Of a DNA stretch of 64,000 nt, positions 1 through 64,000 are shown one piece after another. The translations under genes were made by a program, and so were the position numbers. This DNA is from a virus (taxonomy: Duplodnaviria; Caudoviricetes): positions 72,969 to 136,968 of IMG/VR virus record IMGVR_UViG_2926558313_000004; one strand, written 5' to 3'. The notes under the pieces were generated by a model, which was given only the letters and a program-made list of their open reading frames with translations, was not told where the DNA came from and ran no database searches. Numbering within the stretch: position 1 is the first letter of the stretch; each line of letters begins with the position of its first letter.

Positions 1-563
1 ATGCTTCAAAGTGGGATATAACACATATTATATCCTTATTTTACGCTGTTTTTTGGCTATATTTTAACAAAGGAGGGGGCTAATAAACATCCAAAAAACT
101 ACCATAATTTCCATATTTTGCTAGAACACATCCACTCCTCCACTCACTCAATTTTTAAACTCGACTCCCCTCACACTCCCTACCTCACAATTTCACCTGA
201 ATCTACACTCGAACTCACATCGAAATTTCCCCTTCATCTCGCCATTTTTACTCACTCAATTTTCCTCATTTTCACTCAATTTTGTCTCTAATCACCCTAC
301 AACCCCTACTACATCAACTCTTTTCGATATTCTCACCTGTCTAATCACCTTATAACCCTTATCCCATCTATGTTTTCACCCCTTAATCCCCACTTTTTCG
401 ATCACACTTTTCTGCTCTCCCAATTATTCATTAAATTATATGTATCACCTTCAATTTATTCCTTCATAATCACTTAATTCACCACTTCCACTAAAATACT
501 CTGACACTTTTCGATACAGCGAAAGGACATTGATGTAATATTCTAAAAGTGTTAGCTAATCCT

Positions 564-591
564 TTCGCTAATTTTTTAAATATGGTACTAT
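564..591 (+). promoter_or_regulatory. Putative sigma-A promoter of antisense antitoxin RNA
   Basis: Weak -35 (TTCGCT), then TGgTACTAT extended -10, pointing toward the 3' end of the small toxin gene. Confidence 0.45.
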
Positions 592-596
592 AAATC

Positions 597-746
597 TAGT
601 TACAAAATGTAACATTCGGTTACTTTAGTTTACTTACGCTTTCTAGCGTTCAGAAACACCTTCAGTTTTGATCGCATGTGCCACCATAACATCAAAACTG
701 ACCCGTAGCTTATTAGTTTAGTTAAAAACTGGTAAGCTACTTTTTT
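597..746 (+). ncRNA. Putative type I antitoxin antisense RNA (RatA/SR4-like arrangement)
   Basis: Hairpin CAGTTTTGAT(663-672)/ATCAAAACTG(691-700); terminator GTAGCTTA...TAAGCTAC+TTTTTT (705-746) overlaps the 3' end of the convergent toxin ORF. Confidence 0.55.
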
Positions 747-832
747 GTCATTTTCAAAACAAGATTCAAGAGTCCAATCATAAACAAGCCTCCTGTAAAC
801 AATAATGTAAGCAATGACATTGTATCTCCCAT
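737..832 (-). CDS. Type I toxin, 31-aa single-TM holin-like peptide (MGDTMSLLTLLFTGGLFMIGLLNLVLKMTKK)
   Basis: Strong RBS AAAGGGGTGAGG, hydrophobic helix with basic C-terminus, upstream TTGAAT-18-TAAGCT; not in the ORF track. Confidence 0.75.
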   Translation of the reverse strand: MGDTMSLLTLLFTGGLFMIGLLNLVLKMTKK

Positions 833-1364
833 AGCCTCACCCCTTTCTCTTATTTTCATGGGTAAGCTTACCACATAATTCTACCCTTATTCAATATTTT
901 GTACTCCCTTTTTTTTGAATCACACTATATATAGTAATCTTTTTGATTCAGGCGTAAAAAGTCAACTATGAAAAGATGTAAAAAATGAAGTATTAACGAG
1001 TTTCCCATAGAATTTCATCTATTTACCCACTTATTTGAATCGTTCTCTAATTTGTTAAATTAATCAGTACACTTCACACCTTACCATATAAAGGATTCAC
1101 ATATCTCTTAAAATCCTTGACTATATTTTTTCTTGGTGTATATTATTCTGTTTCTCTTTCACAATCAATTCTACCCAGAATTATATGTCTCAACTCCTTT
1201 ATAATTTTACTCAAGACTCCTTCCGAATAGTTTTACCCTCACCACTCTTTAAATTTCTAAATCATGTTAATTTAACATAATCTACAGAAAGAGGGGGGTT
1301 ATTTTACACCAAAATAAAAATGGATAGTATAATCACTACCCATTCCATAAATTATTCTCTACAT

Positions 1365-3137
1365 TTACCTACTATACTCCATAATAAAGCGATTATTTTC
1401 ACCAATCTGACTTAGATATAAGCAATCCTTAGCTCTTGTTACTGCCACATAAAATAATCTCGCCTCTTCGACTAAATCACTTTTGCTATGTGGAAACTTG
1501 CTATCCTCTACTCCAATAACAAATGTATGTTTGAATTCCAATCCCTTGCTGCTATGTACTGACATCATTTTCACACATTTTTCTTTTACCTTTTTCTTCT
1601 CTTCGCTCATATATACATAATCAATGAACGACTCAAGAGTGTTGCTCTTAATAAACGATTTCAAGGTATTCAATGAATCAATTCTCTCCTTGACTTCCTC
1701 TTCACTTGGATACTTATCTTGAATAAAGGCAATAAATTGAAATGACTTAATAATATTATCAATTAATTTTTCCAATGGAACATTCTTTGATTTTTGCAAG
1801 ATTAGCTTATTCATGATTTCACCAAACTCTCTTGCGCTTCTATTTTGGAAGTCTTTTGGAAAACGGAAATTAATAAATGACTCATATAAAGATTGATTAT
1901 TTGCTCCGGCATTTACTTTAATGCTATTGAGTAATTGATTACTCATGTATTTTAATGGCTTAGTCTTAATCTTATAAATTGTCTCAAAAGCATTATCATC
2001 ATGTGGATCTTGAATTAATCTAAGATATGACATAATCCCAACGATCTCTTTACGTTTAAAGAAGCTGCTCTTATTTGAGATATCATAAGGAATATCCCTT
2101 CTTTTTAACTCTCCTTCTACATATCCAGAATGAGAATTTACTCTATACAAGATTCCAATCTCTTGAGGCTCCACACCATCTCTTAATAATTGTTCTACTT
2201 TATCACAAACATCAAAGGCTTCTTCTTCTCTGCTCCCATAAGTCAAAATGGAAATTTGTCCTTCATCACTTCTAAATGCCTCTGCATCTTTATAGTGTTT
2301 ATAATCCTTACAATACTCTCGGATAAACTGATTCGCTCTTTCAACAATTGCTTGAGAGGATCGATAATTTGTGAACAAGTTTATTGTCTTAGCATTTTGC
2401 CAATCTTTCTCAAAATTCATGCAGTATTCGGGGTTTCCCCCACGAAATTTATAGATCGCTTGATTTGGATCAAATACACAATAAATGTTGCCTGACTTAC
2501 ATAATTCCTTCAAGAGAAGGTTTTGTACTAAATTAGAGTCCTGATGTTCATCGACTAATACAAAGTCATATGTATATTTACCACTTAATTTTTTGAGTAA
2601 GTCATAGCACATAATTAAGTAATCATCGAAATCATATTTATTGTGCTTCTTTTTGTATTCCTCATAATTTTTATAGAAAGACCGTAATTTATCTTCTGGG
2701 TAATCACTCTCCTTAAATACAAATTCATCTTTCTCACTTCTCATGTAGCATTTTTGATAAGAAATGTAGCTTGCAATATCTTCATAGTTACATTCAGAAT
2801 CAATAGCTCTATGACAATTCTCAATTTCATATGGCTTAATTAGGTTGGAGCTTAGATTATATCCTTCATTAGAAAGAATCTTCCCACAAATGGAATGGAA
2901 TGTACCAACATTAACGTCTCTAAACCCCATTTTATTTAATTTTGCTTTTAATTCATCTGCAGTATTACGTGTAAAGCTAATTGATAAGATTTCTTTCTGA
3001 TCAACCTTATGATTATCAATCAGATTTTTAATCCTATTTATCAATACTGTAGTTTTCCCTGATCCTGCCCCAGCTACAATTCCATATGCGCCTTCGTAAA
3101 CATTGATTGCTTCAATTTGCTGTTCATTAAAATTCAA
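1365..3137 (-). CDS. UvrD/PcrA-family SF1A DNA helicase
   Basis: AGAGSGKTT Walker A, VDEHQD, DPNQAIYKFRG, NYRS, HSSKGLEF, EEARLFYVAVTRAK. Confidence 0.95.
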   Translation of the reverse strand: MNFNEQQIEAINVYEGAYGIVAGAGSGKTTVLINRIKNLIDNHKVDQKEILSISFTRNTADELKAKLNKMGFRDVNVGTFHSICGKILSNEGYNLSSNLIKPYEIENCHRAIDSECNYEDIASYISYQKCYMRSEKDEFVFKESDYPEDKLRSFYKNYEEYKKKHNKYDFDDYLIMCYDLLKKLSGKYTYDFVLVDEHQDSNLVQNLLLKELCKSGNIYCVFDPNQAIYKFRGGNPEYCMNFEKDWQNAKTINLFTNYRSSQAIVERANQFIREYCKDYKHYKDAEAFRSDEGQISILTYGSREEEAFDVCDKVEQLLRDGVEPQEIGILYRVNSHSGYVEGELKRRDIPYDISNKSSFFKRKEIVGIMSYLRLIQDPHDDNAFETIYKIKTKPLKYMSNQLLNSIKVNAGANNQSLYESFINFRFPKDFQNRSAREFGEIMNKLILQKSKNVPLEKLIDNIIKSFQFIAFIQDKYPSEEEVKERIDSLNTLKSFIKSNTLESFIDYVYMSEEKKKVKEKCVKMMSVHSSKGLEFKHTFVIGVEDSKFPHSKSDLVEEARLFYVAVTRAKDCLYLSQIGENNRFIMEYSR

Positions 3138-3189
3138 ATTATTATCTCCTTTATTTAATTTAATTTATTTTTAAGCTGTTGTTTTTTGA

Positions 3190-3410
3190 AATTGGTCAAG
3201 CGTTAGCGCGACCAATTTAGAATGTATATATCTCTTGTATCTATTACTTGTATATATTATCTGTATCTATATATATTAAAACCTCTTTTTAGATCGCAAT
3301 TTATACCGTATTAATTGATACGCAACCTAGTAACTTTTGATTTTCATCTGGTACTATTTGATTCGTATCTGGTACTTTTTGAACACTATCTGGTATAAAT
3401 TGCGATACGC
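3190..3410. repeat. Putative replication origin: four 21-bp-phased iterons, a 15-bp inverted repeat and an AT-rich tract
   Basis: ATCTGGTA at 3346, 3367, 3388 and ACCTAGTA at 3325; ATCGCAATTTATACC (3293-3307) / GGTATAAATTGCGAT (3392-3406); TGTAT/TATAT-rich tract at about 3220-3280; directly downstream of the initiator-like gene. Confidence 0.7.
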
Positions 3411-3438
3411 TGATTTATAAGGCTTCTTGAGCCATATT

Positions 3439-4107
3439 TTATGTGTCTGAATCCCCTATTAATTTGGTTATATTCTCCAACTTAACATAAGTATGATTTG
3501 CATACTGAACATAATCAATCATGTTTCCATCTTTCTCCCATCCCGCATGTTCCAACTTATGTTTTTTTATTCTAATCAACTTATTCTTTTTAAGTATTTC
3601 GTTGTATTTCATGATTGTATTTTTAGAAATCCCAGTTTCTTGTGAAATAGTTGATATGGAAGCATAGCAGCGATCTTTATATAATTCTAATCGGTTTATT
3701 CTTGATTCATAATAATAAATCAACCTAACTCCTACACTTCCAATTTGATCGACTATTCTTTTGTCTAAAAGTCTTATATCAACTTGGGTAAAATAATTCT
3801 TACTATGTAGAGTTGTCATTTCTTTATTGATATGAACTTGCAAAGCCTTTTTCTTTGGAAAAGACTTTATTTCATTTAGAATTAACTTATTTTCATACAT
3901 ATTATTGAAAATTAGTTTTAAACTGCGATTATCTGAGACAGATAAATAGTTCTTTAAGGCGGTATGATTCACTTCTAACAATTCGGATTTACACCTTCCG
4001 TAAAGTTCACATAATTTAGCGAACAGCAGGAAGGCGCTAGATTTCAGAGCAGGATTCCTTACCACTTCTTCTGTAAGGAGCTGCAGTTTAAACACCTTAT
4101 CTGACAC
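3439..4107 (-). CDS. Putative replication initiator (winged HTH)
   Basis: C-terminal HTH ASISTISQETGISKNTIMKYNEILKKNKLI; lies between two helicases and next to the iterons. Confidence 0.65.
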   Translation of the reverse strand: MSDKVFKLQLLTEEVVRNPALKSSAFLLFAKLCELYGRCKSELLEVNHTALKNYLSVSDNRSLKLIFNNMYENKLILNEIKSFPKKKALQVHINKEMTTLHSKNYFTQVDIRLLDKRIVDQIGSVGVRLIYYYESRINRLELYKDRCYASISTISQETGISKNTIMKYNEILKKNKLIRIKKHKLEHAGWEKDGNMIDYVQYANHTYVKLENITKLIGDSDT

Positions 4108-4149
4108 CAGCCCCCTCCTTTCTTTTTATTAATTTTAATTTATTTTATT

Positions 4150-6348
4150 TTATTTATTTTGAAACATTTCACCTAAAAATGTCCTGCGCTCATGACTTAC
4201 GTCAGTATTTATGGCATAGCGTAAAGCACTTAATTCACAAATCATCATACACCATTTGCTTGCACGAGTAGGACCAGTATAAACAAATTGTCTACTTAGA
4301 AGTTTATACGAAGAATAATCAAATACAAATAGAACATTTTTTATAGTTGATCCTTGTGATCTATGTACGCTAATAGCATAAGCCAATTCAATTTGGTCTA
4401 GTTCCTCCTCAGTATACTTAATTACCCTATCAATCCCTTCAAATTGAATGTATACTTCATGCTTTTTATTTCCTTTGATATATGTCTCTTGTATATCAAT
4501 AATTTTACCAATTGTACCATTGAATACACTTATCTCGCCATCTTCTCCAGCTTCGTAATTGTTTCCACATTGAATTATTTTATCATTAATATAATAAGTA
4601 TACTCACCTTTCTTCACACCTTTTTGGCTAGTATCGTTAAAGATTCCCTGTAATGTTTTATTTAATTGAGTGACTGAAATATCCCCACCTTTTTTTCTGC
4701 CGGTAATAACTTGAAAATCATCAATACTCTTCCCTTTTAGTTTTTTGGCAATATCAATAACAAGAGGAAGTATTCCTCCTTTATTTTTCAATCCATACAC
4801 ATAAAAGTCCTCTAATTCACCAAAAACATGCTTGCCAAATTCATCACTCTGGAGAATTTGATTGCCTTCTCGTATCTCATTTGCTTTTGATAGAATGCCA
4901 GATTTTTTGGCTTGCCTTTGAACTTGAGTTAATTCTATACGAGGGATTTTACCACTATCTATTAGATCTCTAAATACTGCTCCAGCTCCAATGGAAGCAA
5001 GCTGCCCAATATCGCCTAAAATAAATAATTTATAGCCTTCTTTAATTGCTTTAACTAGGCTATTAAAAAGATAAATATTTACCATTCCACTCTCATCTAA
5101 GGCGGTAATGTGGTATGGTAATTTATTCTCTTCATTGTATTTAAACTTAACTCCATCAGTTCCAAGCGTACGGTGTAGTGTCATTCCATTTAATCCGTTT
5201 TTCACCAAGATATTTGACGCTTTCCCGCTTAATGCACATGCAACATGATTGTATTGATTATGAATTTTTATAATCCCTTTTAAAACGGTACTCTTTCCCG
5301 TTCCTGCTTTACCATCAATTATTAGCACATTGTATTTTAATGACAGTTTAATAGCTTCCATTTGCTCTTCAGAAAAAGAAAAACCTTGTTCGCTTTCTAT
5401 TTCTTTAATTTTATTATTGATTTCTTCTATATTTAGTTTGCTTTCAACTTTAAGAATTCTCTCTAATCTCAACTTAATTTCTTTTTCAGTATCAAATGTA
5501 TATCTATTAGCTACCCTATTTTCATCTTGATAAAAATACCTCTTATCTAATGCTTGAATATGTACTTCTATAATAGAACGCTCAATCTCTAGCAATTCCT
5601 TCATCTTTTCAACTAGATCAAACTTTGTCATCCATGTATGACCTTCTTGCTCCTCACTCTTCAATATAAAGATGATGGCAGCTTGAATCCGATTGGGATT
5701 ATCCTTAGCATCTCCTCTATTCATGGCATACCCATCTACTTTTTTAAAACCGAACATCTTAACTTCACACAAGGAATAAATATTATCTTTTACTTTTTGC
5801 ACTACCAGCTCCGGACTGCCAAAATGATCCACTAGCTTTTTCATTGCCTTAAAATTAATATTTAGGTCTTTTAGTTCCGTAATGGCATCTTGCATATCTA
5901 AATTTGCTAATAAATAACTCCTGATTTTTTTATACCTTTTTTCACCAATGCCATGTATGTCTGTATAATCAAATGTATCCTCTTTCATCATGTCTAATAT
6001 TTTTTCATTTGGGTATTTTTGGATAATCGCATTAGCTTGAGATTCTGGCAATAAAGCTCTTATATATTCTTGCTGAGAACTTGCTGTCGTGGGTTTTTCC
6101 TGTTTTACAGAAACAAATCCATACCCTTTTCCGTATTTAGGATGAAATGTTGATTCAATCTCAAGATCGTACTCTTTACCTTCAATTAATTCAAAAGTAT
6201 TCCCACTGACTACAAAAGTATTGAATTTATCAGTAATAATGTCATTTCTTTTCTCAATGGGTGTGAATCCATAAACACCCCATGAACTCTCTTCATTATA
6301 AAACCTTTTATGATCAACCACCGCTTTTATTTTGATCACTTCTTCCAA
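4150..6348 (-). CDS. recD2: RecD2-like SF1B helicase
   Basis: N-terminal OB and HhH regions (IHGIGEK, FGFKKVD), GKAGTGKST, DESGMV, GDIGQLASIGAG, AYAISVHRSQGS, YTGPTRA. Confidence 0.9.
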   Translation of the reverse strand: MEEVIKIKAVVDHKRFYNEESSWGVYGFTPIEKRNDIITDKFNTFVVSGNTFELIEGKEYDLEIESTFHPKYGKGYGFVSVKQEKPTTASSQQEYIRALLPESQANAIIQKYPNEKILDMMKEDTFDYTDIHGIGEKRYKKIRSYLLANLDMQDAITELKDLNINFKAMKKLVDHFGSPELVVQKVKDNIYSLCEVKMFGFKKVDGYAMNRGDAKDNPNRIQAAIIFILKSEEQEGHTWMTKFDLVEKMKELLEIERSIIEVHIQALDKRYFYQDENRVANRYTFDTEKEIKLRLERILKVESKLNIEEINNKIKEIESEQGFSFSEEQMEAIKLSLKYNVLIIDGKAGTGKSTVLKGIIKIHNQYNHVACALSGKASNILVKNGLNGMTLHRTLGTDGVKFKYNEENKLPYHITALDESGMVNIYLFNSLVKAIKEGYKLFILGDIGQLASIGAGAVFRDLIDSGKIPRIELTQVQRQAKKSGILSKANEIREGNQILQSDEFGKHVFGELEDFYVYGLKNKGGILPLVIDIAKKLKGKSIDDFQVITGRKKGGDISVTQLNKTLQGIFNDTSQKGVKKGEYTYYINDKIIQCGNNYEAGEDGEISVFNGTIGKIIDIQETYIKGNKKHEVYIQFEGIDRVIKYTEEELDQIELAYAISVHRSQGSTIKNVLFVFDYSSYKLLSRQFVYTGPTRASKWCMMICELSALRYAINTDVSHERRTFLGEMFQNK

Positions 6349-6419
6349 ACTATAATCAACTCCTTTATATATTTTAATTTATTTTATTTATCCTTATCAC
6401 TATCCTCCTTTTACTTCGA

Positions 6420-6448
6420 ATCATATCACTTAATCTACCAATAGTCAA
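6420..6448 (-). promoter_or_regulatory. sigma-A promoter of the recD2-rep-helicase operon
   Basis: TTGACT-17-TATGAT with extended TG on the minus strand. Confidence 0.75.
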
Positions 6449-6487
6449 TAAATTATAATTATTTTTTATTTGTATTGGAGGAGCAAA

Positions 6488-8701
6488 TTAACTCCTCCAT
6501 TTGTTTAACTCTTCTTTGCTTGCTATTAATTCATATCCCCTATTCCCTTCATGCTTTATCAGCCATCTATCTTCAATTAACTGATGCATTAATTCCTTTA
6601 TTACTTCTGGTCTTGTTCTCATCTCTTCTCTTAATTTTCTCGCTCTTACTTCCCCTGTGCTAGCGATAATGCGTTTAATTTTATCCAATGGACTTTCTTC
6701 TACTACTTTCGGATTTAAATACCGATTCGATTTTACATATGAGATAATTTTTTTATATGTTTTTTCTTCCTCATTAGCATTTAAAGAAATTACCGCACTT
6801 TGAAATTGCTCAAATGGTTTGATTTGACCTTTTAACTTCATGACTCCATGCCCACTACCCAATAATTCAAATGGAACACCTGTTCCAAAAACTGTTCTGT
6901 ATCCAGAAGAGGTTGATAATCTGAAACTAATCTTAGATGGAATATTGTCTTTAATTATGGTATCAACAATATTTTTATTTGGCTGCTGAGTAGCTATTAT
7001 TAAATGGATTCCAGAAGCCCTTGCTTTTTGACTTATTTTTTGAATACTGTCAACTATTTGGGGATTAGCCATCTTTAAATCTGCGAATTCATCAATTATG
7101 ATTACGATATATGGAAGAGGATCATGGGGATTTTTTTGATTATAACTCTTGATGTCTTTAGCACCTCTCTTTTTAAATAATTCATATCTTTTTTCCATTT
7201 CTTGAATAACCTCATTCTCCATCTTTAACGATGCCTCTTTTGGATCTGTAATTACTGAATTAACGTGAGGAAATTCTTTAAACTGTACTAGTTCTACTTG
7301 TTTTGGGTCAATAAGATAAAGATTAAGGCGACTAGGTGGAACAAAAAGGAGCATTGTTAAAATAGCTTGATTTAAAAAATTGGATTTTCCTCCTCCTGTC
7401 TCACCAGCTATAAGAAGATGGGTTAAAGAAGTCAAACAACGAAATATCGGTTTACCAAATGAATCGAGTCCGACAAAGAAAGGAATTTCCAACTCTATGA
7501 GAGAATTTTGTGTCTTTTTATCAGATAATACTTCACTGAGATAAATCGCATTCTTGTTTTGTTTGGCAATTAAAAACCCAATGGTGTCAGGTTTATCACC
7601 TTGTTCAATTGACAGTGAAGATACTCCAAGTGACACCTGAACATCTTCCTTTTTTGCAATAATTTTTGAATAAACTAAGTCTTTTGGTATGAAGTACTGA
7701 CACCTAATAAAACTAAGACCATCCATTTCATGATCTAATTTCATATCTTTTTCACTTTTAATTACACCTATTCTTTTTAATGTTTTTGGTATTTGTAGAG
7801 AAATATCTCTATATTCATTATTTATACTTTTATTATTGTTCATTGGCAATAGATCAAATATATTGTTTGCGGCATTAACACCCTCCTTTTCTTTGTGCCT
7901 CCCTTCTTCAATTATATCTTTTGTGAGTTCTATTGTATTGTCGTAAGCCAAGAACGAATTTATCTCATTTCTGCTCAAATATTGTTTTTCATAAAATATT
8001 GATGAACCACTTTTAATTTCTTCTATGAAAAAACAGTTCATTCCTGACAGTTTTTTGCACGAATATTTTATTAAGTCTTTAATTAATTTTATTTGGCTAT
8101 TGTTGTTGCTATCGATACCTATCATACATTCAAAACTATATTGATCATCAATTATTTTCTGCTCAATTTCTTTTATAGGACTTCTAATCTTAGATTTTGC
8201 TTTAAGGTTTAATATGTTCCAAATTGACCGATAAAAACCACTTTCTATCGCCAACTCATTTCCGGTGATAAAGTGCTCATATTTTTCTATCTCAGTATCT
8301 CTCCATGCCCCACTCCTTTTTTTAATCATTAATTTAATTATTATTTTATCATTGGGATCAAAAACATGGAGATTACTAAGCAAAGGAGAAATGAGTGAAA
8401 GACCATCTTCTACACCTATCGGAAAGAGCGAGTCTTCTTTCAATTTCAATCGAATCCAGTTGGCAGCATTAATATTAACTCCGTTTACAACTTCACTCAA
8501 TCCTCTGTTTTTCCAGAAATAAGGAGCATGAAGGTAAGACTTGCTTTCGTGTTTATTAATTTCCCATATAACTGACACATGTGCCATTTCTAAGTAGTGA
8601 TTATCAAATAGCTTTTCATGATCTTTAATCATGAAATAACCATATGAATATTTTTCTTCGTCGTTCACATTTATAAAATTTGACAATATTTTATTTAGCA
8701 C
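6488..8701 (-). CDS. FtsK/SpoIIIE-family DNA translocase
   Basis: HLLIAGETGGGKS, LIDPKQVEL, IIIDEFADL, KARASGIHLIIATQQP, LLGSGHG; C-terminal wHTH-like gamma domain. Confidence 0.9.
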   Translation of the reverse strand: MLNKILSNFINVNDEEKYSYGYFMIKDHEKLFDNHYLEMAHVSVIWEINKHESKSYLHAPYFWKNRGLSEVVNGVNINAANWIRLKLKEDSLFPIGVEDGLSLISPLLSNLHVFDPNDKIIIKLMIKKRSGAWRDTEIEKYEHFITGNELAIESGFYRSIWNILNLKAKSKIRSPIKEIEQKIIDDQYSFECMIGIDSNNNSQIKLIKDLIKYSCKKLSGMNCFFIEEIKSGSSIFYEKQYLSRNEINSFLAYDNTIELTKDIIEEGRHKEKEGVNAANNIFDLLPMNNNKSINNEYRDISLQIPKTLKRIGVIKSEKDMKLDHEMDGLSFIRCQYFIPKDLVYSKIIAKKEDVQVSLGVSSLSIEQGDKPDTIGFLIAKQNKNAIYLSEVLSDKKTQNSLIELEIPFFVGLDSFGKPIFRCLTSLTHLLIAGETGGGKSNFLNQAILTMLLFVPPSRLNLYLIDPKQVELVQFKEFPHVNSVITDPKEASLKMENEVIQEMEKRYELFKKRGAKDIKSYNQKNPHDPLPYIVIIIDEFADLKMANPQIVDSIQKISQKARASGIHLIIATQQPNKNIVDTIIKDNIPSKISFRLSTSSGYRTVFGTGVPFELLGSGHGVMKLKGQIKPFEQFQSAVISLNANEEEKTYKKIISYVKSNRYLNPKVVEESPLDKIKRIIASTGEVRARKLREEMRTRPEVIKELMHQLIEDRWLIKHEGNRGYELIASKEELNKWRS

Positions 8702-8714
8702 AATGTCCTCTCCT

Positions 8715-9797
8715 TTACCTAAGAAGTTTTTTACCAGCTAGCTTTACCCAACCAGCGGGTGTAGATAAATTAAGAGACTTTAATGTAAACATAGCTCTAT
8801 ATCCTTTTAACATCTCATTTATCCCTTTTTCTGAAGTAGAAGCCAAGTTCTTGATGAATCTTGGAGGATGGCTCATACGCCAGAAACCACCTGCTACGAT
8901 AATTATGCGAAAAATAGCTTCCCATCCACTGGAAGTCCCCCTAGTAAGAAAAATAAATAATCCTATAAAAGTTATAAATAGAGCATAAGTGAGTTGAACA
9001 ATACAAATATCTTTAATGTTCTCATACCACATAAAAAAGTATTTTTTTGTATCGGTAAATATCCAAGATGACAGTGCAAGAGGCGTAAGGGCGCTTAAAA
9101 CAAACAAGTCAAAATATCTTCGACCGTTTTGTAAAGCAACAGGTATTAAAGTTCCAATCAATAAAACGTCAAAACCAATGAAAGCTAATGTATCTAGTCC
9201 TGACAGAGTTGAAGCTGGCAAATCAGAAGAAGTAGACATGCCACTATAACCTAATTTAGTGATTAACCTAGATAGTTGACTGACATAATAAAAGACTTTT
9301 TCAAGAATAAATGGAGAAAATCCCATTCCTACGATTACAATCGCAAATCGTTTTACGATATCTGAAAAATTATCTGCTTTCTGCTGTCGATTAAACATAA
9401 GCTTTACCGAATTTAAGATAAATCCTATTGTCACCAATCCTATTGATACTCCCGAAAAAATCATTATGTTTTCCCTAAAATAATCATTAGTAAAGATAAA
9501 TGGAGGTATTTGTAGTACGATGCTTGAAATAGCTTCGTAACACCAGCCAAGCAAATCAATACTAGCTACAGCAATTTTTGAATTTAAATCAGCAATCCAA
9601 TCAAAAAACTGATTCAATTTGCTTCCAATTTCATCCCATAGATCTAATTGATCTTTTATACGCTCTCCGATCATTAGCCCCTTCTCTAATCCCTCATCAT
9701 TTTTGCTCAAATCCCAAATTATTTGAGCTGGTGACTTGTATTTAGTGTGAGCAAAAGCTTTTTCACAATTAAGTAGTATAAATGACATGGAAAACAC
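8715..9797 (-). CDS. Polytopic membrane protein, VirB6/TrbL-like; true start probably further upstream
   Basis: About 6-7 hydrophobic segments; RYFDLFVLSALTPLALSSWI...YFFMWYENIK pattern typical of VirB6-like proteins. Confidence 0.55.
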   Translation of the reverse strand: MFSMSFILLNCEKAFAHTKYKSPAQIIWDLSKNDEGLEKGLMIGERIKDQLDLWDEIGSKLNQFFDWIADLNSKIAVASIDLLGWCYEAISSIVLQIPPFIFTNDYFRENIMIFSGVSIGLVTIGFILNSVKLMFNRQQKADNFSDIVKRFAIVIVGMGFSPFILEKVFYYVSQLSRLITKLGYSGMSTSSDLPASTLSGLDTLAFIGFDVLLIGTLIPVALQNGRRYFDLFVLSALTPLALSSWIFTDTKKYFFMWYENIKDICIVQLTYALFITFIGLFIFLTRGTSSGWEAIFRIIIVAGGFWRMSHPPRFIKNLASTSEKGINEMLKGYRAMFTLKSLNLSTPAGWVKLAGKKLLR

Positions 9798-9829
9798 AGA
9801 AACAGGGATGATTATTTTTTTATATTTAT

Positions 9830-10366
9830 TTATAAGGGAAGTTGAAAGTTCGGCAATCCTCCCAACAATAATTTTGCCACAGTTAGTAAAATGATGATTA
9901 CGGTGGGCGTTATTAGTATTTGTGTCATCCCTTTGATTGAATTTGATGCTGATTCCATTGCTTTTTTGTGATATTTCTCGTTTGGATGATAGTAATAAAG
10001 TCGAGTTATAAGAAGAACCAAAGCCCCGATCCCTATTCCAATTATTACTGAATAGTCTATTAGCATTTTGACTACTTCCATTAATTCTGTCGAGGTGGGT
10101 AGACCTGTTATTTCTGCCACTGATTTCTCTTCTGCACTGGCTTTGATTGGTTTTGTAATTGCTGTGGTTGATAGGAGCAGTGGAATGGTGTTTTCCAATA
10201 TTTTTTGTTTGCTGTTTGGTAGCTTTTTCACCTCCTTTCTTAGTTGATCCACTAAAAAACTTAGTTGATTTGAGTTTCTGTCACTAATTGTTATAACCTT
10301 ATTTGGCTTCTTGTACTTGACGTAGCTCTTCAAGGACTTCGCTTGCATGTTCACCTGTATAGACAT
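9830..10366 (-). CDS. Membrane protein with VirB2/TrbC pilin-like C-terminal half
   Basis: RBS AGAGGAGG before ATG at 10366; internal AxA cleavage-like site (KASAEE) followed by two TM helices. Confidence 0.5.
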   Translation of the reverse strand: MSIQVNMQAKSLKSYVKYKKPNKVITISDRNSNQLSFLVDQLRKEVKKLPNSKQKILENTIPLLLSTTAITKPIKASAEEKSVAEITGLPTSTELMEVVKMLIDYSVIIGIGIGALVLLITRLYYYHPNEKYHKKAMESASNSIKGMTQILITPTVIIILLTVAKLLLGGLPNFQLPL

Positions 10367-19117: not shown

Positions 19118-20314
19118 TTGCCTATGGAAAATATCTTAAATAAGCAGCCACAAGAGTCGTTTAACGAATATCACATTCGCCTATATGACAACTTAGATGA
19201 ATATGGCATTAATTCTCATAAGGCTGCCGAACTATTAAACAAAGAGTTAGGTAGTTCTTATAGTGAATCTAAATGGAGAAAAGATCACGCCTCATATCAT
19301 AAATGGCGGGATTTTATTATATCTCAGAACTATGACGAAGACATTCTTGCTAAATATGAATCGATTCGCATTGAGTCTGAAAAAGAAAAAATTCGTAATC
19401 AAGATCAAAAACGTGAATTTCGTAAAATGATACGACATGAGGCACGTTTTGAAAAGATTAAAGAAGATATTACTAAAGCTGTCTCCTCCCTCACTTTACA
19501 TAAACCTTTAGAATTTCACTCCCCTGCCCCTTCTTTCTCCCAAAAAGAAGGGCTTCTTCTTCTCAGTGATTGGCATTTTGGCATGGATGTAGAAAACAGA
19601 TTTAACAAATTCAATAAAGATATTTTCCTAAGACGCATTGAAAAAGTCACTACTAAAGCGATTGAATATGGAAAATTACATAATATTAAAACTATGCATG
19701 TTGCTCAACTTGGAGATTTATTTGCTGGTTTGTTGCACGTAAGCACAAGAGTTCAATCCAATGAGGATATTGTTAATCAATTAACATATGTTGCCGAAGT
19801 ATTAGCGCAAGTATTAACTAGATTTTGCTCCGAGTTCCCCAACGTAAAGCTTTATAACGTTATTGGTAATCATGGTCGGGTAATTGCTAATAAAAATGAT
19901 GTGGGAATAAAAGAGAATTTTGAATATCTTATCCCTTGGTTTTTAGAAGCTCGCCTTTCGAGCATCTCAAATATTGAGATTATCAAAGATAGCGATGGAT
20001 TAATTGAAGCAGACATTATGGGTGAAAAAGTTTTGTTTGTACATGGAAACTATGATACTGTGGCTAATAGTGCAAAGGCAATTCCACAAATGTTGGGTTA
20101 TACACCATCACATCTATTCATGGGTCATATCCATCACAATGTAGAAAAAGAGCATGGTCTTATGACAGTAACAGTAAATGGATCTTTAATTGGTGTAGAT
20201 GATCACGCTGTTCAAAAGCGTTTGTTTTCGAAGCCATCTCAAAAATTCATTGTGTTTGATGAAGATGAGGGCGCAGAAAATACATATTTAATTAAATTAG
20301 ATAAAATAGCATAA
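19118..20314 (+). CDS. Calcineurin-like metallophosphoesterase (YonJ-like)
   Basis: SDWH, GD, GNHG, HG, GHIH motifs. Confidence 0.85.
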   Translation: MPMENILNKQPQESFNEYHIRLYDNLDEYGINSHKAAELLNKELGSSYSESKWRKDHASYHKWRDFIISQNYDEDILAKYESIRIESEKEKIRNQDQKREFRKMIRHEARFEKIKEDITKAVSSLTLHKPLEFHSPAPSFSQKEGLLLLSDWHFGMDVENRFNKFNKDIFLRRIEKVTTKAIEYGKLHNIKTMHVAQLGDLFAGLLHVSTRVQSNEDIVNQLTYVAEVLAQVLTRFCSEFPNVKLYNVIGNHGRVIANKNDVGIKENFEYLIPWFLEARLSSISNIEIIKDSDGLIEADIMGEKVLFVHGNYDTVANSAKAIPQMLGYTPSHLFMGHIHHNVEKEHGLMTVTVNGSLIGVDDHAVQKRLFSKPSQKFIVFDEDEGAENTYLIKLDKIA

Positions 20315-20376
20315 TGCTGGTATGATTCTCAGGAATCCGATGCCTCCTTTATACAATACTTAAGGAGGATTTATAT

Positions 20377-20961
20377 ATGATTGAAATTAAGACGAATAAT
20401 GAAAATAACATTCACGATATAATTGAAAAAGATTTATTTAATGAGCGTATCATTAACATTAATGATGATGTATCTAGCTATATTCTCGATGATTATATTC
20501 CATTAATTCAACGGATTAACTTAGAAGACGATAATAATGGAATTAACCCTGAGGATAGAAAACCAATCAAAATTTATGTGAATTCCTATGGCGGATCAGT
20601 TTACGATGGGTGGTCGTTAATTTCTCATATTGTTTCAAGTAAAACACCAGTTTGGACATATTGCTATGGTTACTGTATGAGTATGGGTTTATCTATTTTT
20701 GCTGCTGGTCATCGTCGATTCATGAGTAAATATGCTACGCTCATGTATCACGAGTTAAGTTCGAGACTTGAAGGTAGCCGTGAAGAAATTAAGCGACAAT
20801 CAGAAGAGTTTGATAGATTACAAAAAGTATATGATGAGTTTTTAATTGAACGCAGTAAGCTGGATCAAGACACACTTATCAAGCATCAAAAGAACGTTAA
20901 TGATTGGTACATTGATCATGACACTGCAATTGAATTAGAAATTGCTACTGATTCTATTTAA
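20377..20961 (+). CDS. ClpP-like serine protease
   Basis: YVNSYGGSVYDG, CMSMG (Ser), MYHE (His), DWYI (Asp). Confidence 0.85.
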   Translation: MIEIKTNNENNIHDIIEKDLFNERIININDDVSSYILDDYIPLIQRINLEDDNNGINPEDRKPIKIYVNSYGGSVYDGWSLISHIVSSKTPVWTYCYGYCMSMGLSIFAAGHRRFMSKYATLMYHELSSRLEGSREEIKRQSEEFDRLQKVYDEFLIERSKLDQDTLIKHQKNVNDWYIDHDTAIELEIATDSI

Positions 20962-20985
20962 AAATAAATTAAAAGAAATATTTTA

Positions 20986-21014
20986 AAGAGTCTGTTCTAC
21001 TGAACAGGCTTTTT
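20986..21014 (+). terminator. Intrinsic terminator
   Basis: GAGTCTGTTC...GAACAGGCTT followed by T-tract. Confidence 0.55.
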
Positions 21015-21050
21015 GTAAATGATTCTTTTGAGGTAAAGAAGGTGAAATAA

Positions 21051-21836
21051 TTGAGCAGAAGACCTAAAGAGACAAAGGAATTAAAAATGTGTCTGAAATG
21101 TCTGGACAATAAGCGGAAAATAGAGGATTTTTATTTGAGTTACAGTGAGTGGCACGGAGATGCAAGAACTCCAATTTGCAAAAAATGTCTTAAAGAGAAG
21201 TTGAATGAAAATGATCCATCATCCGTTAGGAATGTTTTAAGAGCAATTGATAAGCCTTATAGACCGCTTGAGTGGGAGAAGGCTTGCAAAGGGAAAACAG
21301 ATACATTGGGTACTTATTTAAAAAATTTAGGTTTGAATTATAAAGAAGAAACTTATGACGATAGTATATTTGATAATGAAAACAATTATGAAAGTGAAAA
21401 TAGATTAGAAGAGAGAAAGATTTACAGTAAAAAATGGCTTGGTTACTATTACCCATCTGAAATTGAATATTTGGAAGAGTATCTTAATGGATTAGATCGA
21501 GATTTTAAAGTTGTTACTTTAAGTCATAAAGATTACGCAAAGAAAATTGCTAAAGCAAGCTTACACATGGATAAATGTTTTCAAGAGATGCAAGAAGGCG
21601 TTACTAATGCAGATAAGAAGTATAAGGAAGCTAAAGATATATTTGATACATTATCTAAATCAGCAAAATTTTCGGAAAGTCAAAGAGGTATAAATGAAGT
21701 TGGTTTAGGATCTTTTTCTCAAATTGTTGATATGGTTGAAAGTAACACTTATGTTTATGAACATAAAAATGATTTAGATAAAGATAGTTACGATAAACTT
21801 ATAGATGATTTTAAGCACATCTATAAGTCATTGTAG
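21051..21836 (+). CDS. Putative terminase small subunit (zinc-finger, YonG-like)
   Basis: CLKC...CKKC motifs; immediately upstream of the large terminase. Confidence 0.6.
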   Translation: MSRRPKETKELKMCLKCLDNKRKIEDFYLSYSEWHGDARTPICKKCLKEKLNENDPSSVRNVLRAIDKPYRPLEWEKACKGKTDTLGTYLKNLGLNYKEETYDDSIFDNENNYESENRLEERKIYSKKWLGYYYPSEIEYLEEYLNGLDRDFKVVTLSHKDYAKKIAKASLHMDKCFQEMQEGVTNADKKYKEAKDIFDTLSKSAKFSESQRGINEVGLGSFSQIVDMVESNTYVYEHKNDLDKDSYDKLIDDFKHIYKSL

Positions 21837-21844
21837 GTGTCATT

Positions 21845-22114
21845 ATGAGTTCATACAATAATTTCAGTCAAAAAAGTAGACAAAAAAAAGATTTTACTTA
21901 TGCAAATTTTGATCATCCTGATAGTCATGATCCAATAAAAAAAGAACAAATTAATATTGAGTCTTGGAGGAAGTTCATTTCTTATTATAGACATCATATT
22001 GATGAGTTTGCGATTGATATTTTAGGTATCAACCTTTATCCTTTTCAAAGGTTAATATTAAGGTCTATGGCACGGTATAAAGAATCCATGTTTATTGCAA
22101 GCCGAGGGCTGGGT
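21845..22114 (+). CDS. terL: Terminase large subunit, exon 1
   Basis: LYPFQ motif; ends ASRGLG, the first half of Walker A. Confidence 0.9.
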
Positions 22115-23308
22115 AGATTATGTAAGTATTATAATTATCATAGTCTCACAATTTAAATAAAGGAGATGAGGTTTAATGAGTAGGTATACCTACAATAAAA
22201 ACTTCTTTGAAAAAATTGATTGTGAGAAAAAAGCTTATTGGCTAGGCTTCCTGTACGCAGATGGATGTATTAATAGATATTATCGAAATGAAAAACTAAA
22301 TGCGATGTCTTTAGAAATAGGATTAAGTGATAAAGATAGAGATCATTTACAGAAATTCTTAAGTGATATAGAATCAAATGTACCTATAAAAAGCAAAGTT
22401 GTAAAACTTAACGGAGAAAAATATAATTCTAGTAAAGTTGTAGTTTGCAACACTAAAATGTGCAGAGACTTAATTAAACTGGGATGCACTCCTCAAAAAA
22501 GTTTAACTTTAACATTTCCGAATGAAAATATCCTTCCTAAACAATACATTAGAGATTTCATTAGAGGGTATTTTGATGGAGATGGCTGTATATTTTTTGG
22601 AGAATATGATAGTTTGAAATCTTTAAAAATTATAATTGTTGGTACTTTTAATATGGTAAAAGCTATAGAATATCACTTTAAAGAAAATCAAATAAACATT
22701 AATCCTATGATCAAACAAAAAGGCAAGGCATATCAAATGGTTATCTCTGGATTCGATAATATTAATGAAATACATACATATTTTTATGAAAACTCAACTG
22801 TTTATTTAAATAGAAAACATGAGAAATTTACCGAGTCATTAAATTATATAAATCAAAATAGGAAAAGTACATCTGGTAAAACAGGTGTATATTTCGACAA
22901 AAGAAGTAATCGTTGGGTTGCTTCTTTTTGTTTTGACGGTAAAAGAAAACAATTAGGGAGTTTCATAAATAAAGAAGATGCAATTAAAGCTAGAAAAGAA
23001 GCCGAATCATTATAAATTTGATAACTATATTATTTATTTGCCCACTTAAGTAGTAATACTTAGGGAAAATAATGCGGAATTAAGCGTGGAGTCCTCCAGT
23101 AATTAGGGTAACACGAACCGAAGGCTAGATGTAAAAGTTTAGTCAGGGGCAGAGCATAGGAGATGAAACTGTATTTATAGAATATAATTCTCCCAAGAGT
23201 CCGCATCATCCCACTAAACTTAGGTTTAAGGATGAAAATGTATGCCGACCTTGCACGATGGAAAAGTGTAAGAAGTAGAGGATAAAAAGCCTTTACGATA
23301 ACAATGTG
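22115..23308 (+). mobile_element. Group I intron with homing endonuclease in terL
   Basis: 5' exon TGGGT pairs with IGS GCCCA (23040-44); P3 ATGCGGA/TCCGCAT; P7 GCATA/TATGC; terminal G23308; splicing restores ASRGLG|KSYL. Confidence 0.92.
22176..23015 (+). CDS. Double LAGLIDADG homing endonuclease with C-terminal AP2 domain
   Basis: YWLGFLYADGC and FIRGYFDGDGC motifs; SGKTGVYFDKRSNRWVA...LGSF..KEDAIKARKEAE. Confidence 0.92.
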   Translation: MSRYTYNKNFFEKIDCEKKAYWLGFLYADGCINRYYRNEKLNAMSLEIGLSDKDRDHLQKFLSDIESNVPIKSKVVKLNGEKYNSSKVVVCNTKMCRDLIKLGCTPQKSLTLTFPNENILPKQYIRDFIRGYFDGDGCIFFGEYDSLKSLKIIIVGTFNMVKAIEYHFKENQININPMIKQKGKAYQMVISGFDNINEIHTYFYENSTVYLNRKHEKFTESLNYINQNRKSTSGKTGVYFDKRSNRWVASFCFDGKRKQLGSFINKEDAIKARKEAESL

Positions 23309-24781
23309 AAATCATATTTAAGTGCAGTCTTTTTTATTTGTCAAGCAATTTTATATAAAGGTATTAAACTTGGGATTGCTTCTGGAAAGGGGCAGCAAGC
23401 GAGAAATGTAATCATACAGAAAATTAAAGGTGAATTACATTCGAACCCCAATGTAGCTAGAGAGATATCTGATATAAAAACAGGTGCGAATGACTGTGTT
23501 GTTCATTTTAAAAATGGTTCTGAAATAAGAGCTATTGTACTTGGTCATGATGGAGAGTCTGCTAGATCATGGAGATTCCATCAGTTGTTGGCTGATGAAG
23601 CTAGGCTGATAAAAGATTCTATCATGGAAGAAATATTAGTTCCAATGACAAAAACAAAAAGACAGACAATGATTGATTTATCAATGAAATTTGATAAAGA
23701 TGAGCTTCCTGTTGAGAAAGGTAAATTAATTTATATTAGTTCAGCTTACCTAAAAAATTGCGACCTGTATGATCGTTTTATGAATCATTACACTAAAATG
23801 TCTGAAGGAAATAATGATTATTTCGTTTGCACTCTTCCTTACACTGTTGGGGTTAATGCCGGAATTTATTATGAAGATGACATAATGAAAGAAAAAAATA
23901 AACCTTCGATGACTTCTGATAAATTTGCTTATGAGTATGAAGCTGTTTTTGTTGGAAATTCAAATGAAAGCTTTTACCCATATGACTTAACTGAGGAATG
24001 CAGAGTCTTAGAAAAAAGTGAAGTTAAACAACCAAAAAAATCTACAGTTCAATATGTAATTTCACATGATGTCGCCTTATCAAATGCAAAAGATAGCGAC
24101 AATGCCTGTACCACTGTAATTAAAATAAAAGAAAAGCCAAGTGGTGCATACAGCAAGGAAGTAGTTTATATCAAAGTACATAAAGGAATGTCGTTACCAA
24201 ATCAAGCAAAATATCTTAGGGAAATGCTGTTAAGATTCCCTAACACAATTAAGTTAGTTCTAGATGTTCGTGGTAATGGCGAAGCCCTCCCTTCTCTTTT
24301 GGACGAAACTTGGGAATATACAAATGAAAAAGGCGAAGTGATCGAATGTCCACCTCTTGCCCCCGATGATGATGAAGAACGAATGAGTCTACAAAATGCT
24401 GTTCCAATTATTAGGCGTATCGCTGCCACAAATCAACTTAACAATACTATGCATACATATATGAAGAAAAGTTTCGAAGACGGAAGTCTAAAGTTATTAG
24501 CTAATTCGGCAGTAGTTGATTCTGAGTTTAAATCTGAAGCAATGACAGAAGAACAGTATGCCTCTTTTGTAAATACTGATATTCTTATTAATGAGTTAGG
24601 CAATACAAAACAAGAGTCTTCTGAACACGGGAATATTCTTTATGGTCGCATTAGTAAATCAACCAAGCGTGACCGTGTTACAAGTTTAGGTTATGGTTTA
24701 GTTTATATTAATGAATTAGAGCAAGAAAATAAAATGAGTAAAAATAACGACGAGTATGATTTTTCGTTTTTCTACAATTAA
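23309..24781 (+). CDS. terL: Terminase large subunit, exon 2 (spliced product about 580 aa)
   Basis: KSY completes Walker A; LLADEARLI Walker B; YISSA; ISHDVA nuclease motif; KRDRVTS. Confidence 0.9.
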   Translation, partial: KSYLSAVFFICQAILYKGIKLGIASGKGQQARNVIIQKIKGELHSNPNVAREISDIKTGANDCVVHFKNGSEIRAIVLGHDGESARSWRFHQLLADEARLIKDSIMEEILVPMTKTKRQTMIDLSMKFDKDELPVEKGKLIYISSAYLKNCDLYDRFMNHYTKMSEGNNDYFVCTLPYTVGVNAGIYYEDDIMKEKNKPSMTSDKFAYEYEAVFVGNSNESFYPYDLTEECRVLEKSEVKQPKKSTVQYVISHDVALSNAKDSDNACTTVIKIKEKPSGAYSKEVVYIKVHKGMSLPNQAKYLREMLLRFPNTIKLVLDVRGNGEALPSLLDETWEYTNEKGEVIECPPLAPDDDEERMSLQNAVPIIRRIAATNQLNNTMHTYMKKSFEDGSLKLLANSAVVDSEFKSEAMTEEQYASFVNTDILINELGNTKQESSEHGNILYGRISKSTKRDRVTSLGYGLVYINELEQENKMSKNNDEYDFSFFYN

Positions 24782-24809
24782 AATAAATTAAATTTAACGG
24801 AGGTGAAAT

Positions 24810-26327
24810 ATGGACGAAAATAAAACTTTTGAATTTAACTCAAATCTTACCTCTGCCTTTTCCTATGTCACATCTTACAATGTTTTAAATATAGATACTT
24901 TAAAAAGATTACTTAAGGATCATATTTCTAATAATAAACAAATTAGAGATGCGTCAAATATTTTGTATAATGCAAATGGTATATACACTAACGTAATTGA
25001 TTATATGACTGCTCTGCCAACTTTGGATCGTGTTGTTCATGGGAATAATAAAGTTCATGAGAACTATAAAAGAAATAAAGATAAATTTCTTTTATCTTTA
25101 AAAAAAATGAAAGATAAAATTATAGCAAGAGATATTATATTTAAATCTGCTCTTGAGGGAACTTGTTTTTATTATTTTGAAGTGAATCTCTCCCCTTCCC
25201 TACCTCGACATTTCAGTGATTATGACATTGATCAAATAACTGAAATAAACTCCAATGACTTCAATTGTAGTGTTATCCCCCTGCCTACCGACTATTGTAG
25301 AATTGTAGGAAGAAAAAATTCATCATATGTAATAGCGTTTGATTGTTCTTACTTTGATCAATTTACTGGAAATGGTCGTTCTTTAAAGTTAAAAAAATTC
25401 CCAAAAGAAATTAGACAAGCATACAGAGCTTATAAAAAGGATTTTAATAAGAAATGGGCAGTTCTAGATAATAATAAGACAATTACCAATAAAATAAGGT
25501 CAAAAATTGATGAACCTTGGGGAAGACCAATAGGATTAGCAGCTTTTACAGATATGTTATATGATGAATACTTTACAGAAACAAAAAGAACTATATTAGA
25601 TGATATAAATAGCACTATAATTTATCAAACTTTCCCTGAAGGCGACAAAAAAGGGACTTCTTCCCTTTCTCAAAAACAACAGAAAGAGCAGCACGAGAAC
25701 ATTAGGAACGCCCTTTTTTCAAAAGGTGTTCGTAAAGGCATTAACTTCTTTTCGATTGCTTCTGGAACAAAATTAGATAAATTAACTACTGATGTAGATT
25801 TCCTTGAAATTAAAGGTGAGGAAGAACTGATAACGAGAATATCTTCAAATTTAGGATTTTCTGGCTCCTTATTAAATGGTCAAGGAGGAGATTATTCCAG
25901 TAATCAAGCCAACGTTGAGATGGTAAGTGCAGAGATATTTAATTGGATTCATCAAATTCAAGATGAATTTAATAAAGTTATAAATGCAAACATAATTAAA
26001 GATAAAAGTAACTATTTAGAAGTTTACTATCTTCCTATTACACATGCAAATAGAGATAAGCAATTTGATTACGCTAAAGATCTTTATTTATCTGCAGGTG
26101 GTAGCTTACAATATTTCATTGCTTCTGCTGGAGTCAACCCAGATGCGTATATCAGTCTAATGGAAGAAGAGAAAAAAGAAAACTATGCGGAAAGATTCCC
26201 TCCTCATCAAACTAGCCACACTTTAAGTAATAAAGACAGAGGGAGAAGTGAAGAGACTAATCCATTAAATGAAAGTACGATAAAATCTAAAACTAATGGA
26301 TCTAATAATAATCCACGGATTAATTAA
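24810..26327 (+). CDS. Portal protein (YonE-like)
   Basis: 505 aa directly after the terminase; SPbeta-like synteny. Confidence 0.75.
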   Translation: MDENKTFEFNSNLTSAFSYVTSYNVLNIDTLKRLLKDHISNNKQIRDASNILYNANGIYTNVIDYMTALPTLDRVVHGNNKVHENYKRNKDKFLLSLKKMKDKIIARDIIFKSALEGTCFYYFEVNLSPSLPRHFSDYDIDQITEINSNDFNCSVIPLPTDYCRIVGRKNSSYVIAFDCSYFDQFTGNGRSLKLKKFPKEIRQAYRAYKKDFNKKWAVLDNNKTITNKIRSKIDEPWGRPIGLAAFTDMLYDEYFTETKRTILDDINSTIIYQTFPEGDKKGTSSLSQKQQKEQHENIRNALFSKGVRKGINFFSIASGTKLDKLTTDVDFLEIKGEEELITRISSNLGFSGSLLNGQGGDYSSNQANVEMVSAEIFNWIHQIQDEFNKVINANIIKDKSNYLEVYYLPITHANRDKQFDYAKDLYLSAGGSLQYFIASAGVNPDAYISLMEEEKKENYAERFPPHQTSHTLSNKDRGRSEETNPLNESTIKSKTNGSNNNPRIN

Positions 26328-26343
26328 AGGAGGTGATGAATTA

Positions 26344-27552
26344 TTGAAAGGAAGAATTTTGGAGCTAAACCAATCCAAGAAATTCGCAGGTAGAACCTAT
26401 GTAAAATGGGTTGTTTTAGAAATACATAATGATCCAACTAAATATAATAAAAATGGCATTTCATGGAAAGAAGAATATATCGAAAAAAACCTTGAATCAG
26501 CTTTTTCTATGCCTCTAGCTGTTGAGTTTTTGGACTACTATAAAAAAGATGAACCTTTTGGTCATGGAATGTCAGAAATCAAAGATGGTACTCCCCTATT
26601 TGAAGATTCAGTGGCAGTAGGAACAACGACAAATGCCTATATAGACACTGTTGAAATTAACGCAGAACAAAAAAGAGTTATGGTCGCTGAAGGTTATTTA
26701 TATGATCAACGCTATCCTAAATTTGTTCAGTGGTTAAAATCTAAAATGTTTGATGGGGAAATGCCCGAAACAAGTGTTGAAATATGTAAAAAAGAAGAAA
26801 ATGAAAACATTATTTATGAAAGTGGATGGAAGGAAGAAGGAAGAATTCCAATGGATTTTGACTTTAGTGGAGTTGCGATACTTGGAATCGAACCTTCAGA
26901 TGATACCGCTATACTACTTGAATTAAATAATAAAATTAATAAGGAGGATATTAAAAATATGCCTGAAAATCAAAACACTCAACTAGTTTCCGAGTTGAAT
27001 GAAAAATTAGAAACAAAAGTTAATGAGATTTCTGAGCTTAAATCACAGTTAAAGGATTTAACTTCATCAAAAGACAGTGAAATTAATGAAATTAATCAGA
27101 AACTAGAAAAAGCTACTTCTGAATTCAATGAAAAGATCCAAGAAAAAACCACTGAATTGAATTCTACAATTGAAGAACTGAAAGAAGTTAATTCTAAGTT
27201 AGAAGAAAAAGAAAAGACAATTGAGGTTATGGAGAAAGAAGTCAGTGAACTTCGTTCTTTTAAAGAAGAATCAACTAAAAAAGAACTTCAATCTGAATTA
27301 AATTCAAAATTATCTACTTATACTGATTCTGAAAAAGAAATTGCTAAAGAGTTAATTGATAAATGTGAAAAAGAACCTACTAATGAATTAATCACTCAAA
27401 TTGTTAATGAAATTAATTCTAATATTGCCAAGAAGATTATTGAGCAGAGATCAAAGTCTACTACTCATGAAACAAATAGTGTTGATGATATCTATTCAGA
27501 TGTAATCGAAGTAAATAATAATGAAACACCAGATATTGAAGATTTATATTAA
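26344..27552 (+). CDS. Prohead protease/scaffold (YonD-like)
   Basis: N-terminal protease-like domain (TSVEI, FSGVAILG), C-terminal coiled coil; RBS GGAGGTGA before TTG 26344. Confidence 0.7.
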   Translation: MKGRILELNQSKKFAGRTYVKWVVLEIHNDPTKYNKNGISWKEEYIEKNLESAFSMPLAVEFLDYYKKDEPFGHGMSEIKDGTPLFEDSVAVGTTTNAYIDTVEINAEQKRVMVAEGYLYDQRYPKFVQWLKSKMFDGEMPETSVEICKKEENENIIYESGWKEEGRIPMDFDFSGVAILGIEPSDDTAILLELNNKINKEDIKNMPENQNTQLVSELNEKLETKVNEISELKSQLKDLTSSKDSEINEINQKLEKATSEFNEKIQEKTTELNSTIEELKEVNSKLEEKEKTIEVMEKEVSELRSFKEESTKKELQSELNSKLSTYTDSEKEIAKELIDKCEKEPTNELITQIVNEINSNIAKKIIEQRSKSTTHETNSVDDIYSDVIEVNNNETPDIEDLY

Positions 27553-27593
27553 AAAATAAGTGAAAAATATTTACAAATTTGAGGAGGATTTAA

Positions 27594-28094
27594 ATGTTTA
27601 AATTTAATTCTATTGGTGCGATTGAGAAACACGTTCGCAATAACCCTAGAAACATTGCTACATCTACTTTGCAAAATGGAATGAGTGTAATTATGAATGA
27701 TCAAGCAGGAACCGCTTCTGTCCCAGCAACAGCTACTGAAGCGCAAGGACTGACTTGGATTGTGGGTAATATTATCGACAAACCAGAGGTTCGTAATAAT
27801 AAAGAGTTTACTATTGAAAATGGAGAACATGTTCGTGGATTCCTTGCTGAAGACGCTAAAGAACTACAAGTTGAAGTTGATTATCGTGTAGTTGCCACTG
27901 ATTTAGACACAGTTAGTATTGGTGATCATTTAGTAGTAGCTAACGCTGCCGATCATGGTGAAGATGCAGGAAAGTGGATTAAGCCAGATGGAACAGTAAT
28001 TGCAGACTCCAGCTCATATAATACATATCTTGAAGTTTTAAAAAAGACCACTTATGGAGATAAAGGTCTACTTTGCAAAGTAGTAAAAAATTAA
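27594..28094 (+). CDS. Putative head decoration protein
   Basis: Between scaffold and major capsid; strong RBS. Confidence 0.55.
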   Translation: MFKFNSIGAIEKHVRNNPRNIATSTLQNGMSVIMNDQAGTASVPATATEAQGLTWIVGNIIDKPEVRNNKEFTIENGEHVRGFLAEDAKELQVEVDYRVVATDLDTVSIGDHLVVANAADHGEDAGKWIKPDGTVIADSSSYNTYLEVLKKTTYGDKGLLCKVVKN

Positions 28095-28133
28095 AATAAA
28101 TAATATTAAAAATTGGAAGGGGATTTATTAATA

Positions 28134-29237
28134 ATGGAACTAACTTTTGAAATTAATAATAAACGTTTAGATTCACAATTCACTCAGCCTAAATTCAATG
28201 CAAAATCTCAAATTGTTGAGATTTTTTCTGCTATTACAGAAGGCAAAGATTATTCTCAATATGGGAAAAAGGTTGATACAGTAGTTAATCATGTGAAAGA
28301 GTTGGCAAACAAAGCTCATGCAGGAGATTTTACTGCAAAAGCTGAATTGAATTCAATCGTTCGATACACGATTGAGCCACATTTAGAAAAGCAAATTCAA
28401 CTTTTTAGCTTTATGGGTAGATTCAGAGATATTCCTTATAACGAACAACCAATGGTTCAAACTTATAAGCACGAATCTCTAAATGCTGATTTCCAAGCTA
28501 GCTCCGGTGATGTTGGTTTCAGTACAACTAGTTGGGAAGAGTATCCAATTAACACTAAAACTATTTCAGCAGGTTTTGCTGTAGATTATCGTGAAGTTGC
28601 AAGTGGTAACTTGGATAAAATTGCTGAAGGAAAACAACAAGTACAAACAGTAATGATGAATAAAGCAATGAATTATGTAGTTTATCAACTATATACTGGA
28701 ATTAAAAATGCCACTGGAATCAAGTATTTTAGTGAGAATGCTGGTATCACAAAATCTGCTTTAGATGACGCTCTAAAGAAAATAAGACGTTTTGGTCGTC
28801 CTTCTATTGCAGGTGATTACTCAGTCGTTTCACAATTAAGTGATTTCGCTGGTCATCAGTCAACTTCTCCTTCAATTACTGGACTATCTGAAGCAGTAAT
28901 GGAAGAAATTCGCCTCACTGGAATGCTACAAACATACAACGGCTCCCCTGTTCTTGAACTGCCTAATCAATATCAAACCACACAATTAAACAGTGCAGGA
29001 GATAATTTTAAAACTTATCTTCCTGAAGGTTTACTATTCTTAATTCCTCAAGGAAATCCAGTTTCCCCACTTCAAGTATTTAGACGTGGTGGATTAACTT
29101 CAATGACTGGTACAAGTGTAGAAACTGGCACAGAAGTAACTCGCTACGATATGGAAATTGGGGCTGAAGTTGTACGTGGTCGTGAATATGAAATCGGCTT
29201 GATCTCTGATGAGAATTTTGCAGCACCATCATATTAA
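28134..29237 (+). CDS. Major capsid protein (YonB-like)
   Basis: About 367 aa, position in the head module, followed by a terminator. Confidence 0.75.
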   Translation: MELTFEINNKRLDSQFTQPKFNAKSQIVEIFSAITEGKDYSQYGKKVDTVVNHVKELANKAHAGDFTAKAELNSIVRYTIEPHLEKQIQLFSFMGRFRDIPYNEQPMVQTYKHESLNADFQASSGDVGFSTTSWEEYPINTKTISAGFAVDYREVASGNLDKIAEGKQQVQTVMMNKAMNYVVYQLYTGIKNATGIKYFSENAGITKSALDDALKKIRRFGRPSIAGDYSVVSQLSDFAGHQSTSPSITGLSEAVMEEIRLTGMLQTYNGSPVLELPNQYQTTQLNSAGDNFKTYLPEGLLFLIPQGNPVSPLQVFRRGGLTSMTGTSVETGTEVTRYDMEIGAEVVRGREYEIGLISDENFAAPSY

Positions 29238-29253
29238 AAATAAAATAAATAAT

Positions 29254-29280
29254 TAGGAGGGATTAATAATCCCTCCTAAA
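29254..29280 (+). terminator. Hairpin/terminator after the capsid gene
   Basis: TTAGGAGGGATT-AAT-AATCCCTCCTAA. Confidence 0.6.
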
Positions 29281-29298
29281 CTTTAGAGTAAAAGGAGA

Positions 29299-29796
29299 GT
29301 GTTTATTATGTCAAACTTAAATATGAACGATAAAGTTTATGTTAAAAACCTGTGTGCATGGGACATCTATTTTAGACGAATCGAACGAGCTGGAGATATT
29401 AAAATTCCAAGTAAAGGACGAATTCCAATTGAAAGATCGGAGATTCAATCTCAGATTTATGATGGTAATGTCTTTTTTGTTGGAGTAGATGGACAAGGAT
29501 CAAAAGCAAAAGTGTACATAGAAGATAAAGATACTCGTGTATTAGTTGGATTTGAAGAGGAAAATAGCACAAAAAAGCAGGAAGTTTTAGATGAGAAGGA
29601 AATGAGTCGTATTCTAGAATTGAAAACAGATAAATCTTTTAAGGATAATTTGAATAAGCATGTGACACTTCAAAATGAAAAATTTGCAATTATGGAACAT
29701 GCGAGAAAAAGTAAGTTTAAAGATTACGAAAAAATTAGAATCTTAGAAGAACACACTGGTTATAAATTCGAAGAACCAAAAATCAAAACTAAATAA
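29299..29796 (+). CDS. Virion morphogenesis hypothetical protein
   Basis: ORF with RBS in the head-tail module. Confidence 0.65.
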   Translation: MFIMSNLNMNDKVYVKNLCAWDIYFRRIERAGDIKIPSKGRIPIERSEIQSQIYDGNVFFVGVDGQGSKAKVYIEDKDTRVLVGFEEENSTKKQEVLDEKEMSRILELKTDKSFKDNLNKHVTLQNEKFAIMEHARKSKFKDYEKIRILEEHTGYKFEEPKIKTK

Positions 29797-29811
29797 CAGA
29801 GGGGTGATAAG

Positions 29812-30204
29812 ATGGCAACCCCTAAAGTTGAAATATTGAATGTTTTCCATACTAAATTCCAATCAATCACCCCTCTCCCACACGGACTAGAAGATCAATT
29901 TCTTCTTAACGCAATAGGTGATTTTGAATTAGACTTATATAAAATTCAATATAATAAAAACCTCGAAGAATTTGAAGAAAATCTGTCTCAACCTGAAATA
30001 AATCTACTGGGTTTACTCATGTACAGGTCTTATTTAGGAAGAGAAAGAGATCGAATATTAAAGCTTAATAATATAGTGGGGAAAGATATTAAATTGACTT
30101 CAATGTCAGATAGTAAAAGAACAATGAGTGATGCAATGGATAAATTGAATGATGACATAAAAATAGCTATTAATAAACTAAAAGATAATTCTTTTTATGA
30201 TTAG
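29812..30204 (+). CDS. Putative head-tail adaptor
   Basis: Position and size. Confidence 0.5.
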   Translation: MATPKVEILNVFHTKFQSITPLPHGLEDQFLLNAIGDFELDLYKIQYNKNLEEFEENLSQPEINLLGLLMYRSYLGRERDRILKLNNIVGKDIKLTSMSDSKRTMSDAMDKLNDDIKIAINKLKDNSFYD

Positions 30205-30209
30205 GGGGA

Positions 30210-30878
30210 TTGAAAATGTCAAATGATTGGTATTTGATGTCTAACCCCACCCCATTGAGCGGATTTGAAAAAAGTGAGTTTGAAAGCTACTATTCCGTCT
30301 TTAATGAAATTTTAGAGCAATCGCCTGAAGCTTATTTAGTAAATGTAGATGGAATGTTAAAACATGTAATTATTCAATCAAGGAACAAAGATGATGAATT
30401 TAATTTATTATCTAATACTGGTGACGTGAAAATGGGCGATCTAATTTTGTATAAAGACCAGTATTATCTTGCAGTTAGTTACCCATTCAGTAATAAAATA
30501 TATGAAAAAACACTTATTAAATATTGCAATAATATTCTAAAGGTCAAAGTAGACGAAATTCGAGAGATCACTGGTAAAACATCATTGGGCGAGCCTATTT
30601 ATAATACAACACCCATCTATTACGAACAACCTTGTCATTTTTCTAATGAAAATGGTACTACTTATAATACTACATTTTACGAGCAAATTAACGTTCCTTT
30701 GGGACGCATATCAATTTTAACTCCATACAGAACGAATGCAAATTTAATTACTGAAGGTATGGAATTTCAGATGTATGATTCCCAATATAAAATTTCAAAT
30801 GTAGATAAAACTCGTGTAAAAAATAACCAAGGTTTTCTTGAATTGTTTGTGGAAAGAATTCAACTAAGTAACAAATAA
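30210..30878 (+). CDS. Putative head-closure/neck protein
   Basis: Position; beta-rich sequence. Confidence 0.5.
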   Translation: MKMSNDWYLMSNPTPLSGFEKSEFESYYSVFNEILEQSPEAYLVNVDGMLKHVIIQSRNKDDEFNLLSNTGDVKMGDLILYKDQYYLAVSYPFSNKIYEKTLIKYCNNILKVKVDEIREITGKTSLGEPIYNTTPIYYEQPCHFSNENGTTYNTTFYEQINVPLGRISILTPYRTNANLITEGMEFQMYDSQYKISNVDKTRVKNNQGFLELFVERIQLSNK

Positions 30879-30904
30879 AATTTAATTAAAATGGGGATTT
30901 TATT

Positions 30905-31252
30905 ATGGATAAAAAGGAGAGATATTATTTAAATATCAAACAAACAAAAGCTTACTTTGAAAATCGTAAGAATAAATTGTTTAACTGCTTGTGCATGTAT
31001 GAAGAAAATAATGACACCGCCTTTAAAAATATTCATAGTCTCTCGTTAGAGTTAGAAGGTAAAGGTGAACGCCTCCCCTTTCTTAAAGATATGATCGAAT
31101 TTGACATCATTCTTGATACATTAGAATTTCTCTATAATGAATTTCTTACTATGGATAATAATCAAGAAGTTGTGAGGCGTGAAATATTCAAGTGCATGAG
31201 CTTATTGGACAAAATGATCATTAAGCTTCCTGACTATATGGAGTGTGGTTAG
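30905..31252 (+). CDS. Hypothetical protein
   Basis: ORF in the neck module. Confidence 0.6.
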   Translation: MDKKERYYLNIKQTKAYFENRKNKLFNCLCMYEENNDTAFKNIHSLSLELEGKGERLPFLKDMIEFDIILDTLEFLYNEFLTMDNNQEVVRREIFKCMSLLDKMIIKLPDYMECG

Positions 31253-31750
31253 ATGGAGCAAGAATATATAATGAGGGAGTTATTTTCTGAGTTTGCTCAG
31301 GATGAAACAATCCTCCGGTTACTTTTCTACCCCTCCAAAACTAGAGATGATGATGTACGTGTTATAGATGAAAATCGTCCTCCTATATTGCAGATGGAAG
31401 AGGATAGAAAATGGGGTATTATTTATGATGTCATAAAGGCTAGTAAAATAGTTAGCGATTTAGATGCCAGTCAAAAGTGCCGCCTCCTATACTATATGGG
31501 ACGTAGACCACCTAAAAGAAATAATTACATGTTTTCAGATCAGCAAGTAGTCATTGATTTGCTTGTTCACGCTAAAATTGACAATGTAGATTTTAGACTT
31601 TCAAAATTAGTTGATTACACAAGTAACAATTTATTTCAGAAACCAATGAAATTTGGAAATTTAAATTTTGCTGGCGGCTATGAAATTGGAGCACCTAAAG
31701 ACTACATAGGATATCAACTGAGATTTGAAGTTATTTCCTCGAATGGTTAG
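31253..31750 (+). CDS. Putative tail terminator/neck protein
   Basis: Position upstream of the tail tube. Confidence 0.45.
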   Translation: MEQEYIMRELFSEFAQDETILRLLFYPSKTRDDDVRVIDENRPPILQMEEDRKWGIIYDVIKASKIVSDLDASQKCRLLYYMGRRPPKRNNYMFSDQQVVIDLLVHAKIDNVDFRLSKLVDYTSNNLFQKPMKFGNLNFAGGYEIGAPKDYIGYQLRFEVISSNG

Positions 31751-31758
31751 GTGGTATC

Positions 31759-32511
31759 ATGAAAAGCTTAACTGATGTGTGGGCAAAGCCTCATGAGTAT
31801 AAAGGGATAAAAATATATCCCGTAAAAATTGGTGACTATGATAAGTTATTAAACTCGATTAACTGTCTATTACTTGATAAATATAAACTCCAAGAAAAAG
31901 ATGTCAAATTCATAAAGATGTCCTACCTTCAATATCTAATAGAGTTGGCTGTAACTAACACAGTTAATTTTCTTCCTCAATTAAAAGAACTATTGCTTCT
32001 TACTCTCAAAGACGAGATTACTCTATTCCAAAATGAAAATGAACGAATTCAAATTGCTTTAAGTAACAATCAAGTAATTACTGAAAAGGATTTTCAAGCG
32101 ATAAAAGAAATCATCCTTGCACAAAACTGTATTTATAATGATACAGAACTTCGAGATCCAGAGTTAGAGAAAAAAATGCAAGAAGCTCGTGAATTTATGG
32201 AGAAGAAGAAAGGGAAAATAGCTGATTTAGAACAGCAAATTGTAGCGTATCATTGCGCTTTTCAAATGCCTTATGACTACATACAAGAACTTACTATTTA
32301 TCAGTTTAGAAAAGGCATCGAAAGAATGGATCATTTGATGACTGCTAAAGCCATAAAGCAAGCACAATTTTCAGGATTTGCTAGTTTTAAAGATCCAGAT
32401 AAGTTACCTACTTGGCTCTCACACATAGAAGAAGAGACAAATCCTAATAAAGACATCCTAATGTCTGAAAGTGAATTCAATAAGTTTTCAGCCGAAAAAG
32501 GCTTGAAATAA
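31759..32511 (+). CDS. Putative tail assembly protein
   Basis: IQELTIYQF chaperone-like motif; position. Confidence 0.5.
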   Translation: MKSLTDVWAKPHEYKGIKIYPVKIGDYDKLLNSINCLLLDKYKLQEKDVKFIKMSYLQYLIELAVTNTVNFLPQLKELLLLTLKDEITLFQNENERIQIALSNNQVITEKDFQAIKEIILAQNCIYNDTELRDPELEKKMQEAREFMEKKKGKIADLEQQIVAYHCAFQMPYDYIQELTIYQFRKGIERMDHLMTAKAIKQAQFSGFASFKDPDKLPTWLSHIEEETNPNKDILMSESEFNKFSAEKGLK

Positions 32512-32542
32512 AATAAATTAAATATAATATGGAGGTTTTCCA

Positions 32543-33544
32543 ATGTCTAAGGATAAACAATTTTTAGTGTCTGTGGCAGATGTCTATATGTTTGACACTA
32601 CTACAGATCAGCTTGTCATGAAAGGTAAAACTTTAATTAGTACTGCCCTTGCTCAAGAAATCCAGAATACAGAAATCTTCGGTGGTAAGGGAAGTCAGCT
32701 TCAATATGACTTTAATTATCAAAAGATGATTACTGCAACTATTGAGGATAGTCAAGTTCTTGAAGACTACATTGCTTTAAACAACAATGCTCAAATTGCA
32801 AATGAACTTCGTGAATACTACATTGAAGAGACTGTGGTTTTGGACGGTAGTGGTTCTGCAACTTTACAAGAAACACCGATCGGGAATGTTTATGTTGAGG
32901 CAGCTAATGGTACTACTTTAACAATTATTCCTAATGGTAAAGATATCACCGTTTCAGGATCAGAAGGCTCAGAAGTTAAATTAGTTTACCGTTATGAAAC
33001 AATTATGGATCACATTACTATTGATGCTTCTAAATTCCCGAAAGCATATAAATTAGTAATGAATTCAGACTTTTATACGAAAGATGGTAAGTCTGCTGAA
33101 ATGCAAATTACTATTCCACAGTTCAAACTTAACGGCTCATTCAGTTTAGAAATGACACATGACGGAGTGAGTACATCTACACTTGAAGGAAAAGCTTTAG
33201 CTGATGGTAACAATAATTATGCCCACATTGACATTAAACGTTTGAATAATGAATCACCAACACTCGCTGCTTTGGCTGCCTCCCCTTCTGAAGTTCAACT
33301 TTCCATTGGTGCTGGAGGAGATTCTGAGCAGTTAACTGTATATGGTATTAGAGGTGGATTGTACTCGAATATTATTGTTCCTGCTTCTGAATTGACTTTT
33401 AGTTCTGATAACACTTCTGTTGCCTCAGTTACTTCTTCTGGTTTGGTTGGAATTGCAAGTGAAGCTACTGAAGGTGACAAAACAACCATTCGTGTTACTG
33501 ATGGAACTGTAACTGACGTTGTTGATGTAGAAATTATTGAATAA
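32543..33544 (+). CDS. Major tail (tube) protein with C-terminal Ig-like (Big_2) domain
   Basis: TFSSDNTSVASVTSSGLV Ig-like signature; strong RBS; followed by a hairpin. Confidence 0.75.
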   Translation: MSKDKQFLVSVADVYMFDTTTDQLVMKGKTLISTALAQEIQNTEIFGGKGSQLQYDFNYQKMITATIEDSQVLEDYIALNNNAQIANELREYYIEETVVLDGSGSATLQETPIGNVYVEAANGTTLTIIPNGKDITVSGSEGSEVKLVYRYETIMDHITIDASKFPKAYKLVMNSDFYTKDGKSAEMQITIPQFKLNGSFSLEMTHDGVSTSTLEGKALADGNNNYAHIDIKRLNNESPTLAALAASPSEVQLSIGAGGDSEQLTVYGIRGGLYSNIIVPASELTFSSDNTSVASVTSSGLVGIASEATEGDKTTIRVTDGTVTDVVDVEIIE

Positions 33545-33567
33545 ATAAAGTGAATAATATACATAAA

Positions 33568-33599
33568 CTTGAGTGGCTTCGTTCGAGGTCGCTCAAGTA
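33568..33599 (+). terminator. Hairpin/terminator after the tail tube gene
   Basis: CTTGAGTGGCTTCG-TT-CGAGGTCGCTCAAG. Confidence 0.55.
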
Positions 33600-33629
33600 A
33601 ATTTAAAAGGATTAAAAGGAGTGATTTGA

Positions 33630-34229
33630 TTGGGAAAGCAATCTAAAAAGATTCAAAAGACTGTTTCAAAAAAAGAGCCTCTTCTCTCTTCTGTACTTAA
33701 AGAAGAAGTACAGATGTATGATGAATTTATAGACATCCCTTTTGTTCCCATTGGTCACGAAAAAGAGATTGTAATTAGAATGTACCCTCTTTTCAAGCCT
33801 GAAAAGGTGCGTGATTGTGTTGCTGACTATTTTAGCTTTATTGCACAATGCAAAAAGGAGCAGATTGTTATTCAGGAAGTCGAAGTAGACGATATACTAG
33901 GGTATTTTATCATCAAGCATTTTACTAATGCTAAGCTTACGAAGGGTAAGAAAGCAAAAACAGTATATGATGAGTTTAAAATTCTCATTAATTCACATTT
34001 TTACAAAGAATTGATTAGTTATTTCCCAGAAGAATCAATCAAATCTGTACATAATCGCCGTTTTGAATTGATTGAGACTGTAGGAAAAATGGAAAAGCAA
34101 TTCAATCAAATAAATGAGGAACTGGCAAAACTTCCCCTAGAGAACAGAGAAGCTATTGAAAAGGCATTTGGAAAAATTGGGATAGATCAAAGTGCAGATG
34201 AGGTTGTAAATAATAAACCTATTCAATAA
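33630..34229 (+). CDS. Putative tail assembly chaperone
   Basis: Position after the tail tube. Confidence 0.5.
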   Translation: MGKQSKKIQKTVSKKEPLLSSVLKEEVQMYDEFIDIPFVPIGHEKEIVIRMYPLFKPEKVRDCVADYFSFIAQCKKEQIVIQEVEVDDILGYFIIKHFTNAKLTKGKKAKTVYDEFKILINSHFYKELISYFPEESIKSVHNRRFELIETVGKMEKQFNQINEELAKLPLENREAIEKAFGKIGIDQSADEVVNNKPIQ

Positions 34230-34342
34230 GGTCAATAATTGGATATTGCTGCAGTATGTAAAGTTTCACATTTTTCTTATGTTCCTACTCCCTATTCAAA
34301 AGAAAAATAAAAACTAATTAAAAGAACGCTTTTATCGGATGT

Positions 34343-34774
34343 GTGAAGATGGCAAAGAAAAATGTTACAAATTTAAATGAGTTATTCGCTTATTTAAATA
34401 ATCAGTTAAAGAACACTGTTCAAAATCGTGATGGTGAAGTTATTAAAGAAACAATTGATACAGCTAAAAACAGAGTTGATGAAGATGTATATGCCGTTTA
34501 TGATCCTCGAATTTATCAACGTACTGGTCAATTGCGTGAAGAATGGGAAGTCATTAACACTGCAAATGGCGTAGCTATTTTTAATAGTCGTCGAGATGGA
34601 AATACTTATGTTGCTGAAGTTGTTGAGACTGGTCAAGGCTATTCATACAGTTTCCCCTATGATGGTGTCCCTCGCCCATTTACGGCTAATACAAGAGAAG
34701 AGCTAATAAAGTCAGGAAAATTAAATGAAGCTCTAAAAAAAGATTTAAGAAAGCTTAGGTTTAAAGTTATCTAA
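34343..34774 (+). CDS. Tail completion/neck protein (HK97 gp10-like)
   Basis: YQRTGQL and PRPF motifs. Confidence 0.6.
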   Translation: MKMAKKNVTNLNELFAYLNNQLKNTVQNRDGEVIKETIDTAKNRVDEDVYAVYDPRIYQRTGQLREEWEVINTANGVAIFNSRRDGNTYVAEVVETGQGYSYSFPYDGVPRPFTANTREELIKSGKLNEALKKDLRKLRFKVI

Positions 34775-34870
34775 TACGATAATTGAAATTATTAAAATTA
34801 TGCATAGTTTTGATTGATGTTGAGTGGGAATTGCGTTTATAACGTGGTTCCTACTTTTTTGTTAAGGTAG

Positions 34871-35896
34871 GTGAATTTATTGGGAAAGATCAAACGAATA
34901 AAATATTTTACTCCTGAAAAGAAATCCCTCATTTCAGAAGAAAATAGGAAGTTATATGAGAAATATTTAAAAAGCTCGATTATCAAAAATAAAGATGTGA
35001 AAGAAACTACCTATAAGGTTTATCAAAATTACATGGATCACTTTCTAGTTTATTTAGCTGAAGAATGGGATAATATCGGCTTATATAGCGAAGAATTCAT
35101 GGAAGAAGCAGTAGATATTATGGAAGGATTTATTGGTTTTTGCCAAGAAACTCTATTTAATAATAAGAAAGTAATAAACACTAAACTTAGTACTGTTTCA
35201 AGTTTTTATTTATGGAGTCTTAAAAGAGGATTGATTGATAGACACCCATTTGATAAGAAGCTTGAAAGAATGAAGGGTGCAAACGACGAAAAAATCAGAG
35301 ATTCATATTATCTAACAGAAGAGCAAGTTCTACAAATCCAAGATGGCTTATTGAATGATAAACGATATGATTTTCAGGATAGGCTTATTTGGAATATAGC
35401 TCTAGACTCCGCTAATCGGGTTGGCGCTCTATCTCGCTTAACTATCTCTTCCTTAGATCTAGAGAATATGGTATTTGAAAATATAAGAGAAAAACGAGGC
35501 AAAATCGTAGAAGTTGCATTTGAAGAGGAAACTAAGCTATTAATTGAAGAATGGCTTGAAATGAGAAAAGAGATGGATAATTTAGAAATTGATTCATTCT
35601 TTTTAACTAAATATAAGGGCAATTATAAACCAATGGATTATGGAACTATTCAAAATCGAGTTAAAAAGATAGGTACTATTATTGGAATTGAAGATTTTTA
35701 TGTTCATACTATTCGCAAAACAAAGTTGAACTTGCTATATGAACAGACTGGGAATATCGACATGGTTGCTGAATGGGCAAACCATGAATCTATTGAAACT
35801 AGTAAGAAACATTACATAAAACCAAAATCTAAGGCTCAGCTTAGACGTGAGATGAGAGAATTAATTAAGAAAAATAGAGATGAAAAGAAGAAATAA
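34871..35896 (+). CDS. Tyrosine recombinase (YomM-like)
   Basis: Catalytic R (ANRVG), K (EKRG), HTIR, NH and Y (KHYI); N-terminal SAM-like domain. Confidence 0.9.
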   Translation: MNLLGKIKRIKYFTPEKKSLISEENRKLYEKYLKSSIIKNKDVKETTYKVYQNYMDHFLVYLAEEWDNIGLYSEEFMEEAVDIMEGFIGFCQETLFNNKKVINTKLSTVSSFYLWSLKRGLIDRHPFDKKLERMKGANDEKIRDSYYLTEEQVLQIQDGLLNDKRYDFQDRLIWNIALDSANRVGALSRLTISSLDLENMVFENIREKRGKIVEVAFEEETKLLIEEWLEMRKEMDNLEIDSFFLTKYKGNYKPMDYGTIQNRVKKIGTIIGIEDFYVHTIRKTKLNLLYEQTGNIDMVAEWANHESIETSKKHYIKPKSKAQLRREMRELIKKNRDEKKK

Positions 35897-35979
35897 ATTT
35901 TATTTAGATCTACTCCCCCTCTTCTGAGAGGGGTTTACATGTGAGTAAAAATAGTTCTTGACAAATGACATTATTACAA

Positions 35980-36008
35980 TTGTGTAATTTAAATAAAAAT
36001 GGTATAAT
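35980..36008 (+). promoter_or_regulatory. sigma-A promoter of the GNAT cassette
   Basis: TTGTGT-17-TATAAT with extended TG. Confidence 0.55.
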
Positions 36009-36300
36009 TTCCTTAAAAATAAGAGTTTAGTAATAGTTAAGAGGAGGAGATAGTGACTTCAAGCATCTGTAAAATACCAGTTTATTTTTAAACCCAAGAA
36101 AAATGAAGAATTTATGAGGATTAGAAAAATAATAATTAAAAAGGCATCTGAATGTTAACAATCAATATTAAGAAACCTTTTAAGTTGATTAATAAAAATT
36201 AAATCCTGATGATATTTGTTATTTAATTTATCCACATAATAAAAACTAGTAACAATTGCTAGTTAAAACATTTTTATTTTTTCATCTAAATTGAGGAGCG

Positions 36301-36474
36301 ATGAAAATGACAAAAAAACTTGAAAAACTTAAAGAGGTAAAACCACTTCGTTCTCTTGAATTTAAACCTGAATTCGAACACTTGAAAGAATTCCCAATTA
36401 TTACAGGTAAGCAAAACAGAGAAAAAAGACTCAAGCGAGCAAAAAAGAATGCATTATTAATTCAGAGAGGTTAA
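36301..36474 (+). CDS. Small basic protein, candidate antitoxin (57 aa)
   Basis: RBS GAGGAG; ends 11 nt before the GNAT gene. Confidence 0.6.
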   Translation: MKMTKKLEKLKEVKPLRSLEFKPEFEHLKEFPIITGKQNREKRLKRAKKNALLIQRG

Positions 36475-36485
36475 ATAGTTCCAAG

Positions 36486-37013
36486 ATGAGTAAAGTCAAT
36501 GTTGAAGATATAACAGTTAAAAGATATAGGTACGGAGACAGTCTACCTGCTCTAAATACCGGAAGAGAGCAGGTAGACCATATTTATAAACATTACATAT
36601 CAATATTAGAACAGCAACAAAGAGCAATTTCTAATATGTTTTATTTAAATTCTGAATGTGTGGGATTTTGTATTTTATTAACAGATAGAATATCCAAATC
36701 AGCAACCAAAGTTTTTCTTGGAGGCTCTTATCCAACTTTCTTCCCTGCTATACAATTATATTGTATAGGTGTAAAAAAAGAATATCAATCTTCGGGAATT
36801 GGCTCGTCTATCATGGATTGGATTTTGTATACTGTGAATGAAATGAGAAATAATGTAGGGATTAGTTTTTTAGTTCTTGAATCCTACAATGATGAAAAAT
36901 TATTGGAATTTTATCGTTCGAATGAGTTTGTTAAGTGGAAATATGTCATTGATCCACCTGAAGATTTGATACCACTTGTGTATGACTTTCGCGGTTTAGA
37001 AGGTGACATATAG
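36486..37013 (+). CDS. GNAT acetyltransferase, toxin-like (TacT/AtaT-type motifs)
   Basis: FPAIQLYCIGV, YQSSGIG acetyl-CoA motif, GISFLVLES, FYRSNEF. Confidence 0.8.
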   Translation: MSKVNVEDITVKRYRYGDSLPALNTGREQVDHIYKHYISILEQQQRAISNMFYLNSECVGFCILLTDRISKSATKVFLGGSYPTFFPAIQLYCIGVKKEYQSSGIGSSIMDWILYTVNEMRNNVGISFLVLESYNDEKLLEFYRSNEFVKWKYVIDPPEDLIPLVYDFRGLEGDI

Positions 37014-37054
37014 AGGGAATGATATTCATAGGTATCAATAAGGAGATGATGCTT

Positions 37055-37174
37055 ATGAAAATTAGAAAGTCTCTTCACCTCATAGAAACGGAAAAGAAAA
37101 ACAAGAAAATTAGACAGAATAGATTAGACAAGGCTTTAAAAAATGCCAAAAAAATTACCAAAGAAAAAAATTAA
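37055..37174 (+). CDS. Small basic peptide (39 aa)
   Basis: RBS AAGGAG; shares RxxRLxxAxKNAxxI with 36301-36474. Confidence 0.5.
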   Translation: MKIRKSLHLIETEKKNKKIRQNRLDKALKNAKKITKEKN

Positions 37175-37210
37175 TGTGTTGAATGTTTTTACTCCCCTCC
37201 CCCACTCCAT

Positions 37211-37268
37211 TTCCATAATAAAAAGACATGAACAGTAAAAATTAATTCATGTCTTTTTATTATGGGAA
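37211..37268. terminator. Bidirectional terminator
   Basis: About 22-bp inverted repeat CCATAATAAAAAGACATGAA/TTCATGTCTTTTTATTATGG between convergent genes. Confidence 0.75.
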
Positions 37269-37275
37269 AAATGCG

Positions 37276-37512
37276 TTATTCGGTAATTAATTTCTCATTC
37301 GCTTCATCTACTTCAAAAATATAGAATAAATCTTCTATCTTTACATCTAATGCACTAGCAATAGTCACAAGATGCACATCTTTATGTTGTTTATTTTTAT
37401 CAAATCGAGAAATTGTTCCTTGTCCTATTCCTGTAATTTTTGATAAATCTACTTGTGTCATTCCTCTTTCCTTAAGTAGTTCATTAAGTTTTGGAGTCAC
37501 TATATATCGCAT
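37276..37512 (-). CDS. Xre-family HTH repressor
   Basis: GMTQVDLSKITGIGQGTISRF; RBS AGGAGG before ATG 37512. Confidence 0.85.
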   Translation of the reverse strand: MRYIVTPKLNELLKERGMTQVDLSKITGIGQGTISRFDKNKQHKDVHLVTIASALDVKIEDLFYIFEVDEANEKLITE

Positions 37513-37586
37513 ATTCAACCTCCTATACTCCTTTATTATGACTAATTTGTTTTAAAAAATCAACAAGGAAAAAACTTAAATTCATA

Positions 37587-37616
37587 TTGACTATTCGTTA
37601 TCGAATATTATATAAT
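37587..37616 (+). promoter_or_regulatory. sigma-A promoter with a palindromic operator in the spacer
   Basis: TTGACT-18-TATAAT; TATTCG-N4-CGAATA (37592-37607). Confidence 0.65.
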
Positions 37617-37652
37617 AATGGCAAGAAAGTCATATTGAAGGAGCTGTTCAAA

Positions 37653-37874
37653 ATGAAAAGCTGTGTATTTGGGACGATTAGTTATGATGTGTCATTGGAG
37701 CTTGAATGCGATAAGGATAAGGCTTTGATGGAGGCTTATAGGAGGATAAGTGACTTGAATTTTGGAGACAAACTAGTATTATATGACATAAGTGGCAGGA
37801 AAATTGGTGCAATGGATATACATAGTGGAGATGTCGAGTGGAAATTGGCGATTGCGGATAATGAGGTTTTGTAG
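37653..37874 (+). CDS. Small hypothetical protein (paralogue of 39229-39435)
   Basis: RBS AAGGAG before ATG 37653. Confidence 0.65.
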   Translation: MKSCVFGTISYDVSLELECDKDKALMEAYRRISDLNFGDKLVLYDISGRKIGAMDIHSGDVEWKLAIADNEVL

Positions 37875-37879
37875 ATAAA

Positions 37880-38281
37880 ATGAAGATGAGGAGTTGTGAA
37901 GAGGTGAAAAAGAATCAAACAAAGATTAAATTTTACCGTAACGGTACTTCTACTGAGATTGAGTTAGATAAGGATGAGAAAGTAGAAGGATTCGTAATTA
38001 CAGAAGCTCACTTAGACCTGAATAACAGGATTAGCAATACTGAATTTGATATTCTGGGAGTGGAAGCTACAGAAGCAAATAGTTTTCAAGACGCTGTTGA
38101 TATTTATAATGATAAATTTAATGAGTATGAAAAGAAATCTTTTGATTGGAAAGGTTATTCTGCTGGATGTTTGAAGTTTTATTGGAGTAATGAAGAAACA
38201 GATGTTCTCACCTATCTAAAATTAAACTATAATGGAGAAGAAGTCATGGATTTTGATTTTGAAGAGCTTGGTTTTTTATAA
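37880..38281 (+). CDS. Hypothetical acidic protein
   Basis: ORF track; start uncertain. Confidence 0.6.
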   Translation: MKMRSCEEVKKNQTKIKFYRNGTSTEIELDKDEKVEGFVITEAHLDLNNRISNTEFDILGVEATEANSFQDAVDIYNDKFNEYEKKSFDWKGYSAGCLKFYWSNEETDVLTYLKLNYNGEEVMDFDFEELGFL

Positions 38282-38385
38282 TTTCATTAATTGTTTGCCC
38301 CATTCCACCCTTTTACATATAATGTAGGTAATACATACCAATAATAAGGTATTAGCTTACTAACTATAGAAAGGGTGGTTTTATT

Positions 38386-38760
38386 TTGATTAAAAGGCTG
38401 ATTTTATTTAGTGGAATTATTTTATTAATATTAGGTGGGTGTGGTACGAAGGCGTCTACAAGTCATGAGATCAGAGATGTATTTATTCACCATGCCAATT
38501 TGACTATGAAAGAAATAGAGGAATGTTACTCTTCATTTGACAAATGTGAATATGAAAATGTACTTTCGGAAATGAAGTCATATGTAGATTTTTCATCCAC
38601 AGTTCTTGAAATGAGTCCCGACGAAGAAAAATTATTTAATGATGTTTGGAATGCACAGCAAACCCTTTCAGATATTTACTTAAAGAGGCAGATAGATAAA
38701 CTTGATGATCTAGACGAACAGATAGGAATAGTAAGAGATATTATAGGTATTATTGAATAA
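38386..38760 (+). CDS. Lipoprotein (possible superinfection exclusion)
   Basis: Signal peptide with lipobox LGGC; own promoter TTGCCC-17-TATAAT (38295-38323). Confidence 0.75.
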   Translation: MIKRLILFSGIILLILGGCGTKASTSHEIRDVFIHHANLTMKEIEECYSSFDKCEYENVLSEMKSYVDFSSTVLEMSPDEEKLFNDVWNAQQTLSDIYLKRQIDKLDDLDEQIGIVRDIIGIIE

Positions 38761-38836
38761 GGTTGTATAGAATGTTAGCTATATTAATTCAGAGATGAGT
38801 AGACTAGAAAAATTTGTTTAACGACTAGAAAATTTT

Positions 38837-39061
38837 CTAGTCGTTTTTATTTTGTTTTATATTTTTCATCGCTTCCACTATCTCAGAATATTCATCATTT
38901 AAATATCTCTCAACAGCACGATCTAAAAGTCTCGTTTTTGGCATCCCTGTCTCTCGATGTACTTGATCTAGATATTCAAACAAATCATTTCGCAATGTGC
39001 TACTTAAAGGTCTCCTATGCTTAAGGTCTCTAATTCCCAATATATGACTCCCTTTCAACAA
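38837..39061 (-). CDS. Ribbon-helix-helix regulator
   Basis: RRPLSSTLRNDLFEYLDQVHRETGMPKTRLLDRAVERYL. Confidence 0.8.
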   Translation of the reverse strand: MLKGSHILGIRDLKHRRPLSSTLRNDLFEYLDQVHRETGMPKTRLLDRAVERYLNDEYSEIVEAMKNIKQNKND

Positions 39062-39154
39062 CTTAATTCTATAACGTTCTATAACTTTCTTTATATTACT
39101 TTAACATCAAAAAGCCATACTTTCAATAAAATAACCAATAAAAACAAAATAATC

Positions 39155-39183
39155 TTGAACGTTAATTAACGTTGTGGTATATT
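39155..39183 (+). promoter_or_regulatory. sigma-A promoter with a perfect 16-bp palindromic operator
   Basis: TTGAAC-17-TATATT with extended TG; AACGTTAATTAACGTT (39158-39173). Confidence 0.7.
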
Positions 39184-39228
39184 GTACTCAAGCAAGAAAA
39201 ACATTCCAATATACTAGGAGTTGATCAA

Positions 39229-39435
39229 ATGTCGTACACATTGTATGTGAGTGCAGAACAAGTAATTTCTCTTGATATTGATTGTGAAAGCGAAGAATCG
39301 GCACTGGAGAAAGCTAACGAAATTCTCTCCGCTATCAAAAATCATATTGAGAAGAAATTAACAGACGAAGGTGCATATGTACATAGCAGCGAGATGGTTG
39401 TTGAGTTGGTAACAGTGAAGGATGAAGTTCTGTAA
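39229..39435 (+). CDS. Small hypothetical protein (paralogue of 37653-37874)
   Basis: RBS AGGAG before ATG 39229. Confidence 0.65.
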   Translation: MSYTLYVSAEQVISLDIDCESEESALEKANEILSAIKNHIEKKLTDEGAYVHSSEMVVELVTVKDEVL

Positions 39436-39467
39436 GCTAGGTTCTAAAATAATGAGATTAAAAGGAG

Positions 39468-40355
39468 ATGTTAGAAATGGGTGCTAAAGTGAATGAGTTG
39501 CAATTAATTGAGGGTGGAAAAGATGTCAGAGATAAGTTCATTGGCAAAGTTGAGATTTTAGAGCGTATGAAAGAATTAAGCTTATTACCAGATGGAGAAA
39601 ATGCAAACACTGAAATGGTTGCAGAGTTTTACGGGGTTTCAAAATCAACAATAGAAAGTGTCGTAGAAGACAATCGAAACGAAGTAATTGAAGATGGATA
39701 CAATGTCTTAAAAGGCGCTGAGCTAAAGATTTTTAAAGGTAACACCCTACAAGGGTGCAACCTTAACAATAAGCTAAAATATGCCAGACAGATCGCCCTC
39801 TTCCCCCGTAGAGCAATCCTTCGTGTCGGTATGTTGCTTCGTGATTCAGAAGTAGCTAAGCAAGTGAGAACATACTTGCTAAATGTAGAAGAGATTGCCT
39901 CCCCTACTCAAAAAGAAACGGCTAGAAAGCCAGCATGGACAACCGAAGAAGACCTAATTGTTTTGAACTCTGTCTTAATGAGCGTTAATAACGATGGGAC
40001 GTTAACCGAGGGTTTAAAAGAAGCAAGTCAAAAATTGAACAGAAAATTCTCTACTGTAAATAGTCGTTGGCAATATAGTATAAGACATGTTGCTGACAAA
40101 GAAGTATTAGATAAGATCAAGAGCAACGTGGATAGACACATGAAGAAAGATAGATCTGATGAAAATGAAGCAAATGAACTTCGCTTAGAAATTGGCTATC
40201 AGATAGACTCAGTATATCGTGAGAATTGTGAACTAAAGAAAGAAAATGAAATACTAAAGTCTGATAATGAGAAATTAAAAAGAATGTACAAGAAGCTAAA
40301 ATCAGAACACACAACCGTTATAGCTTATCCGAACGGAAAAACCCATCGCCTTTAG
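39468..40355 (+). CDS. Phage antirepressor-like protein fused to an RsfA-type Myb domain; native C-terminus displaced by IS insertion
   Basis: RRAILRVGMLLRDSEVAKQVRTYLL; AWTTEEDLIV...KLNRKFSTVNSRW; original tail found at 41833-41890. Confidence 0.75.
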   Translation: MLEMGAKVNELQLIEGGKDVRDKFIGKVEILERMKELSLLPDGENANTEMVAEFYGVSKSTIESVVEDNRNEVIEDGYNVLKGAELKIFKGNTLQGCNLNNKLKYARQIALFPRRAILRVGMLLRDSEVAKQVRTYLLNVEEIASPTQKETARKPAWTTEEDLIVLNSVLMSVNNDGTLTEGLKEASQKLNRKFSTVNSRWQYSIRHVADKEVLDKIKSNVDRHMKKDRSDENEANELRLEIGYQIDSVYRENCELKKENEILKSDNEKLKRMYKKLKSEHTTVIAYPNGKTHRL

Positions 40356-41832
40356 GCATGGGATGATAGTGAGGTCGGTCAGGGATGGCTTTTGCCATCT
40401 TAATTGACCGAAAAATCACTACACAAATTGTTTTTCATGCAAAAAATTGTTATATAATAGACATATAGCAAAAAAGGAAGTGACGAACAATGGTCATGTA
40501 TTTAACTCAAAGCAATCAAATCAGAGGTCTTTCTAAGGAGCAATTTAAACAACTGAAAGAAATGTGTCACTATGCAAAAAACCTTTACAATGTAGGCTTG
40601 TATAATGTGCGACAACATTACTTTACAGAAAAAAGCTTTTTAAGCTATGAATCCAACTATCACGTTTCAAAAACCAATGAAAATTATGGCATGCTTCAAG
40701 CGGGTGTTTCACAGCAAATTTTAAAAGTAGTAGATCGCTCTTTTAAAAGCTTTTTTAATCTAATTAAGAAAGCGAAAAAAGATGAATACCGCTTTCAAGA
40801 TGTGAAATTACCGAGATATTTAAAGAAAGATGGTCTGTTTCCACTCATTTTTTCTACAAATGCAATTAGTATTAAAGATGGTTTTTTCCGTGTAGCTGTT
40901 TCAAATGCGTACAAAAAGTTGAATCCAAATTTCCAACAAATCCTGATACCTTTCCCTTCAAGACTAGAGGGTAAAAAGATAAAAGAAGTACGAATCGTCC
41001 CAAGAAACAACGGACAATTCTTTTCTATTCAATACGTCTATGAGCAACCGTATGAAGTGACAGAGCTAGATCGTAGCAAAGCACTAGCTATTGACATCGG
41101 ATTAGACAATCTGGCTTCTTGCGTTGATACAGATGGGGCATCCTTTTTAATGGATGGAAAGAAAATCAAATCAATTAACCGTCTATACAACAAAGAGAAA
41201 GCACGTTTACAATCCATTGCCATGAAACAGGGTATGAAATACACGAAGCAGATTGACGCTATAACATTGAAGCGCAATCGTCAAATCAGTGATTCCATAA
41301 AAAAAAGCGCCAGACACATCATTAACTATTGCATAGAAAACAAAATCGGCAATCTAGTTGTGGGCTACAATAAAGATTTTAAGAGAAATATCAATATTGG
41401 CAAAAAGAATAATCAGCAGTTTGTACAAATTCCATTTGGAAATTTGAGAGAGCAACTTTTTAATCTTTGTGAGCGATATGGCATTGAATACAAAGAGCAA
41501 GAAGAAGCCTATACAAGCAAAGCGTCTTTTTTTGACAATGACCTCATTCCGAATTGGAATCCAGAAGAAAAAGAAAAGCACATTTTTAGCGGAAAACGTA
41601 TAAAACGTGGTCTTTACCGCACGAAAACCGGATATGAGCTAAATGCTGATATTAATGGAGCTTTAAATATTTTACGCAAAAGTAACTTGGTGGATTGTGA
41701 AATCCTACAAGCTAGAGGGCGTTTGGCTCGCCCATTAAGAATAAGAGTCATTTGACCAAACTTCTTTTAAAGAATCCCACTCGTTTCACCGCAAGGTGTA
41801 GAGCTTGCCCCTTTAGGGGTGGGAGAAGTCAA
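40322..41832 (+). mobile_element. IS200/IS605-family TnpB-only element (IS1341-like)
   Basis: Inserted 3' of TTAT (40318-21); subterminal hairpins share CCTTTAGG at both ends; right end TCAA; excision restores the host reading frame. Confidence 0.8.
40490..41755 (+). CDS. tnpB: TnpB RNA-guided nuclease
   Basis: KNLYN, LAIDIGLDN (RuvC-I), EEAYTSK, NADINGALNI (RuvC-III). Confidence 0.93.
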   Translation: MVMYLTQSNQIRGLSKEQFKQLKEMCHYAKNLYNVGLYNVRQHYFTEKSFLSYESNYHVSKTNENYGMLQAGVSQQILKVVDRSFKSFFNLIKKAKKDEYRFQDVKLPRYLKKDGLFPLIFSTNAISIKDGFFRVAVSNAYKKLNPNFQQILIPFPSRLEGKKIKEVRIVPRNNGQFFSIQYVYEQPYEVTELDRSKALAIDIGLDNLASCVDTDGASFLMDGKKIKSINRLYNKEKARLQSIAMKQGMKYTKQIDAITLKRNRQISDSIKKSARHIINYCIENKIGNLVVGYNKDFKRNINIGKKNNQQFVQIPFGNLREQLFNLCERYGIEYKEQEEAYTSKASFFDNDLIPNWNPEEKEKHIFSGKRIKRGLYRTKTGYELNADINGALNILRKSNLVDCEILQARGRLARPLRIRVI

Positions 41833-41850
41833 GAATGTTGTTGGTGCTGC
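41756..41850 (+). ncRNA. omegaRNA 3' scaffold and flanking guide (5' limit unresolved)
   Basis: Structured right end (CCCACTC...GGGGTGGG); guide inferred from the flank GAATGTTGTTGGTGCTGC. Confidence 0.55.
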
Positions 41851-41962
41851 TATGAAGGCTCATACTCGTGAAGTATTGAGGATGAAATAGAGCGTATAAT
41901 ATACTAGTAAAAACCTCCCATTTTGTCGTATAATGGTAGAATGACGGATGGGAGGTGAAGAA

Positions 41963-42721
41963 ATGAATATATTAAGTATCTTACATACTTTTGAGAACTT
42001 AACTAATAAAGAAAAAGAGCGACTTTTAAAAGAATTTAAGGTGAAGTCGTTTGTTGAACTCCACTTGAAAATTAATGAATCATTGAAAAAAACTCTAAAT
42101 GTAATTGAAAATCAAGATTTAATTAATGCATCAAAATTCGTTAGGTGGAATGATGATTGGAATGAATATGGAATTTACGGAAGTAAAAGAGAAGTCTTGA
42201 AAGAAGTAGCTTCCAAAACCTATAGTAGAGGTAGAATTTTATTCATTGACTTCGGTCATCACAACATAGGTAGAGAGTTTTCGCATAATCATGCAGGAGT
42301 CGTACTAAAAGACTTTGGTTCAGTTATAGAAGTATTGCCTATAACATCGGACAAAGGTAAGAAATTTTCCAGCGATATTGAAAAAGCGATTATTCGAGTA
42401 AAGAAAGCCGATTATAATCAGTTTGATAATAATTCAATTTTGTTAACACATCAAATTCAATCAATCTCTAAGAATAGAATTATCAAAGACTTACACAAAA
42501 CAATAGCTAAGACAGAATTAATGGTTCAGATTGAAGAAAGACTATCCTTCACTTATGCTCCTTACTATTCCAAAAAACAAAATGATGAAATAAACTCATT
42601 ATCAGAAAAAGTTTTGCAATTAGAAGAAGAAATTCGTATTATGAGTGAATTAACTAAGGGAATAACTGAAGTAACTACTAGTGAAAAGTTAATCGCTTCT
42701 CATAAAGAAATAGTTGACTAA
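41963..42721 (+). CDS. PemK/MazF-family endoribonuclease with N- and C-terminal extensions
   Basis: RGRILFIDFG..NIGREFS..HAGVVL...VLPITS...QIQSISKNRI; RBS GGGAGGTGA before ATG 41963. Confidence 0.85.
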   Translation: MNILSILHTFENLTNKEKERLLKEFKVKSFVELHLKINESLKKTLNVIENQDLINASKFVRWNDDWNEYGIYGSKREVLKEVASKTYSRGRILFIDFGHHNIGREFSHNHAGVVLKDFGSVIEVLPITSDKGKKFSSDIEKAIIRVKKADYNQFDNNSILLTHQIQSISKNRIIKDLHKTIAKTELMVQIEERLSFTYAPYYSKKQNDEINSLSEKVLQLEEEIRIMSELTKGITEVTTSEKLIASHKEIVD

Positions 42722-42742
42722 ACACAACAAAACGTGTATGAT
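42714..42742 (+). promoter_or_regulatory. sigma-A promoter overlapping the pemK stop codon
   Basis: TTGACT-17-TATGAT. Confidence 0.8.
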
Positions 42743-42748
42743 GTAAGT

Positions 42749-42863
42749 ATCAAAAGTTATATTAACCCTTTCCGTAAGGAATGAGGCTGTGCAATTAACC
42801 TATTAACCCTTGCAATATTGCAAGAGGCTTAAGACCTCCCTCCATTGTGAGCGAGGTCTTTTT
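42749..42863 (+). ncRNA. Small repeat RNA, candidate RNA antitoxin
   Basis: Two 29-nt repeats TATTAACCCTT-[3-bp stem, 4-nt loop]-AWGAGGCT at 42760 and 42801; terminator AAGACCTC...GAGGTCTT+TTT (42831-42863). Confidence 0.7.
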
Positions 42864-42964
42864 CGTGGTTTCGATATTTGTTTATACATATGCCCCATGT
42901 CTCCCCTACTCTACTGGAGTCAGGGGATTTTTGTGTTTTAATTGCTTTGAAAGGAGTTGATGAA

Positions 42965-44214
42965 ATGAATGAAGATTTGAAGTTGCTGATTACAGCAGGG
43001 ATTAATACTGGTACATCTGTAAGGGAAATCAATAATTCAATTAAACAACTGCAGAAAGTTGTTAATCAAAAGAAATTAAATTTAAATATTAAAGTTAATC
43101 AAGATACTTTAAAGCAAATTGAAATGTTTAATACACGGATGAAGGCGCTGGGAGATCAAGCTTTAAATACACGGAAAGTTATAGAAGAAGTCACCTCCCC
43201 CACTGGCGCAAAAGTAACAAGAACTCACTGGGAAGGTGTAGGTGGGGCATTTTCTGAGATCGAATCAAAAGCCAAGCAGACTCAGAAATCAATGGCTCAA
43301 ACATCGGAAGTAGCAAAAGAGACTAAAAAAGAATTTGATTCAATAGCAACATCTACTCAAAAAAATGAGAAATCAGCTCAAAAATTTAACTCTGAAATTC
43401 AAAAAACAGAGAATTTAGTAAAGCGTACATCACGTTTGAATTCTGAAGGTAAAAAGGTTTGGGATGAGACATATCAAAGCGCTTCAAAGGCACGGCAGGA
43501 AGTTGTTAAATATAATGAACATGGTGAACAAACCAATAAAGTTTACACTGAAAATTATAATAATTTAAGAAAACTTTCTCAGGAACGAGCTAAGTTGAGA
43601 CGTGAATTGGTTGCAATGCAATCAGATGGTCGTATTTCTCAATCTCAGTTTAATGATTTATCTAGTAGATTAAATACAAGCACTAGCCAAGTTGCTTTGA
43701 ATAAATATAAAGAACAGATGAAGTCATTAACTACAGTTACAAGCCAAGCAACAGCTAATCAAGCTAAATTAAATCAAGAGCAAGGTAAATTTAGAATTAA
43801 TTTAAATCAATTACATAATCAAGGAAAAATTACTGAAGATCAATTAAGACAATTCAGTAATGCGGTTAATACTACAAAGTCAGTCGGACAAGTTAAAAGG
43901 CTATCGCAAGAAATAGATAAGCTAAGAGTGAAGGCTTCCAGTGTGTCTTCTACTCCACTAACTCAATTTGATCTAGATTTAGCAAGAAGGCAATTTGATA
44001 ATAAAGCAAGTGAGGCAATTAGACAATACCCATCTATTGATAAACGGGCAATAGCTGACCTGCAAAATCAGTTTAAATCACTAGAAGTAGGAACAGATAA
44101 CGTAAGAAATAAAATAAGAGATTATAACATGTCTCTAACGGAAACTGTCAGTCAGACTAAACGTGTGACTGCTAATACTAATACAATGGCTGGGGCATTC
44201 CAGAATGCAATGGT
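42965..44214 (+). CDS. Tape measure protein (YomI/CwlP-like), exon 1
   Basis: RBS AAGGAG before ATG 42965; coiled coil; ends AFQNAM-gt. Confidence 0.85.
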
Positions 44215-44511
44215 GGAATATCGCCGTCTAGCTTAGTAATAGGCTAGATTATGACAGGGGAAAATCGGTGAAGGCTAAGTCGTAAGATATGCTAATACCG
44301 AGGTAAATATTAAATGTAAAAGTTTAATATCACCGTAACGCATAGGTCTTGAACCTGTGTTTTTATCCACAGAATATAATAGACCCACGAGTCTCCTGTA
44401 CCCTATCGATTATTCGAGGGTAAAAATGTATGCTATCTCATCATGAATCAACATGATTCAAAGGAGGAAACTCCGAGGGAGTAAAGATAAAAAGCTTTAC
44501 TGTGAAAAATG
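44215..44511 (+). ncRNA. ORF-less group I intron 1 in the tape measure gene (297 nt)
   Basis: P1 ATGGT/GCCGT; P3 ACAGGGGA/TCTCCTGT; P7 GCATA/TATGC; terminal G44511; restores AMV-KFPIWM. Confidence 0.88.
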
Positions 44512-44931
44512 GAAGTTCCCTATCTGGATGGCAGCCAGTACCGCTTTCTTTGGTACGATCAGAAGTTTCCAAAATATGTTAACACAAATTATCGAGATCG
44601 ACAGTCAAATGACCTCATTAATGAGGGTATCCAATGGAGAAATCGATAGAAATCATATTCTTCAGCAAAGTGTTGATTTGGCAACGCGATTGGGTAATAC
44701 AATAAGCCAAATTAACGCTGGGCTTGAAACGTTCGCCAGACAAGGCTTTAGAGATGATGGGCTAATTGCCATGACGGAAGCATCTACCTTATTTTCCAAT
44801 ATTTCGGAAATGGATGTTGACCAAGCGGCAAGTGGTCTAACTGCTATAGCTATGGGCATGAAGGAAATTAGCGATACAGATATCATGGTTGCGGTTGATG
44901 CCATAAATGAAGTCGATAATAATTTTGCGAT
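44512..44931 (+). CDS. Tape measure protein, exon 2
   Basis: KFPIWMAAST...FARQG...NEVDNNFA, TP901-type TMP core. Confidence 0.88.
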
Positions 44932-45218
44932 TTGAAGAAGTCGCCTATATTGGTAACAATATAGTGATAACTCAGTGAACCCTATTGCTCAGGGGTGTAC
45001 ATTATTGTGCTAACGGTGGAAGTCTAAGTTATTTTAATACTTAATAAAATAATATGATAATACCGTGCCAAGCTTGAAAGGTAACTTTCTTGAAGGTGTA
45101 ACGACTAATTCTTAGGAGGGAAAGATGAGCTGCCCTTCGAAGCGCTGAGAATCCTTTTTAAAGGATTATGATATAGTCTAACCCCTATTAAATATGTCGA
45201 AAGACAGGGTATTATATG
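44932..45218 (+). ncRNA. ORF-less group I intron 2 in the tape measure gene (287 nt)
   Basis: P1 GCGAT/GTCGC; 6-bp P10 GAAGAA/TTCTTC; P3 CTCAG/CTGAG; P7 GACTA/TAGTC; terminal G45218. Confidence 0.92.
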
Positions 45219-45354
45219 TTCTTCTCAAAATATTGTTCAATCTATCCAAAAGTCAGTAGGTGCTGCAGAGACATTTGGTGTTTCACTGCATGAGCTAATT
45301 GGTTATACCACTGCTATTGGAGAAACTACGAGGGAATCTGGAAATATCATCGGT
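45219..45354 (+). CDS. Tape measure protein, exon 3 (136 nt, absent from the ORF track)
   Basis: SSQNIVQSIQKSVGAAETFGVSLHELIGYTTAIGETTRESGNIIG, a conserved TMP segment. Confidence 0.9.
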
Positions 45355-45590
45355 GAAAAGTTGCTGATGTAAAATTCTCACTTATTGACTTGGACGCCCT
45401 AACGTTTAGACGAGGGTAACAGGGGCGAAGTTTAAATACACGCTGAACGACTGAGTGTGAGAACGCTATTAAGCATAGCGAAGCGACAGTCTGAACTTCT
45501 ATGGAGACATAGAGAGTAAGGTTGAAGCGCCTTACCGCCAAATATAGTATTTGGTCAGTAACCTTTAAACTAGGTGAAAGTAACAGCTTG
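45355..45590 (+). ncRNA. ORF-less group I intron 3 in the tape measure gene (236 nt)
   Basis: P1 CATCGGT/GCTGATG; P3 TTCTCAC/GTGAGAA; P7 GACTG/CAGTC; terminal G45590; restores ESGNIIG|NSLKTIFSRI. Confidence 0.9.
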
Positions 45591-48500
45591 AACAGTCTTA
45601 AAACAATATTTTCCAGAATCACCACAATGGATGGTTCAATTGATGCATTAAACTCAGTTGGTATAGCTGTACATAATATGGAGGGCGATGTTCGTCCAGT
45701 AGCAAATATATTAGATGAATTAGGCAGTAAATGGAGTTCCTTGAACTCTCAACAACAGCAATCTATTGCGCTTCAAATTGCCGGCAGATATCAGCTCTCG
45801 CGCTTCTTGGTTTTGATGAATAACCATTCTAGAGCCATCGAAGCTACTAACACAGCCATGAATTCCGCAGGATCTGGAATGAGGGAGAATGAACAATACT
45901 TACAATCATTAGAAGCCCGCATAAACAGATTTAAAAATTCGTGGACTGAAATGGCTATTACTGTCGGAGACGCTTTTCTGTCTGATGGTATTGTAGCATT
46001 TTCAGAAACTATGGCTACAATTTTATCTTCTAGTTCAGATATCATTAGTGTAATTGGTTTTCTGCCTCCAGCTCTTGGTGCGGCAACAGTGGCAACTGTA
46101 GCACTTAATTCTTCAATGAGAACCAATATAACGACCGCCGCAGCTCAAGCGGGAACGCTAACTACACTTAGAGGTATAATTTCAGGTGTAGGTGCAAGTG
46201 CAACAGCAACTGGTGCAGCTTTAGCAACTATGGGACGTTTCATGATTGGAGCCTTACCGCCTGTTGCTCTGATAATGCTTGGTAGCTTTGCATTAGAAAA
46301 GCTCTTCTCAGCTTACATGAAGAATAGAGAAGAAGTAAGGCAGCTAGAGCAAGAAATGAATAAGTCCACCGAGGCAATTAGAAGTCAAGGTGACACAGTT
46401 GATGAACTTGCAAATAGGTTCCAAGAACTTGAAAAATTAAAGCAAACAACTGGTTTAACAAATGAACAGGAAGAGGAATTTGTAAGTCTACAGAATCAAT
46501 TAGCAGAAATACTACCTACTGTAGCTAGTGGATTAGATGAAAAAGGGAACAAGCTGATTGAAAGCTCTGATTTACTACAACAGGAAATTGACCTATTAAA
46601 AGAAAAAATTGAACTGGAGAAAGAGCAGAATAGACTGAATTTAGATTCAAACATTAATAGTCTGCAATTAGATATCGATAAAGAAATTAATAATATTGAT
46701 AAATTGAAAAAGCATGTAATTTTTTACGAAGAAGAAATTTCTAGATTGCAAAATGACAATACTGCCTCTGCTTTCGACATTGAATGGAATCAACTGCAAT
46801 TATTTGCTACAAAACAAAAAATCATTGAAGCAGAGCAGAAAATTCTAAATCTTAATAAGCAAATAGGTCAAACAGTTGCCGATACTGTTGAAGATGCTTC
46901 TAACTTAAGTAATCTGGATTTTGACTGGATATCTGAGATCAAAAAGAATGGATTCGATGGCATTGATTTAAATAATGATGAATTAATTAAATTCACTAAA
47001 ACCCTCTCCTCTATTCGCAAATCTTTCGGTGAAGCATTTTCAACCGATCAACTAAAAACTTTTTCTCAAGAGCAGTTGCAAATCCTCTCCCACATGTCAG
47101 TTAATCTTCAAAATGGGACAAAAGATTTTAGTGATTGGACAGATGCTTTAAAAAATGCAGGGTTCTCATCTGATGATGCAGAATCAGCTATTAGTGCGTT
47201 AAATAGAGCTGTTGAGGAAACTGCTCATGTACAAGAAATGGTTGATCTTGGTGTATTTCGTGATTTAGAAGGAACAATTCCTGTAAAAACTACGAAAGAA
47301 TACAATGAAGTTATAGAAGAAGGTATTCCTCTTTATATTGAAGTCGATGGGGTTATGCAGGAATTAACTGACACTTTAGACTCCCAATCCGAATCCATCG
47401 ATCTCACTGAAAAATCCTTCGAAGAACTCACTCAATACATAGCCGAAAAAACTAACCCTACCCTATCCGATTACATGGCACTGGCATCAGCCACATCAGA
47501 TGAACTCGACATCCTCTCCTCTGCTCACAAGGAATTAATCACCGACGGTAAGCTTTCTCAATCAAGTCTAGATAAGCTAATCGAAGCTTACCCAGACTTC
47601 ATCAAAGTAACTGGCTTATCGACAGATAAGATGCTTGAATTTATAACAGCTTCTAAGCAGCAACGTATGCAAGCAATTCGTGATCAAAAAGAAATGACTA
47701 GAGCAACCATCGAAGAAACTGAGAAGCGAATTGCAGAGATGCAAAAAGAAATCGACGCAATGGGAGCGCGGACTCTAGCTCAAATCAGAAGTTATAACGC
47801 TCAAATTACTAGTCTAAGAAATGCATTGTCTAACACGACTGACCGAAGCGAACAAGAAAGACTCTCTAATGAAATCACTCGCATTAGTGGAGTCATTTAC
47901 GATTTAAATACTGCCTTCCAAGAGCAGCACACTATTCTAAGTGACTTAAAAAAAGAAAATGAGGAAGCAACTAATTCATACACTTACCTCGACTATGCAG
48001 TAAATGATTTAGCTGAATCTTATCATAAGAATACTGAAGCAAACGACAAAAATAATAAATCTCAAAAAGACTCAATTTATTTAGCTAATAAGCGAGAAGA
48101 AGCAATCAAGGCTCTTAATCGTGAACTAACCAGACAGCAAAACGCTCAAAATAACTTACTAAAGGGATCTCAAAGATGGTTAAAAGCTAAGCAGGAAGAA
48201 ATCAACCTCACTCAAAAACTAAGAGAAGAATTAGCTAATCAGAGGGCGGAATTAGAAAAACTACAAAATGCAGGAATCGTTCAACAATCAGGAGTAGTAA
48301 ATTCTTCTTCGATGAATGGTGGATCGTCTTCATCGTCTTATAGCGGTCAATACGCTACTTATATTAATAAAGCCGCTGCACAATACGGAATTGATCCAAA
48401 TCTAATTGCGGCTGTCATTCAAACAGAATCTAATTTCAATTCAAATGCCCGTTCCTCTGCCGGAGCACAGGGATTAATGCAATTAATGCCTGCTACCGCT

Positions 48501-51500
48501 AGAGAACTTGGAGTTACCAACATAAATGATCCTGAACAAAACATTATGGCAGGAACTAAATACCTCGCACAGCAACTTGAAAGATTTAGCGGAGATATCG
48601 AAAAAGCATTAGCTGCTTACAATGCGGGTCCCGGCAATGTTCAGAAATGGGTTAATAATGGTCAATGGGGTAATATACCGTTTAAGGAAACTCGAAATTA
48701 CATTCCAAAAGTCTTAAATGAATACGGTAAATTTAATAATAATTCATCCTCTACAAGCGGAGTCTCTAATGATGTAGCCTCATATTATCTTAATAATTTC
48801 CGTCAAACTTCTCAGTTTGGTATGCGTAATGGACGTATGCACAATGGAATTGATCTCGCCCCAATGGAAAGAGGTAAACAAGGCGATCCAATTAAGGCTC
48901 TTATGGGTGGAGTTGTCAAATCAGTTGGTTATCAAAAAGATGGAGCTGGCTATTATATTACGTTAGAGCATATGGATGGTTCAGTAACTAAATATTTCCA
49001 CCTTATGGAAATGCCTAGTTTAAAAGTTGGTCAACAAGTACAAGGTGGTCAGCAAATAGGTAAATTAGGAAACACTGGACGCTCTTCAGGTGCTCATCTT
49101 CATCTTGAATATTTGCAAAATGGTAAAGCCGTCAACCCTTTACCCGTTCTTCAGCAAATAGCACAAGGCGGAGGCGATTTTGCCCAATATCAACAAGGTC
49201 TTGCTAATCAAGCCCAAACAATTGAAGATTTAAAAGTTCAAGAACATCAGCTATATTTGCAGCAGCAAAAAATTCAAGAAGATTATTTAAATGGTTTAAT
49301 TGAAAATCACAATCGTTCAATAGAAAGATTAGAGCGTTCAATTCAAGAACAGCAGAACATTATCGACCAAAATCCAGAAGGCTCAGCAGCCCGCAACCAA
49401 GCATTAAATCAAATTAACTACCTTCAAAGCTTAATTGATAAGGAATTAAATGAAATCCAGTATAAGGCTGGACAATACTCAAACAGAACAGATATTTCTG
49501 AACAAGGTAGATATGATTTTGCCGTACTTCGTGATGAAACTCGACTACGCAGACAAGGTATAACCATAGAGCAAGCTGAACGTAATGCCACACGCACTGA
49601 AGAAAAAGTTACTCAGCTACAAGGATTAATTGAACAGCAAAACCGATCCCTTCAACACGTTGAAAATGAATTAAACAAATTAGATCCCTACTCTCCTGAA
49701 TATCGTGAAATGTTAGATGATCGACTTAAACACGAAAATGAAGCTCTTCGTCTTATGAATCGAATTAAAGAAGAATATACTAAAGCGATTGAATCAGGAA
49801 AATTAACTGAAGCTTCAATTAATCAATTTAAACAAGCGTTGTCGGATACGAACTTAGAAATCGAAGAACAATCTCGTTTAATCAAAGAAATAGATGAACT
49901 TTTTGCAGAGAGTGTCATTGGTGAATATAATCGAGAATTAGATAAACTCTCTTACCAATATGACTTATCAACAAAGACAATGGCTTTATACAAAGAAGGC
50001 TCAAAAGATTACATGCTTGAACTGAGCAAGCAAGCGAGTATAACAACGGAGCAAATCAATAAAGAAAAAGAATTACAACAAACCCTTCTTGAACTTTTAA
50101 GAACTAAAGATTTATCTATACAGAAGCAAGAAGAATATAATGAAATGATAAGAACTTCAGTTATTAGACAAAAAGAATTTCAACTCACTCTTCTAAACAC
50201 AAGAGAATATATTCAAAATCAAATTGCAGATCAATTAACTAAACAGCAAACTCAATATTTAGATACTTTGAAAAATAAGTATGATGAACTAAATAAAACT
50301 CTAGAATCATTAATTAAACCAGAGGATATATTTAATGCTAATGAATTTAAGCACAGCATCAATGAGATTATTTACGAACTAGAGCGAATTGATGGTCAAT
50401 TTAAGAAAAACGCCATGTTTGTAGAATCTGCATCTGGAGTATATAAAAATCTCGATCAAACGAGAAAATCAATTCTTGATATGGCAAACGCCATTGAAAA
50501 AATGGCTAATTCCACATCTAATAATCAGTCTGAATTAGAGAAAATGATTCGCTCGCAATCTCAATATGCCAATCAAATTAAAGATGAAATTGAACTTATC
50601 GATCAGAGAATTCGTCAAAGAGAGCTTGAACAGAAGAAAATTGAAGATTCTCTTCAAAATCAAATAGATCTCAGACAAAAAGAAATAGAGCAATTAGATG
50701 AACAATATCAAAAAGAAGATAGACTCAAACGATTACGTGATCTAGAAGAAGAAATGGATAAAGTGTATAACGATAGACGTTTTGAGTATATTGACGCAGA
50801 AGGAAATGTCATCCTTACCTATGACAGAGGTCGCTACAATGAATTAGTCAAACAACGTGACGAGATGCTTGAGCAATACGAGCGTGAAGATATTAAAAAA
50901 GCCCGTCAAGATGAAATTAATGAACTCCAAGAAAAGCTAAACAAAACGAGAGAAATTCACAGGGCAGAAATAAATGACATCAATCTTCAACGCAATGCTT
51001 TAAACACTTTATACAATGCTTTAGTTGCAAACACTAGAGATAAAATGGCTCAGCTTAAATCATTACAAGACCAACATCTCGAAGACACAAGAAAGAATTG
51101 GGATGACATTATTGAATCCGTCAGAGAAGGAACAATGACCTATTCTGAATTAATGAATAGCTGGTATGGATCTGCATTAGAAGAGATGAAGGACTTTGGG
51201 TTGGAAGTGGCTGAAGAAGTCAATAAAATAAAGGATTTATACAATCAATTATTTGAAGTTCAAGTTCCGGAGCCTCCAAAACAAAAGAGTGGTAGTAGCG
51301 GAAGTAGCAGTTCTAAAACTGGAAGTACCATCGGAAGAGTTATAGGTGGTTTTGTAGGAGGAGGAGCAGGTGGCGCTGTTGGTGGAGCAATCGGCGGCGC
51401 TATTGGCTCAATCAGAGATAAAATCACTAAAAAACATGATGGCGGCATTGTCGAGGGTGGAAAGCCAAATAAAGTCACACAATTGATGAATACCCTCATG

Positions 51501-51749
51501 AATGCTAATGCAGATGAGCAAGCAATTTTAGCATTGAAAAATGAATTATTCTCTCCTGAAGAAAATCTTACCAAATACGCTCTTCCTAACATGAGAAATC
51601 TAATGAGTAAGGTTACACCTAATTTAAGTTTACAACCACAAACAACTGAAACTCATTACCATATTCATAAAGACATCTTAGTAAAAGCGGATAATCCATA
51701 CGATATGCTTCAAGGTATTCGTACTTTTGTAAATACAAATAAAGGTTAA
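45591..51749 (+). CDS. Tape measure protein, exon 4, with SLT lytic transglycosylase and M23 peptidase (spliced total about 2654 aa)
   Basis: IQTESNFN...GAQGLMQLMP...AAYNAG...ETRNY; HNGID...GNTGRSSGAHLH; long coiled coils. Confidence 0.92.
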   Translation, partial: NSLKTIFSRITTMDGSIDALNSVGIAVHNMEGDVRPVANILDELGSKWSSLNSQQQQSIALQIAGRYQLSRFLVLMNNHSRAIEATNTAMNSAGSGMRENEQYLQSLEARINRFKNSWTEMAITVGDAFLSDGIVAFSETMATILSSSSDIISVIGFLPPALGAATVATVALNSSMRTNITTAAAQAGTLTTLRGIISGVGASATATGAALATMGRFMIGALPPVALIMLGSFALEKLFSAYMKNREEVRQLEQEMNKSTEAIRSQGDTVDELANRFQELEKLKQTTGLTNEQEEEFVSLQNQLAEILPTVASGLDEKGNKLIESSDLLQQEIDLLKEKIELEKEQNRLNLDSNINSLQLDIDKEINNIDKLKKHVIFYEEEISRLQNDNTASAFDIEWNQLQLFATKQKIIEAEQKILNLNKQIGQTVADTVEDASNLSNLDFDWISEIKKNGFDGIDLNNDELIKFTKTLSSIRKSFGEAFSTDQLKTFSQEQLQILSHMSVNLQNGTKDFSDWTDALKNAGFSSDDAESAISALNRAVEETAHVQEMVDLGVFRDLEGTIPVKTTKEYNEVIEEGIPLYIEVDGVMQELTDTLDSQSESIDLTEKSFEELTQYIAEKTNPTLSDYMALASATSDELDILSSAHKELITDGKLSQSSLDKLIEAYPDFIKVTGLSTDKMLEFITASKQQRMQAIRDQKEMTRATIEETEKRIAEMQKEIDAMGARTLAQIRSYNAQITSLRNALSNTTDRSEQERLSNEITRISGVIYDLNTAFQEQHTILSDLKKENEEATNSYTYLDYAVNDLAESYHKNTEANDKNNKSQKDSIYLANKREEAIKALNRELTRQQNAQNNLLKGSQRWLKAKQEEINLTQKLREELANQRAELEKLQNAGIVQQSGVVNSSSMNGGSSSSSYSGQYATYINKAAAQYGIDPNLIAAVIQTESNFNSNARSSAGAQGLMQLMPATARELGVTNINDPEQNIMAGTKYLAQQLERFSGDIEKALAAYNAGPGNVQKWVNNGQWGNIPFKETRNYIPKVLNEYGKFNNNSSSTSGVSNDVASYYLNNFRQTSQFGMRNGRMHNGIDLAPMERGKQGDPIKALMGGVVKSVGYQKDGAGYYITLEHMDGSVTKYFHLMEMPSLKVGQQVQGGQQIGKLGNTGRSSGAHLHLEYLQNGKAVNPLPVLQQIAQGGGDFAQYQQGLANQAQTIEDLKVQEHQLYLQQQKIQEDYLNGLIENHNRSIERLERSIQEQQNIIDQNPEGSAARNQALNQINYLQSLIDKELNEIQYKAGQYSNRTDISEQGRYDFAVLRDETRLRRQGITIEQAERNATRTEEKVTQLQGLIEQQNRSLQHVENELNKLDPYSPEYREMLDDRLKHENEALRLMNRIKEEYTKAIESGKLTEASINQFKQALSDTNLEIEEQSRLIKEIDELFAESVIGEYNRELDKLSYQYDLSTKTMALYKEGSKDYMLELSKQASITTEQINKEKELQQTLLELLRTKDLSIQKQEEYNEMIRTSVIRQKEFQLTLLNTREYIQNQIADQLTKQQTQYLDTLKNKYDELNKTLESLIKPEDIFNANEFKHSINEIIYELERIDGQFKKNAMFVESASGVYKNLDQTRKSILDMANAIEKMANSTSNNQSELEKMIRSQSQYANQIKDEIELIDQRIRQRELEQKKIEDSLQNQIDLRQKEIEQLDEQYQKEDRLKRLRDLEEEMDKVYNDRRFEYIDAEGNVILTYDRGRYNELVKQRDEMLEQYEREDIKKARQDEINELQEKLNKTREIHRAEINDINLQRNALNTLYNALVANTRDKMAQLKSLQDQHLEDTRKNWDDIIESVREGTMTYSELMNSWYGSALEEMKDFGLEVAEEVNKIKDLYNQLFEVQVPEPPKQKSGSSGSSSSKTGSTIGRVIGGFVGGGAGGAVGGAIGGAIGSIRDKITKKHDGGIVEGGKPNKVTQLMNTLMNANADEQAILALKNELFSPEENLTKYALPNMRNLMSKVTPNLSLQPQTTETHYHIHKDILVKADNPYDMLQGIRTFVNTNKG

Positions 51750-51753
51750 GTTC

Positions 51754-51783
51754 AGGGGTGGTTAACACCCCTTTTCTCTTTTT
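51754..51783 (+). terminator. Intrinsic terminator
   Basis: AGGGGTG-GTTAA-CACCCCT followed by T-rich tract. Confidence 0.6.
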
Positions 51784-51798
51784 GAAAGAGGTGAAAGA

Positions 51799-52851
51799 AT
51801 GAATATTAATAAACCTTTTAATATTAACTTAAAAGGTGGAAATTTTGATTTTAACGAATCTCGACGGATTACTTGGCAAGTGTCAGGAGCAATTCAAACA
51901 AGTTTTGCCATTAACATCTATAGAAATGATACAGACAATTTAGTATGGTCACTCCCCCAAACAAATAGTTACAATCAGAACTATACTTTAGCTGCCGGAT
52001 CAATAGCGAACGGTTATGAATATAAAATCCAAATTCAAGTGTGGGCTGAAAATGGTTCTACTGCTTCATCATATGCGGAAGTATTCAGAGCATCCACAAA
52101 GCCAACGGTTAATATTACTACAACTGGTATTATCAATAATGCATCTGCTCTTTTCGAAGCTGAATATTCTCAAATTGAAGGAGTGTCAATGCGCTCCTAT
52201 CAGGCTTTTCTCTATAATTCAGCAGAGGTATTGATTAACTCCTCCCCTATCTTAACCGGACTACCTTTGCAACACTTGTTCACTGGTTTACAAAGTGATA
52301 GTACATATTATATTGAATTTCAGGCAACCAGCAATTACGGATTAATTGGCGCAAGTGGGAAAATACAGTTTAATGTTTTATATGGTCAACCGACCATTAA
52401 CATATTACCTGTAGCAGAGAATATACCCGAATTAGCTGCTGTTCGCTTAAGTTGGAATGTTCTACAGATTATAGCTAAGCCCATATGCGAAGATGAAGAA
52501 ATGATATTTCTGGATGATCCTAATGATATAAATAATAAAATGTTAGATTTGCGTGATAGCTGTGGAATTTATTTTGATGAGGGATTTCGATTAGACAAAA
52601 ATGGAACAGTTAGCTTATGGCTAGAGAAGCCTACACATAAGCAAAATTTATTAATTTTACGTGGGCAAACTGGAGAATTCAGATTGCAATATAATGATAT
52701 TTATGAGTGCTTTTTCCTATATAAAATCAAGTTTTTATCTGGACTTCGCACCTTCTGGGCAAGTAATAAAGTAGAAAGAAATAAGCGATATTACGTTGAG
52801 TTTAGACAAATAAATAATGATGTTGATTTTAAGGCATTAGCCTTAGATTGA
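51799..52851 (+). CDS. Tail-tip protein with fibronectin/Ig-like domains
   Basis: FN3-like patterns (GLQSDSTYYIEFQA); directly after the TMP. Confidence 0.6.
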   Translation: MNINKPFNINLKGGNFDFNESRRITWQVSGAIQTSFAINIYRNDTDNLVWSLPQTNSYNQNYTLAAGSIANGYEYKIQIQVWAENGSTASSYAEVFRASTKPTVNITTTGIINNASALFEAEYSQIEGVSMRSYQAFLYNSAEVLINSSPILTGLPLQHLFTGLQSDSTYYIEFQATSNYGLIGASGKIQFNVLYGQPTINILPVAENIPELAAVRLSWNVLQIIAKPICEDEEMIFLDDPNDINNKMLDLRDSCGIYFDEGFRLDKNGTVSLWLEKPTHKQNLLILRGQTGEFRLQYNDIYECFFLYKIKFLSGLRTFWASNKVERNKRYYVEFRQINNDVDFKALALD

Positions 52852-52864
52852 AAGGAGATGAAAA

Positions 52865-54841
52865 ATGGTTCCTTATAATTTTAGAGGTAACTATAATTCC
52901 TCTTATGACTATGAAAGATATGATGTAGTTTTATATAGACCAGACGAAGATTCTTCACGGAGAATCTTTTTTTGTTTGAATCAGAACAGCTCAAGTGATC
53001 CTCAAACTCCAAATATCAATGCAGATACAGACTATTGGGCAATACTCAACGATGGCTCTCAATTCCCTAATAGTGTAGATACATTTAATTTACAGTCAAC
53101 AATAACGAATAGTGATAAACCAAAAGTTCAGAGGTATTTTGAATTATCTGCTATGACAAGTAGGACTCCTGAACTAGATGATGAACTAGATCAGTTAACA
53201 GGAGAAATTAGAAATAAGCTACTTTTACCACAGGATATCAATAAAATTCAAGAAGCTGTTCAAAACTTGCAGATGTTTTTATTGAGTGAAATTGTGGGTT
53301 ATTTGAAGGAAAAACAAGATGAATGGAATGCAACACTTAATGAATTTAGGGATCGTGGAGCTTATGTAAATTCTACTCAATATTACAAATGGAATACTGT
53401 TCAATATATGGATCAAACATATATGGCTAAACAAGATACACTTGGAAATTTACCAACAAACTCTACTTATTGGCAATTGATTGCTAAAAAGGGGTTACAA
53501 GGTGATTCGGGTGAAAAAGGCGATGATGGTATTGATTTGGTATTTAAAGGGGCTTATGACCCTTCCTATATTTATGAAACTAATCATGCCGTTGAGTATT
53601 TGGGTTCTGTTTATAAATGTACCTCACAATCAATTGGCAATGTTCCTACAGATGAGAACTTTTGGGAATTATTCGTATCTAAAGGAGCAAGTCATCGTCT
53701 AATTGTGCGTACTAATTCGGTCACTCTTGATCAGACGGAATCAGTCGTCTACATACAAATTCCTGAATTTAACGCTTCAACAGATACTTTACTTGTTTCT
53801 CAAAATACAACCGTATTAACCAGAGGCGTACATTACACTCTAAATGGCAACGTATATATTCAAAAAACAAATGGTACATGGGATGAAGGTACAAGATTTA
53901 CATTTTGGGTATTTAAAAATGCTTATGAAACAGTTATCTACTCCGATGGAACTTTAATTGAACATGGCTCGATTGGTAATGAACAGTTGAATAGCGATAT
54001 AAAAATTGGTTCATTACAAGAATTAGAAACCGAATATAAAGATGACATAGTCGGCGCAATTAATGAAGTAAAAGTAAATCTAGATGAAACTAATGATAAT
54101 GTCTCTAGTTTGAACCAAGATTTAGAAGATCATATTAATACATTTGCTTCAACTACTCAGCGAGGTCATGTTTTACTAAGTGACTCGACTACTAGTGATT
54201 CATCTGAAACAGGTGCAACATCTAAAGCAGTAAAATCCGCTATGGATCGTGCCGATGCAGCTTTTACGTCAGCCAGTAATGGGAAAAATCAAATTGCTAC
54301 CGCCATTACTGGAAAAGGTGTACCAGCGAGTGGTAGCGATACATTTACTCAACTAGCAAATAAAATTGAACAAATAGCCACAGAATATGCCAAGAGTAGA
54401 GTCCTATTAGATAATGTAAATCAACTTCCTATAGTTAATGAATACTGGGAAATGGGACTATATCACAGAGTAGGCTCGATATCAATGAGTGATACAAGTT
54501 TTTCCATAGCTATTCACAATGATTACGTTCCAGTTAGTACTGTTGTTAGTAAAGAAAGAATAGATTTAAATGGAATAAATTCAATCTTTATCTACATGAA
54601 TACAGATAGCACTATAATGGGTAGAGCTGGAATGATTTCTATTTCGGATAACAAGTCTACTGGAGTAAATGACTTTATCAGGCAATGGAGCGTTGAAGAA
54701 TATACTGGAAGTATGCAACTTATGATATTGGATGTTTCAGATATAAATGGTAGTCATTATATTAAATTCGGCTATGAAGATCCACCTAGCAGTAGTGGAT
54801 CTTATTGGAGAATGCGTATTAATGGAGTTTATCTAGTTTGA
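52865..54841 (+). CDS. Tail fibre / receptor-binding protein
   Basis: Repeated GAY...W modules, short collagen-like GxxG stretch, fibre repeat ASTTQRGHVLLSD...ATSKAVK. Confidence 0.75.
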   Translation: MVPYNFRGNYNSSYDYERYDVVLYRPDEDSSRRIFFCLNQNSSSDPQTPNINADTDYWAILNDGSQFPNSVDTFNLQSTITNSDKPKVQRYFELSAMTSRTPELDDELDQLTGEIRNKLLLPQDINKIQEAVQNLQMFLLSEIVGYLKEKQDEWNATLNEFRDRGAYVNSTQYYKWNTVQYMDQTYMAKQDTLGNLPTNSTYWQLIAKKGLQGDSGEKGDDGIDLVFKGAYDPSYIYETNHAVEYLGSVYKCTSQSIGNVPTDENFWELFVSKGASHRLIVRTNSVTLDQTESVVYIQIPEFNASTDTLLVSQNTTVLTRGVHYTLNGNVYIQKTNGTWDEGTRFTFWVFKNAYETVIYSDGTLIEHGSIGNEQLNSDIKIGSLQELETEYKDDIVGAINEVKVNLDETNDNVSSLNQDLEDHINTFASTTQRGHVLLSDSTTSDSSETGATSKAVKSAMDRADAAFTSASNGKNQIATAITGKGVPASGSDTFTQLANKIEQIATEYAKSRVLLDNVNQLPIVNEYWEMGLYHRVGSISMSDTSFSIAIHNDYVPVSTVVSKERIDLNGINSIFIYMNTDSTIMGRAGMISISDNKSTGVNDFIRQWSVEEYTGSMQLMILDVSDINGSHYIKFGYEDPPSSSGSYWRMRINGVYLV

Positions 54842-54881
54842 ATTAAAAAAATTCAATAAATCTAAAGATGTTAATAAGGAG

Positions 54882-55793
54882 GTGATTCATATTCCAGTAT
54901 TAGGTTTTTCTGCATACGGATATAACACAGAATATGAATCCCCTACTTCACCAGTAAGGGATTTTTATTATGGAGAAATGAACCATGCTATTTTTGATGA
55001 GATTCACATTAGAGAGCGTGTAGATGTACCATTCACTTCTCAAAAAAACACATGGCAATTAGACACACGGCTACTTGGAACTTTTAAAGATACTCTAGAA
55101 ATGGGTAATATTTTTGCAAGCGGCTTAGAAATAGTTGACATCATCATTAAGCGTAGGGAAATAACAGAAACAGTTGATACTGTATTAGATGTAATTCCAT
55201 TTAAAAATGATGAGCGCATGGTGTGGACAGATCATACACAAGGCAATAGAACTTATATTTATTCTATCGTACCTAGAGCTGAGAATGGTTTGGAAGCTAA
55301 ACCTAATTCAGTTGAAATTACTAGCGATTTTGTTGGTTATTATCTTATTGATCATGATGGAATAGGAAATCCAAATGAAAATCATGTAGTAGCCTTTAAT
55401 CAATCATTAGAAAGTTCTTTACAATTTGCATTACAGCTAAATCAAGGTCGGACTGAACTGGAAACAATGACTAAATATAGACGTGTTTTCTATACCTCTG
55501 AAAGCTACCACACTTTTCAGCTACAGGGAGCCTTCATTCCTGAAGAATGGGAAAGAAGCGGTCAAATGTATGAAAGGTTTTTAAATAATATGATTTATAA
55601 ACATAAACCATTAATCATAAAGGGATCTGATGGTTTATTGTTCGTTGCTGATATTCATTCCCCGCAAAGAGAAGTTCCACAAAACGCTTATACTGGTTAT
55701 GATTACTACACTTTAACCGTTTCTGGAATGGAGAGTTATGATTACAAGCAATTTTTAGAAGATAATAGTGGACTTGAAAGGAGTGAATCTTAG
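54882..55793 (+). CDS. Putative distal tail protein
   Basis: Position in the tail-tip module. Confidence 0.5.
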   Translation: MIHIPVLGFSAYGYNTEYESPTSPVRDFYYGEMNHAIFDEIHIRERVDVPFTSQKNTWQLDTRLLGTFKDTLEMGNIFASGLEIVDIIIKRREITETVDTVLDVIPFKNDERMVWTDHTQGNRTYIYSIVPRAENGLEAKPNSVEITSDFVGYYLIDHDGIGNPNENHVVAFNQSLESSLQFALQLNQGRTELETMTKYRRVFYTSESYHTFQLQGAFIPEEWERSGQMYERFLNNMIYKHKPLIIKGSDGLLFVADIHSPQREVPQNAYTGYDYYTLTVSGMESYDYKQFLEDNSGLERSES

Positions 55794-57043
55794 TGATTTC
55801 TGCTCCTTCTGATTTTCTTTCTTCGATGAGCGCTTCTAAGGTGTTTATGCATATTAAATTAGAATTCTATGATTCACAAATGAATTATATTGACGAATTC
55901 ACAAAATACCTTACTACTGATGACTTAGGGTTCTTATCAATAGATAAGAACCGCCCTATTCGCAGATCTTTTTCATTAACATTTGATAACAGTGATAACA
56001 TTTTTGATTTTGGTGATGATAAGTTAGTTTGGCTGGATAAAAGAATGAAATTATATATTGGTCTTGAGAATCGCAATAAAGAAGTCATTTACATTCCGCA
56101 AGGTGTCTATTTAATTTCTGAGCCAATGCAGCAACATACACCTCAAGGTAAAATAGTCACTATTAATGCAATCGATAAAATGGCTTTGTTCACTGATAAA
56201 CGTGGTAAATTTGTAAATAATTACACCATAGAAGAAGGTGTTTTAATTACAGATGCCATTAAAGCAATTGCCTCACAAGGTCAATTTGGAGTAGCTGAAA
56301 CGCTATTTAACTTTGATGAATTAGAAGATAAGGATGAAGATTTTACTTACACTGATGCCGATGGATTAATTCATAAGCGAAATTATGCAAGAGTCCCATA
56401 TGAGCTGACTTTTGAGGGAACTGATAATCGTTACAATGCATTAGAAGAATTAGCTAAACTCGCTAATTGCACTATTTTTTATGATGAATACGGATATTTA
56501 AGACTAAGAAAAATTGATATTAATGATATGATGAACTCTTCTTCAGTTTGGACATTTTATTATGGAGATGATAATGAAAGGTATTATGCAGGTACGGTTA
56601 GAACCCTGTCAGAAGAGAGTATCGCAAATCATATACGTGTTCTAGCCGGAAGCTCAGAAACAGCTAGTTATTTTTATGATTTAGAAGTAAATGAAACTGA
56701 GCCATTATGGGAAGGAAACCCCTACTCTGTTCAGAGAATAGGCAGATATAGTTATTTTCATAATAATGGGAGTCCCGATCCAGTATTGTTAACACTAGAA
56801 GATTGTATTAATCGTGCAAAATATGAATTAATGAATCGACTTGGTTATACAGAGAGAGTACAGTTAACGCTCTCCCCTCATTTTTTATTGGATACTGGAG
56901 ATATTATTGAAATTGAAGATGTTAATTCTGGGGTGACGGGAAGATATTTAATTGAATCTATTAGTATGCCTCTGACTCCACAGATGATGACTATTGAGGC
57001 AAAAAAGGAAAATTTAGTTATATCTGACTGGGACTTCATTTAG
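55793..57043 (+). CDS. Putative tail hub (Tal-like) protein
   Basis: YIPQGVY, IFYDEYGYLRL, LDTGDII...GRYLIESIS patterns. Confidence 0.6.
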   Translation: MISAPSDFLSSMSASKVFMHIKLEFYDSQMNYIDEFTKYLTTDDLGFLSIDKNRPIRRSFSLTFDNSDNIFDFGDDKLVWLDKRMKLYIGLENRNKEVIYIPQGVYLISEPMQQHTPQGKIVTINAIDKMALFTDKRGKFVNNYTIEEGVLITDAIKAIASQGQFGVAETLFNFDELEDKDEDFTYTDADGLIHKRNYARVPYELTFEGTDNRYNALEELAKLANCTIFYDEYGYLRLRKIDINDMMNSSSVWTFYYGDDNERYYAGTVRTLSEESIANHIRVLAGSSETASYFYDLEVNETEPLWEGNPYSVQRIGRYSYFHNNGSPDPVLLTLEDCINRAKYELMNRLGYTERVQLTLSPHFLLDTGDIIEIEDVNSGVTGRYLIESISMPLTPQMMTIEAKKENLVISDWDFI

Positions 57044-57053
57044 GTGATGGATT

Positions 57054-57431
57054 ATGGATAACAATCAAACAAATAAATTAATGTTCCAATCAGAAATAGT
57101 GGATTTAATTCAAGAGCTAGTAAAAGATGAAATTAAAAAACAGAAACTTCATTCTACTGAGCACTTTGGTAGAGTAGAACGAGTACTAGGAACGAATAAG
57201 CTTAGAGTTTATATTGATGGGCAACGTCAAAGCCAAGTAATCAGAGCTAATCCTGATGTTAACTGGAAAATTGGCGATGAGTGCCACATTATGTTTAAGA
57301 ACGGAAATCCTCTTGATAAAGTAGCTTACATGAGAAAAAAAGATAATCGAAGTTTTCTATTAGATGAAAATATATACACCGTAAATATGCAAGTTGTAAC
57401 AGATAGAAATGGTAATGAGCTAAAAATATAG
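57054..57431 (+). CDS. Tail-tip/spike-like protein
   Basis: OB-fold-like GRVERV...IGDEC pattern; position. Confidence 0.45.
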   Translation: MDNNQTNKLMFQSEIVDLIQELVKDEIKKQKLHSTEHFGRVERVLGTNKLRVYIDGQRQSQVIRANPDVNWKIGDECHIMFKNGNPLDKVAYMRKKDNRSFLLDENIYTVNMQVVTDRNGNELKI

Positions 57432-57446
57432 AAAGGAGGTAACTAA

Positions 57447-58310
57447 ATGGCTTTTCACAAAGATTTAAGGGGTGAAGATCTTCATTTTTCACGAATCTTG
57501 GTAGGTACGGTGTCCCCTGTTGGGTTTGTTAAACCTGATATTGATGGTGAGATTTATTATGACTTGAGTACAAGGTCATTATATATTAGCACAGGAACTA
57601 ACACAGATGATTGGTCTGTAGATAAGGTTGGTCTACTTAATCAATTAACTACTTCTCAAAAAGCTTCAATTGTATTAGCAATCAACGAATTAAAGACCAC
57701 AACTGATAACAAGCTAGATTCAGTTCAATTCATAGAACATGCTAATAACAATGAGATTCATGTAACGCAAGAAAAACAGGATTACTGGGATAGTAAAGCT
57801 GAAGGTGTTCACACCCACACTGAATCCGACATTGTTGATTTAGATAAATACACTCGTTTAGAAACTGATAGCCTACTTAATGAAAAGGCAAATTTAATTC
57901 ATGTACATAAAGAAGAGGACATTACTGATCTAGATAAGTATAGTCGTCAGGAAGTTGATGATTTCCTTCATGATAAGGCAAATCTTGTTCACACACATGT
58001 TGAAGCAGATATTTTAGATCTTGATAAATACACAGTAAAAGAAGTGGACGACTTACTTCAGCAAGTCTATGACTTAATTGGTGACTTCAATGACATTACT
58101 CAAATGGAGTATGATGACTTTCATAATTTAGTTGATGCAATTAACCACGCATTAGAATTATCTAGAAACGCTGCTCCCCTATTACATACTCATTTGGAAT
58201 CGGACATTACTGACCTCGATAAATATAGCCGTGAAGAGACAGATGAGTTATTAAATGAATTAAGAACTGAAGTAAGCAATAGAACATCATGGGAGGAATT
58301 TCATTTATAA
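57447..58310 (+). CDS. Tail-fibre-like protein with 30-aa HxH repeats
   Basis: Four copies of HxHxExDIxDLDKY. Confidence 0.65.
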   Translation: MAFHKDLRGEDLHFSRILVGTVSPVGFVKPDIDGEIYYDLSTRSLYISTGTNTDDWSVDKVGLLNQLTTSQKASIVLAINELKTTTDNKLDSVQFIEHANNNEIHVTQEKQDYWDSKAEGVHTHTESDIVDLDKYTRLETDSLLNEKANLIHVHKEEDITDLDKYSRQEVDDFLHDKANLVHTHVEADILDLDKYTVKEVDDLLQQVYDLIGDFNDITQMEYDDFHNLVDAINHALELSRNAAPLLHTHLESDITDLDKYSREETDELLNELRTEVSNRTSWEEFHL

Positions 58311-58327
58311 GGAAAGGAGGGAAATGA

Positions 58328-58990
58328 ATGGATATAAAGTTTAAAGCCTTATTGCAGTCTAACCTATCTGCTTCAGAAGAGTCAGGTACTATTTCATTTA
58401 CAGATGAAGGTAGATTATATATAGCTACATCCTCTGAAGAAGATAATCAACTAGAAATAACAAATTTAATTTTTACTGAGTCGTTACCTGAAACGGGATT
58501 AAAAGATAAATTGTATTTAAATGTATCAGATAACACAATTAGCTATTATGATCATGTAATTAATAAATGGACTCAAGTTATCAATCAAATAGATTTAAGT
58601 GATTATTATACAAAAGAAGAAATAGATAATATGCTTATTTCAACTGGAACCCAATATAAAGACATGGTGTTTATGTTAGGTGATGAACTTGAGACTGGAG
58701 TTCAACCTTATACAGAGCACCTATTTTTTTATGCGGGAACAATCGAAAAAATTTATGTAACGACGGGTTTGGAGTCAGCAAATACTTCAAATCTAATCTT
58801 TTCTCTACAAAAGCGAGTGGGAACTTCTTGGGTAAATGTTGATGTAATGGAACTTCAATTAGATGAGTTTTCAAAGGTATTTGATGTTAATGAACCCATC
58901 AATAATCAAAGACTTCGTATTAATCTAATCAGTGGTGATTACGCAAACGTTACAAATATGACTTTAATCGCTCATATAAAAATAAATTAA
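58328..58990 (+). CDS. Hypothetical virion protein
   Basis: DLSDYYTKEEID fibre-associated motif. Confidence 0.6.
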   Translation: MDIKFKALLQSNLSASEESGTISFTDEGRLYIATSSEEDNQLEITNLIFTESLPETGLKDKLYLNVSDNTISYYDHVINKWTQVINQIDLSDYYTKEEIDNMLISTGTQYKDMVFMLGDELETGVQPYTEHLFFYAGTIEKIYVTTGLESANTSNLIFSLQKRVGTSWVNVDVMELQLDEFSKVFDVNEPINNQRLRINLISGDYANVTNMTLIAHIKIN

Positions 58991-59008
58991 ATAAGGAGTA
59001 TGATGTAA

Positions 59009-59482
59009 ATGGCTATCGAACCAGTAGTTGGATTTTACAACAGGGAAACGAATATCGATCTAAGTGTCGAGGGTTGGACAGTTGGAACAGTTAAGGCAGA
59101 TACAGAGTCAGAAGTTTTACCTTTAAGAGTTTGGAACAATAAAGGCGGAGAAGAATTAGCTTCTACAATGCAAGATTGTGAATTGTATATTTTAGATGAA
59201 AATGAAGTTAAACTTCAACCAATTGTAACCGAAGGATGGCTCAAAGGTTTATGTGCAAGTTTAGGGGATACGGAATTTATTACTATTGACGATCAAACAG
59301 TGTTGAATATTGGATCTAGCGAATCTGATACTTCTAATTATGATATTTTTGGAGACATTAATGACGGTGAAGATACAAACATTCGAAATTTTGCTGATGT
59401 CGATTTAAAATTTGCTGTTCCTTTTGGAGCAACTCATGGTCAGAAAGGCTTTAGCGTAGCCGTAAAATATTTTTATACATAA
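59009..59482 (+). CDS. Hypothetical virion protein
   Basis: ORF with RBS, followed by a terminator hairpin at 59488-59514. Confidence 0.65.
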   Translation: MAIEPVVGFYNRETNIDLSVEGWTVGTVKADTESEVLPLRVWNNKGGEELASTMQDCELYILDENEVKLQPIVTEGWLKGLCASLGDTEFITIDDQTVLNIGSSESDTSNYDIFGDINDGEDTNIRNFADVDLKFAVPFGATHGQKGFSVAVKYFYT

Positions 59483-59535
59483 TTGATGAGGGTTGTATAT
59501 TTTGCAACCCTTTTATAATTGAGAGGGGATTTATT

Positions 59536-60048
59536 TTGAGATTGATGAATTGGTTTGCAGAATATGACAATGAACGCCTAACTGAAGAAAAAAATAATTT
59601 TAATGATATAAATAAAAATAAATTAATTAAATTTGGAATGACTGGAAACGGAACTACCTTTACACACTACATAAAGGACGGATATTTCAAGATAAATCAA
59701 AATTACGTCCATTTTTTATTAGATGACAGTTTAATTGGGAAAACAAATGACATAATTAACTACAAAGAAAAGATTCAAATTACTGATATCTTAAGCAATA
59801 ACGGAAAAACCAAATCAAATATTATAGGTTATTATACTGGCTTTAAAACTGAAAATAATGACTTTAAAGATATAGAAGTGTTGTTTTGGGCTGACTTTGC
59901 TAATAAACAATTAAAGGTAAGATTGAGATTAACGCCCGTAAATAAACTAGAGTGTGATTTTAATGTAGTTATTAATGGGAAAATGAATGAGAAAAAACTG
60001 CTATTTGAAAATCTACATGAAAGAAAAGAGTTTAGTTTTAATATTTAA
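59536..60048 (+). CDS. Hypothetical protein
   Basis: ORF with RBS GAGGGG. Confidence 0.6.
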   Translation: MRLMNWFAEYDNERLTEEKNNFNDINKNKLIKFGMTGNGTTFTHYIKDGYFKINQNYVHFLLDDSLIGKTNDIINYKEKIQITDILSNNGKTKSNIIGYYTGFKTENNDFKDIEVLFWADFANKQLKVRLRLTPVNKLECDFNVVINGKMNEKKLLFENLHERKEFSFNI

Positions 60049-60069
60049 TTCATCGGGAGGTGAATAAGA

Positions 60070-61908
60070 ATGGCGCTTCGTGTTGAGAATATTAGATTCT
60101 CTAAAACAAATTTGAACCTGCAAAATGATGACCACTTGACTATTCTTGCAGACATTATAGTAACGGGAGTAAATGAAAGTGACGAGGGATGGAATAATGT
60201 TAATTATTCTGTAATTGTAAATAATTATGATGACTCTGGCTCAATTATAGCCTCCTCCCCTACTTCATTCTACATTCCTATTTCCGAGTTTGATTTTGGT
60301 GATAATCAAGTCACTACTAGAATCGAAAAAGAGAATGATGTTTTTGAATTTACTTATAATATTATCGGAGAAAATAGAGATACGTTTACATATCTTAGAC
60401 GCTTTCAGTATGATGAATCATTATCTATTTCTGGAGATGTAGAATGGCGTATTGGTGAAGGAATTGTTTTAGATGGGTCAGGCGAAGTTCAACTGGAAAT
60501 ACCAACAGAAGGAAAAGCAAAATTAAAGAGCGTAATGTTTAATGCAATTGACGATCAAGATAATCGTATTTCTATCCATAAAGATTTTACTATAAAAGAA
60601 GAAGTAGACAATGGTGATATCTATAAATTTGACATTGATTTAAATAAATTTAAACATATCAGCTCTTTAGATATCATAGAAAGTCAGGAAGAAGTAGGAT
60701 TAAACCTAAATGTTTTAGCTGAGAGCAAAATAAGCTACCTTTTTTCTAAAGATGAATTGGAATGGAAAGGTTATTTAAATGGAGAATGGGTTACTGATTA
60801 TCAGATGACTAAAGATGAAGTTGAATCATTAACTTCTGTTGAGTTCAGAGAGTTGTTTGGTAATAAAATACATACTGAGACAGTATTCGTCAAAGCATTA
60901 TTATATAGTGAAAATCCTTATATTATTATGATGAGATCTGCTGAATTTGATTATAATAGCAATCAAGCTCCGTGCATCTTCAATGCTTCCATAACTCCAG
61001 ATCCTATTCATGATGAATTTGCCACTCTTACAGCGGATATTGTGGATTATGAAGGAGACGCAATCGAGTACAGAGTGCTTATAAAGAAAAGTGGAGAAGA
61101 AGATTATTATGTCGCTAATGATTGGGAAAGTAGATCTAGTGAAACATCAATTTCACGATCATATAACTACCCTTATTTTAATGTTGGTGAGAATTTAATA
61201 AAAATTGAAGTAAAAGACCAAAGAGGAGCTATCTCTGAGTGGATTGGGAATATTACCTTCATTAACTCTTCACCTAATATTGTCTATACATACAATGATT
61301 TTTCTGTTTCAGGGACAATTTATGATGATGATGGTGATGATGTTACTTATCGTGTATATATTAATGAAGAAATGAAGTTTGATTATTTGCCATTCCATCC
61401 TTCTCCACGAACTTTCTTCTATGAATGGGAATCATCTGATGTAAAAATTGATGATTGGAACACTATTAAAGTGGAAGCAAAAGATTCTTTAGACGATGAA
61501 GTATCTATAGAATTTATGATTATGGGAAGATATAAAGGATTATTATTTATGGATGAAAATGGAGAATATTACACTACAGACAAAGGTGATTTATTGAAGA
61601 TGCTAAATATAGACACCTTGATTGCTGGTCAAACTTCGGATGTCAAAAGAATAACACTTAAAAATTTCTCCAATTATGCAATTGAGGATACAGTGATTAC
61701 TACTGACAGATACGAAATGCCAGACAATGCATTTATTAAATTAGATTTTAATAATGATCCTTTTATACCCAAAGATTCTTTATTGATTAGTGAGATATTA
61801 AATAATGGAGACACAAAAGACTTTTATGTTGTTATCCAAACTGAAATCGGTAGAGGGAAAATGGGGTCAAGATTTAAAATTAATGCACAAGCCAGTCAGG
61901 TTAATTAG
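60070..61908 (+). CDS. Acidic Ig-like-domain virion protein
   Basis: DxEGDAIEY and DDDGDDVTY Ig/cadherin-like motifs. Confidence 0.6.
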   Translation: MALRVENIRFSKTNLNLQNDDHLTILADIIVTGVNESDEGWNNVNYSVIVNNYDDSGSIIASSPTSFYIPISEFDFGDNQVTTRIEKENDVFEFTYNIIGENRDTFTYLRRFQYDESLSISGDVEWRIGEGIVLDGSGEVQLEIPTEGKAKLKSVMFNAIDDQDNRISIHKDFTIKEEVDNGDIYKFDIDLNKFKHISSLDIIESQEEVGLNLNVLAESKISYLFSKDELEWKGYLNGEWVTDYQMTKDEVESLTSVEFRELFGNKIHTETVFVKALLYSENPYIIMMRSAEFDYNSNQAPCIFNASITPDPIHDEFATLTADIVDYEGDAIEYRVLIKKSGEEDYYVANDWESRSSETSISRSYNYPYFNVGENLIKIEVKDQRGAISEWIGNITFINSSPNIVYTYNDFSVSGTIYDDDGDDVTYRVYINEEMKFDYLPFHPSPRTFFYEWESSDVKIDDWNTIKVEAKDSLDDEVSIEFMIMGRYKGLLFMDENGEYYTTDKGDLLKMLNIDTLIAGQTSDVKRITLKNFSNYAIEDTVITTDRYEMPDNAFIKLDFNNDPFIPKDSLLISEILNNGDTKDFYVVIQTEIGRGKMGSRFKINAQASQVN

Positions 61909-61926
61909 GTTGATTGGAGGTTAAAA

Positions 61927-63657
61927 GTGGATGGAAATGAATTAAATCTAAACAATGAGATGTTTGGCGAAGTTGATATAATTGGCACTCGGACTAATCT
62001 GATTCAAGGATCGCTGACTGTAAGAATAGATAGCAGCAATAAAATTGATGGATTGTTGGACATCCCATTATTTTCAAAAGATAACCTATTACATGGAGAA
62101 ATTACAGTCAAAAGAGAATCAATTGCTTCATTTAATGGTTCTATAATGATTGATGTTACCAACTTTATGTTTGGCGAAGTTGATATATATGATACTCCTG
62201 AGAACAGACAATATGGGATTTTAGTAAAAGATAGTTATACACTCTCAACTCATCCTAATATTAACTATGGTCAAGATAGCATTCTGTATTTTTCAAATGA
62301 CAGTACCGTATTCCTTGAGTATTCTTTTAGTGCTAATCAGTTTGAGCTTTTTTATCCTGAAAATGAGTTAGATGCTCATTTATCAATTTATTTAAATAGA
62401 GCATTACAACAACCGGCACAAGGCGAAGTCTACTTGACCTCTACTCATTGGTTTGAAGATGCTATTACAGATTCCAATAAGCCTGACGTAGAGCATGTGT
62501 TATCATTTGATGTCCCTTTGAACTATATCGGATGGATTGACATTCCAATTGGGAATTTGTTAAAAGATTACAACAAGTTATCCTCATTTAACTTTGCTCT
62601 AGCCGTTAAAATAAATACTAGTAGCTTCACCCGCTCTCCAAGCAGGGAAGGAAGTTATGAACTCTCACCAAAATTATATTATAAGTATAATTACATCCCC
62701 CCTACTCTACGTGTAAGAAAAATATATGGTGAAATTGTTGTACGAAAAGATAGTACAGATAAATTTAATGGCTATTTAGAAGTCGATAGCTCTTACAATG
62801 AAGAAAAATTAGATGGGATAATTAGTGTTCCTAAATATAATGGATTGAGAAGCTTTTCAGGTAGCATGTTCGTTATTCAAAGACCAATCGAATCAAAGCT
62901 CGAAGGTGTACTAAATATTCCACTGCTTGAGCAAACAAGTCTTTTTAATGGAACAATTAGAGTTTCAAAAACTAACGAGGATTATTTGTACGGTAGTTTA
63001 AGCATTCCTTTGTTTAGTAATGAAAGATTATTTAATGGAACATTAACTGTACAAAAAGAAGAAATATCACTTTTAAATGGTGATTTATCTATTCCATTAT
63101 TTGAAGATGTAAGCACTCTACAAGGCTCAATTACAATAGAAAAAGAAGAAATAAATTATCTACAAGGTCAAGTAATAATACCCATATTTGATGAGTTGCA
63201 ATCCTTTAGTGGCTATATAACTGTTGAGCAAGTATCTACAATAAAAATAAGTGGATTATTAGATGTTCCATTATTTGAAAATGTAAGCATATTACAAGGG
63301 ACAATTATAGTTGAAAAGCAAAGCGTAAATTATCTACAAGGTCAAGTGATAATACCTTTATTCGATGAGTTAGATTCTTTTAATGGCAACTTAACAGTTG
63401 GGCAAGTTTCTACTATAAAAATAAATGGGTTGTTAGATGTTCCATTATTTGAAAATCAAAGTCAATTTGATGGAACTTTGGATGTTCAAGAAATGTGGAA
63501 TTCGTTATTTGACGGTATGATTGATATACCTTTATTCCAACAAAGTGCAAGTTTTGATGGAAGCCTCTCTGTGATGCCTGTAAACATAAGCATGTTGAAA
63601 GGAATCATTAGAGTTTCATCCGGTAGGAGAAGTCGAGCATATGTGTATATTATGTGA
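61927..63657 (+). CDS. Repetitive beta-rich virion protein
   Basis: G-x-L-x-(I/V)PLF units with 58-aa (174-bp) periodicity. Confidence 0.65.
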   Translation: MDGNELNLNNEMFGEVDIIGTRTNLIQGSLTVRIDSSNKIDGLLDIPLFSKDNLLHGEITVKRESIASFNGSIMIDVTNFMFGEVDIYDTPENRQYGILVKDSYTLSTHPNINYGQDSILYFSNDSTVFLEYSFSANQFELFYPENELDAHLSIYLNRALQQPAQGEVYLTSTHWFEDAITDSNKPDVEHVLSFDVPLNYIGWIDIPIGNLLKDYNKLSSFNFALAVKINTSSFTRSPSREGSYELSPKLYYKYNYIPPTLRVRKIYGEIVVRKDSTDKFNGYLEVDSSYNEEKLDGIISVPKYNGLRSFSGSMFVIQRPIESKLEGVLNIPLLEQTSLFNGTIRVSKTNEDYLYGSLSIPLFSNERLFNGTLTVQKEEISLLNGDLSIPLFEDVSTLQGSITIEKEEINYLQGQVIIPIFDELQSFSGYITVEQVSTIKISGLLDVPLFENVSILQGTIIVEKQSVNYLQGQVIIPLFDELDSFNGNLTVGQVSTIKINGLLDVPLFENQSQFDGTLDVQEMWNSLFDGMIDIPLFQQSASFDGSLSVMPVNISMLKGIIRVSSGRRSRAYVYIM

Positions 63658-63763
63658 ACATGAATAGTTGCATAAAAAATTTTTAAATTCCTATTAAACA
63701 TCTACTACCTTCGTCCGATATAATTACTGTAAGTTAAAATATAAACATCATGGAGGATGTCTA

Positions 63764-64000
63764 ATGGGATTAGTCATTGGTCGCAAGGAAGGCGAAGCTA
63801 TAATTATTGGAGATTTAATTAGAATTGAGGTTTTTGAAGAAAATGGATTATTGCGCTTAGATATTGATGCTCCAAAGGAGATTAATATTGTTAGGGAGGA
63901 AATTTATAATCCAAAGAATAAAAATTCTTCAAAGGCTCTTTATGAGTTTGCAAAAACTCATGAGAAACTGTTCAAACCCTCTTCTATTGAGGAGGTTTGA
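63764..64000 (+). CDS. csrA: CsrA/RsmA translational regulator homologue
   Basis: LVIGRKEGEAIIIGD.I.I...LRLDIDAPKEINIVREEIY; RBS GGAGG; stop codon at 64000. Confidence 0.88.
   Translation: MGLVIGRKEGEAIIIGDLIRIEVFEENGLLRLDIDAPKEINIVREEIYNPKNKNSSKALYEFAKTHEKLFKPSSIEEV

Follow-up and report, generated by a model that had tools for sequence, protein, structure and literature searches.

A MazF/PemK-family gene paired with a downstream two-hairpin RNA in mobile elements of Gram-positive bacteria: a candidate RNA-antitoxin module with a reversed type III layout

What could hold a MazF/PemK-type nuclease in check when no protein antitoxin is encoded beside it? To our knowledge, this textbook type II toxin is always discussed together with a protein antitoxin. 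The question is raised by a single gene (41963-42721, plus strand; 252 aa) in a 64,000-nucleotide stretch of a Caudoviricetes genome (IMG/VR record IMGVR_UViG_2926558313_000004), hereafter the window, for which an earlier note had proposed an antitoxin made of RNA and encoded just after the gene. A GGAGG sits 8 nt ahead of the ATG at 41963, and a consensus scan offers a possible promoter for the gene (TTGAGG-18-TATACT, 41876-41905, plus strand; 9/12), which is a weak call and not conserved. The claim that no antitoxin ORF flanks the nuclease gene holds in the window, where no co-oriented ORF of at least 40 aa ends between -120 and +40 nt from the nuclease start. Upstream, at a distance of about 200 nt, lies a TnpB gene (OrfB_IS605 plus Cas12f TNB; 40490-41755), the downstream neighbour is a tape-measure gene, and the gene-RNA pair of the window stands between tail genes.

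We next asked what kind of protein this gene encodes. Residues 89-194 match Pfam PemK_toxin PF02452 (E 5.9e-8; score 33.3 bits, cut-off 23.1), which is the sole significant Pfam match, and a PDB profile search matched Bacillus subtilis EndoA at E 3e-7. An AlphaFold2 model of the 252-aa protein is of high confidence (mean pLDDT 94.9); its best Foldseek matches are the MazF proteins of Staphylococcus aureus and B. subtilis (target TM ~0.8), and the matches listed at ranks 1-49 are all MazF-type toxins, with no ToxN among them. The PemK/MazF identity given in the earlier note is thereby upheld, and the protein is not of ToxN-like fold but a genuine MazF-family member with extra domains, namely an N-terminal helical extension (~1-88) ahead of the MazF core (~89-198) and a long C-terminal helix (~200-251) behind it. 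The active-site region is conserved across the family, with E105, H110, P126 and R172 invariant and T128/S129 nearly so. The invariant His aligns with the position of an Arg in B. subtilis EndoA/MazF that we take to be catalytic, so the nuclease chemistry may differ or be absent. Among the protein models of PADLOC-DB 2.0.0 nothing matched the module beyond a chance-level SIR2 (E 0.01, 12.8 bits).

The N-terminal extension is itself conserved in the family, carries a WNxxWNxYG motif and is confidently folded against the MazF core in the model; it could act as a cis-inhibitor of the nuclease core. These features would also suit an explanation in which the extension is a fused, cis-acting antitoxin (a MazE-like pseudo-substrate) and the RNA an unrelated regulatory sRNA that travels along, and PHROG 1412, which is labelled "antitoxin mazE-like", does match residues 39-146 (E 1.8e-14). 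That match spans the extension together with part of the MazF core, so PHROG 1412 is simply this protein family, and its label looks like a transferred annotation. The PDB profile search returned no MazE-like match for the extension, and a fused antitoxin would leave unexplained both why the RNA type follows the protein lineage and why the RNA is retained at most family loci (see below). We consider this explanation improbable.

Immediately after the gene and on the same strand we found a sigma-A-type promoter (TTGACT-17-TATGAT, 42714-42742; consensus score 10/12), whose -35 box overlaps the TAA stop codon of the nuclease gene. It is predicted to drive a small RNA of ~118 nt (42749-42866, plus strand), its start deduced from the -10 box, its end from an intrinsic terminator at 42831-42866 (stem 42831-42842/42849-42860, with 12-nt arms, a 6-nt loop and a T-run). 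Between the two lie a pair of 29-nt units, at 42760-42788 and 42801-42829, that are 76% identical and spaced 41 nt apart. In the first, an A/U-rich 5' flank is combined with a lower stem, CCC/G-A-GG, in which the A is bulged, and the upper stem is variable; the second shares the flanks and the lower stem, and its upper stem differs yet is still complementary. Promoter, two-unit RNA and terminator, as well as the length and spacing of the units, are thus all as the earlier note had described them. An exact 11-mer common to the 5' flanks of both units occurs at just these two places in the 64-kb window (7 matches vs. 2.34 expected when up to one mismatch is allowed). In the predicted fold (MFE -32 kcal/mol, z -2.37) each unit forms a hairpin; an equally stable fold is reached by 5 of 200 shuffles, which taken alone is modest support. 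A second terminator-like hairpin with a T-run (42902-42933, plus strand; hairpin 42902-42927) follows before the start of the tape-measure gene.

An RNA so close to the gene might control it by base pairing with its mRNA, in the manner of a type I system or a trans-acting sRNA, and not by binding the protein. An 8-nt inverted repeat (41914-41921/41948-41955) could sequester the Shine-Dalgarno sequence of the nuclease gene, so its translation may be regulated, and the first arm of the RNA's terminator contains a CCUCCC stretch. The RNA, however, is encoded on the gene's own strand and does not overlap it, and the CCUCC stretch of the terminator is not conserved (family loci L002 and L005). When we calculated how well the RNA would pair with the 5' UTR, duplex energies were no better than those of shuffles at any of nine loci (z -1.06 to +2.54), and an antisense RNA was rejected on the same result. 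Control through mRNA pairing appears very improbable. A small peptide gene was likewise rejected, with 2 of 11 RNAs lacking any ORF of at least 15 codons and the remaining RNAs sharing none.

To examine selection on the RNA itself, we aligned units from several loci. Over six aligned units, 83.3% of the 54 cells pair, compared with 33-44% when the partners are slid, both partners are exchanged in 5 of the 9 pairs, and none of 500 shuffles attains the covariation score, the structure having been derived from the same sequences that were used for these counts. A wider set of 17 units from 9 loci, registered by an anchored hand alignment, includes a lower-stem pair that is C-G 12 times, U-A three times and G-C twice, and an upper stem that can be absent or up to ~8 bp long, its sequences being unrelated. 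A MAFFT alignment misplaced L007 and L008 units on their 3' sides, and that alignment did not enter the counts. We had turned to hand alignment after a covariance model of the single unit (R1, 36 positions) had picked out nothing above noise beyond its six training units, which makes it too narrow to define the family; the other units (L034 unit 2, L037 unit 2, L021 and L035 unit 2) scored 9-12 bits in this model, amid chance matches. The stem covariation claimed in the earlier note is supported.

What the homologous units keep is the A/U-rich 5' flank and the CC(C)...G-N-GG lower stem. The heptamer AUUAACC, which had been put forward as the cleavage or decoy site, is not kept, and we drop that part of the proposal; the third ATTAACC reported between the units does exist (42794-42800) but has no counterpart at other loci.

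The repeats might alternatively act as DNA, whether as operators, iterons or single-stranded hairpins of a TnpB element, or be plain tandem terminators. Direct repeats with palindromic cores can serve as operators, and in the window a TnpB lies 200 nt upstream. Against this, none of the other loci read has a TnpB beside the pair, the upper stems diverge yet keep pairing, unlike the way operator half-sites evolve, and the unit hairpins have no T-runs, with a proper terminator coming after them. We regard a role as DNA or as terminators as extremely improbable. The absence of TnpB from the other loci is also why we rejected the RNA as a cargo or guide RNA of TnpB.

The strongest argument against chance is comparative, in that the same layout recurs beside homologues. 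We read 35 family loci with downstream DNA, drawn from genomes, metagenomes, plasmids and temperate phages of Staphylococcus and Streptococcus, and found a promoter, a hairpin RNA and a terminator after the gene in 26 of them, hairpins and promoters of the phage and plasmid loci having been called by eye (the window, L002, L005-L009, L018, L020-L022, L025, L033-L037, L041-L043 and L054-L059). Two tandem hairpin units were seen by eye in ~21 of the 35 loci, and most RNA-bearing loci have two. In a Vulcanibacillus homologue whose protein is 51% identical, for instance, promoter, two units and terminator all recur. In a scan of 18 loci, a promoter scoring at least 10/12 was present between -45 and +110 of the stop codon in 15, compared with 6 of 52 ORF ends taken from the window as controls. 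The type of RNA tracks the protein tree. Comparison with Rfam by cmscan, including the pemK motif RF02913, returned no match in the window region (39000-45000; Rfam 15, E ≤ 10) or in 25 homologue loci (15 plus 10; E ≤ 1). The repeats that the earlier note had described here are present at 26 of the 35 loci read, and the observation is confirmed and reaches past this window.

One further locus (L019) has no more than a weak promoter, and 8 of the 35 loci have no RNA. Seven of these form one subfamily whose place in the chromosome is fixed, between smc and rnc, and the eighth is a plasmid locus (L040). The protein can therefore exist without the RNA, which is awkward for an obligate toxin.

We also examined the genomic settings of these loci. 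In seven of seven temperate-phage loci read, the pair belongs to the lysogeny module, with cI-like regulators on one side and the integrase on the other. Elsewhere the gene and RNA stand alone between an enolase gene and a UbiA-family gene (L005), adjoin tmRNA and SmpB (L006), or are found on small plasmids (L041 and L042). The next gene is convergent at seven loci (L006, L009, L035, L036, L041, L042 and L058), for which reason we rejected the RNA as a leader or attenuator of a downstream gene. No consistent upstream protein partner was found among the homologues: 7 of 17 long-family loci have no co-oriented ORF near the start, and the rest have unrelated neighbours (such as enolase, Rep and cI-like genes). 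Possible exceptions are an abutting 69-aa Cro/C1 HTH protein at L021 and, at L034, a 47-aa ORF with a weak RHH-like match (20 bits, below the cut-off).

These settings bear on a further explanation, in which the two partners assemble into a ribonucleoprotein that has some function other than that of a toxin in mobile-element biology, and the MazF fold serves specific RNA recognition, not killing; such an RNA-binding or RNA-processing factor with its cognate RNA might, for example, tune lysogeny, integrase expression or superinfection immunity. The consistent placement within lysogeny modules favours it, as do the His at the catalytic-Arg position and the RNA-less smc-rnc subfamily, a fixed chromosomal gene that resembles housekeeping more than a toxin. 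The pair nevertheless also occurs outside lysogeny modules (on the two plasmids, at the enolase locus and among the tail genes of the window), and its next gene is often convergent. Toxin-antitoxin systems are typically solitary, sporadically distributed and horizontally moving two-part modules, a description that this pair fits. We judge the non-toxin role rather unlikely.

Turning to distribution, the protein family comprises 115 cluster representatives, and Gram-positive bacteria harbour it in their phages, plasmids and islands. Searching GenBank-derived data with a Streptococcus member returned 111 phage records, of which 63 are Staphylococcus and 48 Streptococcus; Bacillus plasmids carry the family as well. 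The window protein itself matched nothing in the phage collection (tblastn and megablast), and the phage members were reached solely through more distant family members. Family-level genome searches around two homologue-bearing genomes, G067 (1/15 genomes) and G367 (1/61), yielded no added loci, while a phylum genome sample yielded one (2/401, own genome included). A loose two-unit DNA pattern run over 401 genomes of the class is unspecific and reveals no extra copies, with 12 matches compared with ~40 for a reversed control; just two of the matches had a self-complementary insert by eye, both adjacent to the gene (in the own genome and in G067).

Labels of the phage genes are contradictory, ranging from "PemK/MazF family toxin" through "mazE-like antitoxin" and "SaPIn2 protein" to "hypothetical", and no downstream RNA is annotated in the phage records read. 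One of these phages, Streptococcus phage Javan569, carries a second, separately promoted RNA after its own, and this second RNA is 86% identical (aligned columns) to the RNA that follows a gene of a different subtype in phage 315.1; it would fit an orphan antidote. In the open-access full texts searched we found neither a functional study of PHROG 1412 or the phage PemK-like family nor any account of a MazF/PemK toxin whose RNA partner is encoded downstream.

Taken together, the lack of an antitoxin ORF, the RNA's own promoter and terminator, the covarying stems, the repeats beside homologues and the absence of an Rfam match make a type III-like RNA-antitoxin role the best reading of the locus. 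Specifically, from the anatomy and its conservation we infer a toxin-antitoxin or abortive-infection module of reversed layout, in which a constitutive two-unit RNA would neutralise a MazF-family RNase, and we hold the chances of this reading to be about evenly balanced. The interpretation in the earlier note is thus partly supported, in its type III-like reading though not in its AUUAACC site.

In such a two-part mobile module, an endoribonuclease-like protein of the MazF family would be accompanied by a dedicated small RNA encoded just downstream on the same strand, whose own near-consensus promoter would supply it constitutively and in excess. Since the gene and the RNA have no terminator between them, transcripts that read through from the nuclease gene would also carry this RNA at their 3' end. 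Each unit, with its A/U-rich single-stranded 5' flank, conserved lower stem with a one-nucleotide bulge, and freely varying upper stem, may bind one protomer of the toxin dimer directly and block its RNA-binding groove, possibly after the toxin has cleaved a precursor within the A/U-rich flanks, and the RNA would in this way act as a type III-like antitoxin. Upon a stop in transcription or loss of the element (as in phage infection, plasmid or prophage loss, or host shut-off), the labile RNA would decay and the stable nuclease, presumably toxic, would be freed.

We further propose, tentatively and at somewhat less than an even chance, a widespread, hitherto unrecognised class of RNA-antitoxin systems in mobile elements of Bacilli, in which a separately transcribed downstream two-hairpin RNA would neutralise a MazF-family RNase ("reverse type III"), with RNA and toxin co-diversifying into specificity classes and phages now and then carrying orphan antidote RNAs against another class. 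With the same reserve, its hosts would include temperate phages and island-like elements of S. aureus, Streptococcus pyogenes, S. pneumoniae and S. suis. Were the RNA-antitoxin reading true, a branch of MazF that has given up its protein antidote in favour of a small RNA would connect type II with type III, RNA antitoxins would have arisen more than once on the same fold, and the known repertoire would gain a simple bulged-hairpin RNA that inhibits a MazF nuclease. Nor is the family rare, as its sequence clusters, phage records and Bacillus plasmids attest, and a role in superinfection exclusion or abortive infection would be relevant to prophage-mediated phage resistance in staphylococci and streptococci.

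Finally, we compared the pair with known systems. PHROG 1412 and the labelled phage genes are the same protein family, in records that bear no RNA annotation. The pemK RNA motif is a structured RNA associated with, and named for, the pemK gene. Its accession is RF02913 (10.1101/2021.11.03.467129). The motif is classed as cis-regulatory, whereas the RNA described here lies downstream, has its own promoter and gives no covariance-model match. With type II systems (MazEF and PemIK) the locus shares the toxin core family and the MazF/PemK fold, as seen in the PF02452, EndoA and Foldseek matches. It differs from them in having no adjacent, co-transcribed mazE or pemI upstream, either in the window or consistently in homologues, in a protein of about twice the usual length with an invariant His for the EndoA Arg, and in the conserved small RNA after the gene.

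Type III toxins (ToxIN, CptIN and TenpIN) have a Kid/MazF-like fold, and the present protein, a putative endoribonuclease, has the MazF fold, with the invariant His in place of the EndoA Arg. In the known type III operons the repeats precede the toxin gene, one promoter serves both, and a terminator stands between them (PMC8860590), whereas here the RNA is downstream and outside any such operon, its own promoter overlaps or follows the stop codon, and the terminator comes after the RNA. The toxin here is a PF02452 MazF/PemK protein with extra N- and C-terminal parts and not a member of the ToxN, CptN or TenpN families, and the units are non-identical bulged hairpins, in contrast to the identical pseudoknot repeats of ToxI. 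Low repeat numbers do have a precedent in TenpI, for which 2-3 are known. Three repeats are predicted for it in PMC4885055. The pair shares with type III systems a strong RNA promoter, carriage by phages and plasmids, a suspected role in abortive infection or element retention, and a non-coding RNA of tandem repeat units of ~36-45 nt (unit spacing here 41 nt in the window, 37 nt at L002), which here comprises two units with no conserved ORF and would serve as the antitoxin.

The features that the earlier note had described from the sequence are all present in the window. The nuclease gene (41963-42721, plus strand) is a 252-aa ORF with a GGAGG 8 nt 5' of its ATG, and no co-oriented ORF ends near its start, in keeping with the claim that no antitoxin ORF flanks it. 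The proposed near-consensus promoter of the small RNA (TTGACT-17-TATGAT) was found by consensus scan at 42714-42742 on the same strand, matching at 10/12 positions and with its -35 box overlapping the TAA stop codon, while a repeat search recovered the two 29-nt hairpin units (42760-42788 and 42801-42829; 76% identical, 41 nt apart) and the terminator arms (42831-42842 and 42849-42860), again on the plus strand. Exact copies of an 11-mer common to the unit flanks occur at these two sites only in the 64-kb window. The RNA fold of 42745-42870 consists of the two unit hairpins and a long terminator stem (MFE -32 kcal/mol), with a z-score of -2.37 that is modest taken alone.

The window sits on a 197-kb contig within a 4.5-Mb genome, with TnpB upstream of the module and, downstream in this prophage-like region, the tape-measure gene. 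The TnpB gene (40490-41755, directly upstream) is solo and encodes OrfB_IS605 and Cas12f-like TNB domains; no Rfam match was seen at 41755-41900, the expected position of its guide RNA. The PemK-like gene and the tape-measure gene begin with near-identical stretches of ribosome-binding site and start (41951-41968 and 42953-42970; 16 of 18 positions, 1002 nt apart, repeat family D4), which may mark the junctions of an inserted module. An 8-nt inverted repeat (41914-41921 / 41948-41955) could, if its upstream arm is transcribed, pair the nuclease Shine-Dalgarno sequence with an upstream CCUCCCAU. The tape-measure gene itself is broken into four or more ORFs (42965-44236, 44453-44935, a short one near 45217-45370, and 45522-51749) matching successive parts of PHROG 4211, and its gaps at 44205-44459, 44922-45197 and 45295-45514 give Rfam group I intron matches of 36.3, 24.4 and 21.7 bits, all below the gathering score of 50, so that one tail gene may contain three ORF-less group I introns. 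A tyrosine-integrase-like ORF (34871-35896; PHROG 1 and 216, E about 3e-25) precedes the tail genes by a few kb, within an otherwise co-oriented phage gene block.

Residues 89-194 of the protein match Pfam PemK_toxin (PF02452; E 5.9e-8, above the curated cut-off), the only significant Pfam match. A word-indexed search of 5.8 billion proteins returned only two relatives of similar length, and an exhaustive phmmer search of 1.84 billion representatives gave 115 clusters at E<=1e-3 (47 at E<=1e-10, 9 at E<=1e-30). Most of these measure 230-290 aa; the three-part architecture (N-terminal extension, MazF core, C-terminal helix) is therefore that of a real family. Across a 43-sequence alignment G90, G98, E105, H110, P126 and R172 are invariant and K170 nearly so, and the alignment profile matches (about 3e-7) MazF structures from Gram-positive bacteria, B. 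subtilis EndoA/YdcE among them; there the invariant His faces the catalytic Arg of the 'GGVRP' segment in EndoA. The AlphaFold2 model built from this alignment (mean pLDDT 94.9) shows four helices at the N terminus, then a MazF core rich in beta structure, and a C-terminal helix of 50 residues; the Foldseek matches listed are MazF-type toxins (S. aureus, B. subtilis, B. anthracis MoxT, B. cereus, M. tuberculosis, E. coli; target TM about 0.65-0.82), with no ToxN among them. PADLOC and NCBIfam gave chance-level matches only; PHROG 1412 (match at 1.8e-14), which bears the label 'antitoxin mazE-like', is evidently the same family.

We collected homologues from a class sample (401 genomes, 34 with a match at E<=1e-8), a phylum sample (401 genomes, one further genome), metagenome and viral contigs (4 loci, two also in IMG/VR), plasmids (6 records) and, with a Streptococcus member as query, phages (111 records; 63 Staphylococcus, 48 Streptococcus). 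The DNA 3' of the stop codon was read in 35 loci, leaving out the stop-codon-interrupted L010 and the short canonical MazF-like L023, L024 and L026-L032. In Vulcanibacillus modesticaldus (L002; gene 51% identical), for instance, TTGACA-17-TAATAT is followed by two units and then a terminator, the flanks being those of the window and the stems different yet complementary. The earlier note had staked its reading on such repeats standing next to homologues; we looked for them and found a promoter, a short hairpin stretch and an intrinsic terminator in 26 of the 35 loci (the window, L002, L005-L009, L018, L020-L022, L025, L033-L037, L041-L043, L054-L059), and only a weak promoter in L019. The arrangement is absent from the remaining eight: the plasmid locus L040 and L011-L017, a single chromosomal subfamily (E about 1e-20 to the family profile) in a fixed position between smc upstream and a convergent RNase III gene downstream, which has no downstream promoter or RNA and whose protein may be a domesticated paralogue.

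A scripted scan detected a promoter of at least 10/12 within -45 to +110 of the stop codon in 15 of 18 RNA-type loci, compared with none in the RNA-less subfamily (7 loci) and 6 at 52 control ORF ends elsewhere in the window. One further RNA-type locus scored 9/12 and two were missed by the scan criteria, including L034, where TTGACT-18-TAATCT is visible by eye. The -35 box overlaps the stop codon, as in the window, in L009, L020, L025, L036, L037, L055 and L058. The gene-RNA layout is real, non-random and widespread.

To compare the hairpins, 17 units from 9 loci were registered on their conserved edges, in each of which an A/U-rich 5' flank precedes a lower stem with the 3' strand G-N-G-G/A; the bulged N is A in 13 units and U in 4. 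Innermost in the lower stem, 15/17 units have C-G and 2/17 A.G; the next pair outward is C-G in 17/17, and the third is C-G in 12, U-A in 3 and G-C in 2, and is therefore a standard pair in every unit. The upper stem is missing in L005 and L035 and elsewhere is 3 to about 8 bp long and unrelated in sequence. Among the six units cleanly aligned by MAFFT, 83.3% of 54 cells pair, against 33-44% with slid partners; both sides change in 5/9 pairs, and 0/500 shuffles reached the observed covariation score, although the structure was derived from the same sequences counted and units within a locus are paralogues. The stems thus vary yet keep pairing, as had been noted for the window.

Distant subfamilies keep the design in other sequences: two or three short G/C hairpins in L018 and L020; a single bulged-C unit and, after it, an unlike hairpin in L021, L041 and L042; and two hairpins with common flanks and covarying stems in Staphylococcus and Streptococcus phages, such as SA13, where the units differ in their first stem pair (C-G against U-A), and Javan489 and Javan569, between which orthologous changes are seen. 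RNA class tracks the protein tree, which shows co-inheritance and is not proof of co-evolution, because relatives share labels anyway. The partner RNAs match nothing in Rfam 15 (window region and 25 homologue loci), including the pemK RNA motif RF02913, which is thereby rejected as their identity.

We rejected several other roles for the downstream RNA. It is not a peptide gene, since 2 of 11 RNAs have no ORF of at least 15 codons and the remainder have none in common; nor is it antisense to the 5' region of the gene, since in 9 loci its duplexes with the 5' UTR and start were energetically no better than shuffles. A leader of the next gene is at odds with the convergent next gene in L006 (tmRNA), L009, L035, L036, L041, L042 and L058, and membership of the TnpB element with the lack of TnpB at the other loci. 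Nor is there a consistent protein partner: an upstream ORF is absent in 7/17 long-family loci and the rest have unrelated neighbours, the exceptions being an abutting Cro/C1 HTH gene in L021 and, in L034, an ORF of 47 aa that matches an RHH antitoxin below threshold. We find a MazF-fold protein with a conserved, separately promoted, structured, non-coding partner of tandem two-unit design. Gene and RNA move together as a self-sufficient module, because the pair stands alone between enolase and a UbiA-family gene in L005 and adjoins tmRNA and smpB in L006 (883-1251). That L006 neighbourhood, together with a 17-nt tmRNA 3'-end fragment at L020 2583-2599, suggests islands integrated at ssrA.

In phage Javan569 an additional, orphan RNA belongs to another class: beyond the terminator of the phage's own partner RNA lies a second, separately promoted small RNA (L059 2440-2585), which over aligned columns shares 86% identity with the RNA 3' of the PemK-like gene of phage 315.1 (L055), a different subtype, with no 315.1-type protein gene in the 3.8-kb stretch read. 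This second RNA may be an orphan antidote. The S. pyogenes small RNA Spy779816 (Rfam) gives above-threshold matches on the opposite strand (L043 3374-3462; L059 2584-2669, minus strand), between partner RNA and integrase gene of streptococcal prophages, and weaker ones in L055 and L056. A small B. subtilis plasmid with a family member and partner RNA also carries a 'Bacillus-plasmid RNA' (RF01691, 59.5 bits; L041 285-340).

The best-supported reading is a toxin-antitoxin-type module with the RNA as antidote, in which our confidence stays near the midpoint because of the eight RNA-less loci and the His at the Arg position. The protein would be an active, toxic RNase, each unit would occupy one protomer of the toxin dimer, the A/U-rich flank would serve as cleavage or pseudo-substrate site, and RNA decay would release the toxin. 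The RNA antitoxin proposed in the earlier note is plausible, the repeats being kept next to homologues, but AUUAACC as its specific site is not borne out, as the flank differs between loci. A review reports that S. aureus PemK recognises UAUU (PMC4885055), which lies immediately 5' of the lower stem in both window units; this would fit a cleavage or pseudo-substrate role, but with a flank that is variable across loci it is only a lead.

No description of such a nuclease-RNA pair was found in the open-access full texts searched, and the S. aureus prophage papers examined name 'PemK-like' genes only in lists. With type II MazEF the pair, which has no protein antitoxin, has the toxin fold in common. 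Against the type III operon criteria, as given in PMC8860590, it fails on layout and toxin family and is therefore not filed as ToxIN, CptIN or TenpIN, yet in presumed function type III systems are its closest likeness.

Follow-up and report, generated by a model that had tools for sequence, protein, structure and literature searches.

In B. cereus-group prophages, group I introns have been described at three sites of the tape measure genes (TMP-IVS1, IVS2 and IVS3), with up to two introns per gene, and the prophage of B. cereus E33L also has an intron in its terminase gene (Tourasse and Kolsto 2008; available part of PMC2504315). A further precedent is orf142 of phage Twort, a phage tail gene with three self-splicing group I introns (Landthaler and Shub 1999, PMC22036, via the available part of PMC11878797). 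The same part of PMC11878797 reports two or three group I introns in core genes of Bastillevirinae, namely those of the DNA polymerase and the terminase; the word 'tape' does not occur in it. The closest sequenced phage to the system studied here is Geobacillus virus E3 (KP144388), whose tape measure is entered as two coding sequences, GP42 and GP43, and whose record carries no intron annotation for the intervening sequence.

The DNA analysed here (the window, 64,000 nt) comes from a bacterial genome of 4.5 Mb, where it contains the late region of a large SPbeta/E3-like prophage. The tape measure gene of this prophage, which we propose to be split by three group I introns (Table 1), is a further case of the habit already described for Bacillus prophages. 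As far as the available part of PMC2504315 goes, the present introns share with the TMP-IVS elements the group I type, the location in a prophage tape measure gene, the lack of a complete endonuclease gene and in-frame stop codons at the intron start; in both systems, similar introns are found at different sites with P1 and P10 adapted. On the other hand, the present gene accommodates three introns within 1.4 kb, and the host is much larger, a 2654-aa protein of the SPbeta/E3 type with SLT and M23 domains. The number of introns is the same as in Twort orf142, which is, however, the tail tube gene of a virulent myovirus, and for which splicing and exon skipping are experimental results (available part of PMC11878797), whereas here both the introns and their splicing are predicted from sequence. 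The introns of the Bastillevirinae, which likewise interrupt core genes, average 802 nt according to the same source, compared to 236-297 nt here. With E3 the likeness is more direct: exon 2 is 47.4% identical, and the 304-nt gap between GP42 and GP43 holds a homolog of intron 2. However, E3 has one intron rather than three, inserted 14 nt further upstream (D552|N553) and with the guide GUCC(C) instead of GUCGC.

Table 1. Positions of the tape measure exons, the predicted introns and the terL-like interruption in the window
Feature	Position	Strand	Remarks
Tape measure exon 1	42965..44214	+	1250 nt = 416 codons + 2 nt
Predicted group I intron 1	44215..44511	+	297 nt; within codon V417, phase 2
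Tape measure exon 2	44512..44931	+	420 nt; conserved PhageMin_Tail domain begins here
Predicted group I intron 2	44932..45218	+	287 nt; within codon I557, phase 2
Tape measure exon 3	45219..45354	+	136 nt, 45 full codons
Predicted group I intron 3	45355..45590	+	236 nt; between codons 602 and 603, phase 0
Tape measure exon 4	45591..51749	+	6159 nt with stop; PhageMin_Tail end, then SLT transglycosylase, M23 peptidase
Intervening sequence in terL-like (YonF-like) gene	22115..23308	+	1194 nt; splits Walker A motif GLG|KS

The four joined exons form a single frame of 7965 nt (2654 codons and the stop) with no internal stop codon; exon 1 starts with ATG, and a GGAG lies 8 nt upstream of it. All 5' exons end with T and all three introns with G, and without splicing the frame terminates after 423 codons. 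This arrangement had been put forward in a preliminary description of the locus, and our recomputation returned exactly the same lengths, coordinates, unspliced stop and predicted junction peptides (AMVKFPIW, NFAISSQN and NIIGNSLK). With the donors fixed, every acceptor ending with G in windows of 150 to 200 nt was scored by homology, and 44512, 45219 and 45591 came out as the best for their respective junctions. Two short contigs from one DNA data set are identical to 44745-45117 and re-cover the exon 2/intron 2 boundary only; two other data sets yielded no contig, and a search for RNA data sets covering 43800-46200 listed none.

The identity of the protein, which the preliminary description gave as a tape measure, is borne out by the Pfam domains PhageMin_Tail, SLT (118.8 bits) and Peptidase_M23 (84.7 bits) and by the match to PHROG 4211 (tape measure, 2625 positions). 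The profile comparisons are also informative with respect to the exon structure. The Pfam family PF10145 is split, with positions 2-90 in exon 2 and the other half in exon 4, while exon 1 scores 29.7 bits against TMP_3, under the 41-bit cut-off. Exons 1-4 correspond colinearly to positions 196-546, 588-725, 727-771 and 772-2584 of PHROG 4211 (E 1.8e-135 for exon 4), and PHROG 14917 is matched colinearly at 316-449, 451-495 and 496-781; in the profile matches junction 2 loses only the split codon and junction 3 loses nothing. In tblastn searches with the intact proteins of vB_BcoS-136 and phi36 the query coordinates are contiguous over the frame-changing gaps, and the junction peptides align with uninterrupted homologs free of gaps, e.g. 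AMVKFPIWMAA with AMVKFPVWMGA of phi36. The homologs in E3 and in the related genome G032 align to exon 1 from residue 1. Empty sites are found for junction 1 in phi36, for junction 2 in vB_BcoS-136 and in the related genome G035, and for junction 3 in all five of these (G035, G032, E3, vB_BcoS-136 and phi36). The interrupted gene is hereby confirmed as a real tape measure gene, whose joined exons parallel uninterrupted proteins and profiles. Genes for a tail fibre and a tail protein follow downstream; a megablast search against phages with its initial 5 kb as the query gave no match.

Each of the gaps can be folded into a group I core (P3 to P9), in which P3' and P8 are flanked by the complementary strands of P7. 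The U-G pair in P1, the P3 and P7 helices and the terminal G, all mentioned in the preliminary description, are present in all three when the pairings are checked. In intron 1, P1 pairs AUGGU|G with CGCCGU, with the U.G at the splice site, and is accompanied by P2, P3, P4, P7 (GCAUA/UAUGC), P8 and P9 stems, while P10 forms seven of eight pairs with the beginning of exon 2. Intron 2 has a P1 of GCGAU|UU with AAGUCGC, again with the U.G at the splice site, a P10 with six of six pairs (UUCUUC with GAAGAA), a P2 with a GUAA loop, and P4, P6, P7 (GACUA/UAGUC), P8 and P9; its P3 has mismatches as aligned by Rfam, and an alternative P3 (GUGCU/AGCGC) was assigned by eye. Intron 3 lacks P2, and its P1 (CAUCGGU with GCUGAUG, U.G at the splice site) is followed by P3 (UUCUCAC/GUGAGAA), P7 (GACUG/CAGUC), P8 (CGCUAU/AUAGCG) and P9 to P9.2; its P10, read by eye, comprises 3 bp only. 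In-frame stop codons occur at intron nt 20-22 (TAG, intron 1), 2-4 (TGA, intron 2) and 16-18 (TAA, intron 3). In group I introns of subgroup IA, one or two extra hairpins (P7.1/P7.2) separate the 5' strand of P7 from the 3' strand of P3. According to our reading of the helices, a hairpin resembling P7.1/P7.2 lies between P7 and P3' in introns 1 and 2 and is missing from intron 3. The assignment of all three gaps to group I introns is well supported, with self-splicing predicted from the fold and from the frame of the exons.

All three introns are missed by Rfam at its own threshold: at the gathering cut-off of RF00028 (50 bits) the window yields no group I intron. Below it, each gap has one match on the + strand, of 36.3 bits for intron 2, 24.4 for intron 3 and 21.7 for intron 1 (E-values of 7.9e-7, 0.003 and 0.019, respectively, in a 4-kb search; 0.048 for intron 3 and 0.3 for intron 1 in a scan of the whole window). 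In the whole genome intron 2 is the sole match, and the alignment of intron 3 misplaces its P1 part. Related introns exceed the cut-off (84.1 bits in phage C30-1, 80.8 in G035, 64.5 and 62.2 in G032), and the loci of E3, LIBA6276 and 6ec give no match despite containing homologs of introns 2 and 1. The changes between homologs were counted with two or three sequences per intron and with the RNAalifold structures that these sequences themselves give: double-sided changes occur in 20 of 72 pairs for intron 2 (with the U.G of P1 kept in 3/3 aligned homologs), in 23 of 63 for intron 1 against the element of phage LIBA6276, and in 11 of 64 for intron 3 against its homolog in the genome G286. These compensatory changes support all three predicted folds.

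The three introns are not appreciably similar to each other. Their pairwise identities (0.61, 0.54 and 0.56) do not stand out from those of shuffled controls (means of 0.59, 0.53 and 0.54), and each has different relatives elsewhere, in agreement with the earlier remark that the three cores differ. The DNA of intron 1 resembles the sequences that split the tape measure genes of 6ec and LIBA6276, both phages, and intron 2 is 68.6% identical to the intervening sequence of E3 over 97% of its length. The homolog of intron 3 in G286 (231 nt) occupies the same site and is identical in 179 of 229 aligned nt, i.e. 78%, compared to 56 to 70% for the flanking exon DNA. Related tape measure genes possess 0, 1, 2 or 4 introns, located at other sites. 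None of the three introns contains an ORF with a family match; an antisense ORF of 92 aa over intron 3 (45347-45625) had no PHROG match and was taken as a chance occurrence. A repeat family as the source of the introns was excluded because every one of them is single-copy in the genome.

As had been described, the window contains another interruption, in the terL-like gene. The insert splits the Walker A motif; in phage c-st the two halves are contiguous. It carries a LAGLIDADG/HNH-like endonuclease ORF (22176-23015), a proposed guide GCCCA (23040-23044) pairs with the exon sequence UGGGU (22110-22114), and the 3' core resembles intron 1. Since Rfam reports no match in this sequence, its putative assignment to group I rests on the likeness to intron 1 and on our own reading of the helices.

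We consider it highly probable that the gene for the 2654-aa tape measure protein consists of four exons, interrupted by three mutually unrelated group I introns, and that these introns are selfish or relic elements tolerated by the phage because they splice, rather than a device of the phage. According to this proposal, once late transcription is done each intron would fold, and its guide would pair with the 3' end of the upstream exon to form P1 with the U.G at the cut. An external guanosine would then attack the 5' splice site, and with the help of P10 the freed exon end would attack behind the terminal G, so that the exons become ligated. We infer that the in-frame stop that each intron has in its first 22 nt serves to bar ribosomes from the ribozyme core. 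On this view, the introns are mobile elements that occupy the three best conserved motifs of the protein.

The preliminary description suggested that four splicing events, three in the tape measure gene and one in terL, could act as a checkpoint in virion production. Such a checkpoint would couple virion production to conditions favourable to ribozyme folding or guanosine supply, and the 423-aa product might have a role of its own. Four interruptions in two essential late genes and the early end of the unspliced frame would suit such a device, as would the length of exon 2, whose skipping would keep the frame; exon skipping has been reported for Twort orf142 (available part of PMC11878797). 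Skipping of exon 2 is, however, unlikely here, because exon 1 does not end in a sequence that fits GUCGC, the guide of intron 2. Moreover, a device under selection would be expected to be less patchy: close relatives have no introns at these sites or have others elsewhere, and of 150 phage records that contain the homologous region, the 60 listed show the gene in two pieces in E3 alone. We found no evidence in support of the checkpoint and regard it as very improbable. The patchy presence, the change of site from one close relative to another and the fact that one intron is better conserved than the gene in which it sits fit selfish mobile elements better than a regulatory device.

The prophage could also be decaying, in which case at least one intron would have lost the ability to splice and the tape measure gene would effectively be a pseudogene. 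The low Rfam scores, the lack of endonuclease genes in the introns and the presence of an IS605-type TnpB gene 1.2 kb upstream point in this direction, but the joined frame stays open over 2654 codons in DNA of 33% G+C, the core helices of all introns are intact, and the changes relative to homologous introns are compensatory rather than disruptive; decay is therefore very unlikely. It is barely conceivable that there is no splicing at all and that the pieces are translated apart and assemble into a multi-subunit tape measure. Calling of ORFs with table 11 indeed yields fragments of 452, 160 and 2075 aa with possible starts, yet both the 160-aa and the 2075-aa ORF start within the ribozyme sequences, and the homology of the former begins only at the exon boundary (44513, the first full codon of exon 2, is residue 21 of the ORF). 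In addition, the ORF list (minimum 40 aa) contains no separate ORF for exon 3, and the gaps fold as group I introns.

The preferred reading, with introns that splice, has practical consequences for annotation. As anticipated in the preliminary description, intron-split genes end up in pieces not only here but also in public records: GP42 and GP43 in E3, 'minor tail protein' and 'tapemeasure' in 6ec, 'ATPase' and 'hypothetical protein' in LIBA6276. With the introns also missed by Rfam, predictions of prophage completeness and tail length will therefore be wrong unless the colinearity of exons is checked. The present case adds to the picture of the most conserved tape measure and terminase motifs being repeatedly colonised by group I introns, and the window together with its relatives provides a compact natural data set on how introns that lack endonucleases reach new sites.

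In the related prophages we count nine intron sites in five genomes, all within about 290 codons; these comprise five sites of one lineage, two sites in G035 and those of introns 1 and 3 of the window. The lineage has six members with common sequence segments (intron 2 of the window, the E3 intron and introns a to d of G032), and at each of its sites the guide fits the local exon: GUCC with GGAU at 552|553, GUCGC with GCGAU at I557 in the window and, as an identical pair, at I590 in G032, GCCC with GGGU at 570|571, and GUGC with GCAU at 708|709. Transposition by reverse splicing, a process for which, to our knowledge, natural evidence is thin, would be expected to leave such a pattern. It is tempting, though distinctly speculative, to consider the conserved PhageMin_Tail part of this tape measure family as a landing pad on which one endonuclease-less lineage might hop between sites by changing its guide. 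In G035, intron a was placed at L011:2489-2737, which gives the gap-free junction FPLWMAAAT; a donor after L011:2475, as suggested by the P1 of Rfam, was rejected for its poor junction.

Judged by their sequence, the four tape measure exons are parts of one gene. As calculated in the preliminary description, they add up to exactly 7965 nt and 2654 codons with no internal stop, the gaps between them measure 297, 287 and 236 nt and all end in G, and the unspliced reading frame meets a stop after 423 codons; the last base of every upstream exon is T. The expected annotation as fragments is also borne out, with plain ORF calling returning products of 452, 160 and 2075 aa. Along the 2625 positions of the tape measure profile PHROG 4211 the exons follow one another in order, covering 196-546 (exon 1), 588-725 (exon 2), 727-771 (exon 3) and 772-2584 (exon 4); junction 2 lacks only the split codon, and the match is complete at junction 3. 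PHROG 14917 matches in three stretches, 316-449, 451-495 and 496-781. The Pfam domain PhageMin_Tail is divided between exon 2 (first half) and exon 4 (last third); exon 4 further encodes SLT (118.8 bits) followed by Peptidase_M23 (84.7 bits). Bacillus phage vB_BcoS-136 and Mammaliicoccus phage phi36 have uninterrupted tape measure proteins, which match the window piecewise, with query coordinates running continuously over the frame-changing gaps. When all G-ending acceptors were scored by likeness to these two proteins with the donors fixed, 44512, 45219 and 45591 ranked first. A multiple alignment places all three junction peptides gap-free against uninterrupted homologs (at junction 1, AMVKFPIWMAA aligns with AMVKFPVWMGA, AMARVPVWMAS, AMQRIPIWMAG and ALVKFPIWMAS), the corresponding empty sites are visible in the homologs' DNA, and the three insertion sites lie within the motifs that this alignment conserves most strongly.

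The gaps are, according to predicted structure, group I introns. At the Rfam gathering score the group I model RF00028 has no match in them; its matches appear with E-value reporting in a 4-kb search (see the table), and in a scan of the whole window introns 2, 3 and 1 are the only group I matches (E 1.3e-5, 0.048 and 0.3). Helix positions were identified and their pairing then verified by script, which recovered in all three introns the P1 with U.G at the cut, the P3 and the P7 claimed previously, the P7 strands being GCAUA/UAUGC, GACUA/UAGUC and GACUG/CAGUC in introns 1 to 3. Stems P4, P8 and P9 are likewise present in all three, and P10, between the guide loop and the start of the following exon, comprises 7/8 pairs in intron 1, 6/6 in intron 2 and 3 bp in intron 3. 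A hairpin separates P7 from P3' in introns 1 and 2; this hairpin and P2 are both absent from intron 3. In-frame stops occur at intron nt 20-22, 2-4 and 16-18, respectively, the same pattern that Tourasse and Kolsto 2008 (PMC2504315) describe in Bacillus introns. The three cores do differ, their mutual likeness being no greater than that of shuffled controls; each intron is single-copy in the genome, and no ORF with a family match was found inside them. The search for sequencing runs over 43800-46200 yielded no RNA run; in DNA sequence data one intron boundary was covered again, in one data set only.

Tape measure introns, their relatives and other features (window positions unless a locus is named; sites numbered on the window's spliced protein; E from the 4-kb search)
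Feature	Location	Strand	Score	Insertion site
Intron 1	44215-44511	+	21.7 bits, E 0.019	V417
Intron 2	44932-45218	+	36.3 bits, E 7.9e-7	I557
Intron 3	45355-45590	+	24.4 bits, E 0.003	602/603
Four introns of G032 (a to d), bacterial genome	L012 about 8290-9945 (L012 = G032:C1:1618500-1631500)	minus	62.2, 64.5, 35.9, 43.1 bits	552/553, 570/571, I590, 708/709
Copy of intron 2 lineage in G032	L012 8962-9265	minus		
Copy of intron 2 lineage in Geobacillus virus E3	L002 9403-9706			552/553
Two introns of G035, bacterial genome				M423, 577/578
Intron 3 homolog in G286, bacterial genome	L017 1129-1359 (L017 = G286:C3:322751-326155)	minus		602/603
Intron 1 relative in 6ec, between two CDS resembling tape measure halves	L014 740-1705			
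Intron 1 relative in LIBA6276, between two CDS resembling tape measure halves	L013 1486-1807			
terL intervening sequence	22115-23308			
LAGLIDADG/HNH-like endonuclease ORF	22176-23015			
IS605-type OrfB/TnpB gene (PF01385, PF07282)	40490-41755			
PemK/MazF-like gene	41948-42721			
Tyrosine recombinase/integrase-like gene	34871-35896			
Skipping-rope RNA motif RF02924	17365-17477	+	60.5 bits	
PhoH-like gene	17574-18872			

Each intron has a separate set of relatives. Intron 1 is similar to intervening sequences that interrupt the tape measure genes of Clostridioides phage LIBA6276, whose halves are annotated 'ATPase' and 'hypothetical protein', and of Staphylococcus phage 6ec, which has an HNH ORF between its two tape measure-like CDS; the published records of both leave the intron unmarked, and both lack an Rfam match. 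In E3 the interval separating the two annotated tape measure CDS aligns with 97% of intron 2 at 68.6% identity, and a consensus fold of these two sequences and G032 intron c recovers P1, P2, P2.1 and P4 to P9, including P7. For intron 3, a homolog of 231 nt occupies the identical insertion site in G286, a genome from a different family within the same order; the 5' part of intron 3 is also found in an intron of Bacillus phage C30-1 (84.1 bits). Because intron 3 and the G286 copy agree at 179/229 aligned nt (78%) and the flanking exon DNA at 91/130, 162/286 and 168/298 (56 to 70%), the comparison suggests that this intron was transferred horizontally. Covariation, for which each count draws on two or three sequences and on the structure predicted from them, amounts to changes on both sides in 20/72 pairs for intron 2 (three sequences), 23/63 pairs for intron 1 against LIBA6276 and 11/64 for intron 3 against G286 (two sequences each; P8 changed on both sides in 5/6 pairs), which supports the predicted folds, short of proof.

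Six introns, namely window intron 2, the E3 intron and G032 a to d, have sequence segments in common and occupy five sites, at each of which the guide matches the local exon. The guide GUCGC is common to window intron 2 (at I557) and G032 intron c (at I590), each pairing with a GCGAU at its own site; in E3 the copy sits 14 nt farther upstream than window intron 2 and uses the guide GUCC(C), and GUCC pairs with GGAU both there and in G032 intron a. As far as these sequences tell, a single intron lineage occupies different nearby sites with matching guides.

Homologs of exon 2 are rare, being found in 6/101 relatives searched and in 5/401 genomes sampled from the order, the window genome included in both counts. 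The G035 tape measure gene has two introns, one at 80.8 bits, and that of a related prophage in G032 has four within about 1.7 kb, with 54, 59 and 358 nt of exon between them; the protein from the joined G032 exons is gap-free against intact homologs. In three other bacterial genomes (G074, G033 and G058) the gene is continuous over the examined stretch, and the homologous region occurs in 150 sequenced phage records, with two pieces only in E3 among the 60 of them listed. Altogether the window, G035, G032, E3 and G286 present nine distinct sites. According to PMC2504315, tape measure genes of B. cereus-group prophages carry group I introns at three sites, one such prophage having two of them together with a terminase intron; similar introns occur at different sites, and a complete endonuclease gene is lacking. 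Three-intron genes are known as well, namely Twort orf142 and Bastillevirinae polymerase and terminase genes (PMC11878797). The window gene with its three introns joins the type already described for B. cereus-group prophage tape measure genes.

We consider ordinary self-splicing of three selfish introns to be very probably the right reading: each would remove itself from the tape measure RNA. The suggestion that splicing serves as a checkpoint on virion production is speculation, against which stand the patchy presence of the introns among relatives, the use of different sites by close relatives and the stronger conservation of one intron than of its host gene; because of these same three features we regard the introns as probable mobile elements rather than a device of the phage.

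The terL intron assumed in the preliminary description is probable. A 103-aa ORF at 21845 and a 491-aa ORF at 23306 have counterparts that abut in phage c-st, where the counterpart of the terL-like gene is recorded as an SPbeta YonF homolog. The best homology-scored join (22114/23309) excises 1194 nt from inside the Walker A motif and restores it as GLG/KS. The last 270 nt of the insert share P7, P7.1/7.2, P8 and J8/7 segments with intron 1, and the endonuclease ORF apparently lies in the P1 loop; Rfam has no match in the intervening sequence. The insert is likely an intron, on evidence less firm than that for the three tape measure introns.

The window (G000:C5:72971-136970, 33% G+C, from a bacterial genome of 4.5 Mb assembled in 66 contigs) carries the genes of a large SPbeta/E3-like prophage, among them those for a portal, a head protease, tail proteins, the terL-like protein and the giant tape measure protein. 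The TnpB and PemK/MazF-like genes immediately precede the tape measure gene; no group I match occurs near the former, and PemK-like genes are present at the corresponding place in E3 too. The integrase-like gene stands among the structural genes; E3 (GP28) and vB_BcoS-136 (xerD, immediately before the tape measure gene) show the same arrangement. The skipping-rope motif is located 97 nt upstream of the PhoH-like gene.
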